DNA of 64,000 nucleotides from an uncultured Thermomicrobiales bacterium (GCA_902806415.1 CADCWN010000056.1:7875-71874), one strand, 5' to 3'; positions 1 to 64,000 are shown, counted from the stretch's first letter. The notes: generated from the sequence alone by a model not told the origin. A program made the numbers and translations.

Positions 1-1473
1 TCGGACATCACCGCCGAGGTCTTTGTTGTCGCCGAGGCCATTGGGCGAGAACGGGAGGACCAGGGCCTCGCCCGACAGGGCGATGTCGCGGACGCCGCGC
101 GTCGGGGTGAAGATCCCGTAGAAGGCGGCGACCTCGGCGCTCCGCGCGCCCGGGCTGACCCGCACGACCGAGACGCTGTTCAGGACGACCGAACGGCCTT
201 TCGTCGCCGCCCCGACGACGTAGATCGCCCCGGCGAAGAGCAAGGTCAGGACGGGGATCGTCACCCAGGCGAGTTCGCGCCGATCGAAGGCGCGCAGGAC
301 GAGATAGTTCGCCGGACCGATCGCGATGATGAAGAGGAGGAGGACCAGGCCGAGCAGCCAGGTCGGCGGCAGCGCGAGCCCCGGAATGTCGCGCAGCACA
401 TTCGCCACCTGCGCGCTGCCACTGTAACTGTTGTAACCGCCGCTGAATGGCTCTTGCAACGCGGCCGGTCGCGGCGTGTCGAGCGCGAGTTTCCGCCAGA
501 AGGCGTTGGCACCGCCCCAACCACTCAGCGCGCTCGTGCCCGGATCGAACGCGAGGGAGGTCACTGTGCCACGCCCCCAGCCGCGCGTCGCCACCAGCGA
601 CGCGCCATCCTGATCGGCCAGGCGTGTCGCGCCCGCCAGCAGATCGCCGGTCGCCACCACCGCCTGACCGCTCGGCCCGTTCCCCGCGCCGAGCGCCGCG
701 AGCCCGGGGAGGCCCGCGACCGTCCGGCTATCGGTCGGTCGCAGGGGCGGTAGCTCCCCGAGCCCCTCGCCCGTCTTGCGCCAGTTCGGACCGCCCGCCG
801 CGACAAGTTGCCCGCCGCGCGCGACCCACCCGGCCACCGCCGCGCGCTGCTCGGCGCTCCAGCGCCCGGTCGAGGCATCGCCGACGACGAGGGCGCTGAA
901 CGACCCGAGGCCGAACGTGTTACCGGGGATCTCATCCGGCGCGACGGTGACCGTCTCGAACGTGGCGCTGCCATACGCGCCGACGATCGCGCGCGTCAGT
1001 TCCGCCCCGAGCGCCGCGTCATCGACGATCACCCCGACAAGTCCCTGGCCGGACCGCAACTCGCGCAGGGTCACCGGGGCGGCGGGGACACTCTCCTTGC
1101 CCGCCTCGAAACGGATGCTGGCAGTGCCGGCGCGTGGGGGAAACTGCGCGTAGAGGGTCAGCACCTTCTGCGAGCGGGTCGGCAGTTCGATCCTCTGGGT
1201 GAAGCGCAGCGGCGGGTCGGCCCCGGGCACCTCGGCGACAACCTCGCCGGAAACGCCGGGCCCGTCGTTCGCGAGCGCCACGGTGATCGGCACCCACTGA
1301 TCGGGGTCGTAGTTGCCACCGAAGTTGGGCGTCGCCACGATTCGCACCGCGAGGGCGGCGGCGGCGGGCGGCGTCTGCACGGTGAAGACCAGCCCGAGGA
1401 GCGCGACGAGCGTCAGCGCGGCCAGCGCGAGCCGTTGCGCGCGACCGCCCGTGCGCGGGCAAGGTGGCGGCAC
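1..1473 (-). CDS. membrane-anchored hypothetical protein, partial (3' end outside window; absent from ORF track because it runs off the edge)
   Basis: Manual minus-strand translation. GTG at 1473 is preceded by GGAGA. N-terminus VPPPCPRTGGRAQRLALAALTLVALLGLVF is a signal or TM segment. A long soluble part follows, then TM-rich LLGLVLLLFIIAIGPANYLVL and VTIPVLTLLFAGAIYVVGA. The frame is open to base 1 with strong GC3 bias. Confidence 0.7.
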   Translation of the reverse strand, partial: MPPPCPRTGGRAQRLALAALTLVALLGLVFTVQTPPAAAALAVRIVATPNFGGNYDPDQWVPITVALANDGPGVSGEVVAEVPGADPPLRFTQRIELPTRSQKVLTLYAQFPPRAGTASIRFEAGKESVPAAPVTLRELRSGQGLVGVIVDDAALGAELTRAIVGAYGSATFETVTVAPDEIPGNTFGLGSFSALVVGDASTGRWSAEQRAAVAGWVARGGQLVAAGGPNWRKTGEGLGELPPLRPTDSRTVAGLPGLAALGAGNGPSGQAVVATGDLLAGATRLADQDGASLVATRGWGRGTVTSLAFDPGTSALSGWGGANAFWRKLALDTPRPAALQEPFSGGYNSYSGSAQVANVLRDIPGLALPPTWLLGLVLLLFIIAIGPANYLVLRAFDRRELAWVTIPVLTLLFAGAIYVVGAATKGRSVVLNSVSVVRVSPGARSAEVAAFYGIFTPTRGVRDIALSGEALVLPFSPNGLGDNKDLGGDVR

Positions 1474-1815
1474 GGTGCATCTCCTACTCATTCTCCGCAC
1501 ACCACCGCCTTGTTCTCATGCGGCACAGCCGCGCCCCTCGATCTTGCCGGTATTTCTACTGCCCGTATCTACCCCCATTATACGCGCCGGTCCAGGTGAA
1601 AGTTCCGCCGTGTCGACGTTCCCGACAGGAATTAGGAGAAATGGCTGCTGTCTGCCCCGCCGACCGCTTGCTATAGTTACCCGGAGGAACGCACCAAGAA
1701 ACTTTGTGCGCCGCCCGGCGTTGCTACCAAAGAGGAGGGTCGCGCGTAGATCGGCGCGTAGCGGCCCGGATCGTGACCGACGACGCGATCGTCACCGAGG
1801 AGAGCAGGACCAATC

Positions 1816-3678
1816 GTGAGCGCCGAATCGGTCGCCCCAAGCCTGCCACCGACAATTACCAATTTCCTGCGCGGCACCCGCCGTCGGCTGCGGCTGCACG
1901 CGACCGTGACCGGCGCGGGGTATGGCCTGGCGGCGGGCCTGCTCGTCGGGATCGCCATTTGCCTCGTCGCGCGCGTGCGCCCGCTCTGGCTCCCCGACCA
2001 GGTTCTTCTCTACGCGCTCGGCGCGGTCGCTGTCGGCACCGTCGTCGGGGCGATCGGTGCGCTGAGTCGCCCGCTCCCCCTGAGCGCGGTCGCCGCGCGG
2101 GCGGATGCGGCGCTCGGCCTGCGCGAGCGCCTCAGCACCGCGCTCGAACTGACGAGCGGACTGACGCGGAGCAGCCTGGCAGGTCAGCACCTGCGCGAGA
2201 CGGCCGAACTGGTCGCCGATCGTCCGGCGGCGACCGCGCTCTGGCCGCGCCCGAGCCGCAACGAAACATATATCCTGGCCGGACTCGCCGCCGCCCTGCT
2301 CGTCCTGCTGATCCTGCCGAATGCCCAGACCGCGACCATCCAGCAGGGCCGGGCCAACGCCCAACTCGTGGGGCAAGCGGCCAGCCAGGTGGCCCAGGTG
2401 CAGGCGGAAGTCAACGCGCGGAGCAACCTCGACCCGGCGACACAGCAGGCGCTCCAGCAGCAACTCGCGCAGTTGCAGCAAGATCTCGTCAATAGCGCGA
2501 TCGACCCGGCGCAGGCGGTCGCGCGGATCGCCGAGACGGAGGCGCAGTTGCGCCGACTGCAAGACCCCGGCACCGCGCCGCGCGCCGCCGCCCTGCCACA
2601 GTTGGGCGAGGAATTCGGCACCTTCGGCGCGACCGCGCCGATCGGGCAGGCGCTCCAGGCGGGCGACTACGCGGGGGCGAGCCAGGCGCTGAAAGATTTC
2701 GCCAGCACGCTGCCGAACCTCGACCCGGCCAGCCAGGCCGCGATTGCCCAGAAGTTGCGCGAGGCCGCTGCGTCGCAGGCCGCGACCAACCCGCAACTCG
2801 CGCAGCAACTGCAGAACGCCGCCGACGCTCTCGCGAACGGCGATATCGCCGGGGCGCAGGCGGCGCTGAACAGTGCCGCCGACCAGATCGCGCAGACCGG
2901 CCAGGCCGCCGCCGCGCAGACCGCCGTCAGCGGTGTCCTCGGCGATCTGAACGCGATCAAGCGGGATGTCGCCAACGGTGTCCCGCCCACGACCGCGAAT
3001 GCGACCCCGCAACTGCCAAGCGGCACGCCGATCACGGCGAACGGGTCACCGATCGCCGGTGGCGGCACGCCCGGTCGCCCGAGCGGTTCGCCGATCGCGA
3101 TCAACGGCACCCCCATGACGCTCAATGGCACGCCAGTGGCGGTCAATGGCACGCCAGTGGCAGTCAACGGGACACCGGTCGTCGCTCAGGGAACCCCGCC
3201 GCCGAATGCGACGCCGGTGCTCGTGCCGGCCCAGGGGCAGGGGCAGCCCGCGCAAGGGCAGGGTTCGGGCCAAAGTCAGCAAGGCCAGCCAGGCCAGGGG
3301 CAGGGGCAAGGACAAGGACAAAGACAGAGCCAGGGCCAAGGGCAAGGCAATAACCAGGGGCAGGGGGGCGGCTACGGCAGCGGGGCGGGCGGCACGCAGC
3401 CCTACGATCCGGTCTACGCGCCCACCCTCCCCGGTGGGGCTCCCGGTCAGCAGCAGTCGATCCCCGGCCAGGGCGGCGGCGACAGCCCGCCGACCGGCAC
3501 GACCCAGGGGCAAGGGGCGAACACCCCCTCGGGCGTCCCCTACGATCAGGTCTACCAGCAGTACCGCGACCAGGCGTTGCAGGGGATCGACGACCCCAAT
3601 ATCCCGCCGGAGTTGCGCGAATATATCCGCCAGTATTTCTCGAACATCGACCCGACGAATCAGCAGAACCAGAAGTGA
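1816..3678 (+). CDS. membrane protein with Q/A-rich coiled-coil-like region, GTPVAVN tandem repeats and QG low-complexity tract (Bat-operon-associated, DUF4175-like by recollection)
   Basis: 620-aa ORF with GTG start. Two N-terminal TM segments (GAGYGLAAGLLVGIAICLV, LLYALGAVAVGTVVGAIGAL). C-terminal motif PPELREYIRQYFSNI resembles the tails of Bat-cluster membrane proteins. Confidence 0.65.
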   Translation: MSAESVAPSLPPTITNFLRGTRRRLRLHATVTGAGYGLAAGLLVGIAICLVARVRPLWLPDQVLLYALGAVAVGTVVGAIGALSRPLPLSAVAARADAALGLRERLSTALELTSGLTRSSLAGQHLRETAELVADRPAATALWPRPSRNETYILAGLAAALLVLLILPNAQTATIQQGRANAQLVGQAASQVAQVQAEVNARSNLDPATQQALQQQLAQLQQDLVNSAIDPAQAVARIAETEAQLRRLQDPGTAPRAAALPQLGEEFGTFGATAPIGQALQAGDYAGASQALKDFASTLPNLDPASQAAIAQKLREAAASQAATNPQLAQQLQNAADALANGDIAGAQAALNSAADQIAQTGQAAAAQTAVSGVLGDLNAIKRDVANGVPPTTANATPQLPSGTPITANGSPIAGGGTPGRPSGSPIAINGTPMTLNGTPVAVNGTPVAVNGTPVVAQGTPPPNATPVLVPAQGQGQPAQGQGSGQSQQGQPGQGQGQGQGQRQSQGQGQGNNQGQGGGYGSGAGGTQPYDPVYAPTLPGGAPGQQQSIPGQGGGDSPPTGTTQGQGANTPSGVPYDQVYQQYRDQALQGIDDPNIPPELREYIRQYFSNIDPTNQQNQK

Positions 3679-3773
3679 CGGCGGGGCAGATGGTGGATCG
3701 GTCTGTGAGCGCAAAACAAACATTTTGTGTAGATCAGTTTTCTCCCACCGCCTATGAGTGGGCGAAGTGGGAA

Positions 3774-3908
3774 GGGCGTATGCAATACGCCCCTACACCC
3801 GCGCACGGTGGTTGTTCTCCAACGCGGCCTCATTCCACCACAGGGGGATTCACTCACCCTTCCTCACAGGCTCTCACGGTCGGAGGTAGGGGCGTATTGC
3901 ATACGCCC
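3774..3908. repeat. inverted pair of near-palindromic 22-23 nt units (REP/MITE-like)
   Basis: GGGCGTATGCAATACGCCCCTAC at 3774-3796 has its reverse complement GTAGGGGCGTATTGCATACGCCC at 3886-3908. Each unit is itself a hairpin. Confidence 0.7.
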
Positions 3909-3979
3909 AACCCACGCCAATCTTCCGTAGACGTTTACGGACGGCCACCCTATCCAACCCACACGCGATCGGCGGGCCG

Positions 3980-4906
3980 ATGATCGCCCCCCCACGCCCG
4001 CGCGACGCGGTCTTCGACGAGGCGTTCCTGCGCAAGCTGGAGCGGCTGGATCTCGTGGCGCGCAAGCTCCGCTCGGGGATCCTGCGCGGCGAGCGTCGCA
4101 GCACCAAGCGCGGGCAGTCGGTCGAGTTCGCCGACTTCCGCCTCTACAGTCCGGGCGACGATCTGCGTCGCGTCGATTGGAACGTTTACGCGCGCACCGA
4201 ACGCGCCTTCATCAAGCTCTTCGTCGAGGAAGAGGACCGGACGGTCCACGTCCTGCTCGATGTCAGTCGGTCGATGGACTGGGGCGAGGGGGATGGGCAC
4301 AAGCTGACCTGGGGACGACGCGCCGCCGCCGCGATCGGCTACATCGCCCTCGCCGGTCTCGATCGCGTCGCGGTCGCCACGATCGGCGGCGGGGTCGAGC
4401 GCCGCGCGCCCGCGCTGCGCGGGACTCGCTCGCTGTTCCGCCTGCTCGACTTCCTGGTAGACACGGCGGGGGATGCGGTGGGGACGCCACCCGACGGGGG
4501 TGCCGATCTCGACAGCGCCCTCGCCGCCTACGCCGCTCGCGCCCGCAACCCCGGCCCGCTCTTCCTAATCTCCGATCTCCTCGTGGCGGGGGGCGGCAAG
4601 GCGGGGCTGGCGGCGCTCGCGGGCCACGGCCACGAGCCGAGGATCATCCACGCGCTGGCCCCGGACGAGCTCGACCCGACCCTGGTCGGCGAGTTGAAAC
4701 TGGTCGATCGCGAGACCGGCACGGCGCGCGAGCTGACCGTGGACGAGGCCGCGCTGACCCGCTACCGTCGCGGCCTCGCCACCTGGCAGACCGATCTCGC
4801 CACGCACTGCGCCGGGCGCGGCTGGCCCTACCTCCCCATCAGCACCGCCACCCCGTTCGAGGACGTGATCCTCAACGCCCTCCGGCGCGGCGGTATGGCG
4901 GGATAA
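3980..4906 (+). CDS. DUF58 domain protein (MoxR-partner family)
   Basis: 308 aa. Motif DDLRRVDWNVYARTERAFIKLFVEEEDRTVHVLLDVSRSMDWG is typical of DUF58. Confidence 0.85.
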   Translation: MIAPPRPRDAVFDEAFLRKLERLDLVARKLRSGILRGERRSTKRGQSVEFADFRLYSPGDDLRRVDWNVYARTERAFIKLFVEEEDRTVHVLLDVSRSMDWGEGDGHKLTWGRRAAAAIGYIALAGLDRVAVATIGGGVERRAPALRGTRSLFRLLDFLVDTAGDAVGTPPDGGADLDSALAAYAARARNPGPLFLISDLLVAGGGKAGLAALAGHGHEPRIIHALAPDELDPTLVGELKLVDRETGTARELTVDEAALTRYRRGLATWQTDLATHCAGRGWPYLPISTATPFEDVILNALRRGGMAG

Positions 4907-4974
4907 TAGCGCCGGGTGCCGAGTGGCGTTAGGGGGTTAGAGAGGTAATGAAGGACCACGAACGGAACGGAAGC

Positions 4975-5007
4975 TACTCGACACTCGGCACTCGGCACTC
5001 GGCACTC
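4975..5007 (+). repeat. heptamer tandem repeat (GCACTCG)n
   Basis: tactcgacactcggcactcggcactcggcactc sits directly upstream of the RBS of the 5022 gene. A near-identical string recurs at 59221-59245. Confidence 0.8.
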
Positions 5008-5021
5008 AAACAGGAGCGCTC

Positions 5022-6944
5022 GTGGGAGCACTGACCCCGATCGGGCTCGGGTTACTGGCGCTGGCGGTGCCGATCGTCGCGCTGTACATGCTGCGGATGC
5101 GGCGACGCGAGCAGGTCGTGTCCAGCACGCTGCTCTGGGAGCAGGCGATCCGCGACGTGCGCGCGAACGCCCCCTGGCAGCGGCTCCAACCGAACCTGCT
5201 CCTCTTCCTGCAACTCCTGGCGCTGGCCGCGCTCGTCGCCGCCCTCGCGCGCCCATTCTGGCTCGGCGCGACGCCGCTCGGCGCGAATCTCGTCGCGGTC
5301 GTGGATGTGTCCGGCTCGATGAACGCGACCGATGTGGAGCCGTCGCGGATCGAGCGCGCCAAGGGCGAGGTCCGCAAGCTGATCGATAGCCTGCCCGCCA
5401 ACGGGCAGATGACGATCATCACGGCGGGGACCGGCGCGGAGGTGCTGCAAGCGGCGACCGGCGACCGCGCCGCCCTGCGCCAGGCGACCGAGCGGCTGCG
5501 CGCCCGCACCGGCACCACGAACTTCACCGAGGCGCTGGCCCTCGCCGCGCCCGCCGCCGAGCGCCTGCCCGACACCACCGTCGTGATCATCAGCGACGGC
5601 GGCTTCACCCCGCCGAGCAGCACCGACATCCGCGCCACGGTGCGCTTCGTCCGCGTCGGCGAGCGGAGTGAGAACCTGGGGATCACCGCCGCCGCGACCC
5701 GCCGCACCGCCAGCGGCGCGGAACTCTTCGTGCGGGTGCAAAACTTCGGGGCGGTCGAGCGCAAGACTCTCCTCTCCGTCTACGATGGCGCGACCCTGAT
5801 CGAGGCGCGCGCGCTGACCGTCCCGGCGGGCGGCGAGTCCGGCTCGACGATCGGGCTGCCCGCCGCCGTCGGGATCCTGCGCGCCGCGATCGACGCGCCC
5901 GATGATCTGGCGCTCGACAATACCGCCTGGGTCCGCTCGGGCGGCAACAAGGGCCGGGTGCTGCTGACCTCCGCTGGGCCGAACACGTTTCTGGAGCGCG
6001 GCCTCGCCCTCCAACCGAACGTGGTCGTCGAGCGGGCGCAGGGCGGGGCGAGCGCGCCCGTCGGCGGCGGCGACTACGACCTCTACATCTTCGACGGGGT
6101 CGCGCCGCCGCAAGACCTGCGCGGCCCGATCCTGCTGATCAACCCGCCGCGAGACAACGGGCTGATCGCCGTGACCGGGACGATCGAGCGCCCGGCGATC
6201 ACCGGCCAACTCCGCGACGACCCGACCCTGAAGGGGGTCGATCTGAGCCGCGTTCAGATCGCCGAGGCGGTCGCGGTCGAGCGCCCGGAATGGGCGCGCG
6301 CGCTCGCCGATTCGGGCGGCAGGCCGCTCCTCCTGGCGGGCGAGACGGGCGGGCGACGGGTGGCTGTCCTCACCTTCGCGCTCGGGCGCTCCGATCTGCC
6401 GCTGACCCTCGCCTACCCGATCCTCCTCGCCAATCTGGTCGGCTGGCTCGCGCCGGACGCGGGCAGCGGCCTGCCAGAGACGGTGCGCCCCGGCGAGGTC
6501 GTCTCGCTCGCCGCGCGCTCGGGGGTCGATGGCGTGACGATCACCGACCCGACCGGGCGTGAGCGGCGCTTCGCCCCGGCGCGCGGCGTCGTCCTCTTCC
6601 CGAATACCGACACGCCGGGGCCGTACACCGTCCGCGAGTTCGTCGGCGCCCGGGAGATCAAGCGCAGCGTCCTGACGATCAACCTCCTCTCGGTCGACGA
6701 GTCGAATATCGCCCCGCAGTCGCCGCAGATCGGCGGCACCGCAGCGGGGGCCGTGACCGGCGAGGCGTCGCGGTCGCGCAACGAACTCTGGCGACCGTTC
6801 TTGCTGGCGGCGCTGTTCATCCTGGCGATCGAGTGGTGGATCTTCTATCGCGGCGGGGCGCGCTCGCTCGGCCTCTTCGCGCGCGATCTGTGGCAGAGTC
6901 GGCCCCGCCCCTCGCGCGGTCGAGCGAGGAAGAGGCCCGCATGA
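5022..6944 (+). CDS. BatA-like VWA domain membrane protein (aerotolerance-regulator N-terminal domain)
   Basis: 640 aa, GTG start after AGGAG. N-terminal TM plus LRMRRRE motif, VWA MIDAS-like VVDVSGSM, C-terminal TM. Confidence 0.8.
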   Translation: MGALTPIGLGLLALAVPIVALYMLRMRRREQVVSSTLLWEQAIRDVRANAPWQRLQPNLLLFLQLLALAALVAALARPFWLGATPLGANLVAVVDVSGSMNATDVEPSRIERAKGEVRKLIDSLPANGQMTIITAGTGAEVLQAATGDRAALRQATERLRARTGTTNFTEALALAAPAAERLPDTTVVIISDGGFTPPSSTDIRATVRFVRVGERSENLGITAAATRRTASGAELFVRVQNFGAVERKTLLSVYDGATLIEARALTVPAGGESGSTIGLPAAVGILRAAIDAPDDLALDNTAWVRSGGNKGRVLLTSAGPNTFLERGLALQPNVVVERAQGGASAPVGGGDYDLYIFDGVAPPQDLRGPILLINPPRDNGLIAVTGTIERPAITGQLRDDPTLKGVDLSRVQIAEAVAVERPEWARALADSGGRPLLLAGETGGRRVAVLTFALGRSDLPLTLAYPILLANLVGWLAPDAGSGLPETVRPGEVVSLAARSGVDGVTITDPTGRERRFAPARGVVLFPNTDTPGPYTVREFVGAREIKRSVLTINLLSVDESNIAPQSPQIGGTAAGAVTGEASRSRNELWRPFLLAALFILAIEWWIFYRGGARSLGLFARDLWQSRPRPSRGRARKRPA

Positions 6945-9910
6945 GCGTCCGTTTCGAGTACCCGCTGGCCCTGCTCGGGCTGCTGCTGATCCCGCTCATC
7001 TTGCCGATCGCGCTGCACGGGATCGAGCGGCGCGCGCGCGGTCGGCGGATCGCCGCCGCGACCGTGCGGGTCTTGCTAGTCCTGGCGGCGGTCCTGGCCC
7101 TAGCAAGCCCCGCGATCGTGCGCGCCTCGGATCGGCTGGCGACGATCTTCCTGGTCGATGCCTCCGACAGTGTCGGGCCGGGCGGCGCGGCCGCCGCGCG
7201 CGACTTCATCAAGGGGTCGCTAGCGGCGATGCCGCCGAGCGATCGGGCCGGGATCGTCGTCTTCGGCGGTAACGCGCTGGTCGAGCGCTCGGTCGGTGAG
7301 GACCCCGCCCTCGGCCCGCTCCTCTCGAAGCCGCAGACTGGCCAGAGCGATCTCGCCGGGGCGGTCCGCCTTGGGCTGGCCCTCTTCCCCGAAGGTTTTG
7401 CGCGCCGCCTGGTCCTCCTCTCCGACGGGCAGCAGACGAAGGGCGACCTCGTCGCCGCCGCCAACGCCGCCGCCGCCTCGGGGGTCGAGATTTCCACCCG
7501 CACCCTCAGCGTCGGCCAGGGCGACGAGGCGCTGGTGAGCCAGGTGCGCCCGCCCGCCCGCGCCCGCGAGGGCGAGGCGATCGACGTTTTCGTGACGATC
7601 CAGAGCACGCGCGGCGGTGCGGCCCAGGTGCGCCTCTTCGCCGACGGCGATCTGCTGACCGAGCAGACGGTCGAGTTGAAGATCGGGGACAATCCCTACA
7701 AATTCACCGTCCCGCAGGCCGGCGCGGGGTTCCACCGCTTCCGCGCGGAGGTCAAGGCCCCCGTCGATACCCACTGGCAGAACAACGCCGCCTCGGCCTT
7801 CACCGAGGTGAAAGGCCGGGCGCGCGTCCTCGTCCTCGAAGGGACTCCGGGCGAGGGGGACAATCTCGTCGCCGCGCTGCGCTCGACCGGCTATGTGGTC
7901 GATCTTCTCGCCGCCGATCGCGCCCCGGCGAACCTCGCCGAACTGGTCCAATTCGACGCGATCCTGCTGGTCAACGCCCCGGCGGAGGCGCTGGGCGCGC
8001 GCGTCAGCGTCCTCCAGAGCTACGCGCGCGACCTCGGGCGCGGGCTGATCGTCGTCGGCGGCGAGCGCGCTTACGGGCCGGGCGGCTATGCCGGGACCGC
8101 GCTGGAGGAGATCCTGCCGGTGCGGATGGAGATCCGTAACGGGGTGATCAATCCGCCGGTCAGCCTGGTCTTCTCGATCGACAAGTCCGGCAGCATGGCC
8201 GCTTCCGGTGCCGGGGGCACGGGCGGGATCACGCAGATGGATCTGGCCAAGGAGGCAGCCTATCGCGCCGTCAAACTCCTCCAGCCGCAGGATGAGATCG
8301 GGATCGTCGCGTTCGACGGCTCGGCCTACGTCGTCGCCCCGCGCAAGCCGTTGCGCGACCAGCCCGATATCGCCAACAAGATCGGCGCGCTCGCGGCGAG
8401 CGGCGGGACCGACATCCGCTCCGGCCTCGAAGCGGCGCTGAACGAGCAAGCCTCCAGCACCGCCAAGGTGCGCCACATCATCCTCGTCACCGACGGGCAA
8501 TCGTCCAACAACTTCGCCGACCTGATCGCGCGGATGACCAGCGCCGGGATCACCCTCTCGGTGATCGGCGTCGGTCAGGGGGTCGCGCCCTACCTGCCGC
8601 AACTCGCCGCCGCCGGGAACGGGCGCTACTACTTCGCCGCCGACCCGTCGCAACTCCCCGAGATCTTCCTCAAGGAGACGCGACTGGCGTTGCGCTCGTA
8701 CTTCGTCGAGGGCGACATTGGCCCGCGCCTCGGCGGGGCCACGCCGATCACCGAGGGTTTTGCCAGCGCGCCGAACCTGAGGGGATATGTCGGCACGACC
8801 GCCAAGCCGACCGCCGTCACCGGCCTCGTCTCGCCCGATGGCGACCCGCTGCTGGCCCAGTGGCAGTACGGCTTGGGCCGGGTCGTCGCCTGGACGAGCG
8901 ACGCGAAAGGTCAGTGGGCGACCGACTGGCTCCCCTGGTCCGGCTTCGCCAGTTTCTGGTCGCGCACGGTCGGCTGGACGATCAGCACCGCGCCGCAAGA
9001 CCTCCAACTCGCGACGCGCGTCGAGGGCGACCGCACGCTGGTGACGGTCGATGCGCTCGACCCCTCCGGCGGCTACCGCAACGGCCTGGGCGTTGTCGGC
9101 ACGGTCGTCGGCCCCGACGGCACACCGCACGAGCTCTCGCTGCGCCAGACCGCGCCGGGGCGTTACGAAGGCGATCTCGGCACACTCAACGAGGGGGCGC
9201 ACCTCCTGGCGATCGTCGCGCGCGATGGCGGGGGGACACCGCAAGCGGCGACGAGCGGCGGGGTGATCGTCCCCTACTCGCCCGAGTATGCCCTGCCGCG
9301 CGGCGACCGCAGCACCGCGCTCGCCCAGGCGCGCGAACTGACCGGTGGTGGCGAACTGGCCGACCCCGCCGCCGCGTTCGCGCACACCCTGCCGCTGGCC
9401 GAGCAGGCCCGCGCGATCTGGCCCCCGCTGCTGATCTTCGCGATCTCCCTGCTGCCATTCGACATCGCCATTCGCCGCCTGATCCTCAGTCGCCGCGATC
9501 TTCGCGCTGCCCTCGCCCGCGTGACGAAGTCGCTCGGCCAGCAGCCACCCGAACCGACCAGCGCGGAGCGCGGCACCAGCACGACCACGATGGGCAGCCT
9601 CCTCGCCGCGCACGAGCGGATGCAGGATCGCTGGAACGGCACCGCGAACAACAACGAGCAGCAGGGAGCGCGACCGCAGCCGCCCGCAGCGATCCGCAGC
9701 ACGACGCCCCCACCCCTCGCCGCGAGACCACCGAGCGTTCCAGTGCCGCCACCCACGACAGCAGCACCCCCGCCAGTCCGAACGCAGCCCGCCCCACCGC
9801 CGCCACCCGCGCCGCCCAAGCAACCGCCCCCTTCGCCAGCACCGCAAAGCAGTGGCACGCTCGGGCAGTTGCTGAAGGCGAAAGAAGATGCGCGGCGGCG
9901 GCAAGGATAA
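6941..9910 (+). CDS. large VWA-domain membrane protein (two VWA domains, Pro-rich C-terminus)
   Basis: ATG 6941 overlaps the upstream stop (ATGA). N-terminus MSVRFEYPLALLGLLLIPL is BatA-like. FLVDASDSV and FSIDKSGSM are MIDAS-like motifs. The track start at 6833 is an upstream extension. Confidence 0.8.
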   Translation: MSVRFEYPLALLGLLLIPLILPIALHGIERRARGRRIAAATVRVLLVLAAVLALASPAIVRASDRLATIFLVDASDSVGPGGAAAARDFIKGSLAAMPPSDRAGIVVFGGNALVERSVGEDPALGPLLSKPQTGQSDLAGAVRLGLALFPEGFARRLVLLSDGQQTKGDLVAAANAAAASGVEISTRTLSVGQGDEALVSQVRPPARAREGEAIDVFVTIQSTRGGAAQVRLFADGDLLTEQTVELKIGDNPYKFTVPQAGAGFHRFRAEVKAPVDTHWQNNAASAFTEVKGRARVLVLEGTPGEGDNLVAALRSTGYVVDLLAADRAPANLAELVQFDAILLVNAPAEALGARVSVLQSYARDLGRGLIVVGGERAYGPGGYAGTALEEILPVRMEIRNGVINPPVSLVFSIDKSGSMAASGAGGTGGITQMDLAKEAAYRAVKLLQPQDEIGIVAFDGSAYVVAPRKPLRDQPDIANKIGALAASGGTDIRSGLEAALNEQASSTAKVRHIILVTDGQSSNNFADLIARMTSAGITLSVIGVGQGVAPYLPQLAAAGNGRYYFAADPSQLPEIFLKETRLALRSYFVEGDIGPRLGGATPITEGFASAPNLRGYVGTTAKPTAVTGLVSPDGDPLLAQWQYGLGRVVAWTSDAKGQWATDWLPWSGFASFWSRTVGWTISTAPQDLQLATRVEGDRTLVTVDALDPSGGYRNGLGVVGTVVGPDGTPHELSLRQTAPGRYEGDLGTLNEGAHLLAIVARDGGGTPQAATSGGVIVPYSPEYALPRGDRSTALAQARELTGGGELADPAAAFAHTLPLAEQARAIWPPLLIFAISLLPFDIAIRRLILSRRDLRAALARVTKSLGQQPPEPTSAERGTSTTTMGSLLAAHERMQDRWNGTANNNEQQGARPQPPAAIRSTTPPPLAARPPSVPVPPPTTAAPPPVRTQPAPPPPPAPPKQPPPSPAPQSSGTLGQLLKAKEDARRRQG

Positions 9911-9990
9911 GCTCGGAGAGTGCGGAGAGGCGGTAGTTATGTCGTGGTAAGCCTGCTCCGGCGAGCCGAGGATCGGAGGGGTTGCCCCCC

Positions 9991-10194
9991 CCCGGCTGGA
10001 GGCTGCGCCACGAAGTCCCCCTACGGGGACTAGGGTAATTCCATCGGCTGCGCCGCGAGCAACCTAACCCGCGTAGGAGGGTTTTGTGGCGGAGCCTTCA
10101 GCGGGGGGGGTTGATGGGGATTGACAACTTGATCGCCCCATTCCAGTCCCCGCAGGGGGACTTCGTGGCGCAGCCTCCAGCCGGGACTTCAGTC
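9991..10194. repeat. dispersed MITE-like element: 41-nt inverted arms with 1 mismatch plus shared flank
   Basis: Arm 9991-10031 (cccggctggaggctgcgccacgaagtccccctacggggact) matches the reverse complement of 10145-10185. The segment 10113-10194 recurs in reverse orientation at 36642-36720. Confidence 0.8.
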
Positions 10195-10324
10195 TACCGG
10201 CACACCAGGCCCGATGCGTGACGATAGGGCGATTAACCAGTCAAGCGCCATCAACCCCTCGGATCTTCTGCTCTCAGCGCAACGCTCCCAGAACCATCCT
10301 ATCCGCCACCCAGAGGTACACCCC

Positions 10325-11266
10325 ATGCACACCCTCCCCGACACCTTCGTCCGAACGGTCACCTCGACATTCGGGGGAGAGGGTGTCGTCTTCCTGGAAC
10401 GCCTGCCCGAACTGCTCGAAGACTGCGCCCGCCGCTGGGGCGCGACGATCTTGCCACCGTTCCCGAACCTCTCCTTCAACTACGCCGCCCCGGCGATCTT
10501 GCCGGACGGCACCACGGCGGTCGTCAAGATCGGCGTCCCGCACGCCGAGTTGCGGACGGAGATCGCCGCCCTGCGCCTCTACGCGGGTGACGGCTGCGCA
10601 CGCCTGCTCGATGCCGACCCCGAGCGCGGCTACCTCCTGCTCGAACGCTTGCAACCGGGCACGATGCTCTCGACACTCGCGGACGACGAGGAGGCGACCG
10701 CCATCGCCGCGAAGGTGATGCGGCGGCTCTGGCGGCCGGTGCCAACGGAGCACCACTTCCCCGGCATCGCCGACTGGTTCGTCGGCCTGCGCGAATTGCG
10801 CGAGGAGTTCGACGGCGGCACCGGCCCATTCCCCCCGCGCCTGGTCGAGGAGGCCGAGCGACTGGCCGCCGATCTCTTCTCCTCGCTCGCCTCGCCGGTC
10901 GTCCTGCACGGCGACCTGCATCACTTCAATATCCTCGCCGCCGAGCGGGAACCGTGGCTGGCGATCGATCCCAAAGGGGTCATCGGCGAACCGGCCTACG
11001 AGGTCGGCGCGCTGATGCGGAATCCCCATCCGTCGGTCACCGAGAACTCGCGGCCTTCTCTCATCGAGTTGCCCGACCCGCTCGGCACCCTCGAACGGCG
11101 TCTCACCATCCTGGCGGAGACCCTCGAACTCGACCGGGCGCGCCTCCGCGCGTGGACGGTCGCGCAAGGGGTTCTCAGCGCCTGGTGGGGCTATGAGGAT
11201 CAGCGCGACTACCTCGACCCGACCTGGCTCACCGTCGCCGAGATCCTCGCCCAATTAGGGGAATGA
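10325..11266 (+). CDS. aminoglycoside/streptomycin 6-kinase-like phosphotransferase (APH(6) family)
   Basis: Motif HGDLHHFNIL...WLAIDPKGVIGEPAYEVGA matches the StrB-type kinase signature. Start moved to ATG 10325 because the track extension lies in the repeat element. Confidence 0.7.
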   Translation: MHTLPDTFVRTVTSTFGGEGVVFLERLPELLEDCARRWGATILPPFPNLSFNYAAPAILPDGTTAVVKIGVPHAELRTEIAALRLYAGDGCARLLDADPERGYLLLERLQPGTMLSTLADDEEATAIAAKVMRRLWRPVPTEHHFPGIADWFVGLRELREEFDGGTGPFPPRLVEEAERLAADLFSSLASPVVLHGDLHHFNILAAEREPWLAIDPKGVIGEPAYEVGALMRNPHPSVTENSRPSLIELPDPLGTLERRLTILAETLELDRARLRAWTVAQGVLSAWWGYEDQRDYLDPTWLTVAEILAQLGE

Positions 11267-11267
11267 G

Positions 11268-12230
11268 ATGCGCCAAGTTGTCGCCGACAATTCGTTTCCC
11301 AATCAGCGCCCCGCCGACCTACCCGGCGAACCGCAAATGCCACCGGAATTGCCGACGAGCGAGCAGCGTCCCCCATGGAGGATCACCCGCCGTAGGTTGC
11401 TCGGCGCGGCGCTCGGCACGGCCCTCGCCGCGCCCGTCGCGGGCGCGGCGGGGTACGGCTACGTCCGGGAGATCGAGCCCGATTGGGTCGCGGTCGAGCG
11501 AATCGATCTCCCGCTGCCGCGCCTGCACCGGGCGTTCGAGGGCTACCGGATCATCCAGATCAGCGACCTCCACATGGATAGTTGGATGACTCCCGACCGA
11601 CTCCGCGACGTCGTAGGGCGAATTAATGCGCTCGCGCCCGACCTGATCGCCATCACGGGCGACTTCGTGACCCACCAGCCGATCGCGCCGCACCTCGATG
11701 GCCTCGTCCCCGAGTTGCGCCGACTCGCGGCGCGCGACGGGGTCTTCGGTGTCCTGGGCAACCACGACCACTGGACCGACCCGACGGTCGTTCGCGCGGC
11801 GCTCCGCGCAGCGGGCGTGACCGAGCTGCGCAATGCCGCCCGCGCGATCCGTCGCGGCGATGCCACGTTGCACCTCGCGGGGGTGGATGACCATTGGGTT
11901 GGGGCAGCGGACCTCGAACCGCTCCTCGACCGGCTGCCGACCGACGCCGGGGCGATCCTCCTGGCGCACGAGCCGGACTTCGCCGAACGCAGCGCACCGA
12001 CCGGACGCTTCGACCTCCAACTCTCCGGCCACTCCCACGGCGGGCAGATGAACTTGCCGATCATCGGCGCGCCGATCCTGCCACCACTCGGGCGTAAATA
12101 TCCGCGCGGTCGCTACCAAATCGGCGCGATGATCCAGTACACCAATCGCGGCCTGGGGATGGTCCGGCCATACGGGCGCTTCAACTGCCGTCCGGAGATC
12201 ACGCTCCTGACGCTGCACGCCACCGGTTGA
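11268..12230 (+). CDS. metallophosphoesterase with twin-arginine signal
   Basis: TRRRLLGAALGTALAAPVAGAAG is Tat-like. Motifs GDFV, GNHDHW and GHSHGGQ are present. Confidence 0.85.
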   Translation: MRQVVADNSFPNQRPADLPGEPQMPPELPTSEQRPPWRITRRRLLGAALGTALAAPVAGAAGYGYVREIEPDWVAVERIDLPLPRLHRAFEGYRIIQISDLHMDSWMTPDRLRDVVGRINALAPDLIAITGDFVTHQPIAPHLDGLVPELRRLAARDGVFGVLGNHDHWTDPTVVRAALRAAGVTELRNAARAIRRGDATLHLAGVDDHWVGAADLEPLLDRLPTDAGAILLAHEPDFAERSAPTGRFDLQLSGHSHGGQMNLPIIGAPILPPLGRKYPRGRYQIGAMIQYTNRGLGMVRPYGRFNCRPEITLLTLHATG

Positions 12231-12325
12231 CACGCCCGCCAGGGCAGTTGCGTAGATAGTACGTCTTGTGGCTCCCCTGACCGCGTTGTACACTTGGGAG
12301 ACCCGGCGGGTGACCTCGGGCAAGG

Positions 12326-12401
12326 GGGCCTGTAGCTCAGGGGTTAGAGCAAGGGACTCATAATCTCAAGGTCGAAGGTTCAAATCCTTCCAGGCCCACC
12401 A
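12326..12401 (+). tRNA. tRNA-Met (anticodon CAT; an Ile2-lysidine tRNA cannot be excluded)
   Basis: Acceptor GGGCCTG/CAGGCCC, anticodon loop CTCATAA, T-loop GGTTCAAATCC, encoded CCA. Confidence 0.85.
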
Positions 12402-12506
12402 GGCGATGGCAGCCGACACTGCTGTTGCCACATCGGACAGAGGATGGGACGGCCCGAGGTCGAGCAGGCCGCTGTACGTATCGGCCTCGATTAGCGCCGA
12501 GGGGTA

Positions 12507-12535
12507 TTGTACGTACACCTTGTTTCCGCTATACT
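12507..12535 (+). promoter_or_regulatory. candidate sigma70-type promoter for rsfS
   Basis: TTGTAC, 17 nt spacer, TATACT. Confidence 0.45.
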
Positions 12536-12578
12536 GACCAGGCAGAAGTTCGCTGAGAGGTGAACGGAGAGGGAGTTA

Positions 12579-12926
12579 ATCATCGAACCGACGACGCTTG
12601 CACGGATTCTCGCCGAGGCGGCTTCCGAGGCGAAGGCTGAGGATGTCGTTGTACTCGACATCCATGAACTGACCGTCATCGCCGATCTCTTCGTCATCTG
12701 CACCGGCGACAATGAGCGCCTGTTGCGGGCGATCAGTCGGCAGGTGCAAGAGGCGACCGACAAGATCGACATCGATCCGCGCCGGGTCGAGGGTTCGGCC
12801 GAGTCGGGCTGGCTCTTGCTTGATTACAGCGATGTGGTCGTCCACATCTTCGGCAGCGCCGAGCGGGAGTTCTACCGATTGGAAGACGTGTGGTCTGCGG
12901 CGCAGACTCTCCTCGTAATCCAATAG
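12579..12926 (+). CDS. rsfS: ribosomal silencing factor RsfS (iojap), apparently with a non-canonical ATC start
   Basis: RsfS-like sequence IIEPTTLARILAEAASEAKAEDVVVLDIHELTVIADLFVICTGDNERLL continues upstream of the track TTG start (12723) up to an in-frame TGA at 12561. The only initiator-like codons after the GGAGAGGGAG RBS are ATC 12579 and ATC 12582. Confidence 0.75.
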   Translation: MIEPTTLARILAEAASEAKAEDVVVLDIHELTVIADLFVICTGDNERLLRAISRQVQEATDKIDIDPRRVEGSAESGWLLLDYSDVVVHIFGSAEREFYRLEDVWSAAQTLLVIQ

Positions 12927-12975
12927 TGATGCGGCGGGCGTCCGGTGGGGGCGTCGTGGGTGTCGGTGAGGGCAT

Positions 12976-13173
12976 ATGAACGGCACGAGCAGTCGGATTC
13001 GCCTTCTACCCTTCCTCGTCGGCGCGGCCGTCGGGAGCTTGATCGGCGTCTTCATCGGCGCACTCTTCGGTGCGCCGCTCGGCGATGCGATCGAGAATGT
13101 GACCGAGGGAACCCTCGATCGCGTCTTCGGCAAGCGCGACGAAGAACTCCGCTTCGAGTTGCTCCTGCAGTAA
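12976..13173 (+). CDS. small membrane protein (glycine-zipper TM)
   Basis: 65 aa. TM segment LLPFLVGAAVGSLIGVFIGALFGAPLG. GGTGAGGG lies upstream of the ATG. GC3-biased. Confidence 0.5.
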   Translation: MNGTSSRIRLLPFLVGAAVGSLIGVFIGALFGAPLGDAIENVTEGTLDRVFGKRDEELRFELLLQ

Positions 13174-13302
13174 GGGGGGAGCTAGGCGTTCGCCCCACGC
13201 GGAGGATCCCCCACTCACCGGGGGACTCCAGCGCGCGCACGCACTCCGCGACGTACGACTCTGCATTAAGTCACGAGCACCTGGATAACCCACATCGAGC
13301 AA

Positions 13303-13719
13303 TCAAAATGGCTCGTCGTCGCCCGCCCCGCCACTCTCCCCCTCGGTCTGCTCCTCCAGACCAGCCATGACGCTCTCCGGGTCCTCCCCCGCTTCGAGTC
13401 GCCCGAGCGCCTCTTCCATCTCCGGCTCCACCGGTTCGCCCATCTCGTCGCTCATCCGCCGCATCGCGCGGGCGAGGGCGCGCGGGTCGTTCTCGTCGAG
13501 CCCGTCGAGGATCCCCCCGAACTCGTCGCCGCCAAAATCGGCGTCGCCCTCGTCACCCGCGCCCGCGCCTCGGTGGACGGCGACGCGCGACATCAGCCGC
13601 GTCAGGCGCGTCCCGCCGCAGTGTGGACAGGCGACTGCATCGGTCGCGGCCCCGAAGCTGCGGAAGAAGACACTGACCTTGCGCCCGCAATCGGGGCAGC
13701 GGTACTCATAAATTGGCAC
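13303..13719 (-). CDS. FmdB-family zinc-ribbon protein with acidic tail
   Basis: N-terminus MPIYEYRCPDCG...CPHCGG. Confidence 0.85.
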   Translation of the reverse strand: MPIYEYRCPDCGRKVSVFFRSFGAATDAVACPHCGGTRLTRLMSRVAVHRGAGAGDEGDADFGGDEFGGILDGLDENDPRALARAMRRMSDEMGEPVEPEMEEALGRLEAGEDPESVMAGLEEQTEGESGGAGDDEPF

Positions 13720-13766
13720 TGTCGCTCCGCTCCGAAATCATGCCCAGGATGAATCCGCCCCGCGTT

Positions 13767-14966
13767 TCAGGATTCGAGGCGCACCAGCCGCAACTCCCGC
13801 TGTGGTTGGCTCAGGAACTCACAGCCAGCCTCGGTCACGACGAGATCTTCCTCCAACGAGACGACGCCATAGCCCGGCACCTTCGCCCCGATCTCCATCG
13901 TATACACCTGCCCGACCTCGATCGGATCGAACGGTCGCCGCCCGTACCGCTCCCAGGCCGGGCCGAGGGTCGCGCCGCCGTCGTGGCAGGAACGCCCGAG
14001 CTGATGGCCGAACGCGAAATCCCAGCCGAGTCCGTGCTCGCCGAAGATTTCGCGCGCCACCGCATCGATCTCGCGCCCCTGCATCCCCGGTCGCAACGCC
14101 GCCGCCGCCTCCTGGATGCACGAATCGACGATCCCGAACATCTCTTGACACGCGGCGGGGGCCGCCGTCTCGCCGGGGCGCAAGAGATAGAAGGTCCGCT
14201 GCAAGTCCGCGCAGTAGCCGCGATATTTCACCCCGAAATCGATGTGCAGGAGTTGCCCCGGCGCGATCCCGATCGCGGTCGGGCCGACGTGGCCCCAGGG
14301 CGATTCCGGCCCGGCGGTCACCGTCGGGCAATACTCGTAATCCCAGGCGGTCGCCTCCAACCCGGCCTCGCGGATTTGCGCGTGCATGAAATCGCTGATC
14401 TCGCGCTCGGTCATCCCCGATCGCAGGATCGCGCCGAGACGGTCGAAGATCGCGTCGGTCTGCCGCACCGCCTCGCGGATCAGTTCCACCTCCGCTGGCG
14501 ACTTCCGCCCGCGCACGCGCGCGACGATCGGCTCGGCGGAGATGAAGCACTCGGCGTGCGCGGTCCCCTCCAGTGCCTCCCTTAACAGCAGGAAGACCCC
14601 GTGGGTGAGTCCATCGGCGGAGGCGTTGTCGGTCGAGAAGTTGAGCGCGATCTGGCGCGGCCCTAACCGATCCAGCGCCGCCAGGAACGGCTCGCGGAAC
14701 CCCTGCACATAGCCGGTCACTTCCGGCCAGGCGCCGGTCGAGCGCACGTTATCGACATCGCCGGTCCCAACGATCGCCAGGTGCTCGCCCATCCGGCTGA
14801 TCAGGAACAGCCCGGTCCAGGTGACGCTCGTCCCGACGACGAGCGGGAAGCTCGGGTCGGTCAGTTCCGCCGTCTCACGCCCGGCCAGCAACCAGAGGTC
14901 GATATCCAATTCCTCCAGGATCGCCTTGGCCTGCGCGATCTTCTCCCCCACCAATTGCCCGTCCAA
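13767..14966 (-). CDS. M24-family Xaa-Pro peptidase / creatinase-like
   Basis: 399 aa with a creatinase-type N-domain and pita-bread C-domain motifs (HIDFGVKYRGYCADLQRT, GHQLG, LEEDLVVT). Confidence 0.8.
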   Translation of the reverse strand: MDGQLVGEKIAQAKAILEELDIDLWLLAGRETAELTDPSFPLVVGTSVTWTGLFLISRMGEHLAIVGTGDVDNVRSTGAWPEVTGYVQGFREPFLAALDRLGPRQIALNFSTDNASADGLTHGVFLLLREALEGTAHAECFISAEPIVARVRGRKSPAEVELIREAVRQTDAIFDRLGAILRSGMTEREISDFMHAQIREAGLEATAWDYEYCPTVTAGPESPWGHVGPTAIGIAPGQLLHIDFGVKYRGYCADLQRTFYLLRPGETAAPAACQEMFGIVDSCIQEAAAALRPGMQGREIDAVAREIFGEHGLGWDFAFGHQLGRSCHDGGATLGPAWERYGRRPFDPIEVGQVYTMEIGAKVPGYGVVSLEEDLVVTEAGCEFLSQPQRELRLVRLES

Positions 14967-14986
14967 GGATCACCTCACCCGCTTAT

Positions 14987-15049
14987 GAAGTGCGAAGTAC
15001 GAAGTACGAACTGGCTCCATGCAAACCGTTACTTCGCACTTCGTACTTC
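14987..15049. repeat. inverted heptamer arrays (GAAGTAC)n forming a hairpin
   Basis: gaagtgcgaagtacgaagtacgaa faces ttacttcgcacttcgtacttc. The same repeat type occurs at 58431-58495. Confidence 0.8.
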
Positions 15050-15052
15050 CCC

Positions 15053-15838
15053 TCACCGTCGTAGCTTCACGATCTTGAACGCCTCGGCCATCGGCAGGTT
15101 CCCTTCCTTGCCGACCTCGACGGCGCGCTCGCGCATCCGCGCTTCGAGCTCGGTCGAGCGCCCGACCTGCGAGTCGTGCTGCTTCAGCGCGGCGATCTTG
15201 AGCGGGAACGTCTCGCTGATATCGACATAGTGATCCGGCTTCTCCGCGCCGTAGAACCAGATCTCGCCGACCTTCCAGGGCATCAACCCCGCCTCATAAT
15301 GATCGTGGAAATAGATCGCGTCGCGCGCCGTCGGGTAGACCGCATCGGCGACGGTGATCCCGACCGCGCGGTGATCGGGGTGCAGGGCGTATGGTCGCCA
15401 CGGGTCGTGGGTGATCACCACGTCCGGGCGATGGCGACGGATCTGCTCGACCAATTGCTTGCGGAATTCGAGCGTCGGGTAGAGTTCGCCATCCGGGTTC
15501 CGCAGGAAGATCGTCTCGGTGATCCCGAGTTCCGCCGATGCGCCCAGTTGCTCGCGCTCGCGCAGCGCCGCCAGGTCCTCGCCCTGCATATCCGGGTCGG
15601 GCGTCCCCTTGTTCCCCGCCGTGCAGACAACGATGTAGACGCGCTTCCCCTCGCGCGCGAACTTCGCCAGCGTCCCCGCCGAGCTGAACTCCGCGTCGTC
15701 CGGGTGCGCGACGATCGCCATCACCGACTCGATCGTGAACTCTTCCGGGGGGGCGGTCGGCGCGGGTTCGCGCAACGGCTCCTGGGTCTGCTGCTCCAAC
15801 TCTTCCGTTTGATCCTGGACCTCACTCCCACCACTCAT
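15053..15838 (-). CDS. PIG-L/LmbE-family deacetylase
   Basis: AHPDDAEF motif and family-typical length. Confidence 0.8.
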   Translation of the reverse strand: MSGGSEVQDQTEELEQQTQEPLREPAPTAPPEEFTIESVMAIVAHPDDAEFSSAGTLAKFAREGKRVYIVVCTAGNKGTPDPDMQGEDLAALREREQLGASAELGITETIFLRNPDGELYPTLEFRKQLVEQIRRHRPDVVITHDPWRPYALHPDHRAVGITVADAVYPTARDAIYFHDHYEAGLMPWKVGEIWFYGAEKPDHYVDISETFPLKIAALKQHDSQVGRSTELEARMRERAVEVGKEGNLPMAEAFKIVKLRR

Positions 15839-16056
15839 CGAGATGCCTCGTCTCCTTTCAACATCGTCAGCCGTAGGGGGACCATGCGCCCTCCCTCGCG
15901 GCGGTCATTTCGCGCTCACCACTATGGCCGATACGGCGCGGGCCGTCAAACCGTCCGCGGCAGAATTGTCCCAACGTGCGCCGGAGTGGCACCGGTTCGC
16001 GGGCATCGCCAATGCTAGAAATCGCGATCGGGCTCTGCTATACTACGGTGCGCCAC

Positions 16057-16146
16057 GGAGAGGTGGCCGAGCGGTTGAAGGCGGCGCTCTCGAAAAGCGT
16101 TAGGGGGTAACAGCCCTCGTGGGTTCGAATCCCACCCTCTCCGCCA
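16057..16146 (+). tRNA. tRNA-Ser (anticodon CGA)
   Basis: Acceptor GGAGAGG/CCTCTCC, anticodon loop CTCGAAA, long variable arm, GGTTCGAATCC, encoded CCA. Confidence 0.9.
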
Positions 16147-16154
16147 TTATGTCA

Positions 16155-16201
16155 AATAGAGGGCGGCGGCGCATCCGATAGGTGCGCCGCCGCCCTCTAT
16201 T
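16155..16201 (+). terminator. perfect 19-bp hairpin downstream of tRNA-Ser(CGA)
   Basis: aatagagggcggcggcgca, 9 nt loop, tgcgccgccgccctctatt. No clear U-tract. Confidence 0.5.
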
Positions 16202-16250
16202 CCAATGCCCTGCACACCCTCTATACTCTGCTATCTGGCACGGTCATAGC

Positions 16251-16279
16251 TTGTCATCTCTCGCGTTCTTTACTATCCT
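16251..16279 (+). promoter_or_regulatory. candidate promoter for tRNA-Ser(GGA)
   Basis: TTGTCA, 17 nt spacer, TATCCT, ending 10 nt before the tRNA 5' end. Confidence 0.45.
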
Positions 16280-16289
16280 GTATGCTGAT

Positions 16290-16381
16290 GGAAGGGTCGC
16301 ATAGTCTGGCCTAGTGCGCGCGACTGGAAATCGCGTAGGCGGTAAAACGCCTCGGGGGTTCGAATCCCCCCCCTTCCGCCA
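16290..16381 (+). tRNA. tRNA-Ser (anticodon GGA)
   Basis: Acceptor GGAAGGG/CCCTTCC, anticodon loop CTGGAAA, long variable arm, GGTTCGAATCC, encoded CCA. Confidence 0.85.
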
Positions 16382-16460
16382 CCATCCCATTTACTATCAG
16401 GCTTCGCGCGCCATCGCCAAAGGCTACGTGCCATTGGTGCGGCCACTTTCGTCCTCGGTT

Positions 16461-16499
16461 GAAAAGAAGGGTGGGGGGCTATCCGCGCGATAGCCCCCC
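16461..16499 (-). terminator. intrinsic terminator of the selenoprotein gene pair
   Basis: On the minus strand, GGGGGGCTATC-gcgcg-GATAGCCCCCC is followed by acccttcttttc. It lies immediately after the 16510 stop. Confidence 0.7.
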
Positions 16500-16509
16500 G
16501 CGCCGTCCC

Positions 16510-16755
16510 TCAACTCACCGATGGCAAGAGTTTCCCCACTCGGGCAACAAGCGCATCCTGATCCGGGAACTCGCCGGTTCGCTTCTTCGAGTGGATCTCT
16601 CGGCCGGCGAGCCGGACCTCGAAGACGCCGCCCGAGCTCGGCACGAGACTGATGCGGGAGAACCGATTACTGTAGTCGTGCGCGATCTTCTCCGTCAAAC
16701 TGACGGCTTTCTTGAGGTAGCCTCAAGCGGTGCAGTACTCGACCTCGAACTCCAT
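16510..16755 (-). CDS. SelW/Rdx-family selenoprotein (CxxU), TGA 16723-16725 read as Sec
   Basis: ATG 16755 after GGAGAA. Translation MEFEVEYCTA-U-GYLKKAVSLTEKIAHDY...LVPSSGGVFEVRLAGREIHSKKRTGEFP. The CxxU plus GGVFEV signature is Rdx-like. The track keeps only the part after the TGA. Confidence 0.8.
16692..16706 (-). promoter_or_regulatory. candidate bacterial SECIS hairpin (SelW-like gene)
   Basis: CCGUCA-GUU-UGACGG, 16 nt after the UGA. Confidence 0.4.
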
Positions 16756-16827
16756 GATCCGTTCTCCTTCTCATCGACAGCAGCCGCCCGGTGAGCATCC
16801 TGCCGCCAGATCGGTTCGCCCGCCGCG

Positions 16828-17247
16828 TTAAGCGGGCACGGCGGTGACGGTGAGCGCCACAGTGGTCGCCACGGCGACCGTACGGTAGAGCGGTCAACCG
16901 TCCTTGTAGCGCTGGACCACCGACTCGGCCTCTTCTTGGCTCGGTCCGACAAGGGTGAAGTGGAGATCGATCCGGGCGAAGCTGGTCGGATTGGCCCGTT
17001 CGCGCCGGCCCTCGATCGATACTTCCATCCGCTGGATTGGCACGCCCATCGTCTTGGCCGCCCCCTCGACCAGCGTCACGCCGCAGGAAGAGACGCCGGC
17101 CAGGAATGCCTCGCCTGACCCCAGCGCCTCGCCGATCGTCGGGCTGTCGATGACGAAATGCTGGTCGCGCGCGGTGTTCAGGCTCCGCCCCACGATGCCG
17201 CTGCTGTAGGACCGCACGGCGGTCACCACATAGTCTTGCTCGTCCAT
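16828..17247 (-). CDS. OsmC/YhfA-family protein with predicted selenocysteine (TGA 16894-16896)
   Basis: The track ORF stops at TGA, but the frame continues 21 codons to TAA 16828. The sequence ...VVQRYKDG-U-PLYRTVAVATTVALTVTAVPA places U at the second conserved Cys of the family. The first Cys is present in GVSSCGVTLVEG. Confidence 0.75.
16864..16879 (-). promoter_or_regulatory. candidate bacterial SECIS hairpin (OsmC-like gene)
   Basis: GGUCGC-CGUG-GCGACC, 14 nt after the UGA. Confidence 0.4.
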
Positions 17248-17393
17248 CGCCCCTCCTCGCTACGCCGCACTTCGAGCACCAGCATAGTGCCGGTAGCGCG
17301 ATAGTAGCACCGGCGCGCGGTTTGCGATACCCCGACGGCACGCTGACGACCGGCCCACGGTATCGCCCCGCGTCCGCAACCGCTAACCTGTTG

Positions 17394-17804
17394 TCAGCGC
17401 ACGATCAGCTTCGAGACCATTCCCGCCGCCTTATGGCCGGGATAATTGCAGACGATCTGATACTCGCCAGCGGGCAGCCCCTTCACGGTGTACGTATTGG
17501 TGGTATTCGCCCCGAAACTCGGGCTTTTGTAGCCCACGCCGTTCCCCTCGATCGAGAACTGGTGGCCGACCGGACTGGCATTCTTCACGATGAAGGTGAT
17601 GTCCCCGGCGGTCGCCTCGTAGCTCGGGCGATCCCAGCGCAAAGCGCCGCCCGGATCGGCGGCAACGGGGATCTGCTGCGCCGCGAGATCGCCACTGAAG
17701 TCGCCAGCACCACCGCTGGCACCGGTCGCCGCGCTGCACGCGGCCAGCACCGCGACGATCACCAAGAGTAGACTGCCAATCAAGCCGGTACGCCAGCGCT
17801 TCAT
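17394..17804 (-). CDS. type-1 copper cupredoxin lipoprotein (auracyanin/plastocyanin-like)
   Basis: Lipobox LAAC. Copper ligand pattern H (SPVGHQF) ... CNYPGHKAAGM. Confidence 0.8.
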   Translation of the reverse strand: MKRWRTGLIGSLLLVIVAVLAACSAATGASGGAGDFSGDLAAQQIPVAADPGGALRWDRPSYEATAGDITFIVKNASPVGHQFSIEGNGVGYKSPSFGANTTNTYTVKGLPAGEYQIVCNYPGHKAAGMVSKLIVR

Positions 17805-17868
17805 CAGATCCCTTCCTCCATGTCGTGTTCAGGTCGCCGCGCCCCACATTCGGCGCGGCTCGGAGCGA

Positions 17869-18249
17869 TCAGCGGGCGACCGTCGCGCGCCACGCCCGCC
17901 CGGCGATGATCGTCGCGACCCAGAAGATCAACATCCCGTTGACCGGGTGGAGCGCGGCGAGTGGGGTCCCCATGTTCGCCGTGATGTACTGCAAGGCGAT
18001 CAGCGCGAGGAGCAGCGCGGTGAGCCAGCGCACGGCCGCGGACAGCCGAGCGCTGAACGCCAGCGGCAGCATCAGCAAGGGCAGGAACTCGAAGACGTGG
18101 ATGAACGAACTATGCCAGGACCAGCGGGCCGCATCGACGAAGACGCCCATCCCCGCGAAGAAGACTTGCACCGCGACACAGGCGGCGAAGCCCAGCGCCA
18201 GCGCGAGGTAGATGCGGCGCGACCACACTACTCGCCTGCCGAGGGGCAT
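17869..18249 (-). CDS. small multi-TM membrane protein (DUF6220-like by recollection)
   Basis: Four hydrophobic segments. Start set at ATG 18249 after GGGAG. The track start at 18357 adds a Gly-rich extension. Confidence 0.55.
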   Translation of the reverse strand: MPLGRRVVWSRRIYLALALGFAACVAVQVFFAGMGVFVDAARWSWHSSFIHVFEFLPLLMLPLAFSARLSAAVRWLTALLLALIALQYITANMGTPLAALHPVNGMLIFWVATIIAGRAWRATVAR

Positions 18250-18575
18250 CGGTCCGCTCCCACTGCCCACCGCCCCGCCGCCATCATGCGCACCCACTTC
18301 CCCGGTACCGATCATCACGCCCACCTTGGGACGCGACCCGCCCAATTCGCGACTCATCCGCGACCTCCCCGCTGTCTCGACGCCGCCGCCGCATACCCCG
18401 GCGCTGCTCGGAGTGTAGGGAAGGGATGTCGCGACACCTTCGCGAAAGGTTCACGATTCGGTCAGCAACTTGTAACGATTCTGTTCCCGATGTCGGCGGG
18501 CTCCGGCAGGGCGTATACTCCCGAGATGATTGTCGGCAGATCGTCGCCGAGGTGGGCGACGGGAGGAGCAGGACG

Positions 18576-19280
18576 ATGGCGATCGCGCGCGGCACGATCC
18601 ACGATTTCCATTCGCACACCTTTCTCTCCGATGGCGAACTCTCGCCGGTCGAGCTGATCCGGCGCGCGGTCGTGGCCGATTACGCGACGCTGGCGATCAC
18701 CGACCACTGCGGCATCGGCGATCTCGGGCGGATCCTCGCGACGCTGCGGGCGGATCGCGACGCGGTGCGCGACGCCTGGCCGGAGATCGAGGTCTTCATC
18801 GGCGTGGAACTGACCCATCTGCCGCCCGAGGTCATCCCGAGCGCGGCGTATCGCGCGCGCGAACTCGGCGCGGAGATCGTCAATGTCCACGGCGAGACCC
18901 CGGTCGAGCCGACCGCGCCCGGCACCAACGCCGCCGCCGCGCGCTGCGAGTTGGTCGATCTCCTCGTCCACCCCGGCCTGATCACCGAGGACGATGCGGC
19001 GGCGGCGCGGGAGCACGGCGTCTTCCTCGAACTGACCTACGGGCGCGGCCACTCGCTGACGAACGGCCATGTCGCCAAGACAGCGTTGGCGGTCGGGGCG
19101 CATCTGTTGGTCAACAGCGATGCCCACATCCCACCGGGACTCCTCAGCGCCGAGATGGCCCGCCGGATCGCGCGCGGAGCGGGGCTGACCGCAGACCAGG
19201 CGGAGCAAACGCTGCGGCACAACCCCGAGCGGCTGATCGCGCGGCTGCGCGAGCGCTCGGGCAGTCGGCGGATTCTTTGA
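18576..19280 (+). CDS. PHP-domain phosphoesterase
   Basis: HDFHSHTFLSDG motif. Start ATG 18576 after GGGAGGAG. Confidence 0.75.
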   Translation: MAIARGTIHDFHSHTFLSDGELSPVELIRRAVVADYATLAITDHCGIGDLGRILATLRADRDAVRDAWPEIEVFIGVELTHLPPEVIPSAAYRARELGAEIVNVHGETPVEPTAPGTNAAAARCELVDLLVHPGLITEDDAAAAREHGVFLELTYGRGHSLTNGHVAKTALAVGAHLLVNSDAHIPPGLLSAEMARRIARGAGLTADQAEQTLRHNPERLIARLRERSGSRRIL

Positions 19281-19281
19281 G

Positions 19282-20997
19282 ATGACACCCTTGCCCACCC
19301 CCCTCGCGAATCCCCGCATCGCCGCCCTGCTGCGCGAGTACGCCGATCTGCTCGAATTGCGAGGCGAGAGCGCGTTCCGCACCCAGGCGTACCGGCGCGG
19401 GGCCGACGCCATCGCCGGGCTGGATCACCCGGCGGCCGGGTTGAGCGCGGCGGAGTTGCAACGGATTGAGGGGGTTGGCAAGGGGATCAGCGGGACGATC
19501 GCCGAGATCGCGCAGCGCGGCAGCTTCGGGTCGCTGGACGAGTTGCGCCGGATCATCCCCGCCTCGGTCATCCGCTTCACCGATCTCCCCGGCGTCGGCG
19601 TGAAGACCGCCGCGCGCCTCTACGAACTCCTCGGCGTGGCGACCCTCGATGCGCTGCAAGAGGCGGCGGACGCGGGTCGGATCGCCGCGACGAAGGGGTT
19701 AGGCGCGCGGACGGAGCAGACCGTGCGCGACGGGCTGGCGCAACTCGCCCTCTACGCGGGCAGGCACGGGATCGGCGCGGCGCTGCCGCTCGGCGGGTTG
19801 CTCGTCAGGCTCCTGCGCGAGCGCGGCGTGGTGCGCGTCAGCCTCGCCGGGAGCCTGCGCCGCTGGGCCGATATCGTCGGCGACATCGACTTATTGGCCG
19901 CTGGCGACGAGCCGGGGCCGATCCTCGCCGCCTTCGCCGCCCTGCCGCCGGTCAGCGAGGTCGTCGAGCGACGCGAGCGCGATATCCGCGTGGCGCTTGA
20001 TGGTGGCCTCAGCGCCCAACTGCGCGTCGTCCCGCCGGATCACTGGGGCGGCGCGCTTGTCGCCCGGAGCAGCGCGGAGGGGCATTGCGCCGCGCTGCGC
20101 GAACTCGCCGATCGGCGCGGCCTCGGCGATCCATTCGCCCTGCCATTTGACGAAGAGGCCGATCTCTACGCAGCGCTCGGGCTGCCGACTATCCCGCCCG
20201 AACTGCGCGAGGGTCGGGGCGAGGTCGCGGCGGCGCTGGCGGGCCGACTCCCCCGCCTGATCGCGCGGGACGACCTGCGCGGCGACCTCCACTCGCACAG
20301 CACCTGGAGCGACGGCGGCGCGACGATAGCGCAGATGGCCGAGGCGGCGATTGCGCGCGACTACGCCTATCTCGGCGTCAGCGACCACACCCACGGCCTG
20401 ACCGTCGCCAATGGTCTCGACGAGACACGCCTCCGCGCGCAGTGGATCGAGATCGACCGGTTGAATGCCGAACTTGCGCCGTTCCGCCTCCTCAAGTCGG
20501 CGGAGGTCGAGATTCGGCGGGATGGCGCGCTCGATCTGCCCGACAGCGTCCTGGCCGAGTTCGACCTGGTGATGGCTTCGCTCCACTCCGGGCTGCGCGG
20601 CGACCGCGCGACGGTGACCGGTCGGCTCCTGCGGGCGATCCGCAATCCCCACGTTGACATCATCGCCCACCCCTCCGGGCGGATCGTCGGCGGGCGGGCC
20701 GGGGCCGACTACGACTGGGACGCCGTCTTCGCCGCCGCCGCCGAGACCGGCACGGCGCTCGAAATTAACGCTGCCCCCGAGCGCCTCGATCTGACCGACG
20801 AGACCGCCCGCCGCGCCCTCGACGCCGGGGTGACCCTCACCATCGACTGCGACGCCCACAGCGTCGCGAACCTCGACCTGATGCCGTTCGGCCTCGCCGT
20901 CGCCCGCCGCGCCTGGGCCACCCCCGACCGGGTGCTGAACACTCGCCCGCTGGCAGAGGTGCTGGCGTGGGCCAGGGGCGAGGGGCGCGGGACATAG
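19282..20997 (+). CDS. family X DNA polymerase (PolX) with C-terminal PHP domain
   Basis: 571 aa. N-terminal helix-hairpin-helix region (GVGKGISGTIAE, LPGVGVKTAARLYE), SLRRWADIVGDIDLL, and a PHP region (DLHSHSTWSDG). Confidence 0.85.
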   Translation: MTPLPTPLANPRIAALLREYADLLELRGESAFRTQAYRRGADAIAGLDHPAAGLSAAELQRIEGVGKGISGTIAEIAQRGSFGSLDELRRIIPASVIRFTDLPGVGVKTAARLYELLGVATLDALQEAADAGRIAATKGLGARTEQTVRDGLAQLALYAGRHGIGAALPLGGLLVRLLRERGVVRVSLAGSLRRWADIVGDIDLLAAGDEPGPILAAFAALPPVSEVVERRERDIRVALDGGLSAQLRVVPPDHWGGALVARSSAEGHCAALRELADRRGLGDPFALPFDEEADLYAALGLPTIPPELREGRGEVAAALAGRLPRLIARDDLRGDLHSHSTWSDGGATIAQMAEAAIARDYAYLGVSDHTHGLTVANGLDETRLRAQWIEIDRLNAELAPFRLLKSAEVEIRRDGALDLPDSVLAEFDLVMASLHSGLRGDRATVTGRLLRAIRNPHVDIIAHPSGRIVGGRAGADYDWDAVFAAAAETGTALEINAAPERLDLTDETARRALDAGVTLTIDCDAHSVANLDLMPFGLAVARRAWATPDRVLNTRPLAEVLAWARGEGRGT

Positions 20998-21038
20998 CGC
21001 CCTGAGCGACACGACCGCCACGCGCCGGGAGGTGCGCC

Positions 21039-22178
21039 ATGTCCGGTATCCTGCGGGCGATCCGCAAGCGATTGAGCGTCATCGTCAGCCTCGCGCTCCT
21101 GGCCGTCATCATCGCGACCTTCCTCACGGGCTTCATCGCGGCGGCGCTCGATCTCAACCGCTTCGTCTGGCACAAATACGCGGCGTATGGGGCGATCGCC
21201 CTCGCGACGCTCCACGTCGTCCTGCATTGGCGGACGCTCATCGGCCAGGTCAAGAAATGGCTCCTGCCGGGGCTGGGGCGGGCAGCGGCAGGCAGTCGAG
21301 CGGCGGCGCAGGCCGACCGCGCCGACAAGCGCGGGGGCGGCGCGATTCGCCTCGGTCGCCGCGCCGCTTTCGGCGTCCTCCTCGGGCTGACCGCCGGGCT
21401 CGGGATCGGGCGCTGGTGGGCCGGGCGGGACAAGCCGCCGCTCTTCGCCGAGGGGGATGATTTGGGCCAGGTCTATCACCGCTGGAGCAATCCCTCCTAC
21501 GTCGGGCTCCTGACCAAATCCATCCACATCGGCCCGCAGCCCTCGCCGTACAAGGAATACCCCGACGTGCCGACGATCGGGCTCCCACCGCCGCCGGAGG
21601 CGGTCACCGCGGTCGAGGCGGCGCTGAACCGCCGCCGTTCGGTCCGCGAATATGCCGGTCGCGCCGTGACGGTGGACGAACTCGCGCGCCTGCTCCACGG
21701 CGCGACCGGCATCACCGACCGGCGCGACCCGACCTGGCAATTTCGCAGCGTCCCTTCATCGGGCGCGCTCTATCCCCTGGAGGTGTACCCGGTCATCTTC
21801 GATGTCGCCGGCGTCGAGCCCGGAGTCTACCACTATGATGTGCGGCGACACCGCCTGGAGCTGGTGCGCGCTGGCGACTTCCGGCAGGCGATCTTCCGGG
21901 CGGCGGTCTCGCAGGAGATGATCCTCAACACCGACCTCGTCCTCGTGCTCACCGGACTTTTTGCGCGCGTCCAGTGGAAGTATGTCGAGCGCGCCTATCG
22001 TTACCTGCTCCTGGAGGCCGGCCACCTCGGCCAGAATGTCTACCTCACCGCCACCGCCCTCGGCCTCGGCCCGTGCGGGATCGGGGCCTACATCGACGAC
22101 GAGGTCAACGCCATCATCGGCGTGGACGGCCACAATGAGGCGACGGTCTATCTCATGGCGGTCGGGGTGGCGCGCTGA
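21039..22178 (+). CDS. SagB/ThcOx-type nitroreductase-fold dehydrogenase fused to an N-terminal membrane domain
   Basis: N-terminal TMs (LALLAVIIATFLTGFIAAAL, YGAIALATLHVVLHW), then RRSVREY...SVPSSGALYPLEVY...GVYHYD.... Confidence 0.75.
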   Translation: MSGILRAIRKRLSVIVSLALLAVIIATFLTGFIAAALDLNRFVWHKYAAYGAIALATLHVVLHWRTLIGQVKKWLLPGLGRAAAGSRAAAQADRADKRGGGAIRLGRRAAFGVLLGLTAGLGIGRWWAGRDKPPLFAEGDDLGQVYHRWSNPSYVGLLTKSIHIGPQPSPYKEYPDVPTIGLPPPPEAVTAVEAALNRRRSVREYAGRAVTVDELARLLHGATGITDRRDPTWQFRSVPSSGALYPLEVYPVIFDVAGVEPGVYHYDVRRHRLELVRAGDFRQAIFRAAVSQEMILNTDLVLVLTGLFARVQWKYVERAYRYLLLEAGHLGQNVYLTATALGLGPCGIGAYIDDEVNAIIGVDGHNEATVYLMAVGVAR

Positions 22179-22299
22179 GGGCGCGCCACCCCGATCCTGG
22201 TTGAGCAGGCTGCTGCTATCTCACCAGGGGTGAAGCCCGCGCCCTATCCCCACGATGCGAGGACAGGAGCGCGGGCTTCATCCCCGGCGAGAGTCGTCT

Positions 22300-24138
22300 C
22301 TACCGCGCCTTGCTGTCGTACACCACGCGCCCGAACTGCCCGAGCAGGATGTCGTTCGGCGCGGCGTTCTCGGGGTGATACTCGAAGCGCGCCCGCTCAA
22401 ACCACTGCACCCGATACTGCTTCCCGTCCTCCAGCGTCTCCGTCACCTGATCGGTGATCGGGTAGCCGAACTGCGCCAGGCCGCCGTGCGTCTCCCCCAG
22501 TATTTCAGGAAGTCGCCCGCGACGTTGTGGCCGGTCTCGGCGAAATAACGCCCGCAGCGACAATCGGGCAGTGGCGGGTAGAGCGGGTGCAATTGCCGCC
22601 CGAATTGCCCGAGCAGGATATCGTTGGGAGCCGCGTTCTCCGGGTGGTGCTCGAAGCGCGCCCGCTCGAAATATTGCACCAGGTAGGGCTTGCCGTCCTC
22701 CAGCACCTCGACCATTTCGGGGCTGATCGGGTAGCCGTAGATCGCCAGGCCACCACGGCTCTCCCAGTGGGCCAGGAACGGCCCGCGCACCGCCTGGCCG
22801 GTCGTCGCGAAGGTGCGCCCCGACCCGGTGAAGGCGCTCCCGGCCAGGGCCGCCGTGCTGACGGGCGCATGGATGATGTACACCGGCTCCGGACCGACCG
22901 GCACGCGCACCACCTCACCGACTCGACCGACCGTGCGCGTCCCGCCGAAGAGGCCGACCACCTCGGCATCGCCGCCGCTGGGGATCGTCGCGGTCCCGCC
23001 GCCGAGCGACCAGGCGACATCGATCTGACGGCCGTCGCGCTCGAATCGGAAGGCGAAGACGCCCGCCCCCGCGTTGAAGCGCCCGCGACCGGTGGCGCCT
23101 TCCAGTCGCTCGGCGGCGACGCGGTAAGCGTGATAGGCCGGCTTCGGGGCGGACCACCCGCGCACCAACTCGAAGCCGTCGTGGTCAGTGAAGACATAAG
23201 GGCATGATCCGCACGATCGGCAGATCGGGATAGGCCAGCATCTGCACCGCCTGCTGCACCAGATAGCGCGCTTGATCACCCTCCTCGCCGACGTTCCAAG
23301 GGTCCGGGCCACCCTGCGACGAGAAGCCGAATTCGGTGATCCAGATGTCCTTGCGCGGGAACCGCGCCAGCGCCTGCTTCATCTGCGGCAAGCCCTGGTT
23401 GTAGAAGCTGTAGCCCTGGTCATCGAGGGAGCTGCTCGGGACATAGACATGGAGCGCCAGCGCGTCGAATTTGTCCCACGGCATCGCCGCCAGCCACTCC
23501 TCGTCGATGCCGCTGATCGCCGGGCCGAGGACGGTTGCGCCCGGATCGACCCGCTTAATCGTGTCATACGTCACGCTGAGGAGCGCGGCGTACTGCTCCT
23601 TCGTGCCGGACCAGAAGACCGGCACATTCGGCTCATTCCAGACTTCCCAGACGTGGACCCGATCCTTGTAGCGCCCGACCGTCTGCGCCACATAGTTCGC
23701 CCAGAGATCATGCGGCGGCGGGGTGTTCGAGACTTCGCGTCCCTCGCCGACCGCCCAGCCGGCGGTGAAGTCGAGCAGGCCCAGGATTTCCAGTCCCTTC
23801 TCACGCTCCGCATTCACCGCCCGGTCCATGAGCACCCAGGTCCACTGGTCGCGGCTCGGCTGCACGGAGTCCCAGCGGAACTCTTCCTTGACCCACCCCG
23901 CGCCGGACCCCGCAGCCAGGGCGACCGGCCCGTTCGGAGATAGTTCGGCGGACAGGCGCGTGCCGATGTCGGCCACCAGCCCGAAGCGGCGCGCATCCCG
24001 CGGGGCCGCCGCGCGCGACTCCCCTGTGCCGACCGTAGCCGTTTCAGCAAGGGCAACGAGGAGGACAATCATCGCCAAGAAGATACGACCCGCGCGCCAT
24101 GTTCCGCTGCCCATTGTTCCCCCGCTCAGCTTGCACAA
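22300..24138 (-). pseudogene. clan GH-A glycoside hydrolase with two C-terminal repeat domains, interrupted by two frameshifts
   Basis: WNEPN and ITEFG catalytic motifs are in 23185-24138. Frame change 1 is near 23195 (IVRIMP / YVFTDHDGF). Frame change 2 is at the G5 run near 22497-22501 (DFLKYWG / ETHGGLAQFGYP). Repeat units GYPI...VQ[YW]FERARFE[HY]HPENAAPNDILLGQFGR occur twice. Confidence 0.7.
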
Positions 24139-24848
24139 TCAACATCACTCGTCCGCAAAGAGGCAGCGCGAAGCGCCCTGTGGCGCGAGCGCCCAGAACC
24201 GAAAGTGGCGAATCCGCAATGGTCGGTCGGACTCGTTTCGTGGGAGGAAGGTCCGTTGCCCCCCGTATCCTCGGTGTCGTTATCGGCGTCGGCACGATGG
24301 CGCTGTTCGTTTCCCCGTGCTGACAAGTCTATTGATTCGCCGATCCCTCGGGTATGGGTCAGTAGTAGCGCCCACAATTAGTCATCGGTACTACCCGAAA
24401 ACGGGCGATCCGGTCGGGAGTCATCCCTCGGGATAGCCCATCATCCCCCCTCTCCCCATGGGATGGGGGATGATCCCGATCCGTCGCGCGACAAAGCGGA
24501 AAGCTGGAGGGCGGGGAACACGTCTCGCCAGGGGTGGCTGGCTCTTGCCGCCTTTCGATGATCGCCTTCCCCCGTTGTTCGCGTCGCCGCGGGGAGGATC
24601 GCCCCCTGCGGCGGCGCCCGTGACCGGACTGGCGCGGGGGGCGAGCAGTGGCGCTCCCACGGGGCAACGGCCGGGCAATGGGTCATCGAATATCGGCAAG
24701 ACCCGGGTGGCTTGACACATATTGATCGCGGGCGTGGCGAGTTGTCCCTGCCGTTGCCGCGCCGTGAGATACCGCGTCGGTCTGACGCGCTGCGTCGCCG
24801 GCGTGTCAGCAGCGGCTGTGGGAGCCTCGGGGTGAACGAGGGCGGGGG

Positions 24849-25010
24849 ATGGTGCCCCGACCGGAGCGCATCGAGCCGACACACGACTGGCAGCAACTGG
24901 AGCCCCGCTTCCGGGTGGCGGGGCAGCGCGGGTATGAAATCATCCGACCGGTGGTGCTGTTCGGCCCCCCCCGCCGAGCGTGTCGCCGAGACCGGGGCAG
25001 CCGAGCGATC
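24849..25010 (+). mobile_element. degenerate transposase N-terminal (HTH) remnant
   Basis: PERIEPTHDWQQLE...YEIIRPVVLFG then, after a C8 run and frame change, AERVAETGAAER. This resembles integrase/transposase N-termini recalled from Chloroflexi and cyanobacterial IS elements. No catalytic domain follows. Confidence 0.4.
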
Positions 25011-25123
25011 ACCTCGTGCGCGCGAGGGCATGGTCACGCGCCATGGAGCTGTGCCACGTCGACACAGAGGAGAAGGGAACGTGTGGCTTGACGGACGGGG
25101 AGCATTACACGGCCTCACGCCCC

Positions 25124-25591
25124 TCACACGGACGACACGTCGGCGGCGAGCGTCTTCCGCAGGTAGACGCGCCGGAAGCCGTGCTCCACGCGGCGCGCGG
25201 TCTCGACGAAGCCCCAGTGGCGGTAGAGGGCCAGGTTCTCGGCCATCGCCTCGTTGGTGTACAGGCAGATCGCGCCGCGCCCCCCTTGCCGGGCAAGACG
25301 CTCGACGAACGCCAGGAGTTGCCGCCCCACCCCCTGCCCTTGCGCGCGCGGGTGGACCGCGATGTTGTCGAGGAATTGGCAATCGCCTTCGGGCCAGGTC
25401 ACCACCAGGGCCTGGACGGCGTCGCCGTCGGTCAGCACATGGACGACTTCTTGGGCGATGCGCGCCGCGTAGTCGTCCAGCATGGGGCCGGGCGGTGCGC
25501 CGATCCGCGCGACGTAGATCGTATAGGCGGCGCGCACGCAGTCACGGACCGCCGCCTCATCCTCGCGCCGTGCCGGCCGGATCGTCGCCAT
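25124..25591 (-). CDS. GNAT N-acetyltransferase
   Basis: 155 aa. Acetyl-CoA motif RAQGQGVGRQLL. Confidence 0.85.
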   Translation of the reverse strand: MATIRPARREDEAAVRDCVRAAYTIYVARIGAPPGPMLDDYAARIAQEVVHVLTDGDAVQALVVTWPEGDCQFLDNIAVHPRAQGQGVGRQLLAFVERLARQGGRGAICLYTNEAMAENLALYRHWGFVETARRVEHGFRRVYLRKTLAADVSSV

Positions 25592-26104
25592 GCCGCCCTC
25601 GTCCTTCGCCTCTCACCCCGGTGGGCGCGCACGAAGCGTCCTGCGCCCGCATTATACGCGGTCGGCAGGCGTCAAAGTGGCAGAAACGGGATTGGGTACC
25701 CTGATCCCGTCCGGCGCTGCCAGCCGCCCGATCCATATGTGTCAACTCACCCCTGACGAGGCGTGACGGGGAAAGATTATTTGCTCTGCGATCGGGCAGC
25801 ACCACCGGCACCTACATCGAGGCCGCGCCGCTCACGGGTAAGCGGGCGCTACGGGTCGGCGGCATCATTGGGATCGGCCCGACCGTCACGCGCATCGTGC
25901 GCGATGATCGAGCGGCGGGCGGATAATCCCACCGGACCCCCCGCCGACGAAGTGGCAGCCGCCCACCGCCCCGGAGGCTACCATCGCGTCGACGAGGGCG
26001 TCTGCTCGCGCCGCCCGCCAGACTGGTGACACCGGAGGCACCGGAGGTGCGTATCTACTACCAGGGCGGCGCGACCGCTCGCGCCGCAAGGGGAGGGAGA
26101 GCGC

Positions 26105-26635
26105 ATGGCCTACACCGGACGCGGGGACGATGCCAACCGCGACAACCCATCCGACAATAGCTTTCGCGGGATGATGCGCGGCTTGCGCGATTTCGTCACG
26201 CAGATCGCCGATCCCACCGCCACGCCGCGCCCCCAGCCGATCAGCGGACCCGGTCGTCGCCCACCGCGTGGGGGTCCGCGCACCGTCAGCGCCAGCAGCA
26301 CGGGCGCGCGCGAGCCGGTCGTCGACATCTTCGACGAGGGCGAGTTCATCCGTGTCGTCGCCGACATGCCCGGTGCCGATCCGGCCACGTTGAAGGTGCG
26401 CGGGGCCGATGATCGGCTCGCTATCGTCGCCGTCGGTCCCGCGCGTCGGTACGAGCGCGTCATCACACTACCCGTGCCCGTCGATCCCGCGCGCGCCGCG
26501 CCACCGACCTTGATCAACGGGATCATGGAGGTGCTCCTCCCCACCATTCGCCCGATCCTGCCCGAGGGAGGGGCACAACCATCGCCCAACCAGGTTCACG
26601 CCGCAACCCGACAGCCCGACCCGCCGCGCGACTGA
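26105..26635 (+). CDS. Hsp20/alpha-crystallin-like small heat-shock protein
   Basis: VDIFDEGEFIRVVADMPGADPATLKV...INGIMEVLLP. RBS GGGGAGGGAG. Confidence 0.7.
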   Translation: MAYTGRGDDANRDNPSDNSFRGMMRGLRDFVTQIADPTATPRPQPISGPGRRPPRGGPRTVSASSTGAREPVVDIFDEGEFIRVVADMPGADPATLKVRGADDRLAIVAVGPARRYERVITLPVPVDPARAAPPTLINGIMEVLLPTIRPILPEGGAQPSPNQVHAATRQPDPPRD

Positions 26636-26700
26636 GGACGCCGAGTCTGCCGCCGGTAACCGATCGGCCCATAACGGGCCGCTCACCCGCACGAGGAGCA

Positions 26701-28911
26701 ATGACCGCACCAGCCCTGCCCATCGCCCCGCCCACCGCCCGCCCCGAGGAGGGCTTGCGCGCCGCCGAGGCCAACGCGCGCGACGCCGATCGCGGGATCG
26801 TGCGCCTCGACCCGGTCGATCTCGCCGCCCTGGGCGCGCGCACTGGCGATCTGCTGCTCGTCAGCGGGGCGCGGACCACCGTCGCGAAGGCGCTGCCCCT
26901 GGCCGTCGCCGAGCGCGGGCGCGGGATCATCCAACTCGACGGGGTCACGCGCGACAATGCCCGCGCCATCATCGGTGAGCGGGTCGCCGTGCGCCCGGTG
27001 GCCGCCCGCCCGGCGAAACGCCTGCTCCTCCAACCGGTCGGCGGGACAACCGCCCTCAGCGGGCAGGATGCGCGCTTCCTCGCCCACTTACTCGAAGGGC
27101 AGGCGGTCGTCGCCGGCGATCGCCTGCGGGTCGGGCTCTTCGGGCCGCGACCGCAAGATTTCCAGGTGCAGGAGAGCGACCCCGAGGGGCCGGTGATCGT
27201 TACCGACCAGACCTCCGTGCGCCTCGCGGGCAATCGCGCCGCCGACGGTCGCCCGGCGATCACCTACGAGGATATCGGCGGGCTCGCCCAGGAGATCCGC
27301 CGTATCCGCGAGATGATCGAATTGCCACTGCGTTACCCGGTCCTCTTCGAGCGTCTCGGGATCGATCCGCCGAAGGGGGTTTTACTCACCGGCCCGCCCG
27401 GCACTGGCAAGACCCTGATCGCCCGCGCCGTCGCCTACGAGACCGCCGCCCACTTCTTCCACATCAACGGGCCGGAGGTGATCAATAAGTTCTACGGCCA
27501 GAGCGAGGCCAACCTCCGCTCGATCTTCGAGGAGGCCAGCCGCCACACCCCGAGCGTGATCTTCATCGATGAGATCGACGCCCTCGCGCCGAAGCGGATC
27601 GATGTCGCCGGCGAGGTGGAGAAGCGCGTCGTCGCGCAACTCCTGGGCCTGATGGATGGGCTGCAGTCGCGCGGCCAGGTGATCGTGATCGGCGCGACCA
27701 ATATCCCCGATGCGCTCGATCCGGCCCTGCGCCGACCGGGGCGCTTCGACCGCGAACTGACGATCGCCGTGCCGGACCGACCGGGCCGACTCGAAATCTT
27801 GCAGATCCACACGCGCGGGATGCCGCTCGCCCCCGATGTCGATCTCGACCGCCTCGCCGCGCTGACCCACGGTTTCGTCGGGGCCGATCTCGAATCGCTC
27901 TGCCGCGAGGCGGCGATGGTCGCCCTGCGCGGCCTGCTGCCGACGATCGACTTCGGTCTCGCCACCGTGCCGTTCGATCAGCTCGCGCAATTGGCGGTGC
28001 GCCAAGCCGACTTCCTGGACGCCCTGCGCGATGTCTCGCCATCGGCCCTGCGCGAGGTCTTCACCGAGACGCCTGACGTGACCTGGGACGATATCGGCGG
28101 GCTGGAGGAGGCGAAGGCGGCGCTGATCGAGGCGGTCGAGTGGCCACTACGCTACGGCGCGCTCTTCGACCGCCTCGGCGCGACCCCGCCGCGCGGCATC
28201 CTGCTCGATGGCGCGCCCGGCACCGGCAAGACCCTGCTCGCCAGGGCGGTGGCGCACGAGAGCGAGGCCAACTTCATCTCGGTCAAGGGGCCGGAGTTGC
28301 TGTCGAAGTGGGTGGGGGAGTCGGAGAAGGGGATTAGGGAGATCTTCAAGAAGGCCCGCGCCGCCGCGCCGTGCATCGTCTTCTTCGACGAGATCGACGC
28401 GCTGGTCCCCGAGCGCGGCGGCGGCTTCGCCTCCGAGGTGAGCGAGCGGATGGTCGGCCAGTTGCTCGCCGAGCTCGACGGCCTGGAGGAGATGCAGGGG
28501 GTGATGGTCCTCGGGGCGACCAATCGCGCCGACATCCTCGACCCCGCTCTGCTGCGCCCCGGCCGGTTCGACCTGACGATCACTCTGCCGCTCCCCGATT
28601 TCCCGGCGCGCGAGGCGATCGTCGCGGTCCACTTGCAGGATCGCCCGCTCGCCGACGACATCGACTATCGCGTCATCGCCCGCGAGACGGAGGGGCGCAG
28701 CGGTGCCGATATTGCCGGGCTCTGCCGTCAGGCATCCGTCCTCGCTATCCGCGAGGCGATCAGCGACGGGCGCGACGCCGAGGACGAGGATCTCCACATC
28801 GCCCTGCGCCATCTCGTCGAAGCGGCGGAGCAACTCCGTTACGAGGACTTCGACACCAGCCCGTACATCGCGCCGGATGCCCCGCAACCCCGCCGCAGCT
28901 GGTGGTCGTGA
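26701..28911 (+). CDS. CDC48/VCP-like double-AAA+ ATPase
   Basis: 736 aa. CDC48-type N-domain and two Walker A motifs (GPPGTGKT, GAPGTGKT), each with DEID Walker B. Confidence 0.9.
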   Translation: MTAPALPIAPPTARPEEGLRAAEANARDADRGIVRLDPVDLAALGARTGDLLLVSGARTTVAKALPLAVAERGRGIIQLDGVTRDNARAIIGERVAVRPVAARPAKRLLLQPVGGTTALSGQDARFLAHLLEGQAVVAGDRLRVGLFGPRPQDFQVQESDPEGPVIVTDQTSVRLAGNRAADGRPAITYEDIGGLAQEIRRIREMIELPLRYPVLFERLGIDPPKGVLLTGPPGTGKTLIARAVAYETAAHFFHINGPEVINKFYGQSEANLRSIFEEASRHTPSVIFIDEIDALAPKRIDVAGEVEKRVVAQLLGLMDGLQSRGQVIVIGATNIPDALDPALRRPGRFDRELTIAVPDRPGRLEILQIHTRGMPLAPDVDLDRLAALTHGFVGADLESLCREAAMVALRGLLPTIDFGLATVPFDQLAQLAVRQADFLDALRDVSPSALREVFTETPDVTWDDIGGLEEAKAALIEAVEWPLRYGALFDRLGATPPRGILLDGAPGTGKTLLARAVAHESEANFISVKGPELLSKWVGESEKGIREIFKKARAAAPCIVFFDEIDALVPERGGGFASEVSERMVGQLLAELDGLEEMQGVMVLGATNRADILDPALLRPGRFDLTITLPLPDFPAREAIVAVHLQDRPLADDIDYRVIARETEGRSGADIAGLCRQASVLAIREAISDGRDAEDEDLHIALRHLVEAAEQLRYEDFDTSPYIAPDAPQPRRSWWS

Positions 28912-28937
28912 GCTACCGAAAAGGGAACTGATAAAAT

Positions 28938-28974
28938 GATGCGCCCCCGCCCCGAATTCGGGGCGGGGCGCATC
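28938..28974. terminator. bidirectional GC-rich palindromic hairpin between convergent genes
   Basis: gatgcgcccccgccccgaattcggggcggggcgcatc (one bulge), between the CDC48-like and YihY-like stops. Confidence 0.6.
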
Positions 28975-29004
28975 CTGTTCCCGCTGAAAGGATCCGATCG
29001 TCCC

Positions 29005-30321
29005 TTACGCCGCGTTGCGCCGGATCACCCCGGCCACCGCAGCGCCGACCGCCGTCACCGTGGCGACGCCGACCGTGGTGAGCGCGGTCTTGGCGCGGCG
29101 CTCTTTCTCCTCCGGCGAGGCGTTGATCCCGTCGAGGCGAACTTGCTGTGCCGCCGAGGCATACGGGCGCTCACGGATCTCCCGCAGCCGCCGATCGAGC
29201 TCGGACTCGCCCGCTTCGTCGGTCGCCCCATCGGTATCGTAGTCGTAATGCTGATCGTTCTCGGCCGAACCGTCCTCGGCTGTCGCCGCCTGGGACATCG
29301 TCGCCGTCTCCACCCCGCCCTGACCGTCCGACAGCTTCCGCGCGGCGGCAGCGTTCGTCGCGGTGACCTGCTGCTGCGAGACGCCGGCCTCGCGCGCGGC
29401 CTGCGGGTGCGGGGCGGGCTGCTTGCCGGGGAGTTGCTTCTTCGGATTCATCACCTTGTCCCGAATCGTCGCGGGGTCGTAGCGTCGCGCCGCCTCGGCG
29501 TTGAACTCCGCGCCGAGCAGGATAATCGTGCTGACGATCCGTAGGAAGAAGAGGAAGATGATCGCGCCGGCGATCGCGCCGTAGGTCTTGTTGAACGATG
29601 CCCCGGCGAAGATCGAGACGTACAGCCCGAAGAGGGCGCTGAAGATCATGATCGCCAGCGTCGTGATGATCGCGCCGGGGGAGATCCACTGGAACTGCTG
29701 TTTAACGTTCGGGCCTTTCCAGTAGAGGATCGCCAGCCCCAAGCTGATACCGGCAATGGCACCGACGAGTCGCGCGATGAAGAGGATCACCGTCCCCAGG
29801 GTGCCGAGATCGAGCCAGTTGGCGATCGCGCCGCCCGCGGTGAGGAAGAGCGACCCGCCGACCAGCAGGACTACCAGCGCGAGGGTCAGCCCGATCGCGG
29901 TCAACTTCGAGACGATGAAATTGCGCGTCTCCTCGACCCCATAGGCCCGGTTGAACGCCTTCATCATCGTCGCGATGGCGGTCGAGGCGGAATTCAGCGC
30001 GAGCACCGCGCTGATAAGGGCACCGATCGAGAGCGCGCTGCCCTGCGGAGTGAGGATCTGCTCCAACACCCCGCGCAGCGTCTCGGCGGTGTTCGGGTCG
30101 AGCGCCCTGTAAAGGTTACTGGTGATGTTGTCGAGGATATTGGTGACGCCGATCGCCTGTCCGATCAGACCGGCCACCGCCGCCAGGAAGATGAAGAACG
30201 GGAAGATCGAGAAGATGATCCAGTAGGCCAGCTCCGCCGCCAACCCCGGCACGTCGTCTTTCTTATACTCTTTGAGGACCGATTTGCCGACCGGTACCCA
30301 CTCGACCTGGGATATCTTCAT
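29005..30321 (-). CDS. YihY/BrkB-family membrane protein with long C-terminal extension
   Basis: 438 aa, six or more TMs. YihY-like core followed by a hydrophilic tail and a terminal TM. Confidence 0.75.
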   Translation of the reverse strand: MKISQVEWVPVGKSVLKEYKKDDVPGLAAELAYWIIFSIFPFFIFLAAVAGLIGQAIGVTNILDNITSNLYRALDPNTAETLRGVLEQILTPQGSALSIGALISAVLALNSASTAIATMMKAFNRAYGVEETRNFIVSKLTAIGLTLALVVLLVGGSLFLTAGGAIANWLDLGTLGTVILFIARLVGAIAGISLGLAILYWKGPNVKQQFQWISPGAIITTLAIMIFSALFGLYVSIFAGASFNKTYGAIAGAIIFLFFLRIVSTIILLGAEFNAEAARRYDPATIRDKVMNPKKQLPGKQPAPHPQAAREAGVSQQQVTATNAAAARKLSDGQGGVETATMSQAATAEDGSAENDQHYDYDTDGATDEAGESELDRRLREIRERPYASAAQQVRLDGINASPEEKERRAKTALTTVGVATVTAVGAAVAGVIRRNAA

Positions 30322-30475
30322 CGCGCCCCCCGCTCACACTCGCAACCCCGCGCGCCACCAGCCAAGGTGGCGCTCCACAAGGGCCAGGGATGCAACTTCC
30401 GTGCCAAGTACGGACAGTGGGAAAGCGGCAGGCGGCCGGTGAGCGGTCCCGGCGCGATGCTGGCCCGAGCGCCGC

Positions 30476-30913
30476 TCATCCCCCGGCGCTCGATGGCGAT
30501 TCGGCGAGACCGGGCCAGGCGCGCTGGGTCGCTTCGGCGGCGAGATCGGCCAGGAGATCGCCCAACTCTCGCACGATTGCCCACTCGATCGGCGTGAGCA
30601 ACGCGGCCAGGGGCGGCTCGCTCCGCAGCGCGGTGACGTGCAGGCGCAGCCGCTCGGGGGGCAGTGGCCCCTCGATGGTCGCCAGGCCACCGTAGAGGCC
30701 ATCGTAGAGGCGATCGTCGAGGCGCACCGCGACGTCATCGGGCAGGGGCGGCGCGTAGGCGAAGGCGACCGTCGAGCTGACGGCCACACACGCCTCACCG
30801 GGCGTTTCGAGGCGCACGGTCAGCGCCAGCCGCACCTCGCGGCCATCGGCCAGGCGCACGGTGCGCGCCGCTTGCCCCTCGGCGCTCCGCGTGGCGAGGA
30901 AATCGGCGGCCAT
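30476..30913 (-). CDS. hypothetical protein
   Basis: 145 aa, GC3-biased. Starts 21 nt after the CoA-transferase stop, so likely co-transcribed. No motif recognised. Confidence 0.5.
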   Translation of the reverse strand: MAADFLATRSAEGQAARTVRLADGREVRLALTVRLETPGEACVAVSSTVAFAYAPPLPDDVAVRLDDRLYDGLYGGLATIEGPLPPERLRLHVTALRSEPPLAALLTPIEWAIVRELGDLLADLAAEATQRAWPGLAESPSSAGG

Positions 30914-30934
30914 CGGTCCCCCTTTCCGGGCGGC

Positions 30935-32155
30935 TCAGACCGCGCCGCCCTGCCGCAACGCCGCGATCTCCTCCGTCCCATAGCCCAATTCGGCGAGGAC
31001 TTCCTCGGTATGCTGCCCGAGCAGGGGCGGCGCGAGGCGGGCCTCGCAGGGCGTGCCGTGGAGCCGATAGGGGAAACCCGGCACCGCCAGGTTGTCGATC
31101 GTGGGGTGCGCGATCTGCTGCTTCAGCCCCAGGTGGAGGGTCTGCGGCTGCGCGAACACCTCGTCGATCGTGCTGATCGGCCCGGCTGGTACCCCGAGGG
31201 CGTCGAGCTTCGCCATCACCTCGGCAGTCGTGTAGCGGGCAAGCGCGCCGTTCATCGCCGCGTAGAGCGGTTCGAGGTGGGCCATCCGCGAGGCGTTGGT
31301 GGCGAAGCGGGGATCGCCCGCCGCCTCGGCCAGCTCGAATGCCTCGCAGAAGCGCCCCCAGAGCCGATCGTTGCCGATCGCCAGGTTCACATAGCCGTCG
31401 GCGGTGGCGAACGTGTCGTATGGCACAACCGTCTGATGCCGATTCCCCTGGCGCGTCGCCGACTCGCCGGTGGCGAAGTAGCCGACCGCGTAATAGACGG
31501 AAAGAGCCACCTGGCCGCCGAGCATCGAGGTATCGATATATTGCCCCTCGCCCGTGCGCTGCCGGTGCAGGAGCGCGCTGGCGATCGCGAAGGCGGCGAA
31601 CATCCCGGCGGTCATGTCGGCGATCGGCACGCCCATCTTCGTCGGCATCCCGCCCTCGGCTTCGGGCTGCCCGGTGATGCTCATCATGCCGGACATCCCC
31701 TGCACGATGATGTCGTAGGCGGTGCGGTTATGGCCCGGCCCGTCCTGCCCGAAGCCGGAGATCGAGCAATAGACGAGGTCGGGCCTGATCGCGCGGAGGG
31801 CGTCGTAGCCGACGCCGAGGCGGGTCGCGACACCGGGCGCGAAATTCTCCACGACCACGTCGGACTCCGCCGCCAGGTGACGGACGATCTCCAGCCCGCG
31901 CTCCTCCTTCAGATTGACGGTGATGCTGCGCTTGTTGCGGTTGATGCTGAGGAAGTAGGCGCTCTCGCCCGCCGGATCGCGCGGGTCGGCCCCGCCCAGG
32001 AATGGTGGCCCCCAGGGTCGCGTATCGTCGCCCTTCCCCGGCTGCTCGACCTTGACCACATCGGCACCCATGTCGCCGAGCATCATCGTGCAGTATGGCC
32101 CGGTCATCACCCGCGTCAGATCGAGCACGCGGATCCCGGTCAACGGCTGCATCAT
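30935..32155 (-). CDS. family III CoA-transferase (CaiB/BaiF)
   Basis: MMQPLTGIRVLDLTRVMTGPYCTMMLGDMGADVVKVE. Start moved to ATG 32155. The track extension to 32431 crosses a terminator hairpin. Confidence 0.85.
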   Translation of the reverse strand: MMQPLTGIRVLDLTRVMTGPYCTMMLGDMGADVVKVEQPGKGDDTRPWGPPFLGGADPRDPAGESAYFLSINRNKRSITVNLKEERGLEIVRHLAAESDVVVENFAPGVATRLGVGYDALRAIRPDLVYCSISGFGQDGPGHNRTAYDIIVQGMSGMMSITGQPEAEGGMPTKMGVPIADMTAGMFAAFAIASALLHRQRTGEGQYIDTSMLGGQVALSVYYAVGYFATGESATRQGNRHQTVVPYDTFATADGYVNLAIGNDRLWGRFCEAFELAEAAGDPRFATNASRMAHLEPLYAAMNGALARYTTAEVMAKLDALGVPAGPISTIDEVFAQPQTLHLGLKQQIAHPTIDNLAVPGFPYRLHGTPCEARLAPPLLGQHTEEVLAELGYGTEEIAALRQGGAV

Positions 32156-32262
32156 CCCCCTACCCACCCTTCTCACCCTACGGAGATCGTCGCCCGCCCG
32201 CCTCGCGGGGGCGCTGGGCCGCGATTGTAGCAGAAGGATCAGTGCGCGCCGCCCGACCGGAC

Positions 32263-32302
32263 AAAAAGAGGGTGCCGCGCCCGGTATCGGGCGCGGCACC
32301 TC
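32263..32302 (-). terminator. intrinsic terminator-like hairpin in the CoA-transferase leader
   Basis: On the minus strand, GAGGUGCCGCGCCC-gauac-CGGGCGCGGCACCCUC is followed by UUUUU. Confidence 0.6.
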
Positions 32303-32447
32303 GTAGGGAGGGAGGGAGGGAAGAAGTGGGCGACAGGAGGGGAGCGCTCCGGACAATGAATCGCGATTCCCTCGTCGCCGGATGGTGAGGACTGGCGCTG
32401 GCACGACGCTGGGCTTACGCCAGGATTTCACCGGTAGTCAGCAGAGT

Positions 32448-32528
32448 AAAAATGGTCCGGAAGAGTTGATATCGGGATGCGCCAGGGGAACCGATCACAT
32501 TCAATTGTCACCAACCCTCCCGGACCAT
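32448..32528 (-). ncRNA. candidate ~80-nt small RNA or leader attenuator
   Basis: It starts about 7 nt after the TACAGT -10 element. A 16-bp stem (UGGUCCGGGAGGGUUG / CAACUCUUCCGGACCA, including 2 GU pairs) encloses an inner stem-loop and is followed by UUUUU. Confidence 0.35.
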
Positions 32529-32534
32529 GTGCAT

Positions 32535-32563
32535 ACTGTACCATCGTGCGCACCCTTTGTCAA
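32535..32563 (-). promoter_or_regulatory. near-consensus promoter (minus strand)
   Basis: TTGACA, 17 nt spacer, TACAGT. Confidence 0.55.
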
Positions 32564-32614
32564 TAGTCTGCAAAGACAATGTTTGCAATTGCCCCTGCCC
32601 TCGTCGGGAAACGA

Positions 32615-32644
32615 TTGACAAAAGGCATGCAAGGCGCGTAGGAT
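32615..32644 (+). promoter_or_regulatory. candidate selD promoter
   Basis: TTGACA, 18 nt spacer, TAGGAT. It is divergent from the minus-strand promoter about 50 bp away. Confidence 0.5.
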
Positions 32645-32702
32645 CGCTTGGCCGGGTGCGATGCTGAGCGGCACCGACCCCACCGGAGAGCGAGCGAGGA
32701 CG

Positions 32703-33755
32703 ATGCAATCGCGCGACGAAATTCGGCTCACCACGCTGGCGTCCTGCGCCGGTTGAGCGGCCAAGATGGGTCCGGGGACCCTGGCGCAGGTGCTGCGCCC
32801 CTTGGCGATGCAAAGCCACCCGAATCTCCTCGTCGGCTTGCAGACGAGCGATGACGCGGCGGTCTACAAGCTGAGCGACGATCTGGCGCTGATCCAGACC
32901 GTCGACTTCTTCCCGCCCGTCGTGGACGATCCGTTCGCCTACGGCGGCATCGCCGCAGCGAATGCGATGAGCGACGTCTACGCGATGGGCGGCGAGGTGA
33001 CCCTCGGGCTGAATATCGCCGCCTGGCCGGACACGCTGCCGACCGAGGGGCTGAGTCGCATCTTCGCGGGCGGCGCGGCGAAGATGGCCGAGGCCGGGGC
33101 GATCATCGCCGGCGGGCACACGGTCACCGATGACGAGCCGAAGTACGGGATCTGCGTCACCGGCACGATCCACCCGGCGCGGATCCTGACCAAGGCGGGC
33201 GCGCGGGCCGGTGATCGCCTCTACCTGACGAAAGCGATCGGCACCGGGATTGTCCTGACGGCGCTGAAGCACGAGGCGGCTGACGAAGGCCATGTCGCCG
33301 AGGCGACCGCCTCGATGCTGCGGCTCAATCGCCTCGCCTCGCAACTGGCGCAGGAGGTCGGCGTCAACGCCTGCACCGACATCACCGGCTTCGGGCTCGT
33401 CGGCCACGCGGCCGAGATGGCCGGGAAGAGCGGCGTGCGGCTGCGGATCGCGGTCGAGGCGGTGCCATTCCTGTCCGGCGCGCTCGAATACGCCGAACTC
33501 GGCTTCGTCCCCGGCGGCATCGGTCGCAACCGCGACCACTTCAGCACCCCAGGGCCGCACGCGGTCGTCCTGCCAGCGGGATTGCGCCGCTCGCTCGACG
33601 ATCTGCTGCACGATCCGCAGACCTCCGGCGGCCTGCTGCTCAGCCTCCCCGCCGAGCGCGCCGCCGCCCTCGAAGCGGCATTCGCGCGCGAGAAAGCCCC
33701 GCTCTGGGCGATCGGCGAGGTCGTCGAGGGGGGCGGGGTCGAGGTGGTGGTGTAG
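32703..33755 (+). CDS. selD: selenide, water dikinase (selenophosphate synthetase), Sec-containing form; TGA 32754-32756 read as Sec
   Basis: ATG 32703 gives MQSRDEIRLTTLASCAG-U-AAKMGPGTLAQVL, matching the SelD N-terminal G[CU]xxK[IVM]GPG motif. The track starts only at 32766. Confidence 0.85.
32768..32781 (+). promoter_or_regulatory. candidate SECIS hairpin (selD)
   Basis: GGGUC-CGGG-GACCC, 11 nt after the UGA. Confidence 0.4.
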
Positions 33756-33775
33756 TCTTACAGCCCCGCACTATG

Positions 33776-33813
33776 GACCCCGCCCCGCCGCCCCGGCGGC
33801 CACCCTCCGCTGA
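33776..33813. repeat. partial copy of the CCCCGCCGCCCCGGCGGCGACCCTCC repeat family
   Basis: gaccccgccccgccgccccggcggccaccctccgctga. Related copies are at 39253-39306 and 59075-59126. Confidence 0.6.
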
Positions 33814-33894
33814 ATCGGTAGATTGGTTTCCTGAGTTTTCGACCCTACTCAATTATCACCCTCAAAGGGAACGGATTGACCATAGGTGCTCCCG

Positions 33895-34245
33895 TTACCG
33901 CTGGCTCAAATTGTGTCGATTCACACGCAGTAAGCACCCCGCTAGTTCACCGGTGCTGTGTATTACTTGATCGATCCGCGCGGCCTGACCAACGAAATCA
34001 GCATCGAAGGTGCAAACAATGATACCGGCGTGTGCGGGTGTCGCGCGATGCAGACGAATGACATGGAGCGGATTCAACGTCAATACGGCTCGCCGTTCGG
34101 CGATGGCGAAGGACAGAACATCCTCATCCGGGACGGAACAGCCCGCATTGCCAGCCTCGCGGCTCGTCAGGACGTTGTGCCCCAACCCGCGCAACCTTTC
34201 AACTACGAGGAATGGGAAGTTTTCGTCGGCGTACAGGCGGGCCAT
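33895..34245 (-). CDS. DUF5615 (PIN-like, Mut7-C type) putative toxin
   Basis: MARLYADENFP... and 116 aa length. Immediately downstream of the DUF433 gene. Confidence 0.7.
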   Translation of the reverse strand: MARLYADENFPFLVVERLRGLGHNVLTSREAGNAGCSVPDEDVLSFAIAERRAVLTLNPLHVIRLHRATPAHAGIIVCTFDADFVGQAARIDQVIHSTGELAGCLLRVNRHNLSQR

Positions 34246-34248
34246 TCC

Positions 34249-34578
34249 CTACGCCGCCTCGTTCTCCGCGATTTGCACGTCGATCTCGTCGCGATGAACG
34301 CGATAGTAGGCCCAGGCATTGACCAGATCTTCCGCGTGCAACGCCGGATAGGATCGTAGGAGGTCGGCTTCGCTCACCCCTAAACTGCGCGCTTGCACCA
34401 ACAACCAGACGGGGATGCGCGTGCGGATGATGCACGGCTCGCCGCCGCTGACACCCGGTATACTCACGATACCAGGGAAGGCATCGCCCAGTTCGCGGGC
34501 GATCACCTGGAGGACTTGCGCCTTTTCCGCACGAGTCAACTGCGTGAGGAGCGCTTCGACTTCTTCTAGCGCGGTCAT
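34249..34578 (-). CDS. DUF433 putative antitoxin
   Basis: GVSGGEPCIIRTRIPVWLLV...LLRSYPALHAEDLVNAWAY signature. Confidence 0.75.
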   Translation of the reverse strand: MTALEEVEALLTQLTRAEKAQVLQVIARELGDAFPGIVSIPGVSGGEPCIIRTRIPVWLLVQARSLGVSEADLLRSYPALHAEDLVNAWAYYRVHRDEIDVQIAENEAA

Positions 34579-34789
34579 CCTGCAAACCTCCAGGGAGTGC
34601 CAAGGTCAGGCTCTCGCCTCAGCGATTGTACCAGACGGTCGCCCCATCGCCTCAAGGCTGACTCCGGCATCTTTTCAGGCGTGGCAAAACTGCGCGCCAT
34701 CAGGCGAGCGTAGGTGGCGCAACCGCCGCGAAGTTACGGGATGGCAGGAACCACACCGCGCCCCAGCGCGTCGCGGATACCCTCTCGGA

Positions 34790-36520
34790 TTATCGGCCAT
34801 TCTTCGCGCGTAGCGCGGCGGTTGCCACTTCGTCCACCATAGCATTCGATAGGTCGATGACGACGCCGTAGCGGTCGCGCGCGGCCTCAGGCGAGACGAT
34901 CTCGTCCAGCACGTCGTCGAGGACGGCGGCGGGGTCTCGGGTGAACGGGTCGTGGAAGCCGCCGCCGCCGGGGAGTTGGAGGGTGAAGCGCTCGCCGGGC
35001 GCGAGGGCGACCTGCGATTTGTCGACCAGTTCGCGCGTCGGGCCGTCCGGCGCGGCGATGCGGATCGCGCCGCGCCCGCCCGCGCTGCCGCCGGAGTAGC
35101 CCCCTGCCGGGATGCGCGTGCGGTCGAAGACCGGGCCGAGATTCCAGGGCAGATCGGTCCGCGACGAGACCTCCATCTCCTGCCCGCAGCCGCCCCGGAA
35201 CCGCCCCGCACCGCCCGAGTCGCGCGTGATCTCGCGGCGATGGACGATCACCGGGGTCAACGATTCGATCGACTCCACCTGCACCCCCATCACCCCGGAG
35301 GGGAAGGCGGTGGTGTGCAGGCCATCGCTGTGAGGGCGCGCGCCGGTGCCACCGCAGGAGAACCAGACGTAGGTCCAGGGCGCTCCGCCCTCCTGTCGCC
35401 GCCCGGTCAGTTGCGTCGACCAGATATTCGCCGCCCCCTCGGCCAGCACGCGATCGGGGATGACGCGGGCCAACGCGCCGAAGATGATCCCCGGCAGGAA
35501 GTGGCCGATGACGTGCCGCCCGGCGACCGGTGCGGGCGGCTGCGCGTTCAGCAGGCTGCCGGGCGGGGCGGTGACGGTCACGGGGCGGAACGAGCCCTCG
35601 TTGTTCGGCACCTCCGGGCAGAGGGCGCATTTCAGCGCGTAGGTCACGTAGGCGTGGGTGTAGTTCAGCACGACATTGATCCCGCGCGGGCTCTCGGGAT
35701 CGGTCCCAGCCCAATCGACGTGGACGCTGTCGCCCGCCTTGGTGATCGTCACCGCCAGGCGCAGCGGCTTGTCGAAGCCGTCGCAATAGGCGGCGTTGGT
35801 GTAGACCCCATCCGGCACGGCGGCGATGGCGACGCGCATCGCCCGCTCGGAGCGGGCGATGATCTCGTCGCTCAGCCCCTCAAGGTCTTCCAGGCCGAAC
35901 TCGTCCAGGAATTCCAAAAGTCGCGCGCCGCCGACCTCGTTGCCGGCCTCTTGCGCGTGGATGTCACCGAGGACTTGCTCCGGCTCGCGCACGTTGGCGC
36001 GCAGGATGGCGACCAGCGCCGCGTTCGGCTCGCCCGCCTCGCGCCACTTCATGATTGGCACGAACAACCCTTCCTCGTAGATGGAGCGCGCGTCCGCGCC
36101 GAGCCCGCGCCCGCCGATATCGATCGCGTGGCAGGTCGAGCCGAAGAAGGCGACCAACCGTCCGTCGCGCCCGAAGATCGGCGTGATCACCGTGAAGTCG
36201 TTGAGTTGCCCCGAGGTCTTGTGCGGGTCATTGGTGATCAGTACGTCGCCCGGTCGCAGCCCCTCGCGCGGGAAGACGGCGAGGAAGTGGTGGATGCAGG
36301 TCGCCATCGAGTTGATGTGGCCGGGCGTGCCGGTGACCGCCTGGGCGATCATGTTGCCGCGCCGGTCGAAAACCCCCGCCGAGAGATCGCCCGACTCGCG
36401 CACGACGGTCGTGAACGAGGTCCGCATCAGCGCCGTCGCTTGCTCATTGACGACCGCGATCAGCCGATTCCAGAGGACTTCGAGGGTGATCGGGTCGATG
36501 GCGGGCGGGGGGATGGTCAT
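34790..36520 (-). CDS. hyuB: hydantoinase B / oxoprolinase family protein
   Basis: MTIPPPAIDPITLEVLWNRLIAVVNEQA.... Start ATG 36520 after GGAG. The track extension to 36703 runs into the dispersed repeat. Confidence 0.85.
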   Translation of the reverse strand: MTIPPPAIDPITLEVLWNRLIAVVNEQATALMRTSFTTVVRESGDLSAGVFDRRGNMIAQAVTGTPGHINSMATCIHHFLAVFPREGLRPGDVLITNDPHKTSGQLNDFTVITPIFGRDGRLVAFFGSTCHAIDIGGRGLGADARSIYEEGLFVPIMKWREAGEPNAALVAILRANVREPEQVLGDIHAQEAGNEVGGARLLEFLDEFGLEDLEGLSDEIIARSERAMRVAIAAVPDGVYTNAAYCDGFDKPLRLAVTITKAGDSVHVDWAGTDPESPRGINVVLNYTHAYVTYALKCALCPEVPNNEGSFRPVTVTAPPGSLLNAQPPAPVAGRHVIGHFLPGIIFGALARVIPDRVLAEGAANIWSTQLTGRRQEGGAPWTYVWFSCGGTGARPHSDGLHTTAFPSGVMGVQVESIESLTPVIVHRREITRDSGGAGRFRGGCGQEMEVSSRTDLPWNLGPVFDRTRIPAGGYSGGSAGGRGAIRIAAPDGPTRELVDKSQVALAPGERFTLQLPGGGGFHDPFTRDPAAVLDDVLDEIVSPEAARDRYGVVIDLSNAMVDEVATAALRAKNGR

Positions 36521-36641
36521 GGGGCTGCTCCTTTGTGGTGTGGTTGCGACGGGTGGTTGGCGGTGACGAGTACGCAGGCGGTTGATGGCGATTGACTCGT
36601 TAATCGCCCTCTCGGCCTCGGGCGGGCGTGGGCTGCCGGTG

Positions 36642-36720
36642 GACTGAAGTCCCGGCTGAAGGCTGCGCCACGAAGTCCCCCGCCGGGGACTGGGATGGGG
36701 CAATCAAGTTGTCAATCACC
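36642..36720. repeat. second copy of the dispersed ~80-nt element
   Basis: gactgaagtcccggctgaaggctgcgccacgaagtcccccgccggggactgggatggggcaatcaagttgtcaatcacc nearly matches the reverse complement of 10113-10194. Confidence 0.8.
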
Positions 36721-36853
36721 ATAAACCGCGCCTGGGGGTGCTCACGCACCACGAAACCCGCCGTCACGAGTTAGGATCGCGCATAGGCCGATCACGTTCG
36801 CCATCGCCATAAACCGCCTGCCACACACAATGCCCGCCCTACCGCCTACCGCC

Positions 36854-37036
36854 TCACAATCGACGCGAGTGCTTCGTCAGCCACAGGAACGTGCCGATCC
36901 CGGCGGCGATGCCGACGACCAGCATGATGGTGTCCAGCACGGCGGGGAATTGCACCCCGGTGAAATACTTCACCAGGTAGTAGACCCAGACCACTCCCAG
37001 CACGCAGAGCGCCTGGATACCGATTCGCTCAATCAT
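36854..37036 (-). CDS. small two-TM membrane protein between hyuA and hyuB
   Basis: 60 aa: MIERIGIQALCVLGVVWVYYLVKYF...IMLVVGIAAGIGTFLWL. Starts 21 nt after the hyuA stop. Confidence 0.5.
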   Translation of the reverse strand: MIERIGIQALCVLGVVWVYYLVKYFTGVQFPAVLDTIMLVVGIAAGIGTFLWLTKHSRRL

Positions 37037-37041
37037 CTACT

Positions 37042-37069
37042 CGTCACTTGTCACTTGTCACTTGTCACT
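37042..37069. repeat. heptamer tandem repeat (GTCACTT)n spanning the hyuA stop
   Basis: gtcacttgtcacttgtcacttgtcactc. Confidence 0.8.
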
Positions 37070-39175
37070 CGCCCCCGGCATCGCCACGATCAGATTCCGA
37101 TACTCATCGATGCGGATCGTACCTCCGCCGATGATCGCGGTCGATTCGCGCTCCTCGACGATCGCCGGACCGGCGAAGGTCGCGCCGGGCGCGAGCGCGT
37201 AGCGATCGTAGATCGGCACGGTCACAAACTCGCCGCGCTCCGGGAGGTAGATCGGGCGTTCGCCCTTAATCGCCAGGGTCGCGTCCGTCACGCCCCCGGC
37301 GGGCGCGCGCAGATCGAGCGACGGGCGCGGGCCACTGACGACGACCCGCCAGCTGACCGCCTCCAGCGGCACCCCCTCGGCCACACGCCCGTAGAGGCGG
37401 CGGTAGACCCCGGCGAACGCCTCTTCCAGCGACGGGAGTGAGTCAGCGGACAGGGGGCCATCAGGCAACGGCACCGCCACCTCATGCCCCTGGCCGCGAT
37501 AACGCAGCTCGGCGCTGCGGCGCACGGTGATCGCGGCGGCGGGGATACCAGCTCTCGCCAGGGTCGCCAGCCCTTCCGCCGCCATCTCCATCAGCAGGCC
37601 GTCCGCGCGGTCCCAGTCGAGGTCGGCCAGCGGCGCGGGATAGGAGCGCACGAAGTCGAAGGCGAGCGGCGCGACGAGGAAACCGAGCGCGGAGGTGACC
37701 CCCGCCCCGAGCGGCACGATCAGTTCGGGGGCGCGCAAGATCTCCGCGACGCGGTAGGCGTGGACCGGGCCGGCGCCGCCGAACGCGAAGAGCGCTCGCC
37801 CGCGCGAGTCCGTGCCGCGCTCGACCGCGTGAATTCTCGCCGCCCCGGCCATATTCTCGTTGACAACCTGATGGATCCCCCAGGCGGCGGCGATCGGGTC
37901 GAGCCCGAGTTGCGCGGCCAGCGGCGCGATCGCCGCCGCCGCCGCCGCCCCATCGAGCGCCATCCGCCCGCCGAGGAAGAAGTGGGGGTCGAGGTAGCCA
38001 AGGAGGAGATCAGCGTCGGTGACGGTCGGCAGGGTGCCGCCGCGACCGTAGCAGGCGGGGCCGGGCTCCGCGCCCGCGCTGTCCGGGCCGACCTTCAGCA
38101 GGCCGAGGCTGTCCACGCGGGCGATCGAGCCGCCGCCCGCGCCGATCTCGATCATTTCGATCACCGGCACCCGCACCGGCAGGCCGCTGCCGCGCTTGAA
38201 CCGATAGACACGCGCGACCTCGAAGTCGGCGGCGACGATCGGCTCGCCGCCGTCGATCAGGCACGCCTTGGCGGTCGTGCCGCCCATGTCGAACGACAGC
38301 AGATTCGGGCGACCGATCAGCGCGCCATAGTGCGCGGCGGCCAGCGCCCCCGCCGCCGGGCCGGACTCGATCAGCCGGATCGGGAACCGTCGCGCCGTCT
38401 CGACCGTCGCCGTCCCGCCGCTGGAGAGCATCACCAGCAGCGGGGACGCGCCCATCCCGCCCGCGCGCAGGCGCTCCTCCAATTCGCGCAGATACCGCTC
38501 GACGAGCGGGCGCACATAGACGTTCGCCAGGGTCGTGGAGGTGCGCTCGTACTCGTGCATCTCCGCGACGACCTCGGAGGAGAGGGAGATGACGAGTTCG
38601 GGCGCGGCCTCGGCAACGGCCGCGCCGAGCGCCCGCTCATGTTCCGGGTTGCGATAGGCGTGCAGGAGGGAGATCGCCACCGCCTCCGCCCCGACCGCGC
38701 GCAGTCGCGCGACGAGCGCCGGGATCCCGGCCAGATCGAGCGGCGTCAGGATCGAGCCGTCGGCCAGGATCCGCTCGTCCACTTCGAGGCGGCGGCGGCG
38801 CGGCGCGAGCGGCGACGGCATCTCCAGGGAAAGATCGTAGAGGTCGTAGCGCCCCTCGCGGCGGATCTCGACCGCGTCGCGGAAGCCCTTGGTCGTCAGC
38901 AGGGCGGTCGTCGCCCCCTTGCGCTCGATCAGCGCGTTGGTGACGAGGGTGGTGCCGTGGATGATCCCGCCGATCGCATCCGGCCCTTCGCCCGCATTGC
39001 TCAGCGTCTCCGCCAGGCCGATCTCGACGCCTGCTGCGGGCACCTCGGGCGTTGTCAGCACCTTGCCGATACTCAGTGCGCCGGTGCGCTCATCGAACGC
39101 GATCAGATCGGTGAATGTGCCGCCGATGTCGATCCCCACGCGCAACGGTCGCGCGTCTCGCTCACGCTCCCCCAA
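37058..39175 (-). CDS. hyuA: hydantoinase A / oxoprolinase family protein
   Basis: 705 aa with VGIDIGGTFTDL N-terminal motif. Confidence 0.9.
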   Translation of the reverse strand: MGERERDARPLRVGIDIGGTFTDLIAFDERTGALSIGKVLTTPEVPAAGVEIGLAETLSNAGEGPDAIGGIIHGTTLVTNALIERKGATTALLTTKGFRDAVEIRREGRYDLYDLSLEMPSPLAPRRRRLEVDERILADGSILTPLDLAGIPALVARLRAVGAEAVAISLLHAYRNPEHERALGAAVAEAAPELVISLSSEVVAEMHEYERTSTTLANVYVRPLVERYLRELEERLRAGGMGASPLLVMLSSGGTATVETARRFPIRLIESGPAAGALAAAHYGALIGRPNLLSFDMGGTTAKACLIDGGEPIVAADFEVARVYRFKRGSGLPVRVPVIEMIEIGAGGGSIARVDSLGLLKVGPDSAGAEPGPACYGRGGTLPTVTDADLLLGYLDPHFFLGGRMALDGAAAAAAIAPLAAQLGLDPIAAAWGIHQVVNENMAGAARIHAVERGTDSRGRALFAFGGAGPVHAYRVAEILRAPELIVPLGAGVTSALGFLVAPLAFDFVRSYPAPLADLDWDRADGLLMEMAAEGLATLARAGIPAAAITVRRSAELRYRGQGHEVAVPLPDGPLSADSLPSLEEAFAGVYRRLYGRVAEGVPLEAVSWRVVVSGPRPSLDLRAPAGGVTDATLAIKGERPIYLPERGEFVTVPIYDRYALAPGATFAGPAIVEERESTAIIGGGTIRIDEYRNLIVAMPGASDK

Positions 39176-39252
39176 ACCACACTCCCCGCCTCAGCATCTC
39201 GCCATGTCGCCGTAACGGCATTCTAGCCGATGTCGACGCAGGGCGTGTGGAA

Positions 39253-39306
39253 TGACCCCTCCCCGCCGCCCCGGCGGCGACCCTCCCCTGAAAGGGAGGG
39301 TAAGGG
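39253..39306. repeat. hairpin-rich dispersed repeat
   Basis: gacccctccccgccgccccggcggcgaccctcccctgaaagggagggtaagggg. Its homolog is at 59075-59126. Confidence 0.7.
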
Positions 39307-39494
39307 GATGGCCTCCGAGCGTGCAAGTTCTCCCCCCTCTCCTAGAATTGGGAGAGGGGGTGCCGCCCACAGGCGGCGGGGGTGAGGGCCGCTGCGCATT
39401 GACTCCACAAAAGTCTTCGGGCCGGATGCATCCCGACCTGACAACGTGTATAATTCAGTCGGGTATAGTGCCGCCCAAGAACGTCGGGGAACCA

Positions 39495-39722
39495 ATGCCG
39501 ACAACCACCACCGTGCAGGGCAGAATCATCGCGATCCAGGAGATGCGTTTCCGCATTCTCACCGGCGATGGTCGTGGATTCCTCTTCACCCTGTCCCACA
39601 ACGCCAATGCCGACGCCGACGATCTCCGCCGCTGGCATCGGCACGATAGCCTCGTGCAGATCACCTACAGCGGCGAACCCGGCCTGACGTCCGGCGTGGC
39701 GCGCACGGTCGAGTCGATGTAA
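39495..39722 (+). CDS. small hypothetical protein upstream of fdh operon
   Basis: 75 aa: MPTTTTVQGRIIAIQEMRFRILTGDGRGFLFTLSHNANADADDLRRWHRHDSLVQITYSG.... GC3-biased. The track start at 39252 lies in repeat DNA. Confidence 0.55.
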   Translation: MPTTTTVQGRIIAIQEMRFRILTGDGRGFLFTLSHNANADADDLRRWHRHDSLVQITYSGEPGLTSGVARTVESM

Positions 39723-39780
39723 GCGACGGCCACCAACCCTTTGCAAGAGCAGATACAAGAGCAGATAAGCGAGGACGCGC

Positions 39781-42700
39781 ATGGCGAATGAGCGACAAGG
39801 GGTGTGGGGGCGGGTGCGCGCGGGGCTGCGCGATTGGTCGGTCCCCCGGCAATTGCGCGGCGAGGACGCCCTCGGCGCGGCGGCGGAGTCGGCCGATTCG
39901 CGCCGGACGCGTCCGCGCCTGGAAGAGGCCGATCGGGTCGGCGCGAGTATCTGCCCCTACTGCGCCGTCGGCTGCGGCCAACTGATCTACGCGCGCGGCG
40001 ACGAGATCATCCACGTCGAGGGCGACCCGCGCAGCCCGATCAACCGGGGGACCCTCTGTCCGAAAGGGGCGGCGACCTTCGGCTGGCTCTCGAACCCGAA
40101 CCGCCTGACGACCGTGAAATACCGCGCGCCGGGTGCTGACCGCTGGGAGGAGCGGCCGCTCGACTGGGCGATGGAGCGGATCGCGCAACTGGTCAAGCGG
40201 ACGCGCGACGAGACGTTCGTCCGCCAACTGCCCGACGGCACGACCGTCAATCATACCCTGGCGATCGCCGAGCTGGGCGGCGCGACCCTCGACAACGAGG
40301 AGAATTACCTGCTCAAGAAGCTCTTGAGTGGCGGGCTGGGGATGGTCTTCATCGAGAATCAGGCCCGGATATGACACTCCTCCTCGGTGCCCGGTCTGGG
40401 TGCCACCTACGGGCGCGGGGCCGCAACGACGCCACAATGGGACCTCGCCAGGAGCGACTGCGTCGTGGTGATGGGCTCGAATATGGCCGAGAATCACCCG
40501 ATCGCCTTCCGCTTCGTCCTGGAAGCGAAGGAACGCAACGGCGCGACGATCATCCACGTCGATCCGCGCTTCACCCGCACCTCGGCGCTGGCCGATCTCT
40601 ACGCGCCGGTGCGCGCAGGCTCCGACATCGCGTTTCTCGGGGGCTTGATCAACTACATCCTCGAAAAGGATCTGTGGTTCAAGGAGTACGCGCTCGCCTA
40701 CACCAACATCGCGACAATTATTGAGGACGCCTTCCAGGGGGCCGAGGCGCTCGACGGCTTCTTCTCCGGCTGGGACGAGGACAAGCACATCTACGACGAG
40801 ACCTCCTGGCAGTATCGCGGGCAGATCGTCCCCTCCCCGATGGCGGAGCACTACTCGCGGCAGGGCCACCCCGAGCCCGATAAGGCGGAGGAATCGCTGA
40901 CCTCCGGCCCGCCCCCAACCGACCCGACGCTGCAACACCCGAACTGCGTCTACCAGATCATGCGGCGACATTACGCGCGCTACACGCCGGAGATGGTCGA
41001 GCGGGTCACCGGTTGCCCCCAGGCGACGTTCCTCCAGGTCGCCGAGGCGATCACCAGGAACTCCGGGCGCGAGCGGACCGGGGCGTGGTGCTACGCGGTC
41101 GGCTGGACCCACCACACGACCGGCGTGCAGATGATCCGCGCCTGCGCGATCATCCAGGCGCTGCTCGGCAATATCGGTCGGCCCGGCGGCGGCGTCCTCG
41201 CGCTGCGCGGCCACGCCTCGATCCAGGGCAGCACCGACATCCCCACCCTCTACCACCTGCTCCCCGGCTATCTGCCCCAGCCGAGCAGCACCCACCCGCA
41301 CGGCACCCTCGCGGACTATATGCGGGTCGAGTCCGCGCCGACCGGCCTCTGGCACAACTTCCCCAAATATATCGTCAGCCTCCTGCGCGCCTGGTACGGC
41401 GACGCGGCGGCGGAGGCAAATGAATGGGGCTACGGGTGGGTGCCGAAAATCACCGGCGATCATTCGCAGTTGCCGATGATGCTCGCCATCCGCGACGGCA
41501 CGATCAAGGGGCTGCTGCTGATGGGGCAGAACCCGGTTATCGGCGGGCACAACACCACCATGATCCGCGAGGCGCTGCCGAACCTCGAATGGCTGGTGAT
41601 CCGCGAGACGTTCGAGAACGAGACCGCCTCCTACTGGTACAAATCGCCGGAGGCGCTGCGCGGCGAGATTCGGCCCGAGGATAATCAGACCGAGATGTTC
41701 ATGCTCCCCGCCGCCTTGCCGGGCGAGAAGGAGGGGACATTCACCAACACCCACCGGCTGATCCAGTGGCACGATCAGGTGGTGGAACCGCGCGCCGATA
41801 TCCGCTCCGATCTCTGGTTCACCTATCATCTCGGCAAGCGCCTGAAGGAGTTGTACGCCGACAGCACCGACCCCAAAGACCTGCCGATCCAGAACCTCAC
41901 CTGGGAGTACCCGGAGCATGGCCGGATCGCCGAGCCCTCCGCTGAGGCGGTGCTGAGGGAGATCAACGGCTATAGCTGGCTGGGGCGCGAGCAGATCGCC
42001 TCCTTCGCCGACCTCAAGGATGACGGCTCCACCGCCTGCGGCTGCTGGATCTACAGCGGCGTCTTCCCGCGCGCCGACCTCAATCACGCGCGCTCGCGCC
42101 GGGGCGACGGGCCGGATGGTCCCGGCACGCACTTGAACTGGGCGTTCGCCTGGCCCGCGAACCGGCGACTGATCTACAACCGCGCCGCCGCCGATCCCGA
42201 GGGCAAACCGTGGAGCGAGCGCAAGCGCTATACGTGGTGGAATGCCGAGAAGGGCGAGTGGGATTGCCTCGACGCGCTCGACTTCGAGCCGCAGAAGGCC
42301 CCGGATTACGTGCCGGACTGGTCAACTCGCCCGCACGGCATGGACGCGCTCGACGGCAAGTCGCCATTCACCTTCATGGCCGACGGCAAAGGCCAACTCT
42401 TCTCGCCGAGCGGCTTGAAGGATGGTCCCCTCCCGACTCATTACGAGCCGGTCGAGTCGCCGGTGCGGAACCCGCTCTACGGCCAGCAGGACAACCCCGC
42501 CACCAAGAAGTGGGAGAGCGCGGACAATCGCTATCACACGGTCGGCGACCCGCGCTTCCCCTACGTCCTGACGACCTACCGCCTGACGGAGCACCATTCC
42601 GGCGGGATCCCGACACGCCTCGTCCCATCCACCGCCGAGTTGCAGCCGGAGGGGTTCGTGGAGATCCCGCCCGAACTGGCGCGCGAGAAGGGGATCGCCA

Positions 42701-43008
42701 ACCTCGACTGGGCGACTATCTCCACCGCGCGCGGCGCGATCGAGATGAAGGTGCTGGTCACCGAACGGCTGCGCCCGTTCGCGATCGACGGCCAGCAGGT
42801 CTACCAGATCGGGATGCCCTGGCATTTCGGCTGGGAGGGCTATGCCACCGGCGACATCGCCAACGCCCTCACGGCGGTTGTCGCCGACCCGAACTCCTCG
42901 ATCCACGAGGGGAAAGCGTTCACCTGCGATCTGCGGAAAGGTCGGCTGCGTCGCGGCGACAGCGAAGCGTCCGGCGACCGGGACGCCGTCGCGTCGCCGG
43001 AGGGATGA
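39781..43008 (+). CDS. fdhA: formate dehydrogenase alpha subunit (Mo/W-bisPGD), selenocysteine at TGA 40372-40374
   Basis: Two track ORFs in one frame are joined by TGA, giving ...ENQARI-U-HSSSVPGLGATYGRGAATT, the canonical FDH Sec site. An N-terminal CPYCAVGCG FeS motif is present. Confidence 0.9.
40386..40404 (+). promoter_or_regulatory. candidate SECIS hairpin (fdhA)
   Basis: GGUGCCC-GGUCU-GGGUGCC, 11 nt after the UGA. The GGUCU loop is like the E. coli fdhF SECIS apex (recalled). Confidence 0.55.
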
Positions 43009-43931
43009 GCGAGATGGTCGAACGGTATCCCACCGCGATACCGCCCCGCGCGCTCGACTATACCGGTGCGATCATGCCCCAGCTCATGCCGGATGAGGCG
43101 GAGTTGACGGCCGGCTTGCGGATCGTGCCGGGCCGCACCTATGGCTTCTTCACCGACACCAGCCTCTGCATCGGCTGCAAAGCCTGCGAGGTCGCCTGCA
43201 AGGAGTGGAACGCCTTGCCGGCCGCCAACCTCGGGTTGACCGGCGAGAGTTATGACAACACCGCCGCCCTCTCGGCGACGACCTGGCGGCACGTCGCCTT
43301 CGTCGAGCAGATCAGCGCCGGAGGCGCGCGCGTCACGGCGATGCAGCCGTACCAGAGCAACTGGCTGATGATGAGCGATGTCTGCAAACATTGCGAGCGC
43401 GCCGGGTGCCTCGAAGCCTGCCCGACGGGCTCGCTCTTCCGCACCGAATTCGGCACGGTCGTCGTGCAACAGGATATTTGCAACGGCTGCGGCTACTGCG
43501 TCCCCGCCTGCCCCTTCGGCGTGATCACGACCAGCGAGGTCGATGGCAAGGCGCACAAATGCACCCTCTGCTACGACCGGATGAAGGGCGGGCTGGAGCC
43601 AGCCTGCGCCAAAGCCTGCCCGACCGACTCGATCCAATTCGGCGAGCTCGGCGAGTTGCAAGGGCGCGCCGAGCGGCGGCTGGCGACGCTGCACGAGCGC
43701 GGCGTGGCGAACGCCTCCCTCTACGGGGCGCCCGGCACGCCGGGGACGACCGGCGGGATCGGCCCGCTGCACGCCTTCTTCCTGCTGCTCGACCGCCCGG
43801 AGCGCTACGGCCTGCCGGTCGCCCCGACCCTCCCCTCGCGGCGGGTCCGCCCGGCAATCCTGGCGGGGCTGGCGACGATGGCGGGCATCGCCCTCGCCGC
43901 CGCCGCGACATTCATGGGCGAGAAAAAGTGA
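43005..43931 (+). CDS. formate dehydrogenase iron-sulfur subunit (4x[4Fe-4S], C-terminal TM)
   Basis: ATG overlaps the fdhA stop (ATGA). Motifs CIGCKACEVAC, CKHCERAGC, CNGCGYCVPAC, CTLC. C-terminal hydrophobic helix. Confidence 0.85.
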   Translation: MSEMVERYPTAIPPRALDYTGAIMPQLMPDEAELTAGLRIVPGRTYGFFTDTSLCIGCKACEVACKEWNALPAANLGLTGESYDNTAALSATTWRHVAFVEQISAGGARVTAMQPYQSNWLMMSDVCKHCERAGCLEACPTGSLFRTEFGTVVVQQDICNGCGYCVPACPFGVITTSEVDGKAHKCTLCYDRMKGGLEPACAKACPTDSIQFGELGELQGRAERRLATLHERGVANASLYGAPGTPGTTGGIGPLHAFFLLLDRPERYGLPVAPTLPSRRVRPAILAGLATMAGIALAAAATFMGEKK

Positions 43932-43944
43932 GCGCAGGAGGACG

Positions 43945-45018
43945 ATGAGCGAGCCGACCGAGCGCTCCCCCTACGGTCGCCGGAAGCGGCGCGGCGGCGA
44001 CGACGCCACGAACGCCGACAGCCCGCGCGGCTCGCGCCTGTACCGGGGCGAGACCTATTACGGGCGGCCGGCGATCAAGCCCAGCCACTGGGGTTGGCTG
44101 ATCGCGGGGTACTATTTCGTCGGGGGGCTCGCGGGGGGCGCGCAGGTCGTCGCCGCCGTCGCCGATCTGATCGCGCCGGGGCGCGATCGGACGATCGTGC
44201 GTGCGGGGCGTTACCTCTCCCTGGCCGGGTTGCTCGCCAGCCCGCCGCTGCTGATCGCCGACCTCCAGACCCCGGCACGCTTCTACAATATGCTGCGGAT
44301 CATCCGCCCCACCTCGCCGATGTCGATCGGCTCCTGGATCCTCACGGTCTTCGGCCTGTTCACCAGCCTGACCGCGCTGGCCCAGGGGATCGAAGACCTC
44401 ACCGGCTCCGCGACGGCGCGGCGGGTCGCCCGCTGGTCGGGTCTCCCCGCCGCCGCCAGCGGGATGCTGATGGCCACCTACACCGGCGCGCTCTCGACCG
44501 CGACGAGCGTCCCCCTCTGGGCAGCGGTGCCACGCGCCCTGCCGACCCTCTTCGGGCTCGCCTCCACCGCCTCCTCCCTCGCCGCCATCGCGCTCGTCGC
44601 GGAGGCCGCCGAGGCGAACGAGGAGACCCACTGGCGGATCGAGCGCCTGTCGCTGCTCGTCGGGCTAGGGGAGCTCGCGGCGCACGCGGCTATCCTGCGA
44701 GCGTGGCATATGCGCGGGGTGGCGGGGCCGCTGGAATCGCCCGCTCTGAGCGCGCTCCACAAGTTCGGGATGGTCGGCCTGGGGGCGATCGTGCCGACGG
44801 CGATCCACGCGGCGCAGCAACTCACCGGGCGGCGCACCCGCGCGGGGACGATCGGGGCAGCGACGGCGACCCTCGCCGGGATTTTCATCGAGCGCGTCGT
44901 GATCGTCTTCGCCGGCAATGAGTCGGCCCGACGCCCGACCGACTATCTGCGCTTCACGCAACCGCGAGGGGGGGCGACGATCCAATGCGCGAGCAAGGGT
45001 AACGATGAGTCGGCATGA
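43945..45018 (+). CDS. NrfD/PsrC-type integral membrane subunit
   Basis: 357 aa with 8-10 TMs. WGWLIAGYYFVGGLAGGAQ motif. RBS AGGAGG. Confidence 0.8.
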   Translation: MSEPTERSPYGRRKRRGGDDATNADSPRGSRLYRGETYYGRPAIKPSHWGWLIAGYYFVGGLAGGAQVVAAVADLIAPGRDRTIVRAGRYLSLAGLLASPPLLIADLQTPARFYNMLRIIRPTSPMSIGSWILTVFGLFTSLTALAQGIEDLTGSATARRVARWSGLPAAASGMLMATYTGALSTATSVPLWAAVPRALPTLFGLASTASSLAAIALVAEAAEANEETHWRIERLSLLVGLGELAAHAAILRAWHMRGVAGPLESPALSALHKFGMVGLGAIVPTAIHAAQQLTGRRTRAGTIGAATATLAGIFIERVVIVFAGNESARRPTDYLRFTQPRGGATIQCASKGNDESA

Positions 45019-45340
45019 CCAGGCGATGCCACTCGACGGGGAGGCACTCGCGGCGGGCTGCCGCGCGGCGGCGCAGCAACTCGACCAAGCGCTCGGCCAA
45101 CCATTCCAGGCGGTCATCGCGGCGGTCGATGACGTGGAGCGCGTGGTCGCCCGACTGCGCGACGGGCTGATCGCGCACCGTCGCGCCGCCACAATCACCG
45201 GCGAGATGAGCGCGGCGCTCGACAGCCTCAATGCCACCCTCAGCCTGATCGTCGCGGTGGAGTACCCGCAGGGAGCGCTTCAAAGGGCCTACATCGAGCA
45301 GGCCCGTGATCTGCTGCGGGCGATCGCCGAGCAGCCATGA
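45005..45340 (+). CDS. hypothetical protein, last gene of fdh cluster
   Basis: 111 aa, helical, Ala-rich. ATG 45005 overlaps the nrfD-like 3' end by 14 nt. No Cys motifs, so not FdhE-like. Confidence 0.5.
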   Translation: MSRHDQAMPLDGEALAAGCRAAAQQLDQALGQPFQAVIAAVDDVERVVARLRDGLIAHRRAATITGEMSAALDSLNATLSLIVAVEYPQGALQRAYIEQARDLLRAIAEQP

Positions 45341-45525
45341 TTGCACGCGAACCGCCTATCATCTCCGCTCGCGTATAATCACCCCGCCCTGAACAGATCA
45401 GACTCGCGGAACTGATGTATTTGCGGCTGTTTTCTTGAGCGATCGGAGCCAAACCATGCCGCCTCTGAGGGCAGGGCGCTTGGCGCGGACGAGTCTCGCG
45501 GCAGTCGACCATCGGGGGAGCAGCG

Positions 45526-46671
45526 ATGCCAGAGCGGCGACAGCTAGGACACCTCGGTACCCGCTGGTTCGGTCGGCGGAGCCGGCGCGACAGCCCGAGG
45601 CCGGAGCCGCAGACCTGGGCGGGGAGAGCCCGCGACGCCTACGAAACGATGGTGCGCGAGTTCGGGGTCGCCGATACGCCGCTGTTCCGCGAGCACGCGC
45701 CCGCCCTGCCGACCGATCGCCGTTACGCCTACCTCTGGCCGTTCGGGCAGGCGTTCGCCGCGACACTCGACATCGCGGTGCTGGGGGATAAGGACGCGGC
45801 GGCACTGGCGCGCGCCGAGACTCTAGCTGATGCGTTCTTCGCGCACTACTGGGACACCGCCAGCCGACCGCCGGGCGGCACCGCCTACCCGATCCCGCCG
45901 GGCGGCGACAAATACTATGACGACAACATCTGGCTCGGGCTCGATCTGATCGACCTCTGGCGGGCCACCGGCGAGGGGCGCTGGCGCGACAATGCGGCGC
46001 GCATCTTCGCGTTCGTCAGCAGCGCCTGGGACGACGACCCTCGGCACCCCAGCCCCGGCGGGATCTTCTGGGCGCAGCCCGCCGCCAACCCGACGCGCGA
46101 CCGCAACACGGTGTCGAACGCCCCGGCGGCGATCCTGGCGCTGCACCTCCACGAGGCGACCGGTAAGCCGACCTATCTCGATTGGGCCGAGCGGACCTTC
46201 GCCTGGGTCGAGCGCACGCTGCGCGATCCGAGCGACGGGCTCTACTGGGACCATCTCAAGCTCGACGGACGGATCGAGCGGACGAAGTGGTCGTACAATC
46301 AGGGGACGATGATCGGCGCGGCGACCCTGCTGAGTCGGGCGACGGGCGACGACGTCTTCCTCGATCGCGCGCGGCTGATCGCCGATGCCGCCCTGGCATA
46401 CTATGCCGCCGACGAGCGCCTCCGGGCGCAAGACCCGCCCTTCAACGCGATCTTCTTCCGCAACCTGCGGTTGCTCGGGGACGCGCTGGGCGACCACAGC
46501 AGCTACCGACCGCTGCTAACCGCCTACGCCGCGCGCGCCTGGCGCGAGGGGCGCGACCCGCGCACCGGACTGATCGGCTTCGGGCGGCGCGGGCGGGTCG
46601 AACTGCTGCACCAGGCGGCGGCGACCCAACTATTCAGCCTCCTCGCCGGGATCGATGAGGGTGGCCTATAA
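45526..46671 (+). CDS. glycoside hydrolase family 76-like (alpha-1,6-mannanase fold)
   Basis: YYDDNIWLGLDL, GGIFW, NTVSNAPAA and WSYNQGTMIGA motifs. Confidence 0.7.
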   Translation: MPERRQLGHLGTRWFGRRSRRDSPRPEPQTWAGRARDAYETMVREFGVADTPLFREHAPALPTDRRYAYLWPFGQAFAATLDIAVLGDKDAAALARAETLADAFFAHYWDTASRPPGGTAYPIPPGGDKYYDDNIWLGLDLIDLWRATGEGRWRDNAARIFAFVSSAWDDDPRHPSPGGIFWAQPAANPTRDRNTVSNAPAAILALHLHEATGKPTYLDWAERTFAWVERTLRDPSDGLYWDHLKLDGRIERTKWSYNQGTMIGAATLLSRATGDDVFLDRARLIADAALAYYAADERLRAQDPPFNAIFFRNLRLLGDALGDHSSYRPLLTAYAARAWREGRDPRTGLIGFGRRGRVELLHQAAATQLFSLLAGIDEGGL

Positions 46672-46735
46672 TCGCTGACCGGGAGTGGGTAACACCCCGA
46701 GCCACGCGCGAGAATGCCACGATGGAGGCCGAACG

Positions 46736-47578
46736 GTGGAGCAGGGCGGGGGCGCGACGATCGGCGTCGACATCGGCGGGACGCGCATCCGTGTCGGGCG
46801 ACGCGACGGCGACGGCGGGTTCGTCGCCGAGCGCACGCTGACCCCGCCCGACGCGACGGATGGTGCGCGCGCGATCGTGGCGATGGCGCGCGCCATCGCC
46901 ACGGAGGGGATCGCACGGGTCGGCATCTCCGCCGCCGGGCCGCTCGACTTCGCGCGCGGGATCACCAATCCGCTCAATCTTCCCGGCTGGCACGGCTTCC
47001 CCCTTGTCGGGGAACTGGCGCGGCAACTCGACGCGCGGGTCTTCATGGATAACGACGCCAACTGCGCCGCGCTCGCCGAGTGGCGCGAGGGCGCGGGCAG
47101 GGGGGCGGCGACCCTCGTCTACTACACGATCAGCACCGGCGTCGGCAGCGGCGTGATCATCGACGGCCAGGTCCACCACGGCTCGCACGACACCGAGGGG
47201 GGTCACCAGATCGTCTGGCCGGATGGCCCGGCCTGTCCGTGCGGCAGTCGCGGCTGCCTGGAGGCGATCATCTCGGGGACGGGGCTGCGCGCGCGATTCG
47301 GCAAACCGGCCGAGGAGTTGGACGATCCGGCGATCTGGGAGGAGGTGGCGAAGTACATGGCGATCGGCATCGCCAACACCGCCGCCCTCCTCTGTCCGGA
47401 GATCGTGGTGATCGGCGGCGGCGTCATCGCGCGCGGCGAGCAACTCTTCGGCCCGCTGCGCCGCTATGCCGCCGAGTTCACCCGCCTCGTCCCGGTGCCC
47501 ACAATCGTCCCCGCCGGGCTCGGCCAGGATTCCGGGCTCATCGGCGCGCTCGTCCTGGCCGAGACACAGCGCGACTAA
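46736..47578 (+). CDS. ROK-family sugar kinase
   Basis: IGVDIGGTRIRVG and CPCGSRGCLEA are present. GTG 46736 follows GGAGG at 7 nt. The track start at 46685 is possible but has no RBS. Confidence 0.8.
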   Translation: MEQGGGATIGVDIGGTRIRVGRRDGDGGFVAERTLTPPDATDGARAIVAMARAIATEGIARVGISAAGPLDFARGITNPLNLPGWHGFPLVGELARQLDARVFMDNDANCAALAEWREGAGRGAATLVYYTISTGVGSGVIIDGQVHHGSHDTEGGHQIVWPDGPACPCGSRGCLEAIISGTGLRARFGKPAEELDDPAIWEEVAKYMAIGIANTAALLCPEIVVIGGGVIARGEQLFGPLRRYAAEFTRLVPVPTIVPAGLGQDSGLIGALVLAETQRD

Positions 47579-47600
47579 AGGTCACCCAGGAGGAACGATC

Positions 47601-48302
47601 GTGCCAGCCGCCACTGCCCCGCGCCTCGCCCCGTCCATCCTCTCCGCCGACTTCACGCGGCTCGGTGAGGAGATCGCCGCCGCCGAGGCGGCTGGGGCCG
47701 ATCTCATCCATTTCGACGTGATGGATGGCCTCTTCGTGCCGAATATCAGCATCGGCCTGCCGGTCCTCGCCGCCGTCCGTCGCGCCACGCGGCTGCCGAT
47801 CGATGTCCACCTGATGATCGATCGCCCGGAACGCTACCTGGAGGCATTCGTCGAGGCCGGGGCCGATTGGCTCACCGTCCACATTGAGGGCGCGATCCAT
47901 CTGCATCGCACCCTCGCGCAGATCCGCGAACTCGGCGCGCACCCCGGCGTCACCCTCAATCCGGGGACGCCCGCCGCCGCCCTCGACGAGGTCTTGCCAT
48001 TGGTCGATCTCGTGTTGGTGATGTCAGTCAACCCCGGCTTCGGCGGCCAGGCATTCATCGAGGGCCAGTTGGCGAAGATCGCAACTTTGCACGCGACGCT
48101 CGACGCGAAGAATCCCGACGCGATCCTCGCGGTCGATGGCGGCGTCCACGCCGAGAACGTCGCGCGCGTCGTCGCGGCGGGGGCCGATCGGATCATCGCC
48201 GGTTCGGCGATCTTCAACGACCGGCAGAGCGTGGCGGAGGCGACCGCAGAGTTGCGCGCGGGGATGGCCGAGGGGCTGGCACAACGCGCGGGGGGCAGAT
48301 GA
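47601..48302 (+). CDS. rpe: ribulose-phosphate 3-epimerase
   Basis: LAPSILSADF...HFDVMDGLFVPN...MSVNPGFGGQ. GTG 47601 after AGGAGGA. Confidence 0.9.
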   Translation: MPAATAPRLAPSILSADFTRLGEEIAAAEAAGADLIHFDVMDGLFVPNISIGLPVLAAVRRATRLPIDVHLMIDRPERYLEAFVEAGADWLTVHIEGAIHLHRTLAQIRELGAHPGVTLNPGTPAAALDEVLPLVDLVLVMSVNPGFGGQAFIEGQLAKIATLHATLDAKNPDAILAVDGGVHAENVARVVAAGADRIIAGSAIFNDRQSVAEATAELRAGMAEGLAQRAGGR

Positions 48303-49081
48303 CGACCAGGCCACCAGTCGCGCTCGCCGCGACCCTGCACGACCCCGACGCCGCCGATCTGCCGAGTCTCGTCGCCGCCCTGCCCGGTCTCGGCGCGCGC
48401 TACGCCGGGATGGTGATCTTCGCGACGGAGGAGACGCCCGACCACGCCCTCGCGCCCCTGATCGCGGCGGGCGCGCGGGTGACGCGACACCCATCCGAGT
48501 ACCGCGAGATCGGCTGGCGACGGCTCGGCGCGGTGCGCGCGGCGGCGGAGATCGCCGAGGCGGTCCACCTCTGCGACTTCGACCGCCTCCTCCACTGGTG
48601 GCACGGTTGGCCCGCCGAACTCGACGCGATCCTCGCGCGTATCCCGAGCGCCGATCTGCTGCTGCTCGGGCGCACCGCGCGCGCCTGGGCGACCCACCCG
48701 GCCAATCAGATCGAGACGGAAGGGCTGGCGAACTGGATCGCGTCGCAGCTCTACGGCGCGGAGGTCGATGTCTGCTCCGGTTCGCGCGGCCTCTCGCGGC
48801 GCGCGATCGACTACCTGGCCGAGCACGGGCGCGAGCACAGCGTCGGCACCGACGCCGAGTGGCCGTTGCTGCTCCGCCGCGCCGACCAGTTCCGCTGCGA
48901 GCAGATCCTGACCGAGGGCTTGGAGTTCGAGACCGGCGACCGTTTCCCGGCGGAGATCGCCCGCGTCGGCGGACTCGCCGCCTGGAACGCCGAGTTGGAC
49001 CGCGACGCCGCGCGCTGGACCTTCCGCACGCGCCTCGCGGGGGACATCGTCGCGGCGGCCCTGCGCGCGGCGGCACGGTGA
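48299..49081 (+). CDS. hypothetical protein translationally coupled to rpe
   Basis: 260 aa. ATG overlaps the rpe stop (ATGA). GC3-biased. No family recognised. Confidence 0.55.
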   Translation: MTTRPPVALAATLHDPDAADLPSLVAALPGLGARYAGMVIFATEETPDHALAPLIAAGARVTRHPSEYREIGWRRLGAVRAAAEIAEAVHLCDFDRLLHWWHGWPAELDAILARIPSADLLLLGRTARAWATHPANQIETEGLANWIASQLYGAEVDVCSGSRGLSRRAIDYLAEHGREHSVGTDAEWPLLLRRADQFRCEQILTEGLEFETGDRFPAEIARVGGLAAWNAELDRDAARWTFRTRLAGDIVAAALRAAAR

Positions 49082-49376
49082 GGGGGTCGCGCGGTCAACC
49101 AGAGCGTAGGCGAGAAGATGACAGGCAGTTGAAACCGTCTCCCGCCATACGCTCTGAACCGATCCAAGGTGTCGCGATAGTTGCATTCCACATCTAGCGT
49201 GCTACACTTAAGAGGACAACACGCCTCGGGTAGCTGGCGAGCACCACGGCAATCGCCGTGAGGGAACCTGGGGACATAAGGCTATAGCCGCTCGTCTGGG
49301 ATTGGGAGGGCACCGACTTTGTGTTGGTGCCCTTACTGTTTGCCCCATCCGGGGCACCCGATTCCAGGAGGCGGCG

Positions 49377-50660
49377 ATGCGCGTGCGATCGACCAGGCTG
49401 TGGCGACACCCGGAGTTCCTCAAGCTGTGGGGGAGCGACACGATTTCCCTCTTTGGGGTCCACGCGACCCTGCTGGCCCTGCCACTGACAGCGGCGGCCC
49501 TGGGGGCGTCAGCGCTCCAGGTTGGCTTGCTGACCACGGCCCAGGCAGCCCCAGCGCTCCTCCTCGGCCTCTTCGCAGGGGTCTGGGTTGATCGGCGGCG
49601 GCGACGCCCCCTCCTGGTCGGCGCGAACGTCGCGCGCGCCGTGGCGCTCGGCTCCATCCCCCTCGCCGCGCACCTCGGCACGCTGCACCTGGCGCAGTTG
49701 TACACCGTGGCCTTCCTGTCCGGCACAGGGGCGATCGTCTTCGTCGTCGCCTACCAGTCGTTCTTGCCGACAGTCGTGCCACGCGAGCATCTGGTCGCGG
49801 GCAACAGTGCGCTCCGTGGGAGCGAAGCCACCGCACAACTCGCCAGGCCGAGCATCGGCGGGTTGCTTGTGCCGCTGCTCACCGCGCCGCCCACCCTGGC
49901 GGTCGGCGCGCTCGCATCGCTGGGCTCCGCACTGGCGCTGCTGGCGATCCGCACCCCGGAGCCGCCGCCTGCCCCGCCTGGCGACGGGGCGCATGTCGGG
50001 CGCGCAATCGGCGAGGGTGTCCGCTTCGTCCTGGGCCACCCGATCTTGTGCCCACTGCTCATCAGCGCAACCGTCAGCGCCTTGTTCGGCAACATGATCG
50101 TCAGCATCTCCGTCCTCTACGTCATCCGCGATCTTGGCCTACCCGCCTGGGCCTTTGGGGTGATCGTCGGCACCGGTGGCCCGGCGGCGCTGGGCGGGGC
50201 AATACTCACCGGTCGGGTGCTGCGGCGTTACGGGACGGGCCGGACACTGATCGGCACAGCGATCGTGAGCGGTGCAGCCGCGCTGCTGGTGTCGCTCGCG
50301 GGTGGCCCCTTCCTGATGGCGGTCGTGCTGCTGATCGCTTGGCACATCCTCACCGGCCTGGCAGAGGCGGTGAGCGGCATCGCCAACGCCACACTGACAC
50401 AGACGATTCCACCACCACGGTTGCAGGGTCGCGTGAACGCCACCATGCGAGTCTTCGGATGGGGTGCTGTCGCGCTGGGCGGCTTGCTCGACGGAACTAT
50501 AGGGGAAATGATCGGCCTGCGACCGACAATGGCGCTCGCGGCGATCGGGATGCTCCTCGTACCACTCCGGCTCGCCCGCTCACCGGTGCGCACGCTGCGG
50601 GAGAGCCCGGAATCGATCGGCAGCGGGTCCACCATGCAATCTCCCCCGACGACCGAGTAG
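49377..50660 (+). CDS. MFS transporter (EntS/MFS_3-like)
   Basis: MRVRSTRLWRHPEFLKLWGSDTISLFG plus about 12 TMs. ATG 49377 after AGGAGG. Confidence 0.8.
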   Translation: MRVRSTRLWRHPEFLKLWGSDTISLFGVHATLLALPLTAAALGASALQVGLLTTAQAAPALLLGLFAGVWVDRRRRRPLLVGANVARAVALGSIPLAAHLGTLHLAQLYTVAFLSGTGAIVFVVAYQSFLPTVVPREHLVAGNSALRGSEATAQLARPSIGGLLVPLLTAPPTLAVGALASLGSALALLAIRTPEPPPAPPGDGAHVGRAIGEGVRFVLGHPILCPLLISATVSALFGNMIVSISVLYVIRDLGLPAWAFGVIVGTGGPAALGGAILTGRVLRRYGTGRTLIGTAIVSGAAALLVSLAGGPFLMAVVLLIAWHILTGLAEAVSGIANATLTQTIPPPRLQGRVNATMRVFGWGAVALGGLLDGTIGEMIGLRPTMALAAIGMLLVPLRLARSPVRTLRESPESIGSGSTMQSPPTTE

Positions 50661-50992
50661 CCGAGGCCATAACCGCTTCGGGTCTCAACGGCACTTGACG
50701 ACCGCACGTCCACGAGGCGTGGCTGATGACCATTAACGCTCCATTCTAGTCCCCGCAGGAGGACCGTGATCCTGTGCCGGGTCACAGAGCAAGATGCGCC
50801 ACCCGCAGGGGCTATGCAAAGTCGGTGAGGGCGGTGATGGCGAATCGCAACGGGGCCATGGTCCGGCACGGCAGTCCAGCGGGGAGGCGATGCCACCCGC
50901 GCGGCACCGCCCCATCCGCTATGAAAGTGTGCCTGACCTTGAATAGACCCCGGAACCGACCGCCATTACCGGTGTGCTATCCTTCATCCCAT

Positions 50993-53194
50993 ATGACGAT
51001 CAGGGACAAGGCACCGGGGACGACCAACGCCACAGCGAGGCCGCGCGGGATGCGCGCGCCACGTCCGGCCACGCCGCCAGGGCCAGGCGAGGCGACAAAA
51101 GCTCCGCCCGCGCGCAGGCGGCACCTCGCAGCGCTCAGTCAACACCATCTCCTGCCGCTCGGCCTGTACCTACTGCTCACGATCATCGTCACCTATCCGC
51201 TCATCCGCCATTTCGGCACGCACCTACCGGGCGACGGGCGCGACGCCTGGCAGAATTACTGGGATTACTGGTGGCTCCGCACGGCCCTCGCCAGCGGGCA
51301 GAACCCCTACCAGACGCCGCTCCTCTACGCGCCGTATGGTGCGCCGCTCTATCTCCACACCCTCAACCCGTTCAACGGGCTCGTCACCCTGCCGATCCAG
51401 ATCGCCTTCGGGCTGATCGCCGCCTACAACAGCGTTGTCTTCCTCTCGTTCACGCTGGCCGCCTACTTCGCCTACCTGCTGGTCGCGCGGGTCAGCGGCA
51501 GCCAGCGGGCGGGCTTCGTCGGCGGCGTCATCTACGCCTTCGGGTCGTACCACTTCGCCCACCTGCTCGGCCACACCAACCTGCTCGCCTCCGAGTGGCT
51601 GCCCGCCTACCTCCTCTGCCTCGTCGCGGCGGTTGAGACGGTCGGTCGCCATCGCCTCCCGCCGATCGGCGCGGGTGCGGGCGCGACCCTGCTGATCGCC
51701 CTCTGCGACTGGCAGTATCTCCTCTTCGCCGCGCTGCTGACCGCGCTCTACGCGCCGTTCGCGGCGATCGCCCGCCGCTCATTCACGCCGCTCGTGGTCG
51801 CGGCGGCGATCGGCATTGGTGGACTCATCCTGACGTTGCCCCTCCTGCTGCCGACCGTGCGCGAACTGCGCGCGACCGCCGCGACCCGCCCGGCGGTCCT
51901 CGGGCCGGAGGCGTTCTCCGCCGATCTCCTCTCGTTCGTCACACCAAGCCCGCTCCACCCCTGGTGGGGGGCATGGGCCGAGCGGCTCGGCGGGCGGGCC
52001 GTCGCGCCGGCGGTGGAACGTGCCGTCTATCTCGGCTTCGGGCCGCTGGCGCTGGCGGCCCTCGGCCTGTGGTTGCGTCGCCGACAAGCCCTCGGCTGGG
52101 GGCTCGCCGCCCTGATCTTCGCCACTCTGGCCCTCGGGCCGACCCTCCAGATCGCCGGGCAGGGCTACCCTGCCATTCCGATGCCGTACCGGATCTTGCA
52201 AGGGATACCGGGCGTGAACGTCTCGCGCGTCCCGGCGCGTTTCGCGCTGCTGGTGACCCTCTGCCTGGCGATCCTGGCCGGGCTCGGGCTGGCGGGATTC
52301 GGCTCGCGGTTCCCTAAATTGGGGCGCGGGGCCGTCGCCAAGATCGCCTCGCCGCTCCTCGTGGCGGCGCTGCTGGCCGAGCACTTCGTCGCGCCGTATC
52401 CGCTGATGGCGGTCGAGGAGCCGCCATTCTATCGGCAACTCGCCGTCACGAGCGAGATCGGCGTGGTGCTGGAACTCCCCTTCTCGCTCACGCGCGCGAC
52501 CTCGCTCTTCGGGCAGACGGTCCACGGGCGGCCGCTCGTCGGCGGCTATCTCTCACGCCCGCTGGCCTACCCGATCCTCGCCCTGCCGCCGTTTGCCGAT
52601 CCCGCCGACTCGCGCGGCGACATCACGCCGCCGCTGACGACCGCGACCGGGGTCTGGATGTTGCACCTGAGCGGCGTTCGCTGGATCGTCGTCCTGCGCG
52701 ACGATCCGAAGCTGAACCGCGAGGAGATCGCCGCGTTCGTCCGCGACTACGCCGAGCCGACGCCCCTCTACGAGGATGCGCGGATGACCGCCCACCGCCC
52801 GCTGCCCACGGGGACGCCGCAGTTCGCCCTGCGCGCGACTGCTGGCTGGCACCAGCCCGAGTCGCTGGCTGACGGGCGACGGATGCGCTGGATTCCCCAG
52901 TCGGGGACACTCGAAACGTGGAGCCTTGCTGATGGCGCGCAAACCGGCACGCTGCGCTTCGAGGCGTGGAGCTTCAATCAGCCGCGCCGCCTCGCGGTGA
53001 GCGTCGATGGGCAACACGTCGGCGAATGGCTCATCGCCGAGCCGAAGCGCTACGACCTACCGCTCACCCTCGCGCCCGGCCAGCACGCGATCACCTTCCG
53101 CACCCTCGACCCGCCCGAACGTCCGGCCCGCACGGTCGGCGGCAACGATGACCGGCTGATCGCGATCGGCATCACCGACGTCACGCTGCGTTAA
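50993..53194 (+). CDS. large polytopic membrane protein, GT-C-like glycosyltransferase fold (tentative); start uncertain
   Basis: Many TMs followed by a C-terminal soluble domain. N-terminal motif YPLIRHFGTHLPGDGRDAWQNYWDYWW. No clear RBS at 50993. Confidence 0.6.
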   Translation: MTIRDKAPGTTNATARPRGMRAPRPATPPGPGEATKAPPARRRHLAALSQHHLLPLGLYLLLTIIVTYPLIRHFGTHLPGDGRDAWQNYWDYWWLRTALASGQNPYQTPLLYAPYGAPLYLHTLNPFNGLVTLPIQIAFGLIAAYNSVVFLSFTLAAYFAYLLVARVSGSQRAGFVGGVIYAFGSYHFAHLLGHTNLLASEWLPAYLLCLVAAVETVGRHRLPPIGAGAGATLLIALCDWQYLLFAALLTALYAPFAAIARRSFTPLVVAAAIGIGGLILTLPLLLPTVRELRATAATRPAVLGPEAFSADLLSFVTPSPLHPWWGAWAERLGGRAVAPAVERAVYLGFGPLALAALGLWLRRRQALGWGLAALIFATLALGPTLQIAGQGYPAIPMPYRILQGIPGVNVSRVPARFALLVTLCLAILAGLGLAGFGSRFPKLGRGAVAKIASPLLVAALLAEHFVAPYPLMAVEEPPFYRQLAVTSEIGVVLELPFSLTRATSLFGQTVHGRPLVGGYLSRPLAYPILALPPFADPADSRGDITPPLTTATGVWMLHLSGVRWIVVLRDDPKLNREEIAAFVRDYAEPTPLYEDARMTAHRPLPTGTPQFALRATAGWHQPESLADGRRMRWIPQSGTLETWSLADGAQTGTLRFEAWSFNQPRRLAVSVDGQHVGEWLIAEPKRYDLPLTLAPGQHAITFRTLDPPERPARTVGGNDDRLIAIGITDVTLR

Positions 53195-53361
53195 TCGCTC
53201 GTCGCTGAGTTGGGAGACGCGCCCCTCTCCTCCTCCGCCACCGCACCATCGGCGCGACCTTTGGGCAGCAACTCGCGGAAGAGTTGGAGAATACATCCGG
53301 CGAGGGTGGCGACGATTATCAGACCGTGCGAGGGGAGCATCAGGAACAGCCCGAGATCCAT
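53191..53361 (-). CDS. possible small membrane protein (56 aa, below track cutoff)
   Basis: MDLGLFLMLPSHGLIIVATLAGCILQLFRELLPKGRADGAVAEEERGASPNSATSD. GC3-biased, weak RBS. Lies downstream of the ureohydrolase gene. Confidence 0.3.
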   Translation of the reverse strand: MDLGLFLMLPSHGLIIVATLAGCILQLFRELLPKGRADGAVAEEERGASPNSATSD

Positions 53362-53445
53362 ATCGACGCGATAGACGCGCCTCAGATCCCATCGTCGCGG
53401 CTAGTATACCCCGTGCTGGTCGCGGGGATAGGATCGCCCCCGCCT

Positions 53446-54636
53446 TCAACCACCCGGTTGCTCCTCGCTCTGTTTAACATCATCCGCGCGCGGCTCGTCA
53501 CCGCGCGCGATCGGCGAGCGCCCGAGTTTGCCGGACTCGACGAGGGTGGCGAGGACGTCCATGATCGCCCGCCCGCCGAGCAGCGCGGTGATGTCGGCCA
53601 CATCATACGGCGGCGCGACCTCCACCACCTCCATCCCGGCCAGACCCTCGCGCGCGGCGAGCCGCAGCATCCGCAACGCCTCGCGGGCGGTCAGCCCGCC
53701 GGGCTCGGGGGTGCCGGTGCCGGGCGCGAAGGCCGGATCGACCGAGTCGATGTCGAACGACAACCAGACCGCCTTGGCACCCCGCCAGGCGACTTCCAGC
53801 GCGAACTCCATGATCCGCTCGGGGCCGAAGCGATCGATGTCATCGATCGTGATGATCGTCGCGCCGCGCTCGCGCGCCACCCGCATCCCCGGCTTCGAGC
53901 CGGTCCAGCCGCCGATCCCGATCTGCACCAGGTTCGACGCCGGGGCGTTGGGGATATTGGTGGCGTGGAAGAACGGCGAGCCGTGCATCCGCTCGTCGTA
54001 GGCCGACTCGCTGAGATCACTATGACGGTCGAAGTGGATGATCCCGATCTTCCCGTCGATGTACGGGGCCATGCCGCGAATATCGGGATAGCCGATCGAG
54101 TGGTCGCCGCCGAGGACGACCGGGAAAACCGCCCGCTCGGTGAGGTAGGCGATCGCATCGGCGATCTGGTCGAAGCTCTTTTCGAGGTTCGCGGGGATGA
54201 CCTGCACATCGCCCACATCGACGATAGCGAGCGCCTCGTTCAGCACCACGCCGCGCTCGGCGTTGTAATTCCCGCCGAGGGTCGAAATCCGCCGCAACGC
54301 TTGCGGGCCGAAGCGGGTCCCCGAGCGATAGGTCGTGCCGGCGTCGAGCGGCACGCCGAGGATCGCCACATCCTGCTCGCCGAGCTGGCGCATATCCTCC
54401 AGGAAGTCGGCCGCCGCGAACGTTCCGCCGTTCGCCAGACCCCAGCGGGTGCGATTGAACAGGGTCAGCGAACGGTCGCGGATACTCGCGGCGGCCTCCA
54501 AGCCATAGAGTTTCTGCAACGCCGCGCGCTCCGCCGCCTTCACACCGCTCAGCTGCGCCTCGCGCTCCATCGCCCAGGTGCCGCGCAAATCCTCGCGGCG
54601 AAGCTCCCGCTCGCGGTCGTCCTTGCCCCCGCCCAT
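53446..54636 (-). CDS. arginase-family ureohydrolase (agmatinase/guanidino-acid hydrolase-like)
   Basis: GGDHSIGYP, IHFDRHSD and SFDIDSVDPAFAPGTGTPEPGG motifs. The start could instead be ATG 54570. Confidence 0.85.
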   Translation of the reverse strand: MGGGKDDRERELRREDLRGTWAMEREAQLSGVKAAERAALQKLYGLEAAASIRDRSLTLFNRTRWGLANGGTFAAADFLEDMRQLGEQDVAILGVPLDAGTTYRSGTRFGPQALRRISTLGGNYNAERGVVLNEALAIVDVGDVQVIPANLEKSFDQIADAIAYLTERAVFPVVLGGDHSIGYPDIRGMAPYIDGKIGIIHFDRHSDLSESAYDERMHGSPFFHATNIPNAPASNLVQIGIGGWTGSKPGMRVARERGATIITIDDIDRFGPERIMEFALEVAWRGAKAVWLSFDIDSVDPAFAPGTGTPEPGGLTAREALRMLRLAAREGLAGMEVVEVAPPYDVADITALLGGRAIMDVLATLVESGKLGRSPIARGDEPRADDVKQSEEQPGG

Positions 54637-54801
54637 CCATCCTCCTCACCCCGCGCCACACACAGCACTGGCAATTTGTTCAGCAATGCACATGGTACTG
54701 TATCGCGCGGCAGGGGAAGCGCTCACCACGCTAAACGGCGGTGGCCCGGCGTTAGGAACGCCGGGCCACCGCCACGGACTGCCTCAGTCGGTCGCCCGCG
54801 T

Positions 54802-55320
54802 TTACTCCGCGTCGTCCTTCGACATCCTGGGATCGAGCTGCGCCAGCAACGTGTGGGCGTTGCGCTCGATCTCGCGAATCTGCCCGGTAATCGCCGAGAG
54901 GTCGGGCGCGCCGACGCGCGGCACGCCGCCATCGCTCTGGAGCTCATCGGCCAGGAACCGTCGCGCCTGCTCCGCCGCGCGCGCGTGCGAAATCCCGCGC
55001 GTGCGCGCCTCCTTGATCAGCATGCACATATCGACCGCCTGGCCGGTGAACGCCCCCGTGTCGCCCCCGGATCGCGGCAGATAGCCGCGATCGGCCCAGT
55101 GGATAACCTGCCGCAACGTCACCCCGCAGAGTACGGCGACCTGCGAGGCATTGAGCGCCAGGCGCATCCACATCGCCCCGCGATCCGGCAACGTGAAGGA
55201 GACGGCTTCGCGCGCCCCCCCATCGGCCACGGCGGCCGCGCCGCGCGGTGCCGCCCCTTCGGTCGTGGCGCTCTTGGGTCGCCGACCACGTCCCCGCTTG
55301 ACCGTCGCTTGCTCAGCCAT
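54802..55320 (-). CDS. MerR-type HTH protein with basic N-terminal tail
   Basis: LNASQVAVLCGVTLRQVIHWADRGYL helix-turn-helix. Start ATG 55320 (MAEQATVKRGRGRRPK). Confidence 0.6.
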   Translation of the reverse strand: MAEQATVKRGRGRRPKSATTEGAAPRGAAAVADGGAREAVSFTLPDRGAMWMRLALNASQVAVLCGVTLRQVIHWADRGYLPRSGGDTGAFTGQAVDMCMLIKEARTRGISHARAAEQARRFLADELQSDGGVPRVGAPDLSAITGQIREIERNAHTLLAQLDPRMSKDDAE

Positions 55321-55889
55321 AGATGACCCCCTTCGCGATGGTTCCCATCCCCATAGGAACCGGTACAATGAGGCGACGGGGCACATTCCCTCGTCCCGCC
55401 GCCATATCTCACCACACGGCGCGTTCTTCCCTCCGCAGCCGTGAATGGCGCACCTTAATCGGCAGATCGCAACCCACCGATACCTGGCAACAGACTTGTG
55501 GCAGCACCGCCGACGGCGGCGCTGCTCCCCCCGCTCAGGATGCTGGCAGGAGCCCATGACGGACACCGCCGGACAGGCATCCTATCCCGTTAAACGCACC
55601 CCATCGGCAGCAGGTAGCAAGCAAGCTAACAAGAATAACGCCACCTGGCGCGGAGAAGCCGCGCTGCCCCCGCGGTATCAATCTACCGTGCCATGCGCGA
55701 TGGCAACGAGCAGCCTATTGATCGCGGGCACACAAAGGCAACTATACCAACGTCGGTCAAACACCACAACAGGTGCAGCTTCCGTGCGGCGATACCCGAC
55801 CCGATTCCCCCGGATACTTGCAGTATACACGCCCTATGCAAGCCCCCCTTACCCCTCGGGTGCGGAGACACAATTTATGTGTTAAGAAG

Positions 55890-57038
55890 TCACAGCTGCC
55901 AGTAGGGACGTTGCGTGCTGAGCACTGCGGTGAGGGTATGCTCGGCGTCCAGCCCGACTTCGCGCCGTGTGCGCGCGATGAGCAAGCGCGCGAGGGCGGG
56001 GTCGGGCCACGGCTCCGCGACGCCCGCCAACGCCTCGATCACCGCCAGGGTGCAGGCCGGCACGTAGGTCTGGCTGTAGCCGCCCTCGTGGACGACAACA
56101 AGTTGCCCGTCGCAGCATTCGTCGGCCAACGCCATCGCCGCGCGCGTCAACTCGCGGAATCCGGCGGAGGAGAGGTTCATCCGCCCGAGCGGATCGAATG
56201 CGCCGGCATCGAGACCGCAGGAGATCAGCAGCAATTCGGGCGCGAACTGGCGCACGATCGGCGCGACGACCCGCTCGATCGCCGCGGCGTAGGCCGCGTC
56301 GCCGCATCCCGGTGGCAGCGGGATGTTGACCGTCTTACCCACCCCCTCGCCTGACCCGATCTGCTCGACCAGTCCCATGTCAACCGGGAAGAGGCCATCC
56401 TGATGGAGGGAGACGAACAGCACCTCGCCGTCGGCGTAGAACGCCTCCTGCGTGCCGTTGCCGTCGTGGACATCCCAGTCGATGATGGCGATCCGCCGGA
56501 GGCCGTACGCGCGCTGCGCGTGCCGGGCGGCGATGGCGATATTGTTGAAGAGGCAGAAGCCCAGGCCGCGATCGGCGAGCGCGTGGTGACCGGGCGGGCG
56601 CACCAGCGCGTAGGCGTTGCACACCACGCCGCCGATGACGGCATCAACCGCCGCGATCGCGCCGCCCGCCGCCAGCGCGGCGATCGCGAAGCCGTCGGGG
56701 CCGAGGGGCGCGTTGACGCCCGCGTCGCCGCCGCCCGCCGCCGCCAGCGCCCGCACCCGCGCGACATAGTCGAGGGTATGGATCGTCGCCAGCTCCACAT
56801 CGGTGGCGGGGCGCGGGGCGATCGGGGTCAACCGTTCCCCGAGGCCGGAAAGGTCGAGCAGATGCTTCGCCCGCCCGACGGTGCGCGGGCTGGAAGGGTG
56901 CGGCTCCGGCTCCGCGTAGGGGTAGGGCGCGAGGGGCGAACCGCTCCGCGCGAGCCCCATGTTGTGCTGCAAGTAGCGATCGTGAAAGACCAAGCCCGTG
57001 CCAGCGGCCCCATCCGCACCCGTCATCAGCCCCTCCAT
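55890..57038 (-). CDS. zinc-dependent histone-deacetylase-family amidohydrolase (class II HDAC/AcuC/APAH-like)
   Basis: RPPGHHA, IIDWDVHDGNGTQ and GGYS motifs. The start is ATG 57038 or 57026. Confidence 0.85.
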   Translation of the reverse strand: MEGLMTGADGAAGTGLVFHDRYLQHNMGLARSGSPLAPYPYAEPEPHPSSPRTVGRAKHLLDLSGLGERLTPIAPRPATDVELATIHTLDYVARVRALAAAGGGDAGVNAPLGPDGFAIAALAAGGAIAAVDAVIGGVVCNAYALVRPPGHHALADRGLGFCLFNNIAIAARHAQRAYGLRRIAIIDWDVHDGNGTQEAFYADGEVLFVSLHQDGLFPVDMGLVEQIGSGEGVGKTVNIPLPPGCGDAAYAAAIERVVAPIVRQFAPELLLISCGLDAGAFDPLGRMNLSSAGFRELTRAAMALADECCDGQLVVVHEGGYSQTYVPACTLAVIEALAGVAEPWPDPALARLLIARTRREVGLDAEHTLTAVLSTQRPYWQL

Positions 57039-57222
57039 ATCTCCGTTCACGCCCCTGCGTTTTGGTTCAGCATATGCGCTCAACAGAAGGCAGAAGGCGG
57101 GACTATACACGAAGTCGCCGCGCGCCGTGAGTAGGCGACACCGCCCGAAGGTGGTAGGATCGGGCGCGGGCGACACCGCGCGCCAGCCGGATCGGCGGGT
57201 CGACCGTCGTGGAGGGGGGACC

Positions 57223-58422
57223 ATGAAGGCGTTGCTGCTGACCAATGAGTATCCGCCCCATGTCTACGGCGGGGCGGGGGTCCATGTCGAATTCCTCAGT
57301 CGCGAACTCGCCCGCCTGATCGACGTGGAGGTGCGCTCGTTCGGCGATCAGCGGAGCGATCAGGGGCGGCTGGCCGTGCGCGGCTATGGCCTCGACGACA
57401 GCGGCTTCACCGCGCCAGCGTATTTACGCCCAGTCCTCGGCGCGATGGCCCGCAACGTCGCCTTCGCGGCGACCGATGTCGATGCCAGCGTCGTCCACTG
57501 CCACACCTGGTACACCAATCTGGCCGGGTTGCTGATCAAGCAGGCGTATGGCATCCCGTTGGTGCTGACGACCCACTCGCTCGAACCGCTGCGCCCCTGG
57601 AAGCGCGAGCAATTGCGCGGCGGCTACGACCTCTCCAATTGGGTCGAGGGGACGGCACTGCGCGAGGCCGACGCGGTGATCGCCGTCTCCGAGGGGACGC
57701 GCGCCGATGTTCTGCGCGTATCCGATGCGCGCCCGGAGCGGGTCCACGTCATCTACAACGGGATCGACACCGACCTCTATCGCCCGACCGACAAGCACGA
57801 CGCGCTGCTCCGCTACGGGATCGATCCGTCGCGCCCGTACGTCCTCTTCGTGGGGCGGATAACCCGGCAGAAGGGGATCATCCATCTCGTCCGCGCCCTC
57901 CCGGCGATCGATCCGGGGGCGCAGATCGTCCTCTGCGCCGGTGCGCCCGACACGCCGGAGATCGCCGCCGAGATGGAGGCGGCCGTCGCCGAGGTGGGCG
58001 CGCGGCGCGAGGGGATCATCTGGGTCCGCGAGATGGTCGAGCGCGAGGCGGTGATCCAGCTCTACTCGCACGCGACGGTCTTCTGCTGCCCGTCGATCTA
58101 CGAGCCGTTCGGGATCATCAACCTGGAGGCGATGGCCTGCGGCACACCGGTCGTCGCCAGCGCGGTCGGCGGGATCCCGGAGGTCGTGGCCGACGGCGAG
58201 ACCGGGCTGCTGGTGCCGGTCGAGCAGCAGCCCGTCGCCCCGTTCGAGCCGGTCGATCCGGCGGGCTTCAGCCGTGACCTCGCCGCCGCGCTGAACACGC
58301 TGCTCGCCGACCCCACCCGCCGCTCGGCGATGGGCGCGGCAGGCCGCCGTCGCGTCGAGGCACAGTTCTCCTGGGGCGCGATCGCGCGGCAAACAACCGA
58401 GCTGTACACATCGCTCGTGTGA
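57223..58422 (+). CDS. GT4-family glycosyltransferase (actinobacterial glycogen-synthase-like)
   Basis: MKALLLTNEYPPHVYGGAGVHV...EPFGIINLEAMACGTPVVAS. ATG after GGAGGGGGG. Confidence 0.8.
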   Translation: MKALLLTNEYPPHVYGGAGVHVEFLSRELARLIDVEVRSFGDQRSDQGRLAVRGYGLDDSGFTAPAYLRPVLGAMARNVAFAATDVDASVVHCHTWYTNLAGLLIKQAYGIPLVLTTHSLEPLRPWKREQLRGGYDLSNWVEGTALREADAVIAVSEGTRADVLRVSDARPERVHVIYNGIDTDLYRPTDKHDALLRYGIDPSRPYVLFVGRITRQKGIIHLVRALPAIDPGAQIVLCAGAPDTPEIAAEMEAAVAEVGARREGIIWVREMVEREAVIQLYSHATVFCCPSIYEPFGIINLEAMACGTPVVASAVGGIPEVVADGETGLLVPVEQQPVAPFEPVDPAGFSRDLAAALNTLLADPTRRSAMGAAGRRRVEAQFSWGAIARQTTELYTSLV

Positions 58423-58430
58423 GGCCCGCG

Positions 58431-58495
58431 AGAAGTACGAAGTACGAGGTGGGGAACGGCATCGCGCCACTACTTCGTACTTCGTACTTACCTCG
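58431..58495. repeat. inverted (GAAGTAC)n heptamer hairpin between convergent genes
   Basis: agaagtacgaagtacgagg ... ctacttcgtacttcgtacttacctcg. Confidence 0.75.
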
Positions 58496-59060
58496 TTCCT
58501 GGCGCTACGAAGGGGTATCTCTCCCGGAAGTCGTCTTCCAGGATCGACATGATGATCGAGTCGTAGTAGCGCCCGCCGAGGAAAGTGTGCTCGCGGAAGA
58601 CGCCATCGCGCCCGAAGCCGCACTTCTCGTAGGCGCGCAGGGCACGCTCGTTGAACGCCTCGACCCGCAGCCAGACCTTGTGCAAGTTCAGCTCGTGGAA
58701 GAGGTAGCCGAGGTAAGCGATCAGCGCGTCGCTACCGTAGCCGCGCCCCCAGTAGTCGCGCTCGCCGATCATCAGGGCGATCTCAGTGTGGCGGTTGCGC
58801 CGGTCGAGATCGACGTAGCCGATCCGCCCGATCGTCTCGCCACGCCCCGCCTCGTCGCGCGTGGTGATCAGCAGCCAATGGGCGCGCCCGGTCGAGGCGC
58901 TGAGGCCGGCACCGTAGCGCCCGTCCAGATCCTCGCGCGACATCGTCTTGTGCGGCTCGGCCCAGTAGTACATCGCCTCCGCGTCGTTGTACCAACGCCA
59001 GAGCGCGTCGAGATCCTCGCGCTCGATCGCGCGCAGGGTCGTGAGTTGGCCGTGAATCAT
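58488..59060 (-). CDS. GNAT acetyltransferase (RimJ/RimL-like)
   Basis: 190 aa with LRAIEREDLDALWRWYND and YWGRGYGSDA motifs. Confidence 0.8.
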   Translation of the reverse strand: MIHGQLTTLRAIEREDLDALWRWYNDAEAMYYWAEPHKTMSREDLDGRYGAGLSASTGRAHWLLITTRDEAGRGETIGRIGYVDLDRRNRHTEIALMIGERDYWGRGYGSDALIAYLGYLFHELNLHKVWLRVEAFNERALRAYEKCGFGRDGVFREHTFLGGRYYDSIIMSILEDDFRERYPFVAPGTR

Positions 59061-59074
59061 CGCGTCTCCTCGCG

Positions 59075-59126
59075 GACCTCTCCCCGCCGCTGCGGCAGCG
59101 ACCCTCCTCTCCAGGGGAGGGTGGGG
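59075..59126. repeat. copy of hairpin-rich dispersed repeat
   Basis: gacctctccccgccgctgcggcagcgaccctcctctccaggggagggtgggg. Confidence 0.7.
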
Positions 59127-59210
59127 CTTGCTGCTCTTACGGCAAGACGCATCCCCTCACTGGCCATCTTCTCCCCGCCCCCTCCGTGTCTCTGTGTCTC
59201 CTGTTCCGTC

Positions 59211-59285
59211 CTCACTTGTCACTCGACACTCGGCACTCGGCACTTTCTACTCGCCCACTCGCCCACTCGCCCACTCGCTCACTCC
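59211..59285. repeat. compound short tandem repeats (GTCACTY, GCACTCG heptamers; CGCCCACT octamers)
   Basis: ctcacttgtcactcgacactcggcactcggcactttctactcgcccactcgcccactcgcccactcgctcactcc. It overlaps the Sir2 stop codon. Confidence 0.8.
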
Positions 59286-60097
59286 GCCAGCCGCGCCCGC
59301 ACCTCCGGCATGACGCGCGCCATGATCTCGCCCGCCGCGCCGCGCAGCAGGAGTTGGGCCAAGCCGTCGAGCGGCGTCGGCGTCTGGTTGAGGATGGCGA
59401 TATAGGCGCCGGCCTCGGCGGCGATCCGCGGCAATTGCGCGGCGGGGTTGACCACCAGCGACGAGCCGATGATCAGGAAGAGATCGCAGGCTCGCGCGGC
59501 CTCGATCGCCCGCCGCAACGGCTCGCGCGGCATCGCCTCGCCGAACGCGATCGTCGCGGCGCGCAGGGTACCGCCGCAGACGCGACAGGCCGGGATCGCC
59601 TCGCCGGCATCGAGGCGCGCGGAGATCGCGTCGCGCGTCTCGGTCGCCCCGCAGGTCATGCAGTAGACCCGGTGCGCGGTGCCATGCAGTTCGATCGTGC
59701 GCTCCGACGACGATCCGGCGAGGGTGTGGAGGCCGTCGATATTCTGCGTGATCAGCAATTCCAGCTTGCCCAGGCGCTCCAACTCGACCAGGGCCAGGTG
59801 GGCCGGATTGGGCCGCGCCTCGCGGATGACCGCGTAGGTGTTGCGCCCGCGCCGCCAATACTCGCGCTTCCCCTCGTCGGACGAGAGGAACGTCTGATAA
59901 TCGACCGGCTTGTAACGATTCCAGATCCCGCCGGGCGAGCGGAAGTCCGGTATCCCGGACTCGGTGCTGATCCCCGCGCCGGTGAAGACGACCAGCCGCT
60001 CGGCATCGGCCAGGACCGCCGCGAGGCCGACGATCCCTTCCTCAAGGTTCCGTGTATCCTGTGATACTGTCCCTTCTCCCGCGCTGTCGCCCGCCAA
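59279..60097 (-). CDS. Sir2-family NAD-dependent protein deacylase; start uncertain
   Basis: VVFTGAGISTESGIPDFRSPGGIW, ITQNIDGLH, and Zn motif CMTCG...CRVCGG. TTG 60097 follows GGGAGGGG. ATG 60169 would leave only 15 bp to the divergent gene. Confidence 0.8.
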   Translation of the reverse strand: MAGDSAGEGTVSQDTRNLEEGIVGLAAVLADAERLVVFTGAGISTESGIPDFRSPGGIWNRYKPVDYQTFLSSDEGKREYWRRGRNTYAVIREARPNPAHLALVELERLGKLELLITQNIDGLHTLAGSSSERTIELHGTAHRVYCMTCGATETRDAISARLDAGEAIPACRVCGGTLRAATIAFGEAMPREPLRRAIEAARACDLFLIIGSSLVVNPAAQLPRIAAEAGAYIAILNQTPTPLDGLAQLLLRGAAGEIMARVMPEVRARLAE

Positions 60098-60184
60098 TCG
60101 CCCCTCCCTACCGCGATCTGCGGCTCTGTGTGGGAGAGGATAGCAGAATGATTGTGTGATGAGCGGCATGAGGGAACTCGGCAG

Positions 60185-61057
60185 ATGATCGAGGAACAGG
60201 TCACGATCGGGGATGCGACGCTGTGGACCGCACGGCAAGGCACCGGCCCGGCATTGGTCCTCTGCCACGGCGGGCCAGGACTCTGGGATTACCTCGGCCC
60301 GCTGGCCGACATGATCGATGATCGGGCGACGGTCTATCGCTACGATCAGCGCGCCTGTGGTCGCTCATCCGGCGGGCCACCCTTCGATGTGGCTACCGCC
60401 ATCGCCGATCTCGAAGCGCTGCGCGCACGATGGGGCGTGGACAGCTGGGTGGTGGGTGGGCACTCCTGGGGCGCGACCCTCGCCCTCCTCTATTGCCTCG
60501 CGCAACCGGCACAGGCACGCGGCTTGATCTACGTCGCGGGGACCGGCATCGACCCTGCCTGGCACGCCGACTACAGGGCGAACCACGCGGCAAGGCTCGG
60601 CCCGGCGGGCCAGGCGCGGCTCGCCGCGCTCAAGGAGCGGCGCGAGCAGGCGACGGACGTGGAGTGGGCTGCGCTGGATCGGGAGTACTGCACCCTGGTG
60701 TGGTCCACCGATTTCGGCAACAAAGCACGCGGGCGGGAATTGGCAGGAGAACTCTTCGTCGACGACCTCCACCCGAACTACGCGGTCAACCAGCTGCTCA
60801 ACAGCGACGCGAAGCGCCGGGTCGAGGGAGCCTCGATAGCGACCCGGGTGCGGGAACTCCACATCCCGGCGCTGGTCATCCACGGCGACGCTGATCCTCG
60901 ACCGGCGTGGAGCGCCCGGCATCTCGCTGCCCATCTCCCAGACGCTCAACTCCACATCCTGCCCGGCGTCGGCCACCTGCCGTGGTTAGAACAGCCGGAG
61001 GGCTTCGCGATGCTCGTACGCGCATTCCTCAGGGATCACCTCGCACCACCGCTTTGA
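60185..61057 (+). CDS. alpha/beta hydrolase (proline iminopeptidase-like)
   Basis: HGGPG oxyanion motif, GHSWG nucleophile elbow, C-terminal GHLPW. Confidence 0.8.
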   Translation: MIEEQVTIGDATLWTARQGTGPALVLCHGGPGLWDYLGPLADMIDDRATVYRYDQRACGRSSGGPPFDVATAIADLEALRARWGVDSWVVGGHSWGATLALLYCLAQPAQARGLIYVAGTGIDPAWHADYRANHAARLGPAGQARLAALKERREQATDVEWAALDREYCTLVWSTDFGNKARGRELAGELFVDDLHPNYAVNQLLNSDAKRRVEGASIATRVRELHIPALVIHGDADPRPAWSARHLAAHLPDAQLHILPGVGHLPWLEQPEGFAMLVRAFLRDHLAPPL

Positions 61058-61277
61058 CACCCCTCAGCCACATCCCTATACTTTTCCCCTACTGAGGATA
61101 GCCTGCGTGTTCCAGTGCTCGCATCCGTTCCCGGGTGCGCGAGGATACCGCGCGATGACACTGCGGTAGGGCAGCTTCATCGGGCTGCATGCCGGGGCCT
61201 ATGCGCGAAGCCAAGCGGCTTGACGAGCGTTCTCGCTACAGCCGCCGTTAACCAGTTCGATTCGGAGGTATGCCACG

Positions 61278-64000
61278 ATTCCGCCGCCCTGGGGTCTGCT
61301 AACGCTGGGCCTGCTGACCCTCATACCGGGCGACGCCTTGTGCCGCCTCTGCTTCGCGCCTTCCCACGCGGCGAGCTCTCGTCTCGCGCTCACCCCCGGC
61401 GAAGGGTTGTTCCTGCGACTCTTCGGCGGGATGCTGCTCGTGGGGTGGTGGGCGCTCGCCCTGGCCGAGGCGGGCCGGTTCGGCCCTAGTGGGGTGCTGA
61501 TTGGCGTCGCGGTGATCAGCGGCGTCCTCTACGCGCTGGCCTGGCGGCTGCGCGAGCCGTTCAGCTTCACCACCCCGCACCTCCGACCGACCGTGGCGGG
61601 CGGCGCACTGGCCGCGCTCCTGCTGCTGGCGGGCGCGCTCACCTTCAGCCACCCGTTCGAGACGATCGTGGGCGGCGAGGACGCGGGGATCTACTTCAAC
61701 ACCGGGGGGCTGATTGCGCGCACGGGGGCAATCAGGGCGATCGATCCCGGCCTGGGTGCGTTCGGCGACGCGCCACGGGATGCGGCGGCGGAGGGGGCCG
61801 CGCGCCACGTCCTGCTCCCGCCGCCCGACCGGGGCGGGCAGGACAAACGCTTCCTCTTCCTCGACTGGCAACGCCTCTCCGGCTTCAACCTCGTCCCCGG
61901 CGCGGGGAACACGGTCACGCCGCAGTTCCTCCACCTCTTCCCGACCTGGCTGGCCCTCTGGGCGACGTTCGGCGGCGGGGTCGGGGCGATGGTCTACGGC
62001 GGCGCGGCGTTCGGGCTACTGGGCGTCGCCACGACGACCCTGCTGGCGCGGCGACTCTTCGGGACGGCGGTCGGGCTGCTGGCCGGGGCGCTCCTGGCTT
62101 TCAACGGGCTCCAACTCTGGTTCGCGCGTCAGGCGCTGACCGAGGTGCTGTTGCAGGCGCTCCTCGTCGGCGGGCTCTTCGCCTGGGCGCTCTTCGTCGA
62201 GGCGAGGCAGGTCGGTGACCGGGCGGCGGCGCGCGGCGCGGCGACGCTCGCCGGTCTGGCCCTCGGCAGCGTCGCCCTCGCGCACGCGCAGTTCGTCTTC
62301 GCCCTGCTCCCGGTAGCGGCGCTCGTCGCCTGGCTCTGGCTGGCGCGGCACTGGCGCAGTCTCTATGGCTGGTTCCTCATCCCGCTGGCGATCGTGCTGC
62401 TGCACGCGACCTTCCACATCGCGCGCTACTCGCTCGGCTACTTCGAGGGGATCTATCACCACGTTTGGAAGAACGCCGTGCGCGATTGGGAGCAGACCAC
62501 GCTGCTGATCCTCGGCCCCGCACTCGTCATCGCCGCCCTGGGGCTGCGGCCGATCCGCGACCGCTGGCTGCCGCTCGTCACCGATGCCCGCACCCTGCGC
62601 GCGGGGCGCTGGCTCGGCGCGGTCGGCGTCATCCTGGTCGGCACCTGGCTCTACCTGCTCCGGCCCGGCATCATCCGGCCCGACAATATCGGCGGTTTGA
62701 ATGGCTACATCGGCGCACCAGTCCCGCCGGGCGCGGCCTCCGCGCTCGTGTCGCTCGGCTGGTATCTCTCGCCGCTCGGCATGATCCTCGCCTTCGCCGG
62801 GCTCGCCCTGCTCCTGCTGCGCGACTTCGAGGAGCGGATCGCCGCCGCCCTCTGCCTGACCCTCCCGTTCGCGATCCTCTACCTGACCGGCACCTACACC
62901 CAGGGCGGCTATATCTACTCGCTGCGCCGCTTCGTGCCGCTCATCCTGCCGCTGGCGACGATCCTGATCGCCTACGCCTGCCTCCGCGCCGGTCCCGCCC
63001 TCGCGGCGACTTTGCGGCGACCAGCCCTCGCCCGGCCCCTCCGCGCGCTCGGCCTCGTCCCAGCGGCGGCGCTACTGCTCTTCCTCGGCGTCACCAACGC
63101 GCGCCTCGCGACGCACCGCGAGTATGCGGGTGTACTGGCGGCGACCGCGGCGCTGGCCGAGCGGATCGGGCCGGACGACATCCTCCTCTTCAGCGGCCCG
63201 CGCGACGAGACGCCGAAGCTGGCGACGCCGCTCCAATACCTCTTCGGGCGCGAGAGTTGGACGATCACGACCAACGGGCCGAGTGGGCCGAAGCTCGACG
63301 CCTGGATCGCGAGTCAGGAGGCGGCGGGGCGACGTGTCCATCTCCTAATGTCGGCGGGCGGCGGCAAGCTGTTCCTGCCCGGCCACCGCCTCGAAGCGGT
63401 CGAGCGGATCGACGTGCCGCTCTGGCAGTTCGAGAAATTGGACTTTCAGAAGCCGTTCAACCAGCAGAAGAACGCGCTCGGCTACACCCTCTACGCGCTA
63501 CGCCCGGTCCCCGTCGGGCAGAGCGCGCTGGGGACCTTGCCGTATCGCGTGGCGGTTGGCGCGGGGGACGAGTTCGCGCTGCTGAGCCCGACAGGCACCA
63601 CGCCGGGCTTCTACAATGTGGAAGAGGATCGGGATGGCGGTTCACCACCCTACCGCTGGACCGATGGCGAGGCGCTGTTGCGCGTCCCCTGGCCCGGCGA
63701 CGGTCGCCCGCTGACGCTGCGCCTCACCCTCAGCGCGGGGCCGCGACCGAGCGCGCTCCCACCGGCCCGGGTGGTCGTCGGTATCCGCCCCATGCCGGGC
63801 GACGTGGACAAAGAGCAGCAGTTGACCGTCCTGACTGTCGGCAACGACTGGGCCGAGTACACGATCACAATCCCCGCCGACGCCATCGCGCCAACCGGGG
63901 ATGGCACGGCGCTCATTCACCTCGCCATGCCGCGCGTCTTCGACGGCAAGAACTGGCAGCCCGCCCCCGGCGCGGTCTGGAAGCCAGTCAACTATCCCGA
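61278..64000 (+). CDS. very large polytopic membrane protein (GT-C/ArnT-like, tentative), partial; start unresolved
   Basis: Manual translation gives an open frame from the in-frame stop at 61221-61223 to the window end (absent from the track because it runs off the edge). About 12 or more TMs, then a soluble domain. There is no in-frame ATG/GTG before 61425. Candidates are ATT 61278, CTG 61296, TTG 61338, or ATG 61270 in another frame. Confidence 0.65.
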   Translation, partial: MPPPWGLLTLGLLTLIPGDALCRLCFAPSHAASSRLALTPGEGLFLRLFGGMLLVGWWALALAEAGRFGPSGVLIGVAVISGVLYALAWRLREPFSFTTPHLRPTVAGGALAALLLLAGALTFSHPFETIVGGEDAGIYFNTGGLIARTGAIRAIDPGLGAFGDAPRDAAAEGAARHVLLPPPDRGGQDKRFLFLDWQRLSGFNLVPGAGNTVTPQFLHLFPTWLALWATFGGGVGAMVYGGAAFGLLGVATTTLLARRLFGTAVGLLAGALLAFNGLQLWFARQALTEVLLQALLVGGLFAWALFVEARQVGDRAAARGAATLAGLALGSVALAHAQFVFALLPVAALVAWLWLARHWRSLYGWFLIPLAIVLLHATFHIARYSLGYFEGIYHHVWKNAVRDWEQTTLLILGPALVIAALGLRPIRDRWLPLVTDARTLRAGRWLGAVGVILVGTWLYLLRPGIIRPDNIGGLNGYIGAPVPPGAASALVSLGWYLSPLGMILAFAGLALLLLRDFEERIAAALCLTLPFAILYLTGTYTQGGYIYSLRRFVPLILPLATILIAYACLRAGPALAATLRRPALARPLRALGLVPAAALLLFLGVTNARLATHREYAGVLAATAALAERIGPDDILLFSGPRDETPKLATPLQYLFGRESWTITTNGPSGPKLDAWIASQEAAGRRVHLLMSAGGGKLFLPGHRLEAVERIDVPLWQFEKLDFQKPFNQQKNALGYTLYALRPVPVGQSALGTLPYRVAVGAGDEFALLSPTGTTPGFYNVEEDRDGGSPPYRWTDGEALLRVPWPGDGRPLTLRLTLSAGPRPSALPPARVVVGIRPMPGDVDKEQQLTVLTVGNDWAEYTITIPADAIAPTGDGTALIHLAMPRVFDGKNWQPAPGAVWKPVNYP

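What the first reader, a model, noticed from the sequence alone, without database searches (positions are those of the whole stretch)
16828..17247. OsmC/YhfA-family gene truncated by ORF calling at a probable Sec codon
The ORF track ends at TGA 16894-16896 (...VVQRYKDG*). The same frame runs 21 further codons to TAA 16828-16830 (U-PLYRTVAVATTVALTVTAVPA).

In YhfA/OsmC-type proteins the C-terminal block is ...YC[SP]V...(beta strands). From memory, E. coli YhfA reads AEKYCSVALMLEKAVNITHSYEV. The TGA aligns with that conserved Cys, and the extension restores the missing strands. The first conserved Cys is intact (GVSSCGVTLVEG). The hairpin GGUCGC-CGUG-GCGACC starts 14 nt after the UGA.

I recall OsmC-like selenoproteins being listed in metagenomic selenoproteome surveys. 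That recollection should be verified.
Basis: partly seen in the sequence, partly recalled or inferred. Interest (0 to 1): 0.7.

Follow-up and report, generated by a model that had tools for sequence, protein, structure and literature searches.

The report
OsmC-family selenoprotein with second-Cys Sec
The 117-codon OsmC-like gene is really a 139-residue selenoprotein: its TGA codes for selenocysteine at the second active-site cysteine, which is the opposite position from the OsmC-like selenoproteins already catalogued, and gene callers cut this whole soil-bacterial family short.

Summary
The ORF at 17247..16894 (-) stops at a TGA, and the same frame runs 21 more codons to a TAA. Reading through raises OsmC profile coverage from 4-81 to 4-98 of 100. 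All 13 full-length homologs have Cys at the TGA column. Of 65 related genome loci, 62 carry the same in-frame TGA followed by conserved PLYRTVA.AT. A 6-7 bp hairpin starts 14 nt after the UGA and meets every published bacterial SECIS criterion. It is paired in 99.3% of cells across 62 genes and shows compensatory changes. In Cys-form genes that encode almost the same peptide, the hairpin has decayed. The window also holds a CxxU SelW-like gene and a canonical Sec formate dehydrogenase, so this organism decodes Sec. OsmC-like selenoproteins are known (Sargasso Sea 2005). Those carry Sec at the first Cys (UxxT) and match NCBIfam NF041052 at 157 bits. This family keeps Cys there, puts Sec at the second (resolving-type) Cys, and scores only 22-31 bits. 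I found no report of this form. It is a new variant of a known kind and is routinely mis-annotated as about 116 aa.

The parts
16828..17247 (-). Full coding sequence of the OsmC-family selenoprotein: 139 residues with Sec at 118, stop TAA at 16830-16828.
   Evidence: Translation. Pfam OsmC 49.1 bits over profile 4-98/100 when read through. Full-length Cys homologs align end to end.
16894..16896 (-). In-frame TGA, read as the selenocysteine codon (residue 118). It sits at the position of the second, resolving-type Cys of OsmC/Ohr.
   Evidence: Cys in 13 of 13 full-length homologs. TGA at this column in 62 of 65 genome loci and in 3 divergent metagenome loci. It aligns with the CP.. Cys of 1lql and Ohr 6mjn.
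16864..16879 (-). SECIS hairpin GGUCGC-CGUG-GCGACC. The stem is 6 bp (7 bp if the covarying C16873/G16870 pair is counted). The loop carries G-U. The hairpin starts 14 nt after the UGA.
   Evidence: 99.3% of cells paired over 60 distinct sequences; compensatory changes at 4 pairs; 0 of 500 shuffles reach the observed score. RNAalifold predicts the same stem. The stem is broken in 6 of 7 Cys-form genes. It meets the bSECIS criteria of PMC13188914.
17083..17085 (-). TGC codon for Cys55, the first active-site Cys (GVSSCGVTL). It is invariant in the family.
   Evidence: Invariant column C55. It aligns with the first Cys of 1lql and Ohr 6mjn and with the Sec of the published Sargasso OsmC-like selenoprotein.
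17252..17257 (-). Shine-Dalgarno-like AGGAGG, 4 nt upstream of the ATG.
   Evidence: Read directly from the sequence.
16510..16755 (-). Downstream SelW/Rdx-like gene with a CxxU motif (TGA at 16725-16723), 72 nt after the OsmC stop. It is probably co-transcribed. Its own hairpin CCGUCA-GUU-UGACGG lies at 16706-16692.
   Evidence: PF10262 72.2 bits. TIGR02174 68.8 bits against a cutoff of 34.2. Fold. No terminator-like site lies between the two genes.
16473..16499 (-). Terminator-like 11-bp GC-rich hairpin with a T-rich tail, directly after the SelW-like stop. It is the likely end of a two-gene selenoprotein transcript.
   Evidence: Consensus scan. This is a pattern match only.

Best explanation
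The gene encodes a 139-residue OsmC/Ohr-fold protein. UGA codon 118 is recoded to selenocysteine by SelB and Sec-tRNA, directed by a short hairpin inside the coding sequence 14 nt downstream. This part is shown by comparative sequence evidence. The Sec-led C-terminal segment (a helix plus the last beta-strand) completes the fold. It places Sec118 in the active site next to the invariant Cys55. This is inferred from alignment to solved OsmC/Ohr structures and from an AlphaFold model of a 72%-identical Cys homolog. The most likely function is a thiol/selenol-dependent hydroperoxide reductase that cycles through an intramolecular Cys55-Sec118 selenenylsulfide. That bond would then be reduced by a cellular dithiol, for example a lipoylated protein or thioredoxin. 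This is inferred from the known mechanism of Ohr/OsmC. In Ohr/OsmC the first Cys is peroxidatic and the second is resolving, so here Sec occupies the resolving position. Two readings remain open, and I cannot separate them. Sec may speed up resolution and protect Cys55 from over-oxidation, or the roles may have swapped so that Sec is the peroxide-attacking residue. The gene is probably co-transcribed with a CxxU SelW-like selenoprotein.
For: - **OsmC profile:** coverage and score rise on readthrough, from 34.7 to 49.1 bits and from 4-81 to 4-98 of 100.
- **Sec/Cys pairing:** 13 of 13 full-length homologs have Cys at the TGA column, with a conserved extension (RYKDN-C-PLYGTVADATTV).
- **Recurrence:** 62 of 65 genome loci from Thermomicrobiales, Rokubacteria/Methylomirabilota, Nitrolancea, Binatia and others have TGA there, followed by PLYRTVA.AT and a stop 15-25 codons later. 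Three relatives at 33-40% identity show the same TGA and an identical hairpin.
- **Hairpin conservation:** synonymous positions inside the hairpin arms are fixed, while those outside vary. The helix is 99.3% paired. Pair 21/36 changes GC to AU, pairs 22/35 and 23/34 swap, and pair 27/30 reads GC 34, AU 14, CG 8. RNAalifold agrees.
- **Cys-form control:** Cys-form genes encode TVADAT but break 1-3 of the 7 pairs in 6 of 7 cases. Their local MFE is -4 to -9 kcal/mol, against a mean of -12.6 for the Sec forms.
- **bSECIS criteria** (PMC13188914): all are met. The loop is 4 nt, the stem 6 bp, G is at loop position 2, the apical loop is 20 nt from the UGA, and the MFE is -10.6 kcal/mol.
- **Sec decoding in this organism:** the window's FDH alpha subunit has its TGA on the Sec of D. 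vulgaris FdhA (E about 1e-80). There is also a CxxU SelW-like gene. TGA is the ordinary stop of most genes in the window.
- **Fold:** the AF2 model has pLDDT 80.4, and residues beyond the Sec position form helix 118-126 and strand 128-136. Foldseek hits OsmC/Ohr structures over the full length.
- **Active-site mapping:** both active-site positions align with the two Cys of 1lql and Ohr 6mjn.
Against: - There is no direct evidence of selenium incorporation.
- No selA, selB, selD or tRNA-Sec lies in the 64 kb.
- Single-sequence folding of the window's own RNA is not better than shuffles, and the 60-nt MFE prefers a different pairing.
- If the covarying 27/30 pair forms, it leaves a sterically awkward 2-nt loop.
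I could not measure the Cys-Sec distance.
- Peroxidase activity and the identity of the reductant are inferred from distant relatives (14-21% identity).
- The catalytic Arg/Glu equivalents (R21, E46) are conserved, but E46 aligns one residue off the Ohr Glu.
- No conserved neighbouring gene points to a pathway.
Confidence: 0.9

Rival explanations
1. The TGA is a genuine stop. The organism makes a 117-residue truncated OsmC-like protein, and the downstream conservation reflects a non-coding RNA element such as a terminator or regulatory hairpin.
For: Gene callers and GenBank annotate about 116 aa for nearly all homologs. Some termination at UGA is expected alongside Sec insertion.
Against: The downstream 15-25 codons are conserved at the amino-acid level with 3-base periodicity, and they match the C-terminus of the Cys homologs. 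The truncated form lacks the second catalytic residue, a helix and the last strand of the fold. The hairpin has no T-run and is not called as a terminator. The hairpin decays exactly where TGA is replaced by TGC.
Confidence: 0.03
2. The UGA is read through with a standard amino acid (Trp, Cys or Gly), either by near-cognate decoding or by a reassigned code, not with selenocysteine.
For: Without proteomics the inserted residue is not observed directly. No Sec machinery gene lies in the window.
Against: TGA terminates most genes in the window, so the code is not reassigned. The hairpin meets the bSECIS model and is maintained only in the TGA forms. The position is a redox Cys in homologs, which is the signature of Sec/Cys pairs. 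A canonical Sec-FDH and a CxxU SelW-like gene lie in the same window.
Confidence: 0.04
3. The gene is a pseudogene or carries a sequencing or assembly error at codon 118.
For: Two of the 65 related loci do look degenerate: L060 stops two codons after the TGA, and L064 is frameshifted.
Against: The same TGA recurs in 62 independent assemblies across several phyla and in 3 divergent metagenome contigs. Both flanks are under purifying selection.
Confidence: 0.01
4. It is a selenoprotein but not a peroxidase. The Cys55/Sec118 pair would serve another redox or sulfur/selenium-transfer reaction, possibly together with the adjacent SelW-like protein.
For: The subfamilies closest in fold (AQ1549, MPN625, Ta0195, YhfA) are mostly uncharacterised. 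Sec sits at the non-peroxidatic position. In this window the gene is adjacent to a SelW-like thiol oxidoreductase.
Against: R21 and E46, the conserved equivalents of the Ohr active-site residues, are retained. The SelW-like neighbour is absent from all 65 related loci, so no obligatory partnership exists.
Confidence: 0.25

Closest known systems
OsmC-like selenoprotein of the Sargasso Sea and GOS surveys (motif UxxT; NCBIfam NF041052 'OsmC-related (seleno)protein'; Zhang, Fomenko & Gladyshev 2005, PMC1088965)
   Same: OsmC/PF02566 fold. There is one in-frame UGA paired with Cys in homologs, and a coding-region bacterial SECIS. The second redox residue is kept as Cys.
   Different: Sec is at the first Cys there (GIGF-U-LLT), with Cys at the second (KQG-C-FAENL). 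The window protein is the exact reverse. Sequence identity is 19%. The Sargasso protein scores 157 bits on NF041052, while the window family scores 22-31 bits against a cutoff of 95. The published forms come from marine plankton; this family is found in soil and groundwater Chloroflexota and Rokubacteria.
Ohr / OsmC two-Cys hydroperoxide reductases (e.g. PDB 6mjn, 1zb9, 1qwi)
   Same: Same fold (TM 0.62-0.74). The two active-site positions align. An Arg in a Gly-rich N-terminal loop and a Glu before the first Cys are conserved.
   Different: Only 12-21% identity, with scores far below the Ohr model cutoffs. The second (resolving) Cys is Sec. The reductant and substrates are unknown.
Uncharacterised OsmC subfamily structures AQ1549 (2egt), MPN625 (1lql), Ta0195 (2onf), E. 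coli YhfA (1ml8)
   Same: These are the best structural matches over the full length (TM 0.77-0.79). Size is similar. 1lql keeps both Cys.
   Different: 14-19% identity. The YhfA equivalog model NF008009 scores 16 bits against a cutoff of 138. None of these is a selenoprotein.
CxxU selenoproteins (SelW-like, AhpD-like)
   Same: They are a precedent for Sec at the second position of a two-residue redox pair that forms a selenenylsulfide. One such gene lies directly downstream.
   Different: The folds are unrelated. In those proteins the two residues are 3 apart in sequence, not 63 apart.

Membership tests
Bacterial selenoprotein gene (Sec-UGA plus bSECIS) | In-frame UGA aligned with Cys in homologs (a Sec/Cys pair). 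| tested here: met
   13 of 13 full-length homologs have Cys at the column. L010 and L065 have TGC there.
Bacterial selenoprotein gene (Sec-UGA plus bSECIS) | [quoted passage not shown] | tested here: met
   62 of 65 genome loci plus 3 divergent contigs carry TGA followed by PLY[RG][TS]VA.AT.
Bacterial selenoprotein gene (Sec-UGA plus bSECIS) | bSECIS as defined in PMC13188914: 3-9 nt apical loop, 4-16 bp stem, G in the first two loop positions, 16-37 nt from UGA to the loop, MFE at most -7.5 kcal/mol. | tested here: met
   Loop CGUG (4 nt), 6-bp stem, G at loop position 2, 20 nt spacing, MFE -10.6 kcal/mol. Covariation supports the stem. The stem is lost in the Cys forms.
Bacterial selenoprotein gene (Sec-UGA plus bSECIS) | The genome encodes SelA, SelB, SelD and tRNA-Sec. 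| not testable with these tools
   None lies in the 64 kb. Indirect support comes from a canonical Sec-FDH and a CxxU SelW-like gene in the window.
Bacterial selenoprotein gene (Sec-UGA plus bSECIS) | Selenium demonstrated in the protein. | not testable with these tools
   This needs 75Se labelling or mass spectrometry.
OsmC/Ohr superfamily (Pfam PF02566) | Profile match above the gathering score. | tested here: met
   49.1 bits against a cutoff of 27.5, covering profile 4-98/100.
OsmC/Ohr superfamily (Pfam PF02566) | OsmC fold with two redox residues at the conserved positions. | tested here: met
   The AF2 model of homolog P0005 has pLDDT 80.4. Foldseek TM is 0.62-0.79 to OsmC/Ohr structures. 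Cys55 and the TGA align with the two Cys of 1lql and 6mjn.
OsmC/Ohr superfamily (Pfam PF02566) | Catalytic Arg and Glu supporting the peroxidatic Cys; peroxidase activity. | tested here: inconclusive
   R21 is invariant and E46 nearly invariant, but E46 aligns one residue off the Ohr Glu. Activity was not tested.
Published OsmC-like selenoprotein (UxxT; NCBIfam NF041052) | Sec at the first active-site Cys (motif UxxT). | tested here: not met
   The published U aligns with the window's Cys55, and the published second Cys aligns with the window's TGA.
Published OsmC-like selenoprotein (UxxT; NCBIfam NF041052) | Score at or above the curated cutoff (95 bits). | tested here: not met
   The window protein scores 26.3 bits and three family members score 22.7-31.1 bits. 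The Sargasso sequence scores 157.4 bits.
E. coli YhfA equivalog (NCBIfam NF008009) | Score at or above the curated cutoff (138 bits). | tested here: not met
   16.1 bits. The match to 1ml8 is at the fold level only.

The most novel reading that the evidence does not exclude
This is an uncatalogued selenoprotein family. It is an OsmC-fold subfamily, abundant in soil and groundwater Chloroflexota (Thermomicrobiales, Nitrolancea), Rokubacteria/Methylomirabilota and others. Sec occupies the position of the resolving Cys, not the peroxidatic Cys. The Sec form is the rule, at roughly 85-90% of members, and Cys forms are the exception. The SECIS is conserved almost base for base down to 33% protein identity, which also fixes the peptide VAVAT. 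If Sec really acts as the resolving residue, or if the catalytic roles have swapped, this would be a natural experiment on why selenium is used at one position of a two-residue peroxidase and not the other.
Probability: 0.6. Interest if true: 0.6.

Novelty: new variant of a known kind. Interest (0 to 1): 0.55.

Why it matters
**Annotation.** Hundreds of database entries in this family are called about 116 aa and named 'OsmC family protein' (for example P0085, P0091 and P0101). They lack a catalytic residue and the end of the fold. The curated NCBI selenoprotein model does not rescue them. A dedicated model would correct the selenoproteomes of Thermomicrobiales and Rokubacteria.

**Biochemistry.** Two OsmC-fold selenoprotein families now place Sec at opposite members of the same catalytic pair. 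That allows a clean comparison of what selenium contributes at the peroxidatic position versus the resolving position.

**RNA.** The SECIS is short and nearly invariant, and it is embedded in codons for VAVAT. It is a compact example of an RNA signal constraining protein sequence, and it makes a convenient search motif.

Tried and rejected
- **Rfam at gathering thresholds:** only three tRNAs were found, and nothing over the SECIS.
- **Single-sequence folding of the window RNA:** z-scores of -0.12 to -1.09 are not significant, and the 60-65 nt MFE prefers a different pairing that involves the UGA. I therefore relied on comparative evidence.
- **Lower-stem extension (columns 18-20 with 40-42):** only 82% paired and no compensatory change, so it is not supported.
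- **Structure prediction of the window protein with U replaced by C:** I modelled the natural Cys homolog P0005 instead.
- **Synteny of the SelW-like neighbour:** it is absent from all 65 related loci.
- **Conserved neighbours of the OsmC-Sec gene:** none is general. There is only clade-specific synteny in Rokubacteria, and the top 'cluster' was an antisense-ORF artefact.
- **Sec machinery in the window:** not found.
- **Terminator reading of the hairpin:** rejected, because there is no T-run and no call.
- **Literature searches for a second-Cys Sec OsmC form:** nothing was found. All mentions trace back to the UxxT form.

Full report
**1. The observation.** On the minus strand an ORF starts at ATG 17247, preceded by AGGAGG. 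It reaches TGA at 16896-16894 after 117 codons (...VVQRYKDG*). The same frame continues with PLYRTVAVATTVALTVTAVPA to TAA 16830-16828. The hairpin GGUCGC-CGUG-GCGACC occupies 16879-16864, after a 14-nt spacer. A 21-codon open stretch in 69% GC DNA, and a GC-rich hairpin, are not remarkable on their own. Single-sequence fold z-scores run from -0.12 to -1.09. The case therefore rests on comparison with other sequences.

**2. The extension is coding, and the TGA is a Sec/Cys position.** With Cys substituted at the TGA, the product matches Pfam OsmC over profile positions 4-98 of 100 (49.1 bits). The truncated ORF covers only 4-81 (34.7 bits). A search of 5.8 billion proteins gave 225 relatives. 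Most of the closest ones are called at 115-117 aa, but 13 are 137-151 aa long. In every one of those 13 a Cys sits at the TGA column, followed by a conserved C-terminus (RYKDN-C-PLYGTVADATTV...; alignment A1).

I then fetched DNA for 65 related loci from the species-representative genome set. Of these, 62 have an in-frame TGA at this exact codon. It is followed by PLYRTVA[VAGD]AT..V.V and a true stop 15-25 codons later. The loci come from Thermomicrobiales, Nitrolancea, Sphaerobacteraceae, Rokubacteria/Methylomirabilota, Binatia and a few other MAGs. Two loci (L010, L065) have TGC. L060 and L064 look degenerate.

In a library clustered at 50% identity, most representatives that reach the query's C-terminus also stop within 0-3 residues of this column. 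Three of them, at 33-40% identity, proved to have TGA plus the same extension. The '116-aa' homologs are therefore not evidence for a real stop. They are the same miscall repeated.

**3. The SECIS.** In an ungapped alignment of 62 Sec-form genes (A3), the sequence reads TGA CCN CTC TAY CGN ACG GTC GCN GNN GCG ACC. Synonymous positions outside the hairpin (CCN, TAY, CGN) vary freely. Those inside the arms (ACG, GTC, GCG, ACC) are fixed or change only in pairs.

- Counting pairs for columns 21-27 against 30-36 gives 99.3% paired cells.
- Compensatory changes occur at four pairs. Pair 21/36 changes GC to AU in Nitrolancea. Pairs 22/35 and 23/34 are swapped in L030, which turns TVAVAT into ATAVAV. 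Pair 27/30 reads GC 34, AU 14, CG 8.
- 0 of 500 shuffles reach the observed covariation score, and slid registers collapse to 16-53% paired.
- RNAalifold independently predicts the 6-bp stem.
- A proposed lower stem is not supported.

The decisive control is the Cys forms. Seven Cys-form genes encode nearly the same peptide (TVADAT), yet their wobble positions drift. One to three of the seven pairs are broken in six of the seven genes. Their local MFE is -4 to -9 kcal/mol, against a mean of -12.6 for 61 Sec forms. The hairpin is therefore maintained as RNA, and only where the codon is TGA.

The hairpin meets each criterion of the published bacterial SECIS model (PMC13188914):

| Criterion | Published range | This hairpin |
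|---|---|---|
| Apical loop | 3-9 nt | 4 nt |
| Upper stem | 4-16 bp | 6 bp |
| G in first two loop positions | required | G at position 2 |
| UGA to apical loop | 16-37 nt | 20 nt |
| MFE | at most -7.5 kcal/mol | -10.6 kcal/mol |

The published consensus also mentions a base-paired N1/N2 flanking the loop G, which matches the covarying 27/30 pair. Here, though, only two nucleotides lie between N1 and N2. I cannot explain that detail.

**4. This organism decodes Sec.** The 64 kb contains no selA, selB, selD or tRNA-Sec. It does contain two more in-frame-TGA genes.

- *SelW/Rdx-like gene.* It lies directly downstream (16755-16510, minus strand) and has a CxxU motif. It scores 72 bits on PF10262 and 68.8 bits on TIGR02174, whose cutoff is 34.2. 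Its own hairpin, CCGUCA-GUU-UGACGG, starts 16 nt after the UGA.
- *Formate dehydrogenase alpha subunit.* At 39781-43008 (+) it is split by TGA 40372-40374 in the motif ENQARI-U-HSSSVP. The TGA aligns on the Sec of Desulfovibrio vulgaris FdhA (8cm4) at E about 1e-80. An E. coli-like SECIS follows: 11-nt spacer, 7-bp stem, loop GGUCU.

All three hairpins place a loop G-U 23-27 nt from the U of UGA. TGA is the normal stop of most genes in the window, so the code is not reassigned.

**5. What the protein is.** An AlphaFold model of the closest natural Cys form (P0005, 72% identical, 49-sequence alignment) has pLDDT 80.4. The residues beyond the Sec position form a helix (118-126) and the last beta-strand (128-136). 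The truncated call would lack both. Foldseek matches OsmC/Ohr structures over the full length. The best are AQ1549, MPN625, Ohr 6mjn, Ta0195 and YhfA, at TM 0.74-0.79.

Sequence alignments to 1lql and Ohr 6mjn put Cys55 on the first catalytic Cys and the TGA on the second one, the 'CP..' Cys. In Ohr/OsmC the first Cys is peroxidatic and the second is resolving; this is established knowledge of those enzymes. R21 and E46, the likely equivalents of the Ohr Arg and Glu, are invariant or nearly so.

I therefore propose a hydroperoxide reductase that cycles through a Cys55-Sec118 selenenylsulfide. Whether Sec is the resolving residue or has taken over the peroxidatic role is open. No conserved neighbour constrains the function. 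In this window the gene is probably co-transcribed with the SelW-like gene. The gap between them is 72 nt, no terminator lies in it, and a strong terminator-like hairpin follows at 16499-16473. That neighbour is absent from the 65 related loci.

**6. Comparison with what is known.** OsmC-like selenoproteins were first reported from the Sargasso Sea (3 sequences, COG1765, motif UxxT; PMC1088965) and again from GOS (PMC2398784). They are listed once, as UxxT, in a 2026 review (PMC13188914).

The deposited Sargasso sequence reads ...GIGF-U-LLT...KQG-C-FAENL.... Aligned with the window protein, its Sec falls on Cys55 and its second Cys falls on the window's TGA. The arrangement is the exact reverse.

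NCBIfam's 'OsmC-related (seleno)protein' model NF041052 recognises the Sargasso protein at 157 bits. The window protein and three family members score only 22-31 bits against a cutoff of 95. So the window gene works like an OsmC-like selenoprotein but is not a member of the catalogued family. Five literature queries found no description of a second-Cys Sec form. Subscription-only papers are not searchable here, so prior description cannot be excluded.

**7. Verdict.** The gene is a selenoprotein with confidence about 0.9, lacking only direct selenium evidence and the Sec machinery genes. It is a new variant of a known kind: an OsmC-fold selenoprotein family with Sec at the resolving-Cys position. 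The family is dominated by Sec forms, is widespread in soil and groundwater lineages, carries a nearly invariant coding-region SECIS, and is systematically mis-annotated as truncated.

Noticed in passing
window 16510-16755 (-), TGA at 16723-16725: A SelW/Rdx-like gene with CxxU (MEFEVEYCTA-U-GYLKK...) lies 72 nt downstream of the OsmC-Sec gene on the same strand. The ORF lister splits it at the TGA. A hairpin CCGUCA-GUU-UGACGG (16706-16692) starts 16 nt after the UGA. The gene is not syntenic with OsmC-Sec in 65 related loci.
   Followed up: partly
window 39781-43008 (+), TGA at 40372-40374; NrfD-like gene at 43945-45018: A formate dehydrogenase alpha subunit is split into two ORFs (197 aa and 873 aa) by a Sec-TGA in the motif ENQARI-U-HSSSVP. 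The TGA aligns on the Sec of D. vulgaris FdhA. An E. coli-like SECIS follows (11-nt spacer, 7-bp stem, loop GGUCU). An NrfD-type membrane subunit lies downstream.
   Followed up: partly
window 16870 and 16873 (-); alignment A3 columns 27 and 30: The two nucleotides flanking the loop G-N covary as a Watson-Crick pair (GC 34, AU 14, CG 8, non-pair 3). If that pair forms, the loop is only 2 nt, which is sterically awkward. It may reflect a SelB-bound conformation. The published consensus has N1-G-[G/U]-N-N2, with one more loop base.
   Followed up: partly
window 16864-16881 (-); peptide TVAVAT, residues 123-128: The conserved peptide V-A-V-A-T is encoded by GUC GCN GUN GCG ACC, which is itself the hairpin. 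The SECIS appears to constrain the protein sequence. Sec forms read VA[VAGD]AT with fixed wobble bases. In L030 a double compensatory change rewrites the peptide to ATAVAV.
   Followed up: partly
L060 3346-3360; L064 3001-3397: Two Rokubacteria loci look like decayed copies. L060 has TGA CCC CTG TAA and then unrelated sequence. L064 loses the frame before the Sec codon.
   Followed up: no
P0077 (137 aa), compared with L012, L020 and L024: A Cys-form protein (YKAR-C-PLYRTAAVATAV) is most similar to the Sec-form Rokubacteria clade, not to the main Cys-form cluster (YKDN-C). This suggests more than one independent Sec/Cys conversion.
   Followed up: no
P0142 (714 aa, 4 matched stretches), P0219 (2912 aa, 6 stretches), P0200, P0235, P0257 and P0258: Some distant relatives are long proteins with several tandem OsmC-like domains. 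They were not examined.
   Followed up: no
window 16057-16146 and 16290-16381 (+): Two tRNA-Ser genes (anticodons CGA and GGA) lie just beyond the terminator of the selenoprotein pair, on the opposite strand. Neither is tRNA-Sec.
   Followed up: yes
window 17394-17804 (-) and 17869-18357 (-): Upstream on the same strand lie a small secreted cupredoxin-like protein and a DUF6220 membrane protein. The 146-nt gap before the OsmC-Sec start suggests a separate transcript.
   Followed up: no
L068-L070 and the P0016 contig: In the Cys-form clade the OsmC gene is preceded by a ydhR-family (PF08803) gene in 3 of 4 contigs with context. That neighbour was not seen next to the Sec forms.
   Followed up: no
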